Of a stretch of DNA of 32,000 nucleotides, positions 1-32,000 are shown one piece after another. Positions within the stretch are counted from its first letter, which is position 1. The number at the start of each line of letters is the position of its first letter. This DNA is from Candidatus Hermodarchaeota archaeon (GTDB taxonomy: Archaea > Asgardarchaeota > Heimdallarchaeia > Hodarchaeales > Hodarchaeaceae): positions 150,001 through 182,000 of the forward strand of contig JBHLKY010000001.1 of assembly GCA_048886185.1 (NCBI GenBank). Reading direction: 5' to 3'. Under the pieces are notes generated by a model, which was given only the letters and a program-made list of their open reading frames with translations, did not search any database and had not been told where the DNA came from. The translations under genes and the position numbers were made by a program.

Positions 1-723
1 CACTTCCACTGGTTCTCGCTGCTCAAAGTGGATCATTTGCCCCATTTGCATTGTTAAGACCATATCTGCTATTTTAGCGATTTGTTGGTTGTGGGTTGCA
101 AGAATAAATGTTTTTTTGGTTTGTTTGTTCAGTTCTTTCATCAACTTAAGAACAGAGATTCCAGCACGATAATCAAGATTACCAGTGGGTTCATCAGCTA
201 CAACAATTGGTGGATCTTTAGCCAGAGCTCGTGCGATGGCAACCCGTTGTTGTTCCCCCCCACTTAATTGTGAGGGAAAATGATTAGCTCGTTCTTTTAG
301 TCCAACTTTGTCTAACCATATCAAAGCTTTTTCGTGAATATTCTTTTTCTTAAAAGTTCTAGCCCCATTTGTGGTTGGTACCCCAACCAAATCCAAAGCA
401 AATTCAATGTTTTCTGAAGCAGTAAGAGTTGGTAATAGATTGAAAAATTGAAAAATAAATCCTATTTTTTGTCGACGAAATTGGGCTCTCTGTTTTCGAT
501 TAAGAAAGGTGATGTCGACCCCTTCAATATGAATTCTACCTGAAGTAGGAAAGTCAATAGCTGAAACTAAGTTTAAAAGGGTTGTTTTTCCAGAACCAGA
601 TGGCCCAAGTAAAACTACAAACAATCCAGGTTCAATGTCAAGTGTTATTCCATGTAGGGCGTTGACCGTCACCTCACCCATTTTGTAGTTTTTTGTTACC
701 TCTTGAAGAGAAATTTGAGTCAA
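1..723 (-). CDS. ABC transporter ATP-binding protein, LolD/MacB-like (3' end runs off the window)
   Basis: Not in the ORF track. Manual translation from TTG at 723 (in-frame TAA two codons upstream): [25 protein letters not shown]..., Walker [11 protein letters not shown]-loop GFIFQFFNL, signature [15 protein letters not shown], Walker B/D-loop [12 protein letters not shown]-loop ATHN. Confidence 0.93.
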
Positions 724-821
724 ATATTACAAATCCTAAATTCATTGAAGCTTGTAAGACCGAATTATTACTAAGATATTTAAAAACTATACTATTCTCA
801 TCCTCGTCCGAGGTGAGATAC

Positions 822-992
822 TTGTTAAAAATTAAATCATTTCGATTATTAGTAAATGAGGAGAAGATAGTAGCAAAAAGATTTGTACAACAATTCATTG
901 GAAATTCTTTAGTTGGAATGGTAGAAAGTCTTCGTTTAAAGGATCCATCTATTCGTAAAATTGATCTTGTGATAGAATTTAATGATAGTTAA
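822..992 (+). CDS. Small 56-aa protein resembling the C-terminal domain of MobB-family proteins
   Basis: 3' part of track ORF 693..992; SD-like GAGGTGA at 810-816 precedes an in-frame TTG at 822. The pattern LLVNEEKI..RFVQQFIGNSLVGMVESL...I.KIDLVI matches the 'L.VNGK.I.LN.FVQ.II.N...GMV.SL' pattern I recall from MobB C-termini. Confidence 0.55.
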   Translation: MLKIKSFRLLVNEEKIVAKRFVQQFIGNSLVGMVESLRLKDPSIRKIDLVIEFNDS

Positions 993-1054
993 TCCCTCAT
1001 AATCATGAATAAGATCCAAATTTCTTGTACTTTTGATACATTTGTCTTATAATA

Positions 1055-1417
1055 TTATTTACATTTCTGATTTGAATTTTTTTTAACAACTATTACCAAT
1101 ACAATATATAGAATTATTTTAATCCCATAAAATGGAAAAATAATAAAAATTATCCTAATTAGAATAGGATCAATATTGAAATATTCTCCTAAACCACCAC
1201 AAACACCAACTAGCTATTTATCTTCTCTGCTTCAAAAAAATTTTTTAAATTGGGATAGTCTATGAGTCCGTTGGTAAGACAATAGGGGTCTTTCGGGGAG
1301 TCTCTCACTTTTCTTCTCTATCCATTTTTGAGAACTGTGTAATTCCAACCCACAATTACTGCAGGGCATATTGACTGTATTTATCATCATTCCACATTTA
1401 TCACAATAATGTGCCAT
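1055..1417 (-). pseudogene. Zinc-ribbon + PspC-domain fusion interrupted by two in-frame stops
   Basis: Track ORF 1232..1417 (CDKC...CSNC zinc ribbon) continues in the same frame as KKFF*SREDK*LVGVCGGLGEYFNIDPILIRIIFIIFPFYGIKIILYIVLVIVV, the PspC consensus (KKLYRSRxDKxIAGVCGGLAEYFxIDP). Stops: TGA 1232-1234, TAG 1214-1216; final TAA 1055-1057. Confidence 0.75.
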
Positions 1418-1625
1418 GTTTAAGATTTCCTTAATACATATAGATGACAGAATATGGTTATTTTTAATCTATGGCTAATATTTATACCTTTACTTCCCCT
1501 TGGTCATTTTAGCGAGCTAATAGTATTCCTCTAGTAAATCTCAAAAGTAATTAGTTTAAATTCTTATTATGACAAGTAAAAAACTAGAATTATCTGTTTA
1601 TTTCCAAAAGGAGTTAAATTAGGGG

Positions 1626-3134
1626 ATGAAATCCTCATTCAATAATAAAATGGATCTCAATGATGAAACCAAGGCATTTTTTAACTTTATTACGCATCCA
1701 ACTAAATTAGAATCATTAATCATGTTAGAACAGCTTATTAAAGACACTAAGGATGAAAATCTAAGATGTTTCTGGAAAATACTTTCAGATAAAAATCTAG
1801 AATGTTTTAGACTTACATGTAAAGAAAATAATACATCTAAGGAAGTATATTATATTGATCTTGAAACTCCGATATTATTTTATCCTGTATTCCAGAATCA
1901 CATCTCTTTAAATATTGCCTCGAATTTTTTTTCTCTAGCGAGTAAAATTAAGTCAAATTTATTGAATTTCTATAGTCAAGAAGTCGAAAGTTCTTTTATT
2001 TTAATAAAAAAAGGTACAACTGAAAAATTGGTTGATTCTTATACTTTTAAAGTAGAAGATCAGGATATCAAATTGTTACAAAGGTCTAATCTTTATAGAT
2101 CTAGGAGAAAAGAAATATCCCAAAAGAATTTAGACAATTTTCTTAAGAATAACGAGTCTATGTTAAATAATAGATTAAAAAAAGACGAAGGGGTTTATGC
2201 TTCGCTTGGAGATCATTTGTTATTTAAATCAGATAGTTTAAATCTTCAAAATGGCAAAAAGCGCTTTCCTGTTGGTCAACGAAACCCCAAAAATCGCTTG
2301 AATCTGTTAACGGGGAGAGAATGGATAAAATTTTCTAAAACATGGTTTATTCATCGTCCTCCATCACGAAAAGATGAAGAATTTTTACATCCTGCTAAAT
2401 TCCCTGAGACACTTATTAGAAAGTTTATCACCTTTTTTACAAAACCAGGTGAATTAGTGCTAGATCCATTTCTTGGTACTGGAAGCGCGCTCATCGCTGC
2501 TAAACAGAGCAACAGGAGTGGAGTGGGAATTGAACTCTCTCCTACTTACGCTAAAATTTCTAAAAACCGTTTAAAAGGAATAAATTCTCTATTATATCCC
2601 CCTTTATACCAAACTGATGAATCATGCTTTTGGAAGGTTATTTGTGGAGATTCTAGGAATTTAAATGACTACTGGGAGGATTTTAATTTACCAACTGTTG
2701 ATTTTTGTATCACGAGCCCTCCTTATTGGAATCAGCTCCAACGAAATACTATTCGACAAAGGAAACGAAAACATGAGGGCTTAGATACACAATATAGTTA
2801 TGATGATCCAAAGGATTTAGGGAACATTGATAATTATAACAACTTCCTAAGTGAACAACAGAAAATATTTGGTAATGTTTACGAAATTCTACGACCTAAT
2901 GGATACTTAGTCATAATCACAAATCATGTTTTTACAGATGGACAGGTTTATCCCTTAGCTTATGACACAGTATCTAGTTTAATTAATGATAAAAAACATA
3001 ATTGGATACAAAAAGATGAAAAAATATGGTTACAAGATGATAAGTCCTTGGTGGCATTAGGGGTAAATTATGCTTGGGTTGGAAATAGGTGCCACCAGTA
3101 TTGTCTTATTCTAAGAAAAGAAGTATCAAACTAG
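1626..3134 (+). CDS. Amino-DNA methyltransferase (N6_N4_Mtase-like, SPPY, probably N4-cytosine) with long N-terminal extension
   Basis: HPAKFPE, motif I VLDPFLGTGS (aa ~280-286) followed by motif IV ITSPPYW (aa 364-367); the first ~220 aa are unrecognised. Confidence 0.88.
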   Translation: MKSSFNNKMDLNDETKAFFNFITHPTKLESLIMLEQLIKDTKDENLRCFWKILSDKNLECFRLTCKENNTSKEVYYIDLETPILFYPVFQNHISLNIASNFFSLASKIKSNLLNFYSQEVESSFILIKKGTTEKLVDSYTFKVEDQDIKLLQRSNLYRSRRKEISQKNLDNFLKNNESMLNNRLKKDEGVYASLGDHLLFKSDSLNLQNGKKRFPVGQRNPKNRLNLLTGREWIKFSKTWFIHRPPSRKDEEFLHPAKFPETLIRKFITFFTKPGELVLDPFLGTGSALIAAKQSNRSGVGIELSPTYAKISKNRLKGINSLLYPPLYQTDESCFWKVICGDSRNLNDYWEDFNLPTVDFCITSPPYWNQLQRNTIRQRKRKHEGLDTQYSYDDPKDLGNIDNYNNFLSEQQKIFGNVYEILRPNGYLVIITNHVFTDGQVYPLAYDTVSSLINDKKHNWIQKDEKIWLQDDKSLVALGVNYAWVGNRCHQYCLILRKEVSN

Positions 3135-3437
3135 TTTTTCCGATGCTGATAAAGATTAGCTTATCATTAAAGGATTCTTATCCTCATATCACAAATTTCG
3201 AAAGAGAAATAGTAGCATGTCTTGTCTCACAAGTTGGTGTCATAATGGTTGGGAACATGCATTGATTTTAAGGAAGAAGGATTTGATAAGGCATCAAGAC
3301 TTGTTTTAAGTATGATGGAGGCAATTGGTGAAAGCGAACAGGCAGATAGATTTTCTTTATTCGATCCTATTGAAGAGTTATTTTAGTTAAAGGTTAGTTA
3401 ATGTATTTTTAGAAGAGATTCTTAGCAGATTAACTCC

Positions 3438-4031
3438 TTACAGTAGTTTTTCATAAACGATAATTGGGAAAGTACTCTCTGGAGGATGTTTTTGAGTCAA
3501 TTGAGAGAAGTTTTTCGATTCTATAATACCCATAAGGGATATTGGTGTTATTTCATAAGGTAAATCTATTGCATATTTATCAAAAAAGTCAGTAGTTAAT
3601 AGGACTTCATAAAAACGATGAATTTCCTGAAAAAGGAGTTTTTCCAGCCATAATTTTATTCCAATGTCATCACGAACCCAAATTTCTAACCGATGGATTG
3701 CATAATTTTCTGAAATCAATTTGTATGCTTTTTCAATTAATCTTGTTGCTATTTTCTTTCTACGGTATTGGGGATGTACCCCAACGACTGAGATCATACC
3801 CCCACGCTCATTATTATTAAAACAAAATTGTCCTGGTTCTTGTTCAATCTCTATATCTAAAATACCAACAATTTTTTCTTTATAAACTCCGATTAATTCA
3901 ATACTTGGAGTTTCGTATCTAGGTTTCACTTTAACTAATTCATCATAATAAATTGAATTATAATAGGCAAAATGATGACAGTTTATCCAGTCGTCTTCAT
4001 CTGAAGGATTATAGTGACGGATTTTTAGCAT
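3438..4031 (-). CDS. GNAT-family N-acetyltransferase
   Basis: Acetyl-CoA-binding motif A VGVHPQYRRKKIATRLI; IRHYNPSDE N-terminus; 197 aa. Confidence 0.88.
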   Translation of the reverse strand: MLKIRHYNPSDEDDWINCHHFAYYNSIYYDELVKVKPRYETPSIELIGVYKEKIVGILDIEIEQEPGQFCFNNNERGGMISVVGVHPQYRRKKIATRLIEKAYKLISENYAIHRLEIWVRDDIGIKLWLEKLLFQEIHRFYEVLLTTDFFDKYAIDLPYEITPISLMGIIESKNFSQLTQKHPPESTFPIIVYEKLL

Positions 4032-4082
4032 ATTTATGTCCTCTACGATCTATATGCCTCATTTTGCAATATTTTAAGTAAT

Positions 4083-6212
4083 TTATCCTTCATTCCTTTT
4101 CTTTATTGGTGTTTCAATTAGTGATAACATTTCTCTTAACAACTCAGTAATTTCATCATGAGCTCCAATAATAAACTTCATACTACCCACTAATTCGTGC
4201 CCTCCCCCTTCTATTCCTGCTTTAGGGAGCTTTTTTGAACAATTTGAAACCAATTTGGGGAAATCTAATTGTACATTTTGAGAGCGGAAAATAGCAAAAT
4301 CAGGGCCTAAGCCTATAGTTACAAGAGGAGATTCTAGATCTTTTTTTGCTAGATGATCGAAAAGAGAACCTGTTATTTTTCCTGGAGGTGGGTAATCGAA
4401 TCTACTAGCATATTTCTCGACATCTAATATTGCTAAATGAATTCCATTCACTAACTTCTCTTCTTGAACATATTCTAGAGATATTTGTAACTGATTTTCA
4501 AGATGTTTACGAGCCTCATTTGATAAAAGCCTAACATAATTAATTTGTTTCTCCTGTTTTCCCTGTAGCCCTAAAAGATCGCTTAGGAGAAGACGTCCTG
4601 GTGAGAATTTTAAAAAATAGGCTTGGTAATCAACTGCTACAGCAATATCTTCTAGAAAATTCTCTGAATAATCCTTTTCTATAGCAATTGTTAAGTATTG
4701 GTTTAATTCGTCCCCTGATACACGATCACCTTTTCCTGCGATAGCTGGGAGATGGCTTATAGTGTCAGTGATATTAGGTTCAATTTGTCTGGCTAATTCA
4801 CAACCTAACATTCCAGTACATATATTATAGTCGCCACCAACAAAATAAACATTTAGATGAGTATCAATAGTATTTTGAATAATACTTGAGGGAAAATGAT
4901 GATCAATGACTATAATTTCTATTTCATATGATTTTAGTAAATTGTATGAGAATAAACTTTCCTCACTGCTTCCTGAATCTAAAATTACAATCAAAGGTAT
5001 TTTATCACCGAATCTATCCTGATCTGATAGCGCGAAATCAAGATCTCTAATTGCATCAATGGGATCATAAAAAGGAGGTTTATTAGGCGTTCTCTTAACT
5101 AGGTGCCTTAATTTTTCCTCATCTGTATCAAATAGTTGAAACCAAAGTTCTCGACATGCTGTCTCTAATGCAATTCCTGCAACAATTCCATCACAATCAT
5201 TATGATGTCTAATTATCACGGGTTGTAATTCTAGTAATGCTCGGCGAATTCTTTTTGCTATACTAACAAATTTTTCTTGTAATAAGTCCAGTGTTTCAGA
5301 TTTTATCATAAAATCGACTTTCGGGGGTTCACTTCGCGATTCAAGTAGATTTTCCATCTTTTGAGTAAATAAATTGGCATAAGTCTCATCAACGATGAAA
5401 ATATCGGAAATCTCAATTTGTTCTGAATCTCTGTGATGTGTGTATTCTCCCATAACTTCAACGATGTCTCCAACTTTGATTTCCTCCGCAAACTCAAGAT
5501 GAAATGCTGCAGCTTCTATCACACCTGTTTCATCTAAGAGGGTAAGAATTTTCGGCCCCCGAGGAATTTGATGAATGTTCTCAATCCTTGCGTGAATTGA
5601 GAAAAAAGTCCCAACTTCACGGTCTGTATTGATTTTCTGAAAAGGAACAACGTCATGGACACGTTTCCTTAAAATTTTGGAAGTATCTCTAATAGGTACC
5701 TCCAGAAATTCTAGCTTCTCACCTTTCTTATTTTTAAGTTTAACAAATAAGGGATCCCCTTTATTTCCCTCAAACTGTTTATTTCTAATTAATCCCTCTA
5801 CTTTTGGTGTCAGTTGAACAAAAAATCCAAAATCAGTATTTTTAACCATTGTGGCAGAGTAAACTTTCTTAAATTCTACTGTAGCTGATGAAGCAGGGGG
5901 AATCAACTCAAAAATAACTGGATTTTTTTCACACATCTCACATAGCTGTATTCCAGCTGGTATATTTTTCTCACAAACAATACACTGATTTTTCTTTGTT
6001 CCTGTTCCTTTACATACAGGACAGGTCTTTTCAATCGATTTTAATATCTGACCTGATCCTGAACAATCGGAACAGGCATTCTTCTTTGATGGTTTAGAAC
6101 CTACTATAATTTTTGTTGAACCCATTCCATGACAGGTTGGGCATTTAATCTTGCGTTCACTAGAGATTTTTCCCGTTCCAGAACATTTGGGGCACTTTGA
6201 AAGTGAAGACAT
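4083..6212 (-). CDS. Archaeal RecJ-like DHH exonuclease with DnaJ-type zinc finger and S1/OB folds (COG1107-like)
   Basis: Four CxxCxGxG repeats (CPKCSGTG, CPTCHGMG, CSDCSGSG, CPVCKGTG), OB-fold segments, DHH motifs HHNDCDG, ILDSGS, IDHHF, and a C-terminal GGGH. Confidence 0.92.
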   Translation of the reverse strand: MSSLSKCPKCSGTGKISSERKIKCPTCHGMGSTKIIVGSKPSKKNACSDCSGSGQILKSIEKTCPVCKGTGTKKNQCIVCEKNIPAGIQLCEMCEKNPVIFELIPPASSATVEFKKVYSATMVKNTDFGFFVQLTPKVEGLIRNKQFEGNKGDPLFVKLKNKKGEKLEFLEVPIRDTSKILRKRVHDVVPFQKINTDREVGTFFSIHARIENIHQIPRGPKILTLLDETGVIEAAAFHLEFAEEIKVGDIVEVMGEYTHHRDSEQIEISDIFIVDETYANLFTQKMENLLESRSEPPKVDFMIKSETLDLLQEKFVSIAKRIRRALLELQPVIIRHHNDCDGIVAGIALETACRELWFQLFDTDEEKLRHLVKRTPNKPPFYDPIDAIRDLDFALSDQDRFGDKIPLIVILDSGSSEESLFSYNLLKSYEIEIIVIDHHFPSSIIQNTIDTHLNVYFVGGDYNICTGMLGCELARQIEPNITDTISHLPAIAGKGDRVSGDELNQYLTIAIEKDYSENFLEDIAVAVDYQAYFLKFSPGRLLLSDLLGLQGKQEKQINYVRLLSNEARKHLENQLQISLEYVQEEKLVNGIHLAILDVEKYASRFDYPPPGKITGSLFDHLAKKDLESPLVTIGLGPDFAIFRSQNVQLDFPKLVSNCSKKLPKAGIEGGGHELVGSMKFIIGAHDEITELLREMLSLIETPIKKRNEG

Positions 6213-6501
6213 ATCATTTCACACATTTAGAAAACTTTAATGAAATTAAATTGATTTTAAGATTCCCAGTTTCTAAGGATATAGACATTAACGACGCTAT
6301 GTCTACTCCGAATAAAATTGAACAAGGTACTTATATTTATAGACAAATTATTTTATTTCAAATGATACAATTGTTGTATTAAATATAAAAAATACAGAAA
6401 AACGGTCAAGAATACAAATAGTATTCATTTAAAACAAGTCTATTTAAGATCAACGCATATTTTAATAGTAAATTCAAATAATATTTTTAGGTGAATATGT
6501 C

Positions 6502-8118
6502 GTGAATGATGAACCCTCGATGAGGGAAGAAGTAATTATCTTTTCTGACAGCCATATCTCAAAATTTACTGGTCTTTTTAACAAAAAAGCATTTACTACT
6601 GGCGTAAAACTCATTCAAGGTCTTATAAAGGCAAATCCTAAGGCTTATCTTTTGCATCTTGGGGATATTACCGATTCAGGTACTTATGAAGATTTTGTTT
6701 TTGCTAAAAGCCTACTTGATGAAAATTTTTCCAATACAAACAATTTTTATACTTTAACTGGAAATCATGATATGCGTAACATCGGGGATAAACTTTGGGG
6801 AGACTTCTTTGGTGAACGGCAATTCCTCATTGACACTACAAAAAACGGAGGAAATATGGTTATCCTTGGTATTGATAGCTCTGAACCAGACGAAAATATA
6901 GGTAGAATAGGTGATCGAGGTCTTGAAGCAATTCATGAACTTCAAAGTTATAGTGATGACATTGTAAAAGTACTTTGTTTTCATCATCATTTATTACCAA
7001 TTCCAAACACAGGAAGGGAAAGATCAATGATCTTGGACGCAGGTGATGTCATGCAAGTCATTTGGAAAGCAGGAGTAGATGTGATTATTACAGCCCATAG
7101 GCACTATCCAAATATCTTTTCACTTTCGAATGGAATTAGGAGTTGCTTACTTGTTAATTGTGGAACTTTTAGTAGTTTTAAAACCCGTGGAAAAGCCGGA
7201 CATACTTTCGTGGAACTAAGGTTTGAAAATGAAAGATTGGATGTTAATATTTATGGGATAGAATCATATTCAAAATATAAAAAACCTGTTAAAGAAACCA
7301 TTTCTATATTGAAGGGCGAACTTAAACCTCAAACGGGCTATTTCGTTCCTGGAGACAAAATCTTAAGTAAGATTTGTCAATTCTCGGATACTCACTTCAG
7401 CCCAGGAAATCATTTTCTTTCTGAAGTTTATGATCTTGGTATTAAGATGATGATCCGTGAGGAACCAAATATACTTATTCATTGTGGAGATTTGACAAAT
7501 GATGCTTATCCTGAGGATTTTGCCGTTGCTAAAATAAAGCTAAGAGAGTTACGTGATCTTAATATCCCTTACTTAATTGTCCCAGGTTCAAGGGATTTAC
7601 AACCATTTGGCCGTGAAATGTTTCTTCAACAGGTTGGTCCTTTAGATCCTGTATACGAAGATCCAAGTATTCGTATTCTAGGAATTAATACTGGACCTGA
7701 TGCCTCAGGTCACGTTGGACGTAGTCGATTGAAGATGATTGAGTATGAGTATAAGACTTATGGTTCATATAAATTCTTTTTTGTTGTTATGCACCATAGC
7801 GTACTACCAGTCCCACGTGCTCGTTTTAAGCGAGCAGTTACAGACGCAGGTGACGTAATAGATTTTGTTACTTGTCATAAAGTACCTCTTGTTTTATCAG
7901 GACTTGATCATTATGCTACAACAATGCAAGTGAACGAAACGGTATTTGTAAACGCTGGGACATTCTCGAGCAAGAAAATTCGCTCTAAAAGAATGAACAC
8001 CTTTAATGTTATTACTATTTATGAAAGTGGAGTAATACATGTTGAAGAAATTGAAATTCATAGTAGTACTCGTCATCTTTTAGGATTATATAGAGTGCCC
8101 ATTACCTCATCGAGATAA
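6502..8118 (+). CDS. Tandem two-domain calcineurin-like metallophosphoesterase
   Basis: Domain 1: SDSH, GDITD, GNHD, HHH, AHRH. Domain 2: SDTH, GDLTN, GSRD, HH, GLDH. GTG start. Confidence 0.9.
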   Translation: MNDEPSMREEVIIFSDSHISKFTGLFNKKAFTTGVKLIQGLIKANPKAYLLHLGDITDSGTYEDFVFAKSLLDENFSNTNNFYTLTGNHDMRNIGDKLWGDFFGERQFLIDTTKNGGNMVILGIDSSEPDENIGRIGDRGLEAIHELQSYSDDIVKVLCFHHHLLPIPNTGRERSMILDAGDVMQVIWKAGVDVIITAHRHYPNIFSLSNGIRSCLLVNCGTFSSFKTRGKAGHTFVELRFENERLDVNIYGIESYSKYKKPVKETISILKGELKPQTGYFVPGDKILSKICQFSDTHFSPGNHFLSEVYDLGIKMMIREEPNILIHCGDLTNDAYPEDFAVAKIKLRELRDLNIPYLIVPGSRDLQPFGREMFLQQVGPLDPVYEDPSIRILGINTGPDASGHVGRSRLKMIEYEYKTYGSYKFFFVVMHHSVLPVPRARFKRAVTDAGDVIDFVTCHKVPLVLSGLDHYATTMQVNETVFVNAGTFSSKKIRSKRMNTFNVITIYESGVIHVEEIEIHSSTRHLLGLYRVPITSSR

Positions 8119-8145
8119 TCTAATCTTAATATTCTTATTAAAGTT

Positions 8146-8619
8146 GTGAGATCATTGAATCAAAGTTATATTAGTAAAGAAGGATGGATATCTAAATTAG
8201 ACGCTCTAAGGGGTTCTACAGAGAGGATTTTAAACCTCAGCCCTGATTGGAGGGCTTCAAATGGTTGGGATCTGAAAGATTTAATGATTCATCTTACTGC
8301 ATGGGATGAGGAATACTTAAGCATTTTAAGAAGTCAGATACATAAAGAATCCTATATTCCAAGGTTTTGCCGATTTTCTGACTATAAGAAAGAAGAGCAA
8401 ATGAAATTCGTTAATCGTTGGAATAATCAAATATTGAATGATAAGAGGCATTTGTCCTTTGAAAAAATTCGTAAATATTTTATTAAAACCCGTCAAAGAG
8501 TGTTCAGGGAATTTGGAGGGATATGGTCTGATGATAGGGGACTTTCAAACGATTTTGCTCTCCAAATTAGTGATCTTTCCGCCCATGACGCTGAACATAT
8601 CGCTAAAGGTATAAAATAA
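8146..8619 (+). CDS. DinB/DfsB-superfamily four-helix-bundle protein
   Basis: GWDLKDLMIHLTAWDEE near the N-terminus and a C-terminal HDAEH, typical metal-binding histidines. Confidence 0.7.
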   Translation: MRSLNQSYISKEGWISKLDALRGSTERILNLSPDWRASNGWDLKDLMIHLTAWDEEYLSILRSQIHKESYIPRFCRFSDYKKEEQMKFVNRWNNQILNDKRHLSFEKIRKYFIKTRQRVFREFGGIWSDDRGLSNDFALQISDLSAHDAEHIAKGIK

Positions 8620-8701
8620 GGGATTAAGAAGACATCTATTAAGGCTACAAGGTGTAGATAGAGATTAACATTAAGAAGCCAAACAGATCTTTCTATAGAT
8701 T

Positions 8702-9325
8702 TTATTCTTCTATATAATTGTGAGATGGAGGGAAGATTAACACCAATTCAGCCTGTAAAAGCTTTTTTTGAACCTTAGATTGAAACCGATGACTTTCTAG
8801 AACCTTAATTAACTGGATAAGATCTGTTGTTTCTATAAGAATCTGGAAGATTGGTTTATTATCGGCAATTTTGATTTCGATACGACCAAAACTGTCAATT
8901 TTTCCTCCAATCTTTTTTCTTTGCCATCGGTCGAGTTTCAAATAGTGGATATCGTTGTATCTGCTTTTTTCCACCTTATAGATTGATTTCATTCTTGATT
9001 GAAATAATGAAAAAATTGATCCGATCCCATATGCTACTGCATATTTATTTATCTGAACGAACCTGTAATGTTTTGGGACAAGCCATGGAATTATGAACAA
9101 CCATGTAAAAGGGACTATTAAAAATGAACTCCATTGAACAAACAAAAAAGCAAAAAATCCAAAGAGTACTGTAAAAATGAGGCTATTTCTTAGGAATCCA
9201 GAAGTATTTCTAAGATAGCAGCGATAGATAACAGTTTTATCGGAGGAAGGAAAAAACTCACCTGGGGTGAGCGCTTGATCTTTACCTATAGCCAAAACAA
9301 AAACCCTGTACCATTTTTCAAGCAT
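8702..9325 (-). CDS. Hypothetical membrane protein (about 2 TM helices plus a soluble beta-rich C-terminal region)
   Basis: 207-aa ORF filling the gap between neighbours; hydrophobic stretch LIFTVLFGFFAFLFVQWSSFLIVPFTWLFIIPWLV. Confidence 0.7.
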   Translation of the reverse strand: MLEKWYRVFVLAIGKDQALTPGEFFPSSDKTVIYRCYLRNTSGFLRNSLIFTVLFGFFAFLFVQWSSFLIVPFTWLFIIPWLVPKHYRFVQINKYAVAYGIGSIFSLFQSRMKSIYKVEKSRYNDIHYLKLDRWQRKKIGGKIDSFGRIEIKIADNKPIFQILIETTDLIQLIKVLESHRFQSKVQKKLLQAELVLIFPPSHNYIEE

Positions 9326-9378
9326 AATTCTATTATGAGCTCATCATCAAGAGTCACTTTTTCAAATTATTTTAGTGA

Positions 9379-10248
9379 CTAAATATAATGTTTTGCCATA
9401 ATTAATTCTTGTTCAGTAAACTTGAATCCCCATCGTTTATACATTTCATTATGAAAATTACTTTTAGCAAAAGTCGTCAATAAAACTTTCTGAACTTGTT
9501 GTTTCTTGAACCACTGAAAAGCCTTAACGGTGAGACTGGTTGCGATGTGTTGTTTTCGATATTCTGGAAGAGTAGCAATTCGCGCATAATGTCCCTCGAT
9601 CCCATTCGCAGAAATAGAGTTTGAATTGTATCCTATTAGTTTATCATTCAAAAGGGCTATAAATAGGGAATTTGTTTTTGATTCGATTTCTTCTCTAAAC
9701 TCCTCTCTAGTTTTTCTCCAATAATCTGAAAAGCAGATCTTCTCCAACTTAACAAGAGCTCTGAGGTCATTTTTTGTAGCTGACTTGATTTTTACATTAG
9801 GATTTGGCTGATATGGAAAAAAAAGATCACTTTTTTCATAACAATTAATTTTGGTTATAATGTGGAACCTGTGTTTAATGAAAAAATCTTTTGTATTGAA
9901 AAATTTCTCGGGAATTCGTACAGAGAGATATCGCAGATTAGGTTGCCTTGTAAGAAACTCTTTCTCTAATAATTGTATAAGATCACTACCAATTTGACGT
10001 CGTTGAAAGCTTGGGAGAACATAAAGAGAAAAAATTCTTGCTTTATGTGAACTGTTTTGGTCTCCTATTATATAGCCAATAATTTTTGAGAATTGCACTG
10101 CTATTTTAACAAGATGGGAATTGAACATGATATATCTACGAAAGTTGGAATGTTCAACAGGATTATCAAAATCTCCAAATATCTGGATATACAATTCTTC
10201 AAAGGATTTGAGATATGTTTCATTAAGGGAATGAAGTTTTATATCCAT
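9379..10248 (-). CDS. Tandem-domain GNAT acetyltransferase (RimI-like)
   Basis: Two motif-A copies: LYVLPSFQRRQIGSDLI and IATLPEYRKQHIATSL; IKSATKNDL begins the second domain. Confidence 0.88.
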   Translation of the reverse strand: MDIKLHSLNETYLKSFEELYIQIFGDFDNPVEHSNFRRYIMFNSHLVKIAVQFSKIIGYIIGDQNSSHKARIFSLYVLPSFQRRQIGSDLIQLLEKEFLTRQPNLRYLSVRIPEKFFNTKDFFIKHRFHIITKINCYEKSDLFFPYQPNPNVKIKSATKNDLRALVKLEKICFSDYWRKTREEFREEIESKTNSLFIALLNDKLIGYNSNSISANGIEGHYARIATLPEYRKQHIATSLTVKAFQWFKKQQVQKVLLTTFAKSNFHNEMYKRWGFKFTEQELIMAKHYI

Positions 10249-10421
10249 TTACTTGTTCTTCCTAGATTGAATTCTGTAACTATGCAATCTTAAATCTATT
10301 AAGAGAAGTATTTAAGTATTTTAATTTGACCTGAGGATGGTTCTTTCTTTGAAGAAATATCTTGACAAACTTTTGTAAAAATTCTTTCGGCTCTTAATCT
10401 TGAACGCAAAAGTGACATAAT

Positions 10422-12722
10422 TTGAGAGATTCAAAGTGCTATACTGAAGAGGAAATTTTAGCAGCTTTAACAAATGCTGTTGATGAGGTTGAAGTCTACA
10501 CTAGGAAAATTGGCTTTGAAAAGTTTGAACAACCCCTTGGGTTCTTTTTTGCTCGGGTTTTGGATAATAAAATTACTCGATCTGAGAAAAGAGGAAAAGA
10601 ACTTAAAACAGCAATTATAAGAGGTGCTGCGTTCATTGTAGTAATTCAAATTCTGATATATACTGTGTTATTAAAAGAGGATTCTAAAAGCAGTTTAATT
10701 AATACAATACATGATTCTAAACATCTACAATCTTATTTTGATGAAATTGAAAACGAAAAGAATTTTGGAGCTATCTTTAATGCTAGGATTGTTGAATTAC
10801 TTCCTAAAGAATCAGCTGTGACTCTAAATCACGTTTTTCAATCATTTATCTCTTTTAATAAGTCGCAGTTCACTTCTGATATTCTTGGGAAAATTTTCCA
10901 TGGATTAATCCCCTTTGAGCTGAGGAAATTTCTTGCTGCATATTATACCTCAAACGTTGTTGGAGGATTTCTATCATATTTAGCAATAAAAAACGACCAA
11001 GTTAAAATCATGGATCCAGCTTGTGGTTCTGGGACTCTATTAGTGAGCGCTTATAAGCGAATCATAGAGATCAATAGAAATCTGGATCATAATCAAATTT
11101 TACGGAATATCTATGGAGTTGATGTTTCAGCATTTGCAGCTCAGCTTGCTGCAATTAATCTTGCGATTCAAAAACCTACTGATTCCTGGAACACTTGTAA
11201 TATTGCCATTCTTGACTTTTTTAGATTAGAAATCGGAGATAAGGTAGTAGGTTTTAAAGTCCCCAAATTTGATGTTTTTATTGGAAATCCCCCATTTACT
11301 CGTGGTGATCGATTAGATAGTGAGTATAAGGACTTCTTACAAAATCATCTTCTTCATAAAGGAATTTCCTTTGATTATAATAAAAAATATTTGGGTTTAT
11401 ATGCATATTTTCTTCTAGATTCTTTAAGATTCTTGAAAGCGGAAGGAATCCTTGCTTTTATTCTTCCTCTTTCATTAATTAACTCTTTCACAATGAAACC
11501 TGTTCTGAAGTTTTTGATGTCAAAATTTCTCTTTATTTACATTATTACATCAGAAGCTCAAATTACTTTTTCAGAGCAGTGCTCATTTAAAGAGATTCTC
11601 TTGATTGCCCAAAAAGGGAGAAAGAAGAGTTTTGGAACTAAATTCGTCACATTAAAAAAGGAATTAACAGATACTAATTATCGAAAAATAGCTGAAACAA
11701 TAGAAAAGACTACGAAAAATTATGAAGACACAAATATACGAATTAGAACTATTTCAACAAAGACTCTGAAAGAAACTCTAAAAATGAACTGGATTGTATA
11801 TTTTTACAATAGTAAATTCATCACCATTTTTGATCAGATAAGACGGTCCGATACGATTTCTCTAGTAAACGAAATAGTTGAAAATCCTCGGTATGATGTG
11901 GATCGGGGACTCCGTGCTGGAATTTCTGATTTCTTTTATCTCCCCAATAAATTCTGGAAAATTGTTGATACATCGAATAATGGGATTAAAATAAAGAATA
12001 TTAGAGACAGTTCTATTCTAAATCTGTCTTCTAAATATCTTGCACCTGTGTTAAGAAAATCTTCTCACTGTAGATGTGTTATTCCAGAATCTTCTGACTA
12101 TATTGTCGTAATTCCTGATAAAAATGAAAAGGAAAAAGATGTTGATAATTATATCAAGTGGGCTGTTCAGAAGTTCCAAAAAACAGGATTTGAATCACTA
12201 ACATTCAGGCATATCAGTCAAAAACGCAAAATTGCTAGAGTAGCAATCACTCATAAGCTTAGTCTTATAAGTAGTAAGATTATCACTTATTACTCCCCAA
12301 AGCCCATTGTTTTAACTGATAATTTTATCTTCATTAGAACTTTTAATAAAGAGAACGACAAAATTCTAGCTGCTTACTTGAATAGCTCAATATTTCTCTT
12401 AACTTATCTTATTCTACGTCGAGAGAAAAGTGGTGCTCTTGGCCAAATATTTGGTACTGATGTGAGGAATTTCTTTTGTTTGGATCCCCGAAAGGTGAGT
12501 TATTCTGACCGATTAGAGCTTATTAAGTTATTTGATCATTTTATTAAGGAATCAAGCTTTTTTCCCTCTTTTCGTGAACAGATTAACAAAGCGAAAGAGG
12601 AGAGGGATAACATTAGATTTCTACTGGATGAAAAGATCTGTGAGACACTTGGAATCAAAGATATTCCACTGTTCTTGAAACAACTTTATGAAACATTAAT
12701 TGAGGAATTGAAGAAGTTTTAA
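10422..12722 (+). CDS. N-6 adenine DNA methyltransferase, gamma-type with C-terminal target-recognition region; no nuclease domain seen
   Basis: AYYT (aa 173-176), motif I MDPACGSGTLL, YGVDV, motif IV IGNPPF, GILAFILP; TTG start. Confidence 0.9.
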   Translation: MRDSKCYTEEEILAALTNAVDEVEVYTRKIGFEKFEQPLGFFFARVLDNKITRSEKRGKELKTAIIRGAAFIVVIQILIYTVLLKEDSKSSLINTIHDSKHLQSYFDEIENEKNFGAIFNARIVELLPKESAVTLNHVFQSFISFNKSQFTSDILGKIFHGLIPFELRKFLAAYYTSNVVGGFLSYLAIKNDQVKIMDPACGSGTLLVSAYKRIIEINRNLDHNQILRNIYGVDVSAFAAQLAAINLAIQKPTDSWNTCNIAILDFFRLEIGDKVVGFKVPKFDVFIGNPPFTRGDRLDSEYKDFLQNHLLHKGISFDYNKKYLGLYAYFLLDSLRFLKAEGILAFILPLSLINSFTMKPVLKFLMSKFLFIYIITSEAQITFSEQCSFKEILLIAQKGRKKSFGTKFVTLKKELTDTNYRKIAETIEKTTKNYEDTNIRIRTISTKTLKETLKMNWIVYFYNSKFITIFDQIRRSDTISLVNEIVENPRYDVDRGLRAGISDFFYLPNKFWKIVDTSNNGIKIKNIRDSSILNLSSKYLAPVLRKSSHCRCVIPESSDYIVVIPDKNEKEKDVDNYIKWAVQKFQKTGFESLTFRHISQKRKIARVAITHKLSLISSKIITYYSPKPIVLTDNFIFIRTFNKENDKILAAYLNSSIFLLTYLILRREKSGALGQIFGTDVRNFFCLDPRKVSYSDRLELIKLFDHFIKESSFFPSFREQINKAKEERDNIRFLLDEKICETLGIKDIPLFLKQLYETLIEELKKF

Positions 12723-12757
12723 TGATTATTTTCGATCCAAACTAGGATGGACTCTGA

Positions 12758-14878
12758 GTGACAATAGAAGAAAGGTTTCCCATTACTATTATTCAACAAC
12801 TGGCAAAAATAGAGTCTCAGCGACGGCAATTTTACCGACCGATATATTCTATCCATAAATCCTGGGCCAGAAGACCAGGGACAACAATACGTGCAATAGG
12901 TCTTTCTCATTTCTATCAAGATACTCTCTTTAATTCTAATCATATAGAAGAAGGAGGATTTTACCAAAATCATTATTTCCAAGGGAAAATTGCTCTCGAT
13001 CCCTTCTGTGGTGGAGGAACGAGTATAGTTGAGCTTCATCGTCTTGGAATAAAAACAATTGGGATTGATGTAAATCCAATAGCTTGGTTCACTACAAAAA
13101 AGGAATTGGATTCATTTAATGAAGCCACTTTTAACCAAGAAGTTAAAAAAATCTTTCAAAGCGTTGGCCAACGAATTAAATCTTATTATAAAACAATATG
13201 TCCAAGCTGTCACTATTCTGATGCTGATATTATGTATATATTTTGGGTAAGAACCATTCAATGTCCTTCGTGCAACTCCGAGGAAGATCTATTCAAGTAT
13301 TATATTATTGGTAAGAAGCAACGGAAACATAAAGCAACAATGGTGATATGTCCTTCTTGTGATCATTTATTTTATACATGGAAGAAGGTTAAAGAAATAT
13401 CATCTTGTCCAGAATGTCAACATGAGTTTATTCCGATACAAGGGAATTGTCGCTTGAAAAAATTCACCTGTACTCATTGTCAGAAAGAATCTAGACTTGT
13501 TGAGATACTCCAACAACCTACAAATTCTTTTTCTGCAAGACAAATAGCAATAGAATTCTTTTGTCCCGAATGTCGAACACGTGATTATAAACCAGTAAAT
13601 AAAGAAGATAGAAATCTTTTTACACAAGTACAAGAAGAATTCATGATAAAAAAGGATGAACTCTTATATCCACATGAATTATTACCAATTGAAGGGGATA
13701 ATATATCAAACCTTAGAAATTATGGTTTTCAACGATTTTCAGATCTGTTCAATGAAAGACAGCTACTAAGTTTGAGTCTCCTCATACAAGCAATATCAAA
13801 AGTTGCAGATCAGAATATTAGAGAATTTCTCTTGTCTGCATTTTCTAGTTGTTTAGAATTTCATACTGTAATCTGTCCTTATAATTATACAATGAAACAG
13901 ATTGTAAATGTGTTTAACTATCAATCTTTTCTTGTACCAACCATGTATGTAGAAAATAATGTTTGGGGGACGAAAAAAGGGAATGGAACTTTCATTACTT
14001 ACCTCGAGAGGATAAAAAAAGCCAAAAAATATTGCAGATCACCTTTTGAAATAGCTTTTCAGAATAACCAGATTATACGAATCTCTGTACCAGGAGATAA
14101 TATCGAAGCCAAGTCCGTTAAGACCTTTCAGGAACTTCAAGCAAGTTCTAGAGCTGAAACTTTACTTATTAATGATTCCTCTGAAAACCTTCAGAGATTG
14201 GGTATTCCTAAGGCTTCTGTCGACATAATAGTGACTGATCCTCCTTATTTTGACTATATTCAGTACTCTGAATTGGCTAATTTTTTCTATGTCTGGTTGA
14301 GAATAGTTTTGAGACCTTTATACTCAGAATTTCATTCTAATTTAATCAATACTGAATATGAAATTGGTAGATTAAAACAAGAGAACCATTTCCTTGAGGG
14401 AATAACTAAAGTATTTCAAGAATGTTATAGGGTTTTAAAGCCAGAAGGTCCGATGATTTTTACATTTCATCATTCTAGTGAAACAGCATGGGCAATGATA
14501 TTAGAGGCTTTAGCCAAAAGCCAATTCCTAATAACTGCTACATTTCCTGTTCGAAGTGAATTTGGTGCTCGTCCTGTTAAAGGACAAAACTTTGATTTTA
14601 TCATTATATGCAGAAAATATTCAAAAGTAAACCTCGCCATGAATCATATAAGTCGAACAGTATTAGAGTCAGAGATAAAAAGAAGTTTAGATGATTTTTC
14701 AGTTGTTTCTCCTCGAGAACCTGATCTTACTCCGTGGGGGGTTGCATTTGCGTCTATTCTCCCTATGATATCAAAATTCTCTACATTAAATCAATCTGTA
14801 GATATTGAAGAAATCATATTACACACCTTTACCCTCCTCAAAAACCTTAAAATTCAATATAATTCTAAAACACCTTAA
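12758..14878 (+). CDS. Zinc-ribbon-containing adenine DNA methyltransferase (DUF1156/COG1743-like), copy A
   Basis: IHKSWARRP, motif I DPFCGGGT, six CxxC pairs, motif IV TDPPYFD, FTFHH. Confidence 0.9.
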   Translation: MTIEERFPITIIQQLAKIESQRRQFYRPIYSIHKSWARRPGTTIRAIGLSHFYQDTLFNSNHIEEGGFYQNHYFQGKIALDPFCGGGTSIVELHRLGIKTIGIDVNPIAWFTTKKELDSFNEATFNQEVKKIFQSVGQRIKSYYKTICPSCHYSDADIMYIFWVRTIQCPSCNSEEDLFKYYIIGKKQRKHKATMVICPSCDHLFYTWKKVKEISSCPECQHEFIPIQGNCRLKKFTCTHCQKESRLVEILQQPTNSFSARQIAIEFFCPECRTRDYKPVNKEDRNLFTQVQEEFMIKKDELLYPHELLPIEGDNISNLRNYGFQRFSDLFNERQLLSLSLLIQAISKVADQNIREFLLSAFSSCLEFHTVICPYNYTMKQIVNVFNYQSFLVPTMYVENNVWGTKKGNGTFITYLERIKKAKKYCRSPFEIAFQNNQIIRISVPGDNIEAKSVKTFQELQASSRAETLLINDSSENLQRLGIPKASVDIIVTDPPYFDYIQYSELANFFYVWLRIVLRPLYSEFHSNLINTEYEIGRLKQENHFLEGITKVFQECYRVLKPEGPMIFTFHHSSETAWAMILEALAKSQFLITATFPVRSEFGARPVKGQNFDFIIICRKYSKVNLAMNHISRTVLESEIKRSLDDFSVVSPREPDLTPWGVAFASILPMISKFSTLNQSVDIEEIILHTFTLLKNLKIQYNSKTP

Positions 14879-14936
14879 TAATCCTAATGACAAGTTTTTA
14901 AACAAAACAAACAATTTACAAATAGAAGTGAGCTTG

Positions 14937-15590
14937 ATGACTGGAGAATACTTTGGGCAATTATTAAAGGATAAGGACATTCATAAAAAAGGAACAGAGT
15001 TATTTGTTAAGCTTGTTGAATCACTAGAAGAAGCTTATGATAAATTCGAAAAAGCATTGAAAGCATGGCGAGGAGGTGACTTTGAACGAGGTTTCATGTT
15101 ACGTGATGAGGTAATTCAACTGGAGAGAGATGCAGACAAAGTAAAGGATATTTTTTTTGAAACAATTTTCAAAAAAAAGGCATATCTCCCTCAGATAACA
15201 GAGGAGCGTTATAACATGATGTTGAATGCTGATCGCTTATTGGATCGGATCGAAAGAGCAGTTAGAATCGTTTGTGTGAAAAAAATTGATGCTAGTTATT
15301 TCCCTCCAGAACTCGATCGGATAATAGATTTAACTGAAGATGTTATTGAAGATTTCGTAGAAGCCAATAAACTATTTTTCAGTGACTTTGAAAAGGCATC
15401 AAAGCTCGCACGTAAGGTAGAGGAGAAGAGGGATGAAGTACGTGATCTTTTTTACATTATTTCAGAAAAAATAGTTAATGACGAACTCCCACGAGGTACA
15501 AGTAGAATACTAGATGCTACTACTCGTATTAGCGTCGAAGCAGAGCAAGGTTCAGATTATTTAAAAGTTCTTATAGCTAAACATAGTTAA
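14937..15590 (+). CDS. DUF47 / PhoU-like phosphate-transport regulator
   Basis: Helical protein with VIQLERDADKVK and KVEEKRDEVR repeats, directly upstream of a PiT gene. Start moved from 14805 to the in-frame ATG at 14937 (GAAGTGAG upstream; avoids overlap with the MTase). Confidence 0.85.
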   Translation: MTGEYFGQLLKDKDIHKKGTELFVKLVESLEEAYDKFEKALKAWRGGDFERGFMLRDEVIQLERDADKVKDIFFETIFKKKAYLPQITEERYNMMLNADRLLDRIERAVRIVCVKKIDASYFPPELDRIIDLTEDVIEDFVEANKLFFSDFEKASKLARKVEEKRDEVRDLFYIISEKIVNDELPRGTSRILDATTRISVEAEQGSDYLKVLIAKHS

Positions 15591-15610
15591 TCGATAGAAG
15601 GTGTAATACC

Positions 15611-16654
15611 TTGACCGCACTGATTATTATAGGTGCCGCTCTTCTTCTTGGTTTCGTTGTCGCATTCACCATTGGAGCCAACGATGAAACAATGACTCCA
15701 GCAGTAGGTGCTGGTTTACTCTCGTTGAATATTGCTGTCCTAATTGGTGGTCTATTTAATTTCATTGGTGTATTCTTTCTAGGAGAATCTGTTTCCAAGA
15801 CTGTTGGTAATAAATTCACTACTCCCAATTATAGTCTTTCTCTAACAATGGTGTTTGTAGTACTTCTCTCAATGGCACTTTGGCTATTCATCGTATCCTT
15901 GAAAGGAGTTCCTATCAGTACAACACAATCTGTTGTTGGGAGCGTTATAGGGGTTACCATCCTTGAATGGGGATTAATAGCTTTAAATTATGATACTCTC
16001 TTTTGGGTTCTACTCAGTTGGGTTGTCAGTCCTCTTATCGGGCTTGCTGGAGGTTATGCTTTTTACTCATTAATCATGAAAATCCGACAATCAGTTAAAA
16101 CACAGGGTTACGCAGATTATGAGAGACAAGAAAAGATAGCTTTTTATGCTTTGGCTGTTTTTTTACTCATTTCAGTATTTTCTCGAAGTGGAAATGATGT
16201 TGCTAAAGCTATTGGTCCCCTAATGGCGATTGAAGATTTTGTAGTGGAATTATATATGATCGGACCAGTTCCTATTAGTGGACTATACTTAGCACTAATC
16301 GCAGGTGGTTCAGGAATGTGCCTAGGGGTAATTATCCTTGGGCGAAGAGTTGTAAAGAAACTAGCCAGCGATATTGTAGCTTTATCTCCTACATCTGCGT
16401 TAGCGGCCAGTATTTCTGTCAGTTTAATCATGTTCTTTGGTACATTATTAGCAATTCCATTATCGGGATCTCATATTTTAGTTGCAGCCTTTATTGGAGT
16501 TGGTTTCGTAAATAAAGAGAAAGTGGATAAAGAAAATCTCAAAGAAATTGGAATAAGTTGGTTAATTACAACACCTATATCTGCGATCTTTTCTGCTATA
16601 ATTTATGTGGTCTTCAACTTACTAGGGGAATTTTTTGTTGCACTTTATGGATAA
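15611..16654 (+). CDS. PiT-family inorganic phosphate transporter
   Basis: Multi-TM protein with the duplicated signatures GANDET..PAVG and GNDVAKAIGP, plus PISTTQSVVG and PLSGSH. Confidence 0.93.
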   Translation: MTALIIIGAALLLGFVVAFTIGANDETMTPAVGAGLLSLNIAVLIGGLFNFIGVFFLGESVSKTVGNKFTTPNYSLSLTMVFVVLLSMALWLFIVSLKGVPISTTQSVVGSVIGVTILEWGLIALNYDTLFWVLLSWVVSPLIGLAGGYAFYSLIMKIRQSVKTQGYADYERQEKIAFYALAVFLLISVFSRSGNDVAKAIGPLMAIEDFVVELYMIGPVPISGLYLALIAGGSGMCLGVIILGRRVVKKLASDIVALSPTSALAASISVSLIMFFGTLLAIPLSGSHILVAAFIGVGFVNKEKVDKENLKEIGISWLITTPISAIFSAIIYVVFNLLGEFFVALYG

Positions 16655-16679
16655 TTATACCTCTTGATGGAATAAACAT

Positions 16680-18857
16680 ATGAAACAGAAGATTCAAAGA
16701 TCAGAAAAAGTAATCGAGAATTATTTTCCATTCTCAAAGGTCAATGAAATTGCCTACAGAGAGAGTAATGCGAAGAGGTACTATCGTCCTGTTCTAACTC
16801 TGCATAAGTGGTTTGCTCGCCGATTAGGTTCTGTTTTTAGATCTATTCTCATCTATTCTTCACTTTCCTCAGTAAAAAACGATGTTAAAGCTGTCAATGC
16901 TTCGTACGAAGACAATATCCTGGCATTGGAACATGATTTTTGGAATCTGTATTTACAAGAACATAATTTTGAAGATATTATTGTTATAGATCCTTTTATG
17001 GGAGGGGGGACAACAATTATTGAAGCCATTCGTTTAGGCTTTGGTGGGATTATAGGTGGTGATTTGAATCCTGTCGCTTGGTTTGCAGTAAAAAAAGAGC
17101 TAGAAGAAGTTAATATTAATAGTTTAAAGGTAGAATTTGAGAAATTATCATCCAAACTTAAACATGAGCTTTCTATATATTATAAAACACAATGTGGTCA
17201 TTGTTCGAATCATGCGGATGTAATGTACTTTTTCTGGGTAAAAGAGATTCAATGTGAGCATTGTTCAACAACTACTCCCCTTTTCCGAAGTTATTTGTTT
17301 GCTTATGATCGTAAGGATCCTTCATCAGGTCATTTTATTTGTCCTAAATGTCAAACCATTTTTCACGGAATTTTTAAAGAGGATCTTTACTGTCCTGAAT
17401 GTAGCTGGATCTTTGATCCATTTTCTTTTGTTGTTAAACGCGGAAAAATTTTTTGTCCCAGCTGTGAACATACAGCTAAAATTGTAGATGTTTGTGCAAA
17501 ACAGGGAAAGTCCCAGGAAAGATTATATGCTATAGAATATTATTGTTCTTATTGTAATACACGTGATTACAAAAGAGCTGATATAAATGACCTTGACCTC
17601 TATCAACAAGCATCTCATGAATTTAAGATGATTCAGAAGTTATTACCACTTCCTAACCAAGCTATCCCTATGGGAGCTAAAACCCAGGAATTATTAAATC
17701 ATCAAATTCTCTTTTTTACCGATATGTTCAATATGCGTCAACTACTTTCTTTAGGAAAATTATTGAGGGAAATTCTGGAAATTCAAGATCAAAATATAAA
17801 GGAATTCTTTCTTATAACATTTTCAACAGCTTTGGAATATAATAATCTTCTGTGTGAATATCATAGAAAGAACCATTACATCTACAATTTATTTCGAAAA
17901 CATGCCTTTCCTGCCACATTGAACCCTGTTGAAAATAATGTATTTGGTACAGCAAAATTCGGTACAGGAACTTTCAAAAACTTCTTTTCGAAGACCATTC
18001 GAATTAAACAATTTTGTAGGAATCCGTACGAATACTATATTACTGAGGAAGGGAATACTAACCGCCAATCTATGAAACGTTCAATTAAAGGGAGAGTAGT
18101 GTCTTCATATTCCAAGCTCATGCAAGATCCTACAGAAAATATTTATCTCTATTGCCATTCTTCTGACCAAATTCAGGTTCCAGATAATAGTGTGAACTTA
18201 GTAGTAACAGATCCTCCCTATTACGATAATGTTCAGTATTCTGAGTTATCAGATTTTTATTACGTTTGGTTGAGATTAGGACTTAAGGATCATTATCCCT
18301 GGTTTAGTTCAACATTAACTCCCAAAAAAGAAGAGATTGTAAAAAATATAAAAATTGGAAAAAAAAGTAGTGATTATCAACAGGGCTTAAAAGAAGTATT
18401 TTCAGAGATTTCCAGAGTCTTGAAAACTGATGGTTTGTTAATATTTTCATTTCATCACAAAGAATTACAGGCTTGGACTTCAATAATACAGAGTTTATTG
18501 GATATTAATTTCTACATCACAGCAGTTTATCCTGTGCGTGGTGAAATGGAGACCAGTACACAGATTCGAGGTAAAAAAAGTATTGAATTTGACGTCATCT
18601 TTGTCTGCAAGAAACGTTTGGGATATTCTCACAAAAACATGTGGGAAAGACTTCTTCCTAAGATTAAGAAGAGTATAAAGGACAAAATAACCCTTCTGAG
18701 TAATACTGGTGACTTTCTTTCAAAGGAAGATCAATTTGTAGTTCAACTTGGTGTTGGATTAAAGTATTTCACAAAATACTATCCTAATATTACCTTTAAT
18801 TCAAAATCTTTGGCTTTAAAGGAAGCTTTAGAAAATCTCGCATCGCTCACTTATTGA
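16680..18857 (+). CDS. Zinc-ribbon-containing adenine DNA methyltransferase (DUF1156/COG1743-like), copy B
   Basis: LHKWFARRL, motif I DPFMGGGT, six CxxC pairs, motif IV TDPPYYD, FSFHH; collinear with copy A. Confidence 0.9.
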   Translation: MKQKIQRSEKVIENYFPFSKVNEIAYRESNAKRYYRPVLTLHKWFARRLGSVFRSILIYSSLSSVKNDVKAVNASYEDNILALEHDFWNLYLQEHNFEDIIVIDPFMGGGTTIIEAIRLGFGGIIGGDLNPVAWFAVKKELEEVNINSLKVEFEKLSSKLKHELSIYYKTQCGHCSNHADVMYFFWVKEIQCEHCSTTTPLFRSYLFAYDRKDPSSGHFICPKCQTIFHGIFKEDLYCPECSWIFDPFSFVVKRGKIFCPSCEHTAKIVDVCAKQGKSQERLYAIEYYCSYCNTRDYKRADINDLDLYQQASHEFKMIQKLLPLPNQAIPMGAKTQELLNHQILFFTDMFNMRQLLSLGKLLREILEIQDQNIKEFFLITFSTALEYNNLLCEYHRKNHYIYNLFRKHAFPATLNPVENNVFGTAKFGTGTFKNFFSKTIRIKQFCRNPYEYYITEEGNTNRQSMKRSIKGRVVSSYSKLMQDPTENIYLYCHSSDQIQVPDNSVNLVVTDPPYYDNVQYSELSDFYYVWLRLGLKDHYPWFSSTLTPKKEEIVKNIKIGKKSSDYQQGLKEVFSEISRVLKTDGLLIFSFHHKELQAWTSIIQSLLDINFYITAVYPVRGEMETSTQIRGKKSIEFDVIFVCKKRLGYSHKNMWERLLPKIKKSIKDKITLLSNTGDFLSKEDQFVVQLGVGLKYFTKYYPNITFNSKSLALKEALENLASLTY

Positions 18858-19688
18858 TTAGGACTCTTCTTTTGTTATGTTATTACTTTTGTTATAAATC
18901 CAGCGAGTTAAATACATATAAGGAGTATCGATTAGTCCTAGAGTCCATTTCGTTATTAGCTGTCCTATAATTAGAGTAAAAACAAATTCGACTGTTTCTA
19001 CTTTAATTGAAGTATCAAATAACCTCTGAACAGAAGGTAAAATCAAAAAAGCTAATGGGATAAAAATGATCGAATCTAAACCTAAACTTAAAATGTCACT
19101 AAAAACATTTCTTATCCATAGATACTTCCACCATTCCTTCTCTAACTCAGATCTTGCATGAATCCAAGATCGAATCATGTCATAAATCCAAGCGTCAAAT
19201 CGTTCACTGATGAGAAAGCTAATCCATGAAGCCAGGGTGATAGCAGGAACAATTGCAAATGGTGTCAAGGGATCAGTCTCTTTTCCACCTGCAGCAGGGA
19301 GTAAACCAGCAAGTATCAATAAAAATACCATAATTACCTGACTAATGAGAGCAATCCAGATCATTTCGTAGACAGTCTTTCTTCCAAATTTTTCATTTAC
19401 CATATCAGTAACCTGCAGAGTAAAAGGGAAAACAATTACTCCCACTGGAGCAAAAATTGGAAGAACACCTAAATTTAACAATAAATCCCCAATAAATGGT
19501 AGGTTTTCAAACCCTAAATCAAACATAGCGATTTTTGCGGCAAAAAATTGAGCCAAGGTTAGAAAGAGTATGTAAATTCCTATTAATGCCCTAGGAGAGT
19601 TTGATTTTGCTGTATACCAAGCACCAAAATACGTAACAACCCCTAATATAATGAATACTCCAAAGCTTACTATTATTCCTTCATACAT
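18858..19688 (-). CDS. yhhQ: Queuosine-precursor transporter family (YhhQ/Vut_1, COG1738)
   Basis: Multi-TM protein with FPFTLQVTDMVNEKFG, ASWISFLISERFDAWIY and RNVFSDILSLGLDSIIFIPLAF. Confidence 0.88.
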   Translation of the reverse strand: MYEGIIVSFGVFIILGVVTYFGAWYTAKSNSPRALIGIYILFLTLAQFFAAKIAMFDLGFENLPFIGDLLLNLGVLPIFAPVGVIVFPFTLQVTDMVNEKFGRKTVYEMIWIALISQVIMVFLLILAGLLPAAGGKETDPLTPFAIVPAITLASWISFLISERFDAWIYDMIRSWIHARSELEKEWWKYLWIRNVFSDILSLGLDSIIFIPLAFLILPSVQRLFDTSIKVETVEFVFTLIIGQLITKWTLGLIDTPYMYLTRWIYNKSNNITKEES

Positions 19689-20232
19689 GCCTCATTAATC
19701 TCCACAGTAATCCAAGAGGGAAGTACGTTATGGTTTTTTCTTTCTACTCTTTAAGATTTACATAGAAATACAAGAAAAAAAAGGGAGGAAATCTAAGTTT
19801 ATATCACTAATTAACTCGTAGTTTCAATGTTTTGTCATCTATATTAATTTTCGAAAGAATTCCTCCTCTAGATCTGAATGATTTAGCCAAAGATGTGAGA
19901 ACTGGTAGATTTTCCTTTAGATTATGTTTTTCCTTTAATATTTAGTCTTTGATTGTTCTTTCAACACGTAAAAAGTGTATAAACTCATTTTGGTTAATAC
20001 AAATAATAAATATCGCAAGTATAAACAGAAAAACAATTATTTTGCTTTCATCTTTCCCACTCCGACCTTTTTTCTACACATCAAAAATTATTCATTTTTG
20101 TAATTAAGAGAAAAATAAATGAAATAGTCAGTAAAGGTCTTTTTCATTTAAAATATTTTACAATTATGTGACAAAGCGTAAGAAAAATGAAAATCGATTT
20201 GTCTGAGAGATTTTTCAAGGTGTGACCAAAGT

Positions 20233-20967
20233 TTGATCTTTGAAGTATACACACCGCTAAAGGAACATTATACTAAGCTTGATCCTCATGCAGAAACATG
20301 GGATCTTTGGATCAAAGGTAATAAAAGTTCTTTAGAGGTTTATGAGGTTGCTATTGGAACAATTTTGGTTCAAAATACAAATTGGAGTAATGTAAATAAG
20401 GCTATAGAGAATTTAAAGAATACAGATATTACTTCTTTCAAAAAACTACAAAAAATACCACTTGAAACGCTAGAAGAGCTGATTAAACCTGCTGGTTTCT
20501 ATACACAAAAAGCCTCCTATCTTAAATCCTTAAGTAATCTCTTCTTAATCCATAGTGATACCAATACATCTCCTTCTCGTGGTGAATTATTAAAATGTAA
20601 AGGTATAGGAAAGGAAACAGCTGATTCAATTTTGGTGTATTGCTTTCAACAACCTATTCCTATTATTGGGACATATACTCGCCGTTTCCTAGCTCGAATA
20701 CAAGGAAATGCAGATTTTCTAAGAATAAAGTATGAGAATCTTCAAAAAGTATTAATTGAAGAGCTTAAGGAAGATTCTGAGATATTAGGACGATTTCATG
20801 CTTTGGTAGTGGTTCATGGCCAGAATTATTGTCAAAAAAACAATCCTCTGTGTCCAGAGTGTTTTCTCCTTGATTTATGTACCTATGGGCAGAAACATGA
20901 AACAGACTCTAATATAGCTCAAATTCAAAAACAAATAACCAAATCTTTGAAGCGAAAAAAGAAATGA
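20233..20967 (+). CDS. HhH-GPD endonuclease III-related protein with C-terminal 4Fe-4S motif (COG2231-like)
   Basis: GTILVQNTNWSNV, IKPAGFYTQKA, HhH KGIGKETADSI, cluster motif CQKNNPLCPECFLLDLC. Confidence 0.88.
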   Translation: MIFEVYTPLKEHYTKLDPHAETWDLWIKGNKSSLEVYEVAIGTILVQNTNWSNVNKAIENLKNTDITSFKKLQKIPLETLEELIKPAGFYTQKASYLKSLSNLFLIHSDTNTSPSRGELLKCKGIGKETADSILVYCFQQPIPIIGTYTRRFLARIQGNADFLRIKYENLQKVLIEELKEDSEILGRFHALVVVHGQNYCQKNNPLCPECFLLDLCTYGQKHETDSNIAQIQKQITKSLKRKKK

Positions 20968-20980
20968 TTTCAGAACAGTG

Positions 20981-20989
20981 TTTTTTTTT
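20981..20989 (+). terminator. Oligo(T) tract, candidate archaeal terminator between convergent genes
   Basis: T9 run 13 nt after the stop at 20967, at the junction with the convergent CoA-ligase stop. Confidence 0.35.
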
Positions 20990-22712
20990 AGCTGATTTTC
21001 TTAATTTCTTCTTCTCTTAGTAACCGTCGTAACACCTTTCCTACGGCACTTAAAGGAAGGGAATCTCGAATTTCAATCTCTTTGGGTACTTTATACTTTG
21101 AAAGACCCTTTTTTGCATACTCCATGAGTTCACTTTCCGTGATTGATGCCCCTTGTTTTAAGACAATGAACGCCTTCGGCCTTTCTCCTCGATATTCATC
21201 AGGAATTCCAATAATCGCTACATTCTCAATTTCTGGATGTTCAAAGAAATATTCTTCAACTTCACGAGGAAAAACTTTGTATCCAGAGGCAATGATCATA
21301 TCCTTTTTCCGATCCTCAATATAAATGAACCCGTCATCATCCATATGACCAATATCACCCGTTATAAAGTATCCTTGAGTATTCATTACATTGTGAGTTT
21401 CTTCTTCTTTATTCCAATAGCCTTTCATCACTTGAGGTCCTTTAATGCCAAGTTCTCCACTTTCTCCAATTGCCAATTCTTTATTCTTGTCATCTAGATC
21501 AAAAACCTTCACACTTGTATCGATAAATGGTATTCCTACAGATCCCGCTTTCCGATTTAAAGGTGTATTGGCACTAGCTATCGGTGATGTTTCGGTCAAA
21601 CCCCATCCTTCTAGGAGAGTTGATCCACTTGCTTTCTCAAATTGTTTCATCACTTCAATAGGTAGCGGAGCGGCTCCTGTTAGACAAAAATCAATAGATT
21701 TTAAGTCATATTTCTTAAAATGAGGATGATTAAGTAAAGCGATGAACCCAGTGGGAACAAATGGGAGAAAGTTTGGTTTATAAGTGTCTATGAGTTCTAA
21801 TAATTCTGTGAAGTTCCTCTCTCTAGGATTTGGCACTAATATAATTTCATCAGCTAAAAATATCGGTAGAATCATAGCCAAAGTCCCTCCAAATAGATGA
21901 AAGAGCGGTAAAGCAGCAAGAAAGCGATGTATTCCTTTTTCTGGTAATCCATCATAAATCGGAATCATCCAATGATATCCAGCAAGACAATTAGTGATTA
22001 AATTCCAATGTGTTAACATAACTCCTTTAGGTAATCCTGTTGTACCCCCAGTGTAAGGAATCATGGCAACATCATTTTTAGGATCGATTTTTGGATTTGG
22101 ATAAGAAATAGTCTCATCTTCTTGAATCATCCTTTTGAAAGGAATATCCTCTGGGTTTAACTTTACTATTTTACCAATTAATCCTCCAAGGAATCCCTTT
22201 ACTCTACCTATATACGGTTTAATAGAAGCGACAATAATGTGTTCAAGGTGATCGACATTTTTAGTAACAGTGTGGATTAGATCTAGAAATGCCTGATCGC
22301 CACTCTTCACATCCATTGTTACTATTATTTTTGATCCAGAATCCCTGATATGGTACTCTAATTCTTTCTGAGAAAACATTATGTTTAATGGGGCAACTAT
22401 TGCCCCTAATTTTTGAGTTCCATAGAATGCGATAATAAATTCCGGAAAATTGGGCAAAAAAAGAGCAACTCGGTCACTCTTTCGAACTCCTAGTTTGGAC
22501 AGATGCTTAGCAAAATTTGTTGCCATTTTTTCAAGCTGTTCAAAAGTAATCCTCGTGGTGCGAAATTGTTTACCTGTAAGTAGTATTGCGGGATTATCTG
22601 GAAAAGCTTCAGCGTTTTCTGTTAATACATCAGCTAGACTTTTTGATGGATAATTCAAAGTCTTTGGGACATTTTTTGGATAACTTTTATACCAAACAGG
22701 CTGATCATTCAT
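20988..22712 (-). CDS. Long-chain acyl-CoA synthetase (FadD/LcfA-like AMP-binding enzyme)
   Basis: YTGGTTGLPKG, EGWGLTETSP, TGDIG, DRKKDMIIASGYKVFPREVEE, terminal GKVLRR. Start set at MNDQPVW (ATG 22712); the track start at 22730 is also possible. Confidence 0.93.
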   Translation of the reverse strand: MNDQPVWYKSYPKNVPKTLNYPSKSLADVLTENAEAFPDNPAILLTGKQFRTTRITFEQLEKMATNFAKHLSKLGVRKSDRVALFLPNFPEFIIAFYGTQKLGAIVAPLNIMFSQKELEYHIRDSGSKIIVTMDVKSGDQAFLDLIHTVTKNVDHLEHIIVASIKPYIGRVKGFLGGLIGKIVKLNPEDIPFKRMIQEDETISYPNPKIDPKNDVAMIPYTGGTTGLPKGVMLTHWNLITNCLAGYHWMIPIYDGLPEKGIHRFLAALPLFHLFGGTLAMILPIFLADEIILVPNPRERNFTELLELIDTYKPNFLPFVPTGFIALLNHPHFKKYDLKSIDFCLTGAAPLPIEVMKQFEKASGSTLLEGWGLTETSPIASANTPLNRKAGSVGIPFIDTSVKVFDLDDKNKELAIGESGELGIKGPQVMKGYWNKEEETHNVMNTQGYFITGDIGHMDDDGFIYIEDRKKDMIIASGYKVFPREVEEYFFEHPEIENVAIIGIPDEYRGERPKAFIVLKQGASITESELMEYAKKGLSKYKVPKEIEIRDSLPLSAVGKVLRRLLREEEIKKIS

Positions 22713-22823
22713 AATTAGACAACTTCTCATTCATTGACAAAAACTATTCGTTCTATATCTAAATTACCATCTAGCGATTAATACCTGAATATCAAATTAG
22801 GTAATGTGTTTGAGGTATAAAAA

Positions 22824-23645
22824 GTGAATACAGATGACATTATAAAGGTTGCACTTGACCTAGTGAACATGAATGATCTACCTGCTGACTCAGCCATCTA
22901 TGTTCCTGGAGAAGGCATTTCAAAGGTGCTTTACGGAATAGATATTGGGGCAACTGAGTTGCTTTACGCCAAAAAGCATGAATACGACGCTGTGATCGCA
23001 CACCACCCTGTAGGCGTGGTAAATCAGTTTAAAGTTTTCTATAGACATATGGAACAGTTGGTTTCAAAAGGTGTACCTAAAGAAATAGCTCAAAAGGTCG
23101 TGGATAAGAAGATTCTCGGGCTTAAATTTGGTATACATGCACATAATTATGAAATGATCCCCTCTTTTGCACGATTAATTGGAATTCCTTTTCTTAACAT
23201 TCATTGTCCTTCAGATGAGCTAGGTAGAAGGCTGATAACTACTTCAATAAAAGAATTGGTGGAAAAGAAAGAGAATCCTCTTTTAAGCGAAGTTAAAGCG
23301 CACCTAGAATCTTCTTTTCCAGAATTTCGTGAAGCTCAAACCGTAATTGAGATTGCTAAAGGAAATGGTGACAGTCCACTAGGGAATTGGATTTTTAGTC
23401 ATGGGGCGCTTACTAATGGAGGTTTTAAGATTGCCGAATGCTATTTTCAGCATGATGTTGATACAGTTATCTATATACATATAGCACCGGCTGAATTATT
23501 TCAGATATTAAATTTAAACAGTGGGCAGCTTCTTATTACTGGACATTTAGCTTCTGATTCAATTGGAATTAATCCCTTCTTAGATCGATTAGAAGAAAAT
23601 GGGATTCAAATTACAGCTATTGGTGGATTAATACGTTCGAAGTGA
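22824..23645 (+). CDS. NIF3/DUF34-like dinuclear metal-binding protein
   Basis: KVLYGIDI, DAVIAHHP, NIHCPSDE, GHLASDSIG metal-ligand pattern. Confidence 0.72.
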   Translation: MNTDDIIKVALDLVNMNDLPADSAIYVPGEGISKVLYGIDIGATELLYAKKHEYDAVIAHHPVGVVNQFKVFYRHMEQLVSKGVPKEIAQKVVDKKILGLKFGIHAHNYEMIPSFARLIGIPFLNIHCPSDELGRRLITTSIKELVEKKENPLLSEVKAHLESSFPEFREAQTVIEIAKGNGDSPLGNWIFSHGALTNGGFKIAECYFQHDVDTVIYIHIAPAELFQILNLNSGQLLITGHLASDSIGINPFLDRLEENGIQITAIGGLIRSK

Positions 23646-23658
23646 GAGTAGTACAATT

Positions 23659-24138
23659 ATGGAGGATTTCCCAGTGCGACTTCAAGAATATATTAATGAC
23701 AATGGACTAAATGCAGAAATAATCTCATTACAAACTTCAACAAGAACTGTAGATGAAAGTGTAAACGCATTAGGTTGTGAACCAGAAGAAATAATAAAAA
23801 CAATCATTGTTGTTACTAATACAAATGAATTTATTTTGGTTATTCTTCAAGGAAATCGCAAAATAAAGACTAGAAAAGTTAAAAAATTATTAAATGTAAA
23901 GGATGTTAAACTTGCTTCACCAAAACAAGTTGAAAAAGAAACAGGGTATAAAGTGGGGGATGTTCCTCCTATCAGCATAAATCTGCCAGTTATATTAGAT
24001 GAACTTGTCTTAGAAATGTCAAGAGATTCAAAATTATATGGAGGTGGAGGTTCTTCATCGAAACTTATTTCAATTTCTGTTGATGAGCTTCTAGATTGTA
24101 CTCATCCTCTTATTGCTGATGTTACGACCCCAATATAA
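23659..24138 (+). CDS. YbaK/EbsC-family aminoacyl-tRNA deacylase
   Basis: EIIKTIIV, VKLASPKQVEKETGYKVGDVPP, YGGGG. Confidence 0.9.
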   Translation: MEDFPVRLQEYINDNGLNAEIISLQTSTRTVDESVNALGCEPEEIIKTIIVVTNTNEFILVILQGNRKIKTRKVKKLLNVKDVKLASPKQVEKETGYKVGDVPPISINLPVILDELVLEMSRDSKLYGGGGSSSKLISISVDELLDCTHPLIADVTTPI

Positions 24139-24204
24139 AGGAGGATCATGAATTGAGAATTTAATGTCTGATTTTCTTGACTATTCTTTATTTCATACAC
24201 TAAA

Positions 24205-24384
24205 TTAATGTAATTTATATTTGTGAGCTCGCTGTATCCCCATATGAGTCATTAGATTGATGATCTGATGAAATTTAAGTTTTTTTATGCTCTCTTCCCT
24301 TTCTTGTAGGATCAATTCTGTGAAATATTCTTTCATAGCTGGTACGAGATCATGAACCACGTTTGAATTCGGGTTTCTAATCAT
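24205..24384 (-). CDS. 59-aa microprotein paralogous to the C-terminus of the upstream tandem-longin protein
   Basis: Below the ORF-track size cutoff. MIRNPNSNVVHDLVPAMKEYFTELILQEREESIKKLKFHQIINLMTHMGIQRAHKYKLH; 28/51 identical with no gaps to the segment encoded at 24440..24592. Confidence 0.72.
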   Translation of the reverse strand: MIRNPNSNVVHDLVPAMKEYFTELILQEREESIKKLKFHQIINLMTHMGIQRAHKYKLH

Positions 24385-24592
24385 TTAGGGGTCAACAGAT
24401 GATGGTTTCGCCTTATTCGAAATATTATTCCTTTTTCTGAGGCAATCTATATGCTCTTGCTCGTCTGATGCCCATTTGTGTATAATAATTGATAACACGG
24501 TGAAATTCTAACCTTTTTAATTTCTCTCGTTGGCCCTGAATTGATAAATCAATGAAATATTCTTTCATTGCAGGAGCCAAATCATGAGCAAC
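24208..24592 (-). repeat. Diverged tandem duplication of 153 nt (24440..24592 and 24208..24360), period 232 nt
   Basis: Both copies contain atgaaagaatatttca on the minus strand and align codon for codon without indels. Confidence 0.85.
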
Positions 24593-25459
24593 TTCAATAG
24601 GTATTTTGTTCCATTTTCTCAGAAATTTTTGTAATTTTAAGAGTTTTCGGGGATTATTAATCACAAATACGTTTTCTTCAGTTGTTATGAAATCCATTGC
24701 TTGCATAGATTGAGCTCCAAACACAAGACGAGCGGGAAAGGCTTCAAAAAGCAACTGACAATAGTTCACAATAACAGCTGAAAATGCACTTATGAGGGCT
24801 GAATCTAGCGGAGAATCATACTCTAAATGGATTGGTACTCCTGCACTTGAGTGAATGACTCCCCAAGGACGAGACGGTGTTAATGTTGAAAAATGAGTTT
24901 CGAACAGCTCTCTCAACAAGGCATGAAAAAACAGCAATTCTTCAAAACTTAATGCAGAGAAGGAACATTCACCATTCCCCACTGTTACATTTTCATTATA
25001 GGTTACTGCATTTATTGCTTCTTGGAAAAGCTGATCTACGATGTTTTTATCATGATTATTTTCTTCTTGTGAGTAAAATTGTGAATAGATGACTGAAGCA
25101 CCCCCTGCAAGAATACTCCTCATTTCATCCCAAGGAGCAGTTTCTAATTCTATTCGACTCATTAGTCTTGTCGTGACAAGAGGGTCAGAAATAACAATGC
25201 TGAATCTCTTCAATTTACTAGATAGATTTACAATCATAATTTCTCGTGCTTGACTTGGGTGAGGACGAGGATATCTTAACCTTACAATTCCAATTCCCTG
25301 ACCCCACAATTCTGCTCCTAATCTACTGACAGATCTCACGAAATCGAGTGTTTGTTCAAGCTTATCTTGGTTGAGATCACCAAAATGCCATTTCACTTCG
25401 TTTTCACTAGTTAGAATTGCCCAATTATTGAGATATAAACGACGCTGATTAGTAATCAT
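24425..25459 (-). CDS. Putative tandem longin-like domain protein
   Basis: Two segments with a beta-beta-alpha-beta-beta-beta-alpha pattern: NWAILTSENEVKWHF/LDFVRSVSRLGAELW/IGIVRL/EIMIVNL/FSIVISD and WGVIHSSAGVPIHLEY/DSALISAFSAVIVNY/ARLVFG/MDFIT/VFVIN. Start at ATG 25459 with GGAG 11 nt upstream (track start 25498). Confidence 0.6.
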   Translation of the reverse strand: MITNQRRLYLNNWAILTSENEVKWHFGDLNQDKLEQTLDFVRSVSRLGAELWGQGIGIVRLRYPRPHPSQAREIMIVNLSSKLKRFSIVISDPLVTTRLMSRIELETAPWDEMRSILAGGASVIYSQFYSQEENNHDKNIVDQLFQEAINAVTYNENVTVGNGECSFSALSFEELLFFHALLRELFETHFSTLTPSRPWGVIHSSAGVPIHLEYDSPLDSALISAFSAVIVNYCQLLFEAFPARLVFGAQSMQAMDFITTEENVFVINNPRKLLKLQKFLRKWNKIPIEVAHDLAPAMKEYFIDLSIQGQREKLKRLEFHRVINYYTQMGIRRARAYRLPQKKE

Positions 25460-25618
25460 TATAGAATGTTCTCCATGTCTGTTTTTTCTAATGTTCAATC
25501 GTTATCTTTAGTACTTCAATGAGGGGACTAAAAAGGATTTATTTATTAATTATGTAAAATGTAAATAGTAAATTTTCGCAGAATGTTTAGAATTATTTTG
25601 TTGCTTTCAATCTTTTTA

Positions 25619-26896
25619 TTAAGACAGAAATAATATATCATATATTAAGGTGCCATAATAATTTTCAGTTTCAATTATGGTGATTTGCAGTAAATCCATT
25701 GCAGCTTTTTTTCCAACTATCTTAGATAGATTATGTAAAAGTGAGTCCAAAAATGGGAGGAATGCGTTTTGAAAAAGTGGTGTCATTATTTGTGGGCGAG
25801 TATTTAATACAGCTTCTAATTTTTCAAAATATAAGCCTTTCATATAATTTTCTACAAGCTTAGCAATAGTTATTATCCTTCCTTTGTTTTTTGCCCGTTC
25901 TAGCTCATGATTAAATATTGTCTCAAAGATTGTGAAAGTGAAATTTTCTCCAAACATTTTAACCAGTTGGAGGCGAAATAACTTTAGAAATTCTTCAAAA
26001 ACAATTAGTAATAAACCAGAATCAGACAAGAGGCTGATATAACCACTAATTGACAGATATCGAAATAGTTGGATCATCCTCATTTTTTCTTGTGTTGTTA
26101 AATTCGCAGAGAGAGACTTAATTGAATGTCTTCCATCAATTTTTTGAGTAATCTTAATTCCCCATTCTCCCCAATGTTTAAAAATTGTCTGATAGGCCAT
26201 TCCTTGTTCTAATATGATACCGATATGAGCTTTTTCGATTTTAAAAATATCAGTGTTTTTTATTGCAATATCCACTGATTTTAAGTATCCTATCTCTTTT
26301 AATATTGCTGTTCTAGCAATACAATATTCTAATGGCCAATTAATTTTGCGAGAGATTTCTATAATAGCTAATTTCCCATCAAATAATTCCAATAGGGGTT
26401 TGTACTTAGATGGGATCTCTATTCCTCTATTTTTATAAGCTTCATCTTTTATTTGTTTGAAAATAAGGTTCTCATCTAAATGAGATAGCATAAATTTTCG
26501 AGTTAATTCACGAAAAGGAATGTATCTCTGGGTTTGTATATTTTGTTCTTTGATTTCCTTTAAATAATTAAATTCGAAAATATCAATGATTGCTCTAATT
26601 TTTTCCATTAAAATTTGACTTTCATTATCTACTACTAAAATAGCTTCGATTTCTTGACCACGTTCAAACATTATTTTCTTTCCTTCCCTTTCAATCACAT
26701 TTAATGTTCCACTCTCGCTTGATATATTATCCATCATACTATCAGAAAATGTCGAAATAGCATTTACCAATCCTCCTAAAATAATGGAATCAGTACGAGG
26801 AGCATAACTACTAAATTTAATGTCAAAAATTGTCAAACCAGAGATGTTTAACAAAAAATAAATGAGACCAGCTTTATCTAGGGATTCATTACTCAT
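25619..26896 (-). CDS. Longin domain plus two putative winged-helix domains
   Basis: N-terminus FLLNISGLTIF...DSIILGGLVNAISTFSDSM...LNVIEREGKKIMFERG..IEAILVVD fits the Asgard longin pattern; LELFDGKLAIIEISRK...LKEIGYL and QKIDGRHSIKSLS...LSISGYI are wHTH-like. Confidence 0.72.
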   Translation of the reverse strand: MSNESLDKAGLIYFLLNISGLTIFDIKFSSYAPRTDSIILGGLVNAISTFSDSMMDNISSESGTLNVIEREGKKIMFERGQEIEAILVVDNESQILMEKIRAIIDIFEFNYLKEIKEQNIQTQRYIPFRELTRKFMLSHLDENLIFKQIKDEAYKNRGIEIPSKYKPLLELFDGKLAIIEISRKINWPLEYCIARTAILKEIGYLKSVDIAIKNTDIFKIEKAHIGIILEQGMAYQTIFKHWGEWGIKITQKIDGRHSIKSLSANLTTQEKMRMIQLFRYLSISGYISLLSDSGLLLIVFEEFLKLFRLQLVKMFGENFTFTIFETIFNHELERAKNKGRIITIAKLVENYMKGLYFEKLEAVLNTRPQIMTPLFQNAFLPFLDSLLHNLSKIVGKKAAMDLLQITIIETENYYGTLIYDILFLS

Positions 26897-27249
26897 TTTG
26901 GTGCATCATCCAATTTGACGGGACTTGCGGGTTTTTTTGCTTTAGTTTTCAGCTCATCAAAAAATACTGAAATCTTCCATAATCCAAAGAAAACAAACCC
27001 AAATCCTATACTAATCAATACAAGAAAAACTAATTGTACTAAAGGATTCCAAATTGGATCCTGATAGTTTAAAATTGAGATAATTGTTTGAGAAAGCAAA
27101 CCACATGAAATAAAAAATGCTCCTAGGCTAATAATCTTATTACTGGTTCCAAAAATTCCTTCTAACCGAAATTGTTTAGCAGTTGTAACAAGACTAATCA
27201 TCATGCAGCATCCATAAAGCATACCACGAATAATGTCATATTCTTGCAT
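26893..27249 (-). CDS. Small 3-TM membrane protein of unknown function
   Basis: 118 aa with three hydrophobic segments and a charged tail; ATGA overlap with the longin-wHTH gene. Confidence 0.75.
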   Translation of the reverse strand: MQEYDIIRGMLYGCCMMISLVTTAKQFRLEGIFGTSNKIISLGAFFISCGLLSQTIISILNYQDPIWNPLVQLVFLVLISIGFGFVFFGLWKISVFFDELKTKAKKPASPVKLDDAPK

Positions 27250-27444
27250 ATTTTCACCATCAATTTCCTAGCGACTTTTATTAACTCTTAATTCTCCCTA
27301 TAAATTCATTTGTATCCAAAATAATTCTGATTTTAAACTTATGTTCAACAGGAGTTTGGTTTCTAAAACTTTTTAATACGACAAATATCTAATGAGATCT
27401 CACTATATAATAATTCCTGAATTAGAAACGACTTGAGTGATAAT

Positions 27445-29397
27445 CTAATGATGATTAAAGTACTTGTGGTGAGTTTCTAATTGTTTGATTACTTCTTTTT
27501 TAAATAAATCAGGTAATCTATAAAGCTCAAAAATTAAATCATCTAATGAACAACATAATTCTGATATTTTTCCTTTCTCAGTACAGAATGGACATAATTG
27601 TAAGAAAATCTCTTTAGAAGATGAAAACTGCTCAAGTGACTTGCTAAGGGAAGATACTTCTTCTTCGATTGAAGTGCAAATATCATTTTTCAAAGGATTA
27701 AGTCGAGGTAGGGGTATCAACCCTATATCTGCTGGCGGAACAGCTGCTGTTAGGTTAATCTGATGGATAAACCAGTTTATTAGAAGAGAGTTAAAAATTC
27801 CTAATAATAAATTAGTAGAAACATATATTGAAGTCGAATTACAATCTAAAAGAAAATAATTCAAGTTATTTTCGACCCAAATTCTGTTGTGAGTTTTAAG
27901 GTGGTCTTCCGAGATCAAACCAGAAACAACTCTACGTAATTGTTCTCTAGCAGTAATTCGTTGGAACACAATTCGGGGAGTATTGGCGTGCTTTTTTCGA
28001 AAGATAGTGTTATCCATTGATGATGGTTGTAAGTACCAACGAGGCTTATGGCGATTTTCTGATAGATTGATTATAAAAGGATGGACATTCTTCCCATTTA
28101 ATACAATCTCGAAATTTGAAATGTTATCTTTTTCAAGAATCTTTTTATAGTAAAAAGGTCGGATTTTGCTATCAGCAGGTCTTATTTCTCCGCTTTGAAT
28201 TTTGTATACATCTTTTAAACAGATAGAATTCTTTCTAATAAGCCTAATTATTTCAAATGTTTTAGGGTATGGTGAAGGAATAATTTTATCCTGAAAAAGT
28301 AGAAGGGGGGTTGAAATGTCACCTTCAGTAATTTCACCTAGGACTAATTCTTCTATATTACAGGTTCGTATTATATGAGTTTGCTCTTTTTCTTCACCCC
28401 CTTTCTTCTTCTGTAAAACTAATAAGCAGGTTCCTTGAAGAACATTAGGAAAGATATGAGTTCGACTTACAAAATCAACCACTTCGCGTAAATGGAATTG
28501 CGAGAGAAGGAATTTACGAACCTCTACACTATAATAATCAGTCAATACTGAATTTGAAGTTAAGAAAGTTGCGATTCCATCTGAAGTCAAAAGCTCATTC
28601 ACACGGGTTAAAAAAAGGTGATAAAGATTAAATCGATTAATAAATATCTGTTTTTGGTATAATTGGCGATAAATTTGGTTATCTTTTGATGAAATATCTT
28701 TTGTTACATAGGGTGGATTACATAAAACGAGATTAAAACCTTTATTTTCATGATTAAAAATTCTTGGAAATTCCTTATACCAATGAAAAAATTGATTTTC
28801 GTTAATACTTAATTCTTCTTTCTGGAGTAATTCAAGAAATCTTTTTTGATCTTCAGGTTTAGTACTTCCAAGTAAGACATTACCATGCCTAATCTGGTGA
28901 TTTAAAGTGTTCTGCACTTCTTTGAGCTTATTTTGAGTTAAATTGGATTCATTTTGTCCTAATAACCATTTTTTTAGCTCCTTTTGGCAAGTATGAATTG
29001 CTTTAGGATTAAAATCTACTCCATGTAAATTGTTCTGGATTATCTGAAATCTAACATCTGTTGAATCTGAGGAATTACAATGAATTGCTTCTAGAAATTT
29101 ACCTGCTTCTAAAAGAAAAACTCCATTTCCAACTCCAAGATCGAGAATTTTGATATCCTTTATTAGCTCTTGCATTTGTAGGCGTGTTGAATAATTAATG
29201 GTATCTTTAGGAATTTTTGATGCTGTTACCTGTGATAAGAATTTCAATAATAATTTTTTAGGTAATCGTTGGTGAAAAAATTGTTGGAATGCCGACCAGA
29301 CCACAAATTGAGCTAGTATGGTTGGTGTGTAATAGGTACCAAGCGATTCTTTCTTATTTGAGGATTTCACTTGTAACACCTGGTGAGACCCGTTCAT
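27445..29397 (-). CDS. Gamma-class N6-adenine DNA methyltransferase (M.TaqI/Eco57I-like) with C-terminal target-recognition domain
   Basis: GTYYTP, motif I LDLGVGNGVFL, HGVDFN, FHWYKEFP, motif IV LCNPPY, IVFQRIT in the C-terminal domain. Confidence 0.9.
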   Translation of the reverse strand: MNGSHQVLQVKSSNKKESLGTYYTPTILAQFVVWSAFQQFFHQRLPKKLLLKFLSQVTASKIPKDTINYSTRLQMQELIKDIKILDLGVGNGVFLLEAGKFLEAIHCNSSDSTDVRFQIIQNNLHGVDFNPKAIHTCQKELKKWLLGQNESNLTQNKLKEVQNTLNHQIRHGNVLLGSTKPEDQKRFLELLQKEELSINENQFFHWYKEFPRIFNHENKGFNLVLCNPPYVTKDISSKDNQIYRQLYQKQIFINRFNLYHLFLTRVNELLTSDGIATFLTSNSVLTDYYSVEVRKFLLSQFHLREVVDFVSRTHIFPNVLQGTCLLVLQKKKGGEEKEQTHIIRTCNIEELVLGEITEGDISTPLLLFQDKIIPSPYPKTFEIIRLIRKNSICLKDVYKIQSGEIRPADSKIRPFYYKKILEKDNISNFEIVLNGKNVHPFIINLSENRHKPRWYLQPSSMDNTIFRKKHANTPRIVFQRITAREQLRRVVSGLISEDHLKTHNRIWVENNLNYFLLDCNSTSIYVSTNLLLGIFNSLLINWFIHQINLTAAVPPADIGLIPLPRLNPLKNDICTSIEEEVSSLSKSLEQFSSSKEIFLQLCPFCTEKGKISELCCSLDDLIFELYRLPDLFKKEVIKQLETHHKYFNHH

Positions 29398-29412
29398 TTC
29401 AACAATAATTAT

Positions 29413-30213
29413 TTATAGAAAGCTGTCTAGATTGATGATTTGACTCCGATTAATATATTCAAGTCGAGATTGAAAAGATTTGGCATTTTCCAAATTCTTC
29501 TGAGACTCAAGAACATATTCTGGATTGATTTCAATCCCTAGATATTTGCGATCGAGGAGTTTAGCTACGATTGCAGTTGTTCCTACTCCAAGAAAAGGGT
29601 CGAAAACTAGGTCTCCTTCATCAGAAGATGTCAGAATTATCCTTTCCATGAAAGTTAAAGGTAATTGAGTAGGGTGTTTATCATGTCTCTTCTTTCTATG
29701 CTTGATTCTATAAATATTAGTCCAGATATCTGAAAATGGCTTTTCTATCAAAGGAGTATTGATTCGTTTATCAATACATTGTGCTCGTGCGCAATGAGTC
29801 CAATTATGCTTAGAAGTTAATTTGTTGAACGTGTACTTCTTGTTTGATTTTGTGTAGAAAAGTAATGAATAATGAGCAGGCATTATCTTACCACGGGGAG
29901 CTGATAAAGCATCCCAAGCGATGGTATTTTGTCGAAATAAGAATTTATCTAAAAAAACTGCATGATTAATAGCCCATTTTGGAAGATTTAATAGATAGAA
30001 CGATCCGTCTGGCTTTAATAATCGTACTATTTCAATAATCCATTTTTCAGCCCATTTAAGATAATTTTGAGTGGTAGTGGAATCATCATATATACCATAA
30101 TCTTTCTCCAGATTATAAGGAGGATCTGCAAAAGCTAAATCGACTATGCCTGAGGGAAGGTTTTTCATTTCTTCAATGCAATCCCCATTGATAATTCGAT
30201 TTTCAAAACTCAT
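29413..30213 (-). CDS. Beta-class N6/N4 DNA methyltransferase
   Basis: IINGDCIEEM, motif IV FADPPYN preceding HPTQLP and motif I VFDPFLGVGTT, YLGIEIN; own SD GGAGTGA 6 nt before the ATG. Confidence 0.93.
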   Translation of the reverse strand: MSFENRIINGDCIEEMKNLPSGIVDLAFADPPYNLEKDYGIYDDSTTTQNYLKWAEKWIIEIVRLLKPDGSFYLLNLPKWAINHAVFLDKFLFRQNTIAWDALSAPRGKIMPAHYSLLFYTKSNKKYTFNKLTSKHNWTHCARAQCIDKRINTPLIEKPFSDIWTNIYRIKHRKKRHDKHPTQLPLTFMERIILTSSDEGDLVFDPFLGVGTTAIVAKLLDRKYLGIEINPEYVLESQKNLENAKSFQSRLEYINRSQIINLDSFL

Positions 30214-31123
30214 AAGGATTCACTCCATCATAAGGAGCAAGAAGTAGAGTTGATGTAGAGGTGCATGATAAGTCAACTAATCGTTTTAAGACTGAAGAAA
30301 GTAGCGGATTTACTGTAATCAGTTGATTAGAAGAAAAATCTGGATGCCAAATGTCTGATAATACCATTCCATTTCTATGTCTAAGGTGTTTTTTTCCGCC
30401 ATAATCTTTTAGTGGTTTATTACAAAAGGAGCAAAAACGATATGGTATCCTAACACGATTAATTCTGAATTTTTTAGGAGATTTCACATAATACAAGATA
30501 CAATTTGCTTCTGATTTGTATTTTCTTGAAACATCAACATGAGGGATTTCCTCTGAATAAACAATCCAATATTTAAAATAAAGACCTAAATGATTAAGTT
30601 TAACACCAAAATAAGGTAAATAACGAGGAATTGAATGGATCAAAACATTTCCATTGGATTTTAGAATCCGTAAAGTCTCCTCTAGGTAGCCATAAACTTC
30701 TTTTATAAGTGATGAATTAGAAATGTTATGATATGACGAAGTATCTTGTTTCTCCTTAAATGTAAATTTTGGAAAAAGAATCCACGTATCAACACTTTGA
30801 TCCTTAATTTCAGCTAATTTCTTCATTTCAGACGATTGTAATACTATAAAGTTTGATGGAATGATATCCTTAACACTGTCCCTTCTATGTTTACGTGCTA
30901 GAAAACGTTCCTTTCCTGCCTCAGGATCCTTAATATTGTAAACTGCCATCAACTCTGATAATTTGAAGAATCCTTTTACCTTTAAGGGATTTTTAAGCTG
31001 TGTTCCATTTTTGTCATACTTTTTTAATAAACCACGTTCTATTTGTAGTCGGATGTTCTCCTCCGCATGATTGGAATAAATCACTGCATCTTTCAATGTT
31101 ATAAAACGATCACGTTTAGGCAT
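30203..31123 (-). CDS. HTH-fused degenerate beta-class methyltransferase homolog
   Basis: HTH-like N-terminus (ITLKDAVIYS...NIRLQIERGLLKKY); MTase-fold landmarks EIKDQSVDT, RILKSNGNVLI, FKYWIV, LKDYGG, LSDIW; motif IV reads FPKF and motif I reads APYDGVN followed by a stop. Confidence 0.75.
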   Translation of the reverse strand: MPKRDRFITLKDAVIYSNHAEENIRLQIERGLLKKYDKNGTQLKNPLKVKGFFKLSELMAVYNIKDPEAGKERFLARKHRRDSVKDIIPSNFIVLQSSEMKKLAEIKDQSVDTWILFPKFTFKEKQDTSSYHNISNSSLIKEVYGYLEETLRILKSNGNVLIHSIPRYLPYFGVKLNHLGLYFKYWIVYSEEIPHVDVSRKYKSEANCILYYVKSPKKFRINRVRIPYRFCSFCNKPLKDYGGKKHLRHRNGMVLSDIWHPDFSSNQLITVNPLLSSVLKRLVDLSCTSTSTLLLAPYDGVNPYEF

Positions 31124-31238
31124 TCCAATCGAGCTTTTTTGATGATCTAAGAATTATAAGGATTGTGCTTGATATTTTCCCACTGAGAAGTTTTTAACTG
31201 ATTAATTATAGCCTCCTCTTACTTTAGGAGTAACTATT

Positions 31239-32000
31239 ATGGTAAAAACGGAGGTTTTAGTTGTTGGTGGGGGCCCCGCAGGAGTGATTTCAGCCCTAAC
31301 GGCTGCCAAATTAGGCCGAAAAGTGATTTTGATAGATTCTAAATCATATGAAGAAATTGGTAACAAGGTTTGTGGTGATGCGTTAAATCTAGCTCCAGCC
31401 ACATTCTTAGAAGAAAAACTAGGGCTTGAAAAGCCTCATGGTGAAGAGGTTGCCGAAATTGTGGAACATTTAATTTTTATGACTTCCAAAGCTGATTTTC
31501 CAATCCAAGGGGATGGTTATGTATTGAATCGCCATCCATATGGTCAACGGCTCCTAAAGAAAGCTATTGAATATGGTGTTGAAGTTCGTGCAGAAACTAA
31601 AGCAATAAAAGCAATTACTGATGCAGGTTTTGTGAAAGGGGCCGTAGTTCGAGATAAGAGTAAAAAAGAAACATATGAAATTTTTGCAAGCGTAACAATC
31701 GATTGTAGCGGTAGAAACTTCCAAATACGCCGTACTCTCCCAGAAGATGACTTTCCTCTTCTTGAAAAGGAGATGGAGAAACGAGACATCGCTGTTTCTT
31801 ATCGTGAAATTATTAGATTAAAAGAAGAGGATCACCCTTATCAGAATAAGATTTTTTTGATTTATCGTAAGGAAATTCCTGAACCTGGTTATTTCTGGGT
31901 CTTTTCTAAAGGTCCGAAAAGACTCAATGTTGGGATTGGTTGGTTCCTGGAGCCAAGACACAAAGGGATGAAAGATTGCTACCAAGAAGTTTTACATAAA
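31239..32000 (+). CDS. Geranylgeranyl reductase-family FAD oxidoreductase (3' end runs off the window)
   Basis: Not in the ORF track. AGGAG at 31226-31230, then MVKTEVLVVGGGPAG..., KVCGDA, LNRHPYGQRL, IDCSG, GYFWVFSKG..LNVGIG. Confidence 0.9.
   Translation, partial: MVKTEVLVVGGGPAGVISALTAAKLGRKVILIDSKSYEEIGNKVCGDALNLAPATFLEEKLGLEKPHGEEVAEIVEHLIFMTSKADFPIQGDGYVLNRHPYGQRLLKKAIEYGVEVRAETKAIKAITDAGFVKGAVVRDKSKKETYEIFASVTIDCSGRNFQIRRTLPEDDFPLLEKEMEKRDIAVSYREIIRLKEEDHPYQNKIFLIYRKEIPEPGYFWVFSKGPKRLNVGIGWFLEPRHKGMKDCYQEVLHK

Follow-up and report, generated by a model that had tools for sequence, protein, structure and literature searches.

The locus studied here raises the question of what a very short open reading frame really is when it lies beside a much longer gene whose 3' end it resembles: a separate peptide, a copy of its neighbour's tail, or what is left of another gene. 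The window, i.e., the whole stretch of 32,000 nucleotides that was analysed, contains the following elements of this puzzle:

24205-24384, minus strand: 59-aa mini ORF (P0001), interpreted below as the start codon and about 7 codons of a lost paralog, B, fused to its last 52 codons and stop
24425-25498, minus strand: parent gene (paralog A), 357 aa from a TTG or 344 aa from the ATG at 25459, with two predicted Roadblock/longin-like domains and a C-terminal helical hairpin
24440-24592, minus strand: C-terminal module of A (residues 303-353), modelled by AlphaFold2 as a long helix followed by a short one, where contact with the mini is predicted

The mini ORF opens with an ATG located 40 nt past the parent stop codon (24425-24427, minus strand; the gap spans 24385-24424), in a frame that differs from that of the parent. 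When mini residues 9-59 are aligned without gaps to parent residues 303-353 (357-aa numbering), 28/51 are identical, and 13 of the 26 non-Met codons among these 28 carry a synonymous change, with neither stop nor indel. The initial annotation of this DNA, made from the sequence alone, had given this position and these figures, and all of them are reproduced. The resemblance is far beyond chance (BLASTP, 28/50 identities, E 2e-19). At the nucleotide level, it runs from mini codon 9 to codon 58, and no similarity is seen 5' of codon 9 or 3' of codon 58. In agreement with the lack of a strong ribosome-binding site remarked on earlier, no Shine-Dalgarno motif is found 5' of the mini ATG, within the 24368-24424 flank. 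A Pfam scan of the mini, the parent and an upstream 425-aa protein gives no significant family, and an Rfam scan of both strands of 23600-25600 (E<=1) gives no match. The family members on record are hypothetical proteins of Heimdallarchaeota, Hodarchaeota or Promethearchaeota MAGs, which bears out the Asgard host initially proposed.

The parent gene gives the frame in which the mini has to be understood. Its longest ORF starts at the TTG at 25498, but the ATG at 25459 (MITNQRRLYLNNW) is the one used by gene callers and found in orthologs, with a GGAG 16-13 nt upstream, and the 344-aa form is likely to be the real parent protein. The AlphaFold2 model of the parent, built from 27 family members (mean pLDDT 88.2, pTM 0.83), contains a pair of Roadblock/longin-type alpha/beta domains, together with a helical linker and, at the C terminus, a hairpin; in the 344-aa numbering, this hairpin comprises a helix at 288-315 and another at 319-328, followed by a low-confidence tail. 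The best Foldseek matches of the parent are subunits of Fuzzy/Inturned, BLOC-3 and Mon1-Ccz1 (E 4e-5 to 1e-2, with a whole-chain TM of about 0.2), and the probability reaches 0.94-0.99 against Roadblock3 of Prometheoarchaeum (MK-D1). With VIA-align, parent residues 6-123 and 194-300 match Roadblock, MglB, TRAPP and Mon1 longin domains with modest Z scores (3.6-6.5). These modelled structures support, at the fold level only, a parent carrying the Roadblock/longin-like fold twice, the scores being modest and Pfam giving no match; the "tandem longin" label of the initial annotation thus stands as a description of the fold but has no Pfam support. In the model, the module shared by mini and parent is the C-terminal helical hairpin and not a longin domain. 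A profile of this module finds nothing below E 0.07 among PDB sequences, and the parent family is small, with 63 representative clusters among 1.84 billion.

The parent resembles tri-longin Rab GEFs (Mon1-Ccz1, Fuzzy-Inturned, BLOC-3/HPS1-HPS4), MglB and Ragulator in its Roadblock/longin-like alpha/beta domains. It differs from the tri-longin Rab GEFs, which have three longin domains per subunit, in having two domains, a helical linker and a C-terminal hairpin, and no counterpart of this hairpin is detected. Three more full-length paralogs of the family are encoded in the same genome (C5:72297-73283, C11:150798-151784 and C17:16542-17495); they are 28-29% identical to the parent and align over nearly all of it, to residue 340-354 of 357. 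A 244-aa database protein (P0007) shares 87% identity with the parent in its first 175 residues and then runs into unrelated sequence; it probably comes from a chimeric contig, or else from a copy rearranged in another assembly.

To place the mini within this family, two further elements of the window are needed:

23659-24138, plus strand: tRNA_edit (YbaK-like) gene, convergent, a synteny anchor: in 20 relatives of the genus it lies beside the 3' end of B, or of the only family gene present
24205-24367, minus strand: segment orthologous to the 3' end of B, with 78-80% nucleotide identity to the genes of genomes G010 (G010_B), G008 (G008_B), G014 and G017 (G017_B), and about 92% to a contig of sequencing run X5

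When the mini is searched against 61 genomes of the genus and class, its best matches are the last 52 or so residues of full-length open frames of 351-394 aa, with 77-88% identity, as compared with 55% for the adjacent parent. The locus was compared in 20 genomes of the same genus, and in every one of them where the flank is recovered a family gene adjoins tRNA_edit, as it does in the window. In G010, a complete genome, and in G015, full-length A and B genes stand in tandem, among the same tRNA_edit, NIF3 and acyl-CoA synthetase neighbours. The parent is 82% (G010) and 73% (G015) identical to their A orthologs, versus 65 and 61% to their B genes, and it is the 3' end of B that faces tRNA_edit. 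In trees, the N-terminal part of the proteins (275 columns) separates a clade A (95/93), which includes the parent, from a clade B (100/98), and the 50-aa module places the mini inside clade B (94/95), as sister to G017_B with a short branch (0.049). The mini therefore corresponds to the orthologous tail of B rather than to a duplicate of the adjacent parent's tail, as had been claimed. The other part of the initial proposal, that of a truncated paralog retaining just the C-terminal module of an Asgard protein with two Roadblock/longin domains, is upheld, and this module is predicted to serve in protein-protein contact. From these sequence comparisons, we consider the derivation of the mini from B, in this lineage specifically, as settled.

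The mini has no counterpart as a stand-alone ORF, either in the 61 genomes or among 5.8e9 proteins. In this protein collection, the eight longer proteins carrying a mini-like module are all full-length (330-349 aa), and the only proteins of similar length are the window's own and a 93-aa fragment located on a 957-nt contig. A scan of JGI metagenomes with the mini gave 303 pattern matches, none of which was confirmed. A search for the same arrangement of parent plus mini in other Asgard genomes had been proposed as a check, and what the 61 genomes give is the module at the ends of full-length proteins only. Furthermore, no other copy of B is present in the mini's own assembly, which is 96% complete.

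Reduction to one copy recurs at this locus. G008 retains full-length B only, and a single family gene lies beside tRNA_edit both in G003, where it groups with A, and in G012, where it falls outside both clades. G014 also has a single gene, a hybrid (P0070, L040:2552-3733) that adjoins tRNA_edit: its N-terminal 300 or so residues are of clade A, including the A-specific NKTQK insert, its last 37 or so are of B type (ELILQEREESIKKLKFHQIINLMTHMGI), and the switch occurs just past the conserved HDLAPAMKDYF. This protein, which is recorded from two sources, looks like an A/B fusion generated by recombination of the tandem paralogs.

The locus varies in other ways too. In G017 (L039:3089-5967), A and B are convergent instead of tandem, B being on the strand of tRNA_edit, which points to an inversion at the locus. 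An ORF of 54-68 aa with a C-terminal CxxC pair (KCKRCGKEI or KCQRCGKEI), possibly a zinc ribbon judging from this motif, lies between B and tRNA_edit in G010 (L009:1678-1842) and G008 (L013:1696-1902); the window has just 66 nt at this place (24139-24204) and no such ORF. On the other side of A, the window carries, between this gene and an N6-methyltransferase gene, the genes for the 425-aa protein mentioned above (P0003) and for a 118-aa membrane protein (25619-27249, minus strand). In G017, G015 and G003, unlike in the window, the A ortholog directly follows the methyltransferase ortholog, and the gene pair looks like a lineage-specific insertion.

How B came to be reduced to its tail can be approached at the nucleotide level through a close relative, whose contigs give a precise position to the breakpoint:

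24364-24367, minus strand: deletion junction, a TTCA common to the left- and right-flank contigs of the relative (4-nt microhomology), with the right breakpoint at 24367|24368
24368-24424, minus strand: left flank of the deletion, comprising the 40-nt spacer past the A stop, the ATG and the first codons (MIRNPN), probably the start region of B

Contigs of four other runs (X5-X8) were placed on 23600-25600, with the parent partly uncovered over about 24409-24853. The relative in run X5, from an estuary sample of another study, shows 92-97% nucleotide identity to the window over tRNA_edit, the mini region and the 5' half of A. One of its contigs, of 584 nt, matches window positions 23818-24367 at about 92%, beyond which come 35 nt that differ from the window. 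Once reverse-complemented, this loose end is identical to G017_B at 27/30 positions of the equivalent site, and in the frame of the mini it reads KFQRRWKKIP running into SNVVHDL, a B-type stretch of the kind found ahead of the module in every full-length B protein. In the same run, a further contig spans 24364-24408 and departs from the window beyond that, so that both flanks overlap on TTCA. As the relative has B sequence upstream of the breakpoint, the interior of B was lost in the window lineage after its split from the X5 relative. The initial annotation had itself mentioned a remnant 3' end of a deleted full-length paralog as an alternative to a functional peptide, and this is what the locus contains: a relative 92-97% identical keeps B sequence 5' of the breakpoint, and no stand-alone copy is found. 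Another X5 contig joins 24667 to 25148 with 486 other letters in between, and may represent the relative's B gene or a paralog from another organism; the argument makes no use of it.

On the left side of the junction, the mini begins with ATG ATT AGA AAC where A begins with ATG ATT ACT AAT (ATGATTAGAAAC versus ATGATTACTAAT in A), and the N-x-S before the junction is similar to the N-x-(S/T)-S found ahead of RRLYLNNW in B proteins. Local alignment of the left breakpoint to G010, G008, G017 and G015 gives weak scores (24-29) and no usable homology. We infer from these resemblances that the ATG of the mini is probably the native start of B and that the deletion was probably in frame.

All these results point to the following scenario. 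A duplication within this Hodarchaeales genus would have given rise to A and to B, the latter of about 340-350 aa. In the window lineage, a single internal deletion of about 280-290 codons, probably by slippage on the 4-nt repeat TTCA, would have removed both Roadblock/longin-like domains of B and joined its first 7 or so codons in frame to its last 52. The mini would then be a gene remnant of a familiar type, a truncated pseudogene produced by microhomology-mediated deletion: it shares with such remnants a full-length ortholog at the syntenic site, a lineage-specific loss and a 4-nt microhomology. It differs from them in being in frame, with its start codon kept and no decay so far, and could still be translated.

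This absence of decay has to be reconciled with the pattern of substitutions, in which purifying selection on a separate peptide had initially been seen. The synonymous pattern between parent and mini arose while both were full-length genes, and is thus no sign of selection on the small ORF as such. A codon-based comparison (NG86), which had been suggested as a check, answers in part only. The dN between the mini and B orthologs is low (0.07-0.10) and equal to that among full-length B genes (0.05-0.12), but dS is saturated between the mini and every B ortholog of other species, and indeed for nearly all inter-species pairs, so that the method yields no numeric dN/dS for the mini's own branch. 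The low dN of the mini tail is explained by its inheritance from full-length B. Where columns are conserved at 90% or more, a single private change is found in the mini (R46H, at a position where 30/32 other sequences have R), as compared with 0-3 in full-length members. By these sequence measures, the mini appears to show neither decay nor extra constraint, its number of private changes being indistinguishable from that of full-length members.

Neither stops nor frameshifts nor a raised dN, as signs of relaxed constraint, were found in the mini, which is expected if the deletion is recent; no decay is expected because the deletion is younger than the split from the 92-97%-identical relative. 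As a rough estimate, only a handful of neutral substitutions could be expected over 153 nt after the window lineage and the 92%-identical relative separated, provided that the deletion is not much older than the branch average. In the relative of run X6, divergence over the mini region, 14/163 (about 8.6%), is similar to that over tRNA_edit, 11/157 and 12/165 (about 7%). The value over the mini is, again as a rough estimate, below that predicted under full neutrality, which fits a late deletion or some constraint.

Whether the mini could nevertheless act on the parent depends on the properties of the hairpin that it retains. When parent and mini are modelled as a complex, ipSAE is 0.65, the best of 3 controls reaching 0.00; this mark is attained by 58/80 solved complexes and by 2/110 mismatched pairs. 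Agreement between runs is at least 61% for contacts, and the pLDDT of the partner reaches at least 61. The modelled interface brings mini residues 14-58 against residues 270-333 of the parent (344-aa form), i.e., the C-terminal helices of A itself. According to this model, members of the family may pair tail to tail through the hairpin, and a fragment such as the mini could occupy the tail of A. The pairing expected from the initial annotation is thus predicted, with a reservation as to its meaning, as close cousins of a true partner also pass in such models and a pass is independent of expression. The result may simply reflect the mini being a close cousin of the true tail-tail partner.

Several explanations of the mini can be weighed against these data. 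The one that we favour, with good but incomplete confidence, is that the mini is a recent remnant of full-length paralog B, left by an internal deletion and without a selected function of its own; taken separately, the absence of a selected function is the most likely reading, in our judgement by a probability of much the same order. That the mini is intact, with a tail that looks selected, is accounted for because this tail was shaped within a full-length protein and the deletion is too recent for decay. The confinement of the mini to one strain lineage and the single-gene loci of G003, G012, G008 and G014 (the hybrid) speak for this reading too. The points that count against a mere remnant include the lack of any stop, frameshift or raised dN, the retention of an ATG and of what appears to be the start region of B, the fact that the module retained is precisely the one modelled against the parent's C-terminal hairpin, and the divergence from the X6 relative, roughly estimated as below neutral expectation. 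Most of these points feed the opposite idea, that of a nascent or functional microprotein, which we regard as unlikely, though worth keeping in mind. The in-frame deletion would have kept the promoter and start of B, and the 59-aa hairpin would pair with that of A, perhaps also with those of the three distant paralogs, competing with tail-tail dimerisation and tuning or poisoning the complex. It is in favour of this idea that binding to the parent tail is predicted, that the reading frame is unbroken and altered at one conserved column only, that its start resembles the true start of A and that AlphaFold2 models the module with confidence as a helical hairpin; truncated paralogs keeping only an interaction domain are, moreover, an existing concept in plants and animals (PMC5381583, PMC9638782). 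But neither the 61 related genomes nor the 5.8e9 proteins hold a conserved stand-alone copy, the deletion postdates the separation from a relative of 92-97% identity, so that intactness weighs little, the one private change replaces a widely kept arginine, and a Shine-Dalgarno motif is lacking. As for the complex model, any close cousin of a genuine tail partner would be expected to succeed in it, and it is silent on expression. The strong form of the idea, a regulator kept by selection, is given a decidedly low probability.

Two simpler explanations would do away with the deletion or with B. The true genome could contain full-length B, the assembler having skipped about 850 nt; the genome is indeed a 75-contig metagenome bin, and A and B have short conserved stretches in common. 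We reject such an assembly artefact, which appears very improbable: the junction has the same sequence in separately assembled Logan contigs from three runs, with 100% identity over 2.2-8.2 kb, and the whole stretch is present in four runs of the source study. No RNA run is listed among those carrying it. Furthermore, the longest exact stretch common to the A and B tails, about 15 nt, is too short to collapse an assembly graph, and the junction does not lie between repeats of more than 4 nt. As for the idea that the parent's own 3' end was duplicated in part and locally, suggested by adjacency and by the 55% identity to the parent tail, it is hardly credible at all; it is ruled out by the closer identity of the mini to the B tails of other species, its placement in clade B, and the B-type coding sequence found upstream of the junction in the close relative.

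The recent remnant that we favour can finally be compared to the microProteins of eukaryotes, such as LITTLE ZIPPER, Id and miP1a/b, which are truncated paralogs keeping only an interaction domain and are established in plants and animals (PMC5381583, PMC9638782). MicroProteins are defined as small (less than about 20 kDa) single-module proteins homologous to one domain of a larger protein. By size and module the mini corresponds to this definition, with its 59 aa and its residues 9-58 homologous to the module of A (55%) and of B (77-88%). It is like them a small single module derived from a larger paralog, with a predicted contact module modelled on a related full-length protein. Known microProteins are conserved as separate genes, with demonstrated expression and effects, whereas the mini is confined to one strain lineage; as an independent gene under purifying selection it finds no support, every relative among the 61 genomes having the module as the terminus of a full-length protein. 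Fragments that a deletion leaves of a gene are objects of an ordinary kind. One attractive but doubtful possibility, for which we would allow a small chance, is that of a microProtein caught at birth: the signals of B would drive a 59-aa hairpin, the dimerisation element of the family according to the models, which would cap the tail of A and alter the assembly of a putative GTPase-regulator platform. The A/B paralog pairs of relatives recall, in a suggestive way only, the heterodimeric partners of multi-longin GTPase regulators; no GTPase gene is seen among the genes flanking the locus.

These results call for caution in the interpretation of small ORFs, a clean synonymous/nonsynonymous pattern against a neighbour being no proof of selection on an ORF that derives recently, as a fragment, from a full-length paralog. 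They also reveal an unstable Hodarchaeales locus, in which, depending on the species, a pair of paralogs with two longin/Roadblock domains has been affected by a deletion, an A/B fusion, an inversion or the loss of one copy. If the fragment is made and binds A, it would constitute a rare natural case of a microProtein originating in an archaeon.

Follow-up and report, generated by a model that had tools for sequence, protein, structure and literature searches.

A three-helix membrane protein gene and an NPRL2/NPRL3-like gene form an inherited pair upstream of a resident longin-like gene in a Hodarchaeales archaeon

Results

Organisation of the locus

Within the 32,000-nucleotide stretch of DNA analysed here (the window), four open reading frames, termed A, B, C and D, follow one another in this order on the minus strand (Table 1). 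A and B overlap by four nucleotides (ATGA), B is separated from C by 159 nucleotides when the gap is counted to the C ATG at 25459, and C is separated from D by 40 nucleotides. An in-frame TTG at 25498 would lengthen C from 344 to 357 amino acids. This layout agrees in strand, order, overlap and gaps with the original prediction, which had read the four frames as a single signalling module acting on a GTPase encoded elsewhere. The accompanying statement that the window encodes no small GTPase also holds, since no Ras-family match is present there. The genome as a whole has 63 Ras-family matches, the closest on the same contig lying about 20 kb away, and encodes Rag-like GTPases, and we found no tie between the locus and any particular GTPase. 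The products of A, B, C and D have no Pfam matches above the cut-off, and Rfam gave no match. Close homologues of B and C carry names of Hodarchaeales or Heimdallarchaeota proteins.

Table 1. Features of the locus, with positions counted from the first nucleotide of the window
Feature	Position	Strand	Description
YbaK/aminoacyl-tRNA editing gene (PF04073)	23659..24138	+	Convergent neighbour kept with C and C2; context, outside A-B
ORF D	24205..24384	-	59 codons; codons 9-59 most likely the 3' end of a lost tandem paralogue, C2
Gene C	24425..25459	-	344-aa protein of Hodarchaeales; two longin/roadblock-like domains, then a helical tail; beside YbaK
Box AAATCCTTTTTA	25529..25540	-	In the B-C gap; conserved before C homologues irrespective of the upstream gene; candidate promoter element, BRE/TATA-like
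Gene B	25619..26896	-	425-aa NPRL2/NPRL3-like protein; pan-Asgard longin-wHTH-wHTH(-helical) family
B C-terminal helical domain (about residues 293-425)	25622..26020	-	Seen in the whole-B model
B tandem winged-helix-type repeats (about residues 142-212 and 213-292)	26021..26473	-	Basic, pI 8.8 and 9.6
B longin domain (about residues 10-138)	26483..26869	-	Without GP motif; R79 not invariant
Gene A	26893..27249	-	Membrane protein of 118 aa with three helices; constant partner on the upstream side of B

Domains and family of B

The structural model of B (pLDDT 74, pTM 0.63) opens with a longin domain, continues with two winged-helix-type repeats and ends in a helical domain. The longin fold is matched with VIA Z scores of 11.8-12.3 (rmsd about 3 Å, about 123 residues), and the original description of B as a longin domain followed by two winged helices therefore stands. 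In a Foldseek search the nine best matches of B are chains of GATOR1/SEACIT (best E 4.9e-6, about 340 columns, TM 0.2-0.3), and residues 129-425 align with NPRL2 (8fw5_B) with a Z score of 8.6 and an rmsd of 5.6 Å over 165 residues. Sequence searches of solved structures with close B orthologues returned nothing. Likewise, the Pfam NPR2 family (PF06218) is unmatched by B and by its 26 orthologues, and it is not one of the 25 listed for the wider family; a PF06218 search of this genome gave no match, and its control also matched nowhere.

A profile search starting from B reaches a wider family with the same winged-helix repeats. Its profile matches 128 of 201 sampled Asgard genomes at E <= 1e-25, the weaker matches probably covering only part of the protein. 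The winged-helix profile of the family matches yeast Npr2 (E 4e-4) and human NPRL2 (E 3e-3), and Lrp- and MarR-type regulators score level with NPRL2 against it. In this genome, which is 96% complete, only one full-length member of the family was found, and the other matches cover the longin domain only.

Like NPRL2 and NPRL3 (Npr2 and Npr3 in yeast), the longin subunits of GATOR1/SEACIT, B starts with a longin domain and continues into a C-terminal lobe. However, it lacks the GP motif and a clearly invariant arginine finger, ends in a helical domain of its own, and is paired with a membrane protein of three transmembrane helices. Moreover, whereas NPRL2 and NPRL3 form a heterodimer, no second full-length paralogue of B was found in the genome. 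The GP motif, located before longin strand 2, marks the catalytic subunits of longin GAPs, and Heimdallarchaeial FLCN/SMCR8-type longins that have both this motif and an arginine finger are proposed relatives of the eukaryotic longin GAPs (PMC12290439). In contrast to these proteins, B has G20-L21 rather than G-P at the equivalent strand start. The B orthologues have G20-L21 there and the wider family G-x-P or G-x-C, the equivalence of the position being judged solely by secondary structure. Two residues, R79 and R70, are candidate counterparts of NPRL2 R78. The first, located where strand 4 ends, is an arginine in 22 of 27 orthologues and 7 of 32 members of the wider family; the second is an arginine in every one of the 26 orthologues that have a residue at its site and in 14 of the 32. 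B appears to be an NPRL-type scaffold rather than an established GAP, and it probably does not act as an arginine-finger GAP.

The build of B is already published for Asgard archaea. In their description of NPRL2-like proteins, Liu et al. (bioRxiv 10.1101/2020.10.19.343400) report a longin domain joined to an NPRL2-type C-terminal part in most Thor and a few Loki genomes, and a link to two-component signalling domains. The wider family of B has the same build, distribution and two-component neighbours as are given there. A Hodarchaeales subfamily and a fixed small membrane partner go unmentioned in that part of their account.

The membrane protein A and its pairing with B

The hydropathy profile of A contains two helices above the 1.6 threshold and a weaker N-terminal helix that peaks at 1.53, and three hydrophobic helices are present in most A orthologues. 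The outer loops are very short. Conservation is found in the basic/Gly loop 1 and in a C-terminal W-K-x-x-x-F-F-D-E segment just after helix 3, both of which are probably cytoplasmic according to the positive-inside rule. Such features would suit an anchor that offers a docking face more than a receptor for a ligand. Pfam lent no support to the idea that A might be a member of an archaeal three-helix family already described. A was found in 9 of 22 genomes of the genus, and the 61 other genomes of the class that were searched gave no match.

In all nine genomes of the genus that carry A, it lies directly upstream of B, with a gap of -4 to +62 nucleotides. The pair occurs in five neighbourhoods, which are those of this genome and G009, of G005, of G002, of G010, G007 and G021, and of G001 and G016. 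The order is maintained across these relocations at identities of 41-86% for A and 50-87% for B. Where G002 has A-B, G013 retains only a relic of the B tail, and A was not found there. The fixed order, the overlap or short gap, the five contexts and the joint loss show that A-B is a two-gene unit of inheritance that has been relocated several times. Complex prediction of A with B scored 0.03 (mark 0.32) and gives no answer in either direction.

More distant homologues of B were also viewed in their genomic surroundings. At 47 such loci, membrane proteins account for 22 of 50 close co-oriented neighbours and 28 of 203 other genes there, the share in this genome being 14%; however, the loci come from the top hits, over-represent one lineage and include non-independent kin, so that we read the membrane neighbours as a tendency and not as a test. 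The 22 proteins reduce to about 12 unrelated groups. Five of the groups are small proteins of A's size and three-helix build, and no profile similarity of A to these five is detectable. Other neighbours include receivers, PAS-kinases, ODP proteins and roadblocks; the receivers and PAS-kinases agree with the two-component link in the description of Liu et al. cited above.

Gene C and its upstream box

The model of C (pLDDT 85) contains two alpha/beta domains in the strand-helix order of longin/roadblock proteins, in addition to helices. Domain 2 opens with the Asgard longin signature and matches an Asgard longin profile (hhalign 71%, E 3.6e-5, 39 columns). Domain 1 reaches Z scores of only 6-7 against roadblock/longin folds, so the original designation of C as a tandem longin is only moderately supported. 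No internal repeat between the two domains was detected by hhalign, and models similar to C exist only among other Asgard clusters without a name. The best Foldseek matches are the tri-longin Rab GEFs, although these are weak (E 1.1e-4 to 1e-2, TM about 0.2; VIA Z <= 7.0). Members of this group, such as Mon1-Ccz1, Fuzzy-Inturned and HPS1-HPS4, share with C the presence of repeated longin-like domains, but C has two of them and not three.

Orthologues of C (59-83% identity) are found in 20 of 21 other genomes of the genus, most of which have two to six matches to the family. C occurs without A-B in 13 genomes, some of them 91-99% complete. Of the 17 loci in which the YbaK side of C is assembled, 16 have the gene for YbaK no more than three genes away. 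In contrast, the upstream neighbour varies and may be a methyltransferase cluster, a three-gene zinc-ribbon operon, a reductase or A-B. B precedes C only in this genome, in G009 and in the metagenome contig L108, and in G010, which is a single contig, the two genes are 39 kb apart on opposite strands. C is a resident gene independent of A-B, and in the lineage studied here A-B was most probably inserted upstream of it.

A box of the form AAAN(1-3)TTTWWA is found at similar distance upstream of C homologues in 15 of 24 regions, compared with 1.3 in shuffles. We take it to resemble an archaeal BRE/TATA element. It is not clearly enriched before genes genome-wide, however, and so is only a candidate promoter. 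The box suggests separate transcription of C from a putative promoter of its own. A scan for sigma-70-type promoters and terminators, a type of scan unsuited to archaea, gave results at chance level.

ORF D

D is called as a gene in two of the five same-species contigs shown, and the DNA is identical over the stretch in all of them. Residues 9-58 are 56% identical to the tail of C, as opposed to 78-88% to the tails of a full-length paralogue, C2, and D falls inside the C2 clade with a UFBoot value of 99, in a midpoint-rooted tree for which the fragment of 51 residues was added to an alignment of full-length sequences. C2 is present in full length at the position of D in G010 and L110. In L108, which has the A-B-C order, it is frameshifted, and L111 carries a different frameshifted C2 relic of 65 codons. 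In addition, G014 and P0007 contain a fused C1/C2 chimera whose front part is 91% C-like and whose tail is 90% C2-like. D was not found as a stand-alone ORF in the 21 other genomes of the genus, where every match is either the tail of a frame of 340-394 codons or a piece at a contig edge.

From these comparisons, D is most likely a deletion relic, the tail left after most of C2, a tandem duplicate of C, was deleted. The tail of D has a pN of 0.054-0.067 compared with 0.032-0.045 for the tails of intact C2 at similar pS, and is thus barely more diverged; with so little decay, a recent deletion is the simple reading. The low divergence would also fit a retained functional peptide, and relaxed selection on D is not demonstrable (there is one rare substitution, R54H). 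Even so, we give such a putative peptide only a slim chance. The original proposal that D is an inhibitor peptide loses its footing, because nothing points to such a role in the remainder of a deleted full-length paralogue. D was also considered as a recent copy of the neighbouring C; this was rejected because D falls with C2 in the tree and its synonymous sites are close to saturation when compared with C. As the synonymous changes that set D apart from C accumulated while both paralogues were full length, they are no sign of selection on a peptide.

Discussion

We consider it very probable that three independent elements make up the stretch, namely the A-B pair, the resident gene C and the relic D. 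The original prediction had instead joined the four frames in one operon, with A as anchor, B and C as longin subunits and D as inhibitor peptide of a single complex regulating a GTPase. The common strand and short gaps, the A-B-C order common to this genome, G009 and L108, and the open, little decayed frame of D are what such a complex would lead one to see. However, when synteny of the four-gene unit was checked across the genus it failed beyond the closest relatives. Moreover, the place of D is taken by the frameshifted C2 in L108, D stands alone in 1 of 22 genomes, and the B-C gap contains a box linked to C while no such box precedes D. A four-part complex is accordingly most improbable; the module is mostly an accident of gene order, and its pursuit as one unit is unwarranted. 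The proposed membrane anchor survives for A with B, which are a fixed pair in which A may tether B, but not for a four-part unit. A looser arrangement, in which B pairs with C as a longin-longin heterodimer in trans, anchored by A and serving as GEF or GAP for one of the genome's Ras- or Rag-like GTPases, would find adjacency helpful but would not require it. Both proteins have longin-type domains, the genome is rich in small GTPases, and GTPase genes of MK-D1 generally lie outside operons with longin or roadblock genes (PMC10933270). An orthologue of C also accompanies A-B in eight of nine genomes, but C is nearly universal in the genus and this co-occurrence is therefore uninformative. The 13 genomes that have C without A-B argue against the heterodimer, as does the lack in B of the GP motif and of an invariant beta4-beta5 arginine, and we give it little credence.

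For the A-B pair itself, we suggest that the two proteins would be co-translated and that the conserved cytoplasmic face of A would hold B at the membrane. B may then act as an adaptor whose longin domain dimerises, probably with itself since no second full-length paralogue was found, and whose winged helices would bind proteins, as in the C-lobe of NPRL2/NPRL3. A cue received at the membrane could thereby be passed on by B to a two-component part or a small GTPase whose gene lies at another locus. We rate the chance that A tethers B as a membrane-coupled adaptor as about even, and the composite stretch together with an A-B membrane adaptor as the best explanation overall, with odds slightly in its favour. 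The same pair might instead be a membrane-sequestered transcription regulator, with DNA bound by the winged helices, the longin domain serving as a sensory or dimer head, and A holding B until a signal arrives. The winged-helix repeats are indeed basic, the family profile scores regulators of the Lrp, MarR and TrmB types level with NPRL2, and B homologues often adjoin receivers and PAS-kinases. However, the structure search over the whole length of B prefers NPRL2/NPRL3, whose C-lobes bind other subunits (PMC9646525), and we regard DNA binding of this kind as unlikely. It is more doubtful still that A and B are simply a small mobile unit whose products do not interact physically and which is held together by shared regulation or hitch-hiking. 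While the patchy occurrence of the pair (9 of 22 genomes), its varied contexts and the many distant B homologues without a membrane neighbour agree with this, the joint loss of A and B and the order kept across relocations at the identities given above speak against it.

The adaptor reading may be extended to a general proposal, in which NPRL2/NPRL3-like longin-winged-helix proteins across Asgard archaea are cytoplasmic adaptors of interchangeable membrane inputs. A-B would be a minimal version, with a three-helix anchor of 118 amino acids that recruits to the membrane a homodimeric proto-GATOR1 core, which would there regulate a Rag- or Arf-like GTPase. This is speculative, and we consider it decidedly unlikely as formulated. 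If it were true, such an adaptor would work in the lineage closest to eukaryotes.

A-B is a small two-protein system that is open to expression and testing, and it asks what NPRL2-like proteins do in Hodarchaeales, be it as membrane adaptor, DNA binder or GTPase regulator. Their role bears on the origin of GATOR1, although the gain is moderate because the protein build of B is already in print. ORF D, for its part, illustrates that the relic of a tandem duplicate can mimic a selected microprotein.

Genes flanking C

A methyltransferase cluster lies upstream of the 3-TM protein gene A in the window. In five relatives this cluster immediately precedes C, the gene with two longin/roadblock-like domains, which identifies the pair formed by A and the NPRL2/NPRL3-like gene B (A-B) as the inserted element. 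The NIF3/DUF34-like gene is kept close to C and its convergent YbaK neighbour in many relatives.

Several relatives carry a three-gene operon ahead of C, encoding proteins of ~293, 570, and 1180 amino acids. The third of these carries a zinc ribbon at its N terminus; the first two genes have no Pfam match. In these relatives the operon is divergent from genes for a 140-aa protein and a MinD/ParA ATPase; in the source genome it is located on contig C24.

Chimeras of C (C1) and its tandem paralogue C2 show repeated collapse of the pair. C homologues in the sister family contain ~200 additional residues matching no known family.

Contexts of the B-family

At a set of loci, a gene of the wider Asgard B-family is paired with a downstream gene for a conserved membrane protein that has no Pfam match. 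This pair, from which a ZPR1-like gene is mostly divergent, is larger and more widespread than A-B. In another Heimdallarchaeia family the upstream neighbour of the B homologue is a Roadblock/LC7 gene rather than a membrane protein gene.

Locations of features in the window and in relatives
Feature	Location	Remarks
Methyltransferase cluster	window 27445-31123	
NIF3/DUF34-like gene	window 22824-23645	weak Pfam match, E 5e-4
Three-gene operon ahead of C	L031:1816-7866; likewise L036, L039, L049, L110, L111	
C1/C2 chimeric gene	L033:2549-3640 (genome G014)	front 91% C-like, tail 90% C2-like
C1/C2 chimeric gene	P0007	front 91% C-like, tail 90% C2-like
Sister-family C homologue	L022:826-2514	500-590 aa
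Sister-family C homologue	L023:260-2035	500-590 aa
B-family gene, then membrane protein	L129, L133, L143, L149, L153, L155, L158, L160, L162, L169	membrane protein ~260 aa, 7-8 helices
B-family genes adjoining ODP-family proteins, receiver domains, PAS-histidine kinases	L136:2138-4197, L167:2924-4932; L145, L146, L157; L144, L159	
Roadblock/LC7 gene ahead of B homologue	L100:6432-8153; also L101, L102, L138

Follow-up and report, generated by a model that had tools for sequence, protein, structure and literature searches.

Results

Three methyltransferase-like genes at the locus

The window analysed here, a 32,000-nucleotide stretch of a Candidatus Hermodarchaeota archaeon genome, carries on its reverse strand an operon of three methyltransferase (MTase)-like genes, the features of which are collected in Table 1. 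The first two, P0001 and P0002, overlap by 11 nt (30203-30213) and are read in different frames. The initial annotation had described an upstream frame intact over 306 codons and a Shine-Dalgarno sequence of the downstream enzyme inside the upstream gene, and both descriptions are accurate, as the P0001 frame is open throughout and GGAG falls within it. The product of the third gene, P0003, has an NPPY motif and a TaqI_C-like recognition domain but lacks a nuclease domain.

Table 1. Genes, motifs and putative domains of the operon, with positions numbered along the window.
Feature	Position	Strand	Description
P0003	27445..29397	-	Third gene of the operon; gamma-class Eco57I-type N6-adenine MTase
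P0002	29413..30213	-	Proposed catalytic 'A' subunit; 266 aa; intact beta-class amino-MTase
DPFLGVGTT	29575..29601	-	Motif I of P0002; residues 205-213
DPPY	30115..30126	-	Motif IV of P0002; residues 30-33; invariant in the A family
P0001	30203..31123	-	Proposed non-catalytic 'D' subunit; 306 aa; winged-HTH-like N-terminal domain and truncated beta-MTase-like module
GGAG	30223..30226	-	Within the 3' end of P0001; 9 nt 5' of the P0002 ATG (30213-30211)
APYDG	30224..30238	-	Motif I remnant of P0001; residues 296-300; strand beta1 and start of the loop
SDIW	30347..30358	-	P0001 residues 256-259; conserved in D, A and single-module MTases
CxxC-x4-KDYGGKKHLRH loop	30377..30433	-	P0001 residues 231-249; invariant in the family
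FPKF	30764..30775	-	Motif IV position of P0001; residues 117-120
Candidate MerR/Xis-like winged HTH domain	30869..31123	-	P0001 residues 1-85; holds 18 of the 50 family-invariant residues

P0002 is full length, with DPPY, HPxQLP and DPFxGxGTT motifs that are invariant in 32 relatives, and it matches PF01555 over profile positions 1-220 of 221 (E 1.3e-48), in keeping with its earlier description as an intact enzyme. P0001 is a genuine relative of the beta-class amino-MTases and not a chance pattern. It is recognised by Pfam PF01555 (N6_N4_Mtase; E 1.1e-6, 29.2 bits with a cut-off of 26.7), by NCBIfam PRK11524 (E 1e-10) and by PADLOC MTase_II (E 3.5e-26), a profile of its family finds M.MboIIA in the PDB (E 4.8e-14), and the remnants of motifs IV and I stand in the beta order, on either side of the recognition domain. 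A Foldseek search with its AF2 model (pLDDT 77, falling below 50 in the recognition-loop region of the single chain) returned M.MboIIA, M.BceJIV, CcrM and M.RsrI at E 2e-9 to 4e-7.

The two catalytic motifs of P0001 are degenerate in the manner first reported. FPKF aligns opposite the DPPY of P0002 (VDTWILFPKF vs VDLAFADPPY), and this position is variable among relatives, reading SPKF, SPRF, APEF, FFPY and others; a catalytic motif IV of the form (D/S/N)PP(Y/F/W) was found neither in P0001 and its 35 relatives nor in any of the 34 modules of this type placed in the tree described below. APYDG, in place of motif I, is followed only by VNPYEF and the stop codon, six residues later. The SAM-binding G-loop and motifs II and III are absent, the relatives all end at the same place, and truncation after strand beta1 means that P0001 should be unable to bind SAM. 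The AP(F/Y)DG remnant is nonetheless invariant in the Asgard clade despite the missing SAM site, which we count against the explanation preferred below. P0001 does keep the CxxC-KDYGGKKHLRH loop, which is common to active single-module 'DPPF' MTases and missing from P0002. This loop is presumed to be a recognition-domain or DNA-contact element, and possibly holds a C2H2-like metal site, for which C231, C234, H246 and H249 would be the candidate ligands.

The initial annotation had also assigned a helix-turn-helix (HTH) to the upstream protein. The N-terminal domain is modelled with good confidence (pLDDT 83 for residues 1-88), and the Foldseek list for it consists mostly of MerR/BldC/Xis/gpNu1-type winged HTH domains, headed by BldC (prob 0.97, rmsd 3.1 A over 59 columns). 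These matches are consistent with the assignment but weak, with none at E<=0.001 and no recognition of the domain in a Pfam search, and we therefore treat a MerR/Xis-like HTH as a lead from structural modelling.

The degenerate state is conserved and the two genes travel together

Thirty-five full-length relatives of P0001 (303-343 aa, 39-69% identity) all lack motif IV and end 3-16 residues past the AP(F/Y)xG remnant. Fifty columns are invariant across them, including CxxC, KDYGGKK, SD.W and the residues P170, Y171, F183 and W186 of the predicted interface described below. The named relatives are metagenome-assembled genomes of Heimdall-, Hod- and Odinarchaeota. At every locus where the contig has room, the two genes are adjacent and overlapping, as in Heimdall CP070695, Odin, 12 genomes of the same genus, Thor, Omnitrophica and one JGI contig. 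The layout of two genes read in different frames recurs in more than 15 independent assemblies, and the frame is open at all loci. The annotation had named recent decay, betrayed by close orthologues with intact motifs, and a single fused gene in the reads as outcomes that would undo its proposal; instead all 35 relatives share the losses and the assemblies carry two genes. Conservation together with this layout rules out a recent pseudogene or an assembly artefact, and the degenerate state of P0001, judged from the alignments, appears to be old and selected. Its orthologues are 60-69% identical in protein, and synonymous sites would therefore be saturated.

We define here a family of two-module MTases in which a module like that of P0001 (D) lies directly upstream of, or is fused to, a module like P0002 (A). 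At the present locus the D module, which lacks motif IV, carries CxxC-KDYGGKKHL...SD.W and is truncated after beta1, lies directly upstream of an A module that has DPPY but not the KDYGG loop. In a tree of 82 modules, 34 of them D, all D modules formed one clan (SH-aLRT 100) and their A partners another (95). The split D modules (89) and the split A modules (90) were likewise each a clan, with sub-clades that match, so that the two genes have been inherited as a unit. The alignment further shows that single-module 'DPPF' MTases hold the KDYGG loop, the catalytic motifs and the SAM motifs in one chain, and that these have been lost in a complementary manner, D retaining the KDYGG loop only and A the catalytic and SAM motifs only. 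An HRIKH...HPxQLP element has also gone from D. Since A has lost the loop carried by its single-module relatives, it probably needs D.

D-module branches are two to three times longer than A-module branches. This, with the disappearance of catalytic and SAM motifs, is what would be expected if P0001 had no function and were a duplicate in decay or a fragment broken from a fused gene. Such an origin is extremely improbable given 50 invariant columns over 35 sequences with identity down to 39%, a conserved length and end point, frames open at all loci, and a two-gene layout kept across phyla and in bacteria.

Fused and split forms in bacteria, and fused forms on viral contigs

The same two modules are fused in single proteins of about 570-600 aa in other Asgard lineages, in bacteria and on two viral contigs. 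Open reading frames of 582-592 aa with the order D-linker-A are found in two further Asgard families, and at least 47 D-then-DPPY tandems occur among the 150 best representative clusters, examples being WP_101665691.1 of Bacillus sp. V33-4 and a Blastocatellia protein. Viral contigs carry chiefly active single-module relatives, the tandem form being present in two only. The fused proteins have no N-terminal HTH and end instead in an HNH_repeat (PF18780). The annotation had proposed that the dead subunit might add specificity or HTH-guided locus targeting, whereas this replacement suggests a generic accessory DNA-binding role.

Bacteria also have split pairs that share the N-terminal domain of P0001, beside a restriction-endonuclease-like gene. 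This is a convergent 229-aa open reading frame whose product resembles the EcoRV, SwaI and NgoBV endonucleases (Atlas feature score 0.97; structure TM by query 0.65-0.81), and the Bacillus-type fused form adjoins a gene of the RE_BanI family. A survey of homologues for paired or fused forms with conserved degeneracy, as the annotation had proposed, thus recovers both, with the same losses throughout the D modules. It does not bear out the suggestion of an independent archaeal case, because bacteria have the pair of HTH-bearing dead and active proteins, and because Bacillus, Blastocatellia and viral contigs have the fused form. On the strength of these bacterial pairs and bacterial and viral fusions, the Asgard copy is one member of a broad, widespread family linked to restriction-modification (R-M) and not an archaeal invention. 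In a limited literature search we found no description of a prokaryotic dead/active pair of this type, and the family is apparently undescribed in prokaryotes so far.

These forms bear on the possibility that P0001 acts chiefly as a transcription factor, having been reduced from an MTase to a controller of the C-protein or M.SsoII kind whose HTH represses or times the operon while P0002 works as an ordinary homodimer. Some MTases that carry an N-terminal HTH region are known to autoregulate, the operon begins with P0001, and the winged-HTH-like domain of P0001 is its best-conserved part in the Asgard clade. However, the fused relatives have D without an HTH and covalently tied to A, D retains its dimer-interface residues and recognition-domain loop, and at one bacterial split locus (L042) a distinct gene of the HTH_3 controller-like kind is already present upstream of the pair. 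The regions upstream of 15 orthologues, too divergent for a firm reading, showed no conserved palindrome and only promoter-like conservation among the closest relatives. We consider this explanation improbable as the main role of P0001, although regulation and participation in a heterodimer can coexist.

A predicted heterodimer with the canonical interface

Prediction of the P0001-P0002 complex gave an ipSAE of 0.86, against 0.00 for the best control, and so passed a mark that 58 of 80 solved complexes and 2 of 110 mismatched pairs attain. Three runs agreed in at least 91% of contacts, with a partner pLDDT of at least 81. The interface comprises P0001 residues 166-190, 198-206, 221-239 and 253-260 and P0002 residues 78-99, 104-119 and 138-163, and brings together homologous segments of the two proteins (PRYLPYFG/FKYW of P0001 and PKWAINHA/RQNTIAW of P0002), although the pass may reflect memory of solved beta-MTase homodimers. 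Conserved residues are weakly enriched at this surface (19 of 51, compared with 40 of 167; one-sided Fisher p = 0.047). Fusions, co-phylogeny and the complex prediction suggest, indirectly, that the two proteins may bind each other.

A dead subunit on a normal dimer interface could in principle poison homodimers, and P0001 might then be a dominant-negative regulator that caps P0002 monomers and so lowers or delays methylation. We regard this as very improbable: constitutive D-A fusions in many lineages, together with translational coupling, imply a 1:1 stoichiometry by design, and an A subunit without the KDYGG loop probably depends on D.

Genomic setting of the Asgard operon

P0003 accompanies the pair in this genus-level clade only, where the operon occupies one chromosomal site throughout, and it evolves rapidly, its identity being 41-53% in comparisons that give 70-86% for the GGR gene next to it. 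Four sister genomes (G057, G058, G059 and G064) lack the operon. An ancient, specific link between P0003 and the pair was considered and rejected, as P0003 has nothing beyond generic motifs in common with the Eco57I-type gene of the Thor locus, and a gene of this type is missing from the Odin locus and from the bacterial ones. In the window, and at the CP070695, Odin and Thor loci, no flanking gene is nuclease-like, so that the linked cognate endonuclease by which a type II R-M system is recognised, present beside bacterial relatives, is lacking at the Asgard loci. Downstream of the operon, open reading frames of 425 and 357 aa have no Pfam match, and the 182-aa neighbour at the Odin locus has no PADLOC match. 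A 489-aa neighbour in CP070695 was examined as a candidate nuclease and is unlikely to be one, with no confident feature match and a TM by query of 0.47-0.58 to epimerase- or glycoside-hydrolase-like models; its counterpart in the genome studied here lies on a different contig.

It is conceivable that the operon is a complete R-M system. An asymmetric site would then be methylated on one strand by the D-A enzyme and on the other by P0003, and cut by an endonuclease that is unlinked or has escaped recognition. Operons with two different MTases, as here, are typical of type IIS systems, relatives of the pair adjoin endonuclease-like genes, and the fast evolution of P0003 recalls that of R-M genes that change specificity. 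Against this stand the lack of nuclease-like flanking genes, the single chromosomal site held across the clade, and the failure of the bacterial 229-aa endonuclease-like protein, used as one query, to find a match in this genome. We think a complete system rather unlikely, and the question touches the biological role only, the heterodimer mechanism being compatible with either outcome. Because of the fixed site, the third, gamma-class MTase and the absence of a recognisable endonuclease, the Asgard operon probably acts as an orphan methylation system.

Discussion

The idea at the centre of the initial annotation, that a dead beta-MTase paralogue partners an intact enzyme, has gained from motif losses that are conserved, from adjacency and congruent trees, and further from natural fusions, complementary losses and a passing complex prediction. 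The reading that we favour, and hold to be likely, is that P0001 and P0002 are subunits of one heterodimeric DNA amino-methyltransferase with a single active site and R-M ancestry, probably an orphan here, and the heterodimer is best read as obligate.

Beta-class dimers have one shared DNA-binding surface, to which one subunit contributes its catalytic face and its partner the recognition domain, and a D-A heterodimer would therefore have one productive site. According to the proposed mechanism, P0002 would bind SAM and hold the sole catalytic pocket. P0001 would be a pseudo-enzyme that retains the part of the fold making the canonical beta-class dimer interface as well as the recognition-domain loop CxxC-KDYGGKKHL...SDIW, so that the productive site would combine the pocket of A with the loop of D. 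The N-terminal winged HTH of D may add a further DNA contact, like the C-terminal domain of CcrM, a part that the HNH_repeat tail may play in fused relatives. We infer these roles for the loop and the HTH, along with DNA as the substrate; the product would be m6A rather than m4C, although a BanI-like gene next to one fused relative gives a hint of m4C for some members of the family. The overlapping genes would then be the split form of a widespread tandem methyltransferase of R-M ancestry, kept in this Hodarchaeales-type genus with a gamma-class MTase at a fixed chromosomal site and with no recognisable endonuclease.

In EcoP15I Mod and CcrM one subunit catalyses and the other provides DNA contacts (PMC7544214). 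CcrM, M.EcoP15I Mod2, M.MboIIA, M.RsrI and M.BceJIV share their fold and motif order with P0001 and P0002 (Foldseek, PDB), and the modelled P0001-P0002 interface pairs homologous segments, as would be expected of a pseudo-symmetric beta-class dimer. The difference is that in the D-A enzyme the roles would be hard-wired in two polypeptides or in one chain with two modules. Among active enzymes, D is closest to the single-module 'DPPF + CxxC-KDYGG' MTases (for example P0182, P0201 and many phage copies, L049-L071), with which it shares CxxC-KDYGG(K)...SD.W and PxW/YLP...FK(Y/H)WI; unlike D, these stand alone and have motif IV, HRIRH..HPCQLP and full motifs I-III in the same chain. The fused D-A-HNH_repeat MTases such as WP_101665691.1 have the same modules in the same order, in D and A clans shared with P0001 and P0002, but differ in being one polypeptide with an HNH_repeat and no HTH, at least one of them beside a BanI-family gene.

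The eukaryotic MT-A70 heterodimers METTL3-METTL14 and ciliate MTA1-MTA9, the latter with the DNA-binding p1 and p2, likewise join an active beta-class subunit to an inactive paralogue that is needed for substrate binding, and have accessory nucleic-acid-binding domains attached. However, METTL14 and MTA9 have a complete fold and D is truncated after beta1; MT-A70 proteins belong to PF05063 and P0001 and P0002 to PF01555; and the relatives of the D-A pair are tied to R-M genes. The annotation had disclaimed direct MT-A70 ancestry, which agrees with the absence of any PF05063 match at E<=1 for P0001 or P0002 and with a structural likeness as distant as for any beta MTase (MT-A70 heterodimer proteins are Foldseek ranks 25-50 for the P0001 model). 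A published analysis likewise found no Asgard donor for MT-A70 (PMC12695648).

To turn to enzymes of unrelated classes, these are eukaryotic and use other interfaces: the C5 DNA MTase DNMT3A-DNMT3L and the tRNA m1A MTase Trm61-Trm6. In both, a truncated or inactive, cofactor-less paralogue is kept as the obligatory or stimulatory partner of an active MTase. To our knowledge, pseudo-subunit MTase heterodimers have so far been discussed as eukaryotic (METTL3-METTL14, MTA1-MTA9). A bolder view, which we offer tentatively and consider rather unlikely, is that prokaryotes reached the METTL3-METTL14/MTA1-MTA9 solution, an obligate beta-class enzyme of one live and one dead subunit with reciprocal losses, long ago and widely. 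The Hodarchaeales copy, long kept with a second MTase at one chromosomal site and free of a nuclease, would then be a domesticated epigenetic writer of strand-asymmetric marks, with a MerR-like HTH that has a part in choosing where it acts.

The division of labour in beta-class dimers has been deduced from few homodimer structures. The D-A family would be a prokaryotic natural experiment in which the roles are genetically separated, with complementary losses and with split and fused forms, and the model is directly testable with small, soluble proteins. It can be used to ask which of the two subunits does the sequence reading, whether the D loop feeds the A pocket, and what is gained from an HTH or HNH_repeat. 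There is also a consequence for annotation: because D modules escape Pfam and NCBIfam or only barely register there, split D genes are labelled 'hypothetical' or 'DNA methyltransferase', and fused D-A proteins appear as MTases with an unexplained N-terminus of 250 residues.

The D subunit is a degenerate beta-class methyltransferase

The operon is a minus-strand trio of genes arranged head to tail, with a divergent gene for a geranylgeranyl-reductase-like (GGR) FAD enzyme upstream. P0001, which encodes the D subunit, overlaps P0002, which encodes the A subunit, by 11 nt in a different frame, and P0003 starts 15 nt past the P0002 stop codon. The Shine-Dalgarno sequence of P0002, which the initial annotation had placed within the 3' end of P0001, is indeed found there as GGAG, 9 nt upstream of the P0002 ATG.

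Features of the operon and of related loci, with identity to the window copy among operon-bearing genomes
Feature	Locus	Coordinates	Strand	Length	Identity
P0001 (D subunit)	window	31123..30203	minus	306 aa	59-72%
FPKF, at the motif IV position of P0001	window	30764-30775
Cysteine-histidine segment of P0001	window	30377-30433
APYDG, motif I remnant of P0001	window	30224-30238
P0002 (A subunit)	window	30213..29413	minus	266 aa	67-76%
P0003 (third gene)	window	29397..27445	minus	650 aa	41-53%
GGR	window				70-86%
Presence/absence segment	window	24425-31238
RE_BanI-family gene	L032	4519-5541	minus
Endonuclease-like ORF	L042, L044	5775-6464	minus	229 aa
Two-methyltransferase region	L033	4766-7611
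Single-module methyltransferase	L020	3-755
Overlapping ORF	L020	737-2113		459 aa

P0001 is a true relative of the beta-class methyltransferases (MTases). It matches PF01555 above cut-off, an NCBIfam model (E 1e-10) and PADLOC MTase_II (E 3.5e-26); its family profile matches M.MboIIA in the PDB (E 4.8e-14), and Foldseek with the AF2 model retrieves M.MboIIA, M.BceJIV, CcrM and M.RsrI. The D subunit thus belongs to PF01555 by fold, but it lacks the catalytic and cofactor features of that family. Its degenerate motifs lie exactly where the initial annotation located them, with FPKF occupying the position of DPPY in P0002, and APYDG at the expected place of motif I, six residues before the stop. 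In the model the MTase sheet consists of strands beta4 to beta7 plus beta1 and stops there, and the gene does not encode the G-loop, helix A or motifs II and III. A recent duplication of P0002 is ruled out as the origin of P0001, because the two are only 22% identical over 91 residues.

The N-terminal 85 residues are confidently predicted to form a beta-helix-helix-wing fold (pLDDT 83), for which the best structural matches, with weak E-values, are winged helix-turn-helix (HTH) domains of the MerR type (BldC, GlnR/TnrA, CadR, Xis and gpNu1). Two short representative proteins, P0195 (87 aa) and P0264 (75 aa), match this domain only (profile positions 1-82 and 1-64) and may be contig-end fragments or stand-alone HTH genes.

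In P0002 the beta-class amino-MTase domain is complete (PF01555, E 1.3e-48) and carries both motif IV (DPPY, residues 30-33) and motif I (DPFLGVGTT, residues 205-213). The protein's closest relatives of solved structure are M.BceJIV, M.MboIIA and CcrM.

Conservation of the D family

A protein search with P0001 gave 38 matches, of which 35 span the full length (303-343 aa) at 39-69% identity; all source-named members come from Heimdall-, Hod- or Odinarchaeota MAGs. Recent decay, the alternative that the initial annotation had raised, does not account for P0001, since none of the aligned relatives has an intact motif IV; that position varies in every one of them. All of them end 3-16 residues past AP(F/Y)xG. 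The family alignment has 50 invariant columns, including much of the HTH, D112, P170/Y171, F183/W186, C231/C234, KDYGGKK, H249, S256/D257/W259 and LL.AP..G, the mark of a protein selected for a non-catalytic purpose.

The motif I remnant AP(F/Y)DG is invariant in the Asgard clade despite the missing rest of the SAM site, and is replaced in bacterial members by LLMLKLD or LLLVKVNG. The D module also carries a C-x2-C-x11-H-x2-H pattern (C231, C234, H246 and H249 in P0001), with H246 kept in about 90% of sequences, and the A module has two invariant cysteines, C-x4-C (C141 and C146 in P0002). Both cysteine segments fall within the predicted interface described below, and a metal site there, possibly inter-subunit, is conceivable.

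Split pairs and fusions

The initial annotation had called for a survey of paired or fused homologues, and both forms were found, as split loci in Asgard archaea and bacteria and as tandems in Asgard archaea, bacteria and viral contigs. In a closed Heimdall genome GGR is followed by genes of 304 aa and 265 aa, which overlap, and by an Eco57I-type gene of 634 aa; in an Odin MAG the overlapping pair stands alone. Among 400 Asgard genomes scanned, the D family is present in 12 of the 21 other species that belong to the window's own genus, and no other scored family of the same order or class has it; tblastn places a P0002-like gene beside every D copy wherever the contig continues. The same scan found open frames of 582-592 aa in two other Asgard families, comprising an HTH-less D module, a linker and a complete A module. 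The closest P0002 relatives beyond Heimdall, Hod and Odin, at about 50% identity, are from Omnitrophica, a JGI contig and Thorarchaeota, and each is preceded by a 301-305-aa gene, a full-length P0001 homologue in which the HTH, loop and truncated end are all retained.

In a profile search against 1.84 billion representatives, 514 matches reached E<=1e-3. The best 150 of these include at least 47 D-A tandems, with CxxC-KD(Y/W)GG near residue 140 and DPPY near 270, and 34 single-module active MTases with DPPF and CxxC-KDYGG in one chain. Fused forms, whose C-terminal tail is HNH_repeat (PF18780), occur in Bacillus sp. V33-4 (WP_101665691.1) and one Blastocatellia MAG, and a 589-aa tandem D-then-DPPY protein is encoded on two IMG/VR contigs (L069, L070). 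Other viral matches are mostly active single-module relatives of 312-337 aa. At one single-module locus (L020, G298:C140) the active MTase gene, of the DPPF and CxxC-KDYGG type, overlaps a further ORF downstream of it.

Maximum-likelihood analysis of 82 modules (quick search, with SH-aLRT as the only support measure) separates all 34 D modules from the rest by a single branch (support 100) and places all 31 partner A modules in one clan (support 95). Split D modules (n=13) and split A modules (n=10) each form a clan (support 89 and 90), and the window, Odin/Thor and bacterial clades recur in both halves. By these groupings D was inactivated a single time, the split HTH form has a single origin and the two genes are inherited jointly. 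Branches of D are two to three times longer than those of A. The alignment of D, A and single-module enzymes reveals reciprocal loss: DPPF, the CxxC-KDYGG loop, HRIRH..HPCQLP and motif I are all present in the single-module enzymes, of which D retains only the KDYGG loop together with SD.W, while A retains DPPY, HRIKH..HP(T/C)QLP and motif I and has a shorter C.R..C segment where the loop would be.

A predicted D-A dimer

Complex prediction gave an ipSAE of 0.86 for P0001-P0002 in three runs (contact agreement at least 91%, partner pLDDT at least 81), and 0.00 for the best of three controls; the ipSAE mark is reached by 58 of 80 solved complexes versus 2 of 110 mismatched pairs. The predicted interface joins homologous chain segments, P0001 166-190 and others on one side and P0002 78-99 and others on the other, which would fit a pseudo-symmetric dimer of the beta class. 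Homodimers of this class are among the solved structures, and part of the high score may stem from the predictor's familiarity with them; the prediction supports binding rather than showing it. The interface shows a modest enrichment of conserved residues (p = 0.047) and leaves out the invariant KDYGGKKHLRH block, as would be expected if that loop faces DNA.

According to a review (PMC7544214), dimers of the beta class bind DNA through a composite surface, to which one subunit gives its catalytic face and the other its recognition domain. By this logic a D-A dimer would have exactly one productive surface, A's pocket with D's loop, and the opposite one would be non-functional in both respects, which would explain the parts that each module has retained. 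The HTH of split forms, or the HNH_repeat of fused forms, may be an accessory DNA anchor, by analogy with the C-terminal domain of CcrM. The HTH may also act as a controller, though this is the less likely main role, as the D module survives in fusions without any HTH and a controller-like gene is separately present at L042, a bacterial split locus.

In pairing a live with a dead subunit, the D-A pair would work like METTL3-METTL14 and MTA1-MTA9. It is not a member of MT-A70, since neither P0001 nor P0002 matches PF05063 (at E<=1); the initial annotation likewise claimed no direct MT-A70 ancestry. A published analysis speaks against Asgard archaea as the donor of MT-A70 (PMC12695648). A literature search of limited scope found no description of a prokaryotic dead/active beta-MTase pair or tandem.

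Restriction-modification origins and the role in this genome

Several relatives adjoin restriction endonuclease-like genes. On a Bacillus-like contig (L032) the gene for a 602-aa fused D-A-HNH_repeat MTase has an RE_BanI-family gene upstream in divergent orientation, and downstream of the bacterial split pairs is a convergent 229-aa ORF that overlaps the A gene. Pfam and PADLOC gave no match for this ORF; the ESM Atlas groups it with EcoRV/SwaI/NgoBV-like restriction endonucleases (feature score 0.97), to which its predicted structure matches with a TM by query of 0.65-0.81. It is probably the cognate nuclease of the bacterial split MTase. The D-A family is therefore rooted in type II restriction-modification. 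The Omnitrophica locus (L042) also has its small HTH_3 controller-like gene upstream. At L033 a 536-aa tandem D-A protein gene overlaps an upstream 414-aa PF01555/UPF0020 MTase gene and is followed by a 233-aa ORF of no assigned family and an HTH_3 gene, which looks like a two-MTase restriction-modification locus.

The BanI site, GGYRCC, has no fixed adenine. The product of the pair could be either m6A or m4C, since its nearest solved and curated relatives are adenine MTases, yet a fused relative adjoins a BanI-family nuclease.

No nuclease-like gene was found beside the operon in the window or at the Heimdall, Odin and Thor loci, and a single query with the 229-aa endonuclease-like protein gave no match in this genome. 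An orphan or domesticated methylation system is therefore the favoured reading; a complete restriction-modification system with an unlinked nuclease is less probable.

In four same-genus species without the operon (L038-L041), GGR directly abuts a homologue of a 357-aa longin-like gene, which in the window lies about 5.7 kb further on. Since the GGR flank is common to operon-bearing genomes, the operon is either an old insertion, vertically inherited in a sub-clade, or has been lost from the other species. Two downstream genes (118 aa and 425 aa) are absent together with the operon in those four species, so that the whole segment is cleanly either present or absent at a single position in the chromosome.

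The P0003 product is an Eco57I-type MTase of the gamma class; it has NPPY and a TaqI_C-like recognition domain, and domain and profile searches found no nuclease domain in it. Its C-terminal end carries a CPFC...C motif. Between genomes it diverges much faster than its neighbours, GGR in particular, as if its specificity were changing.
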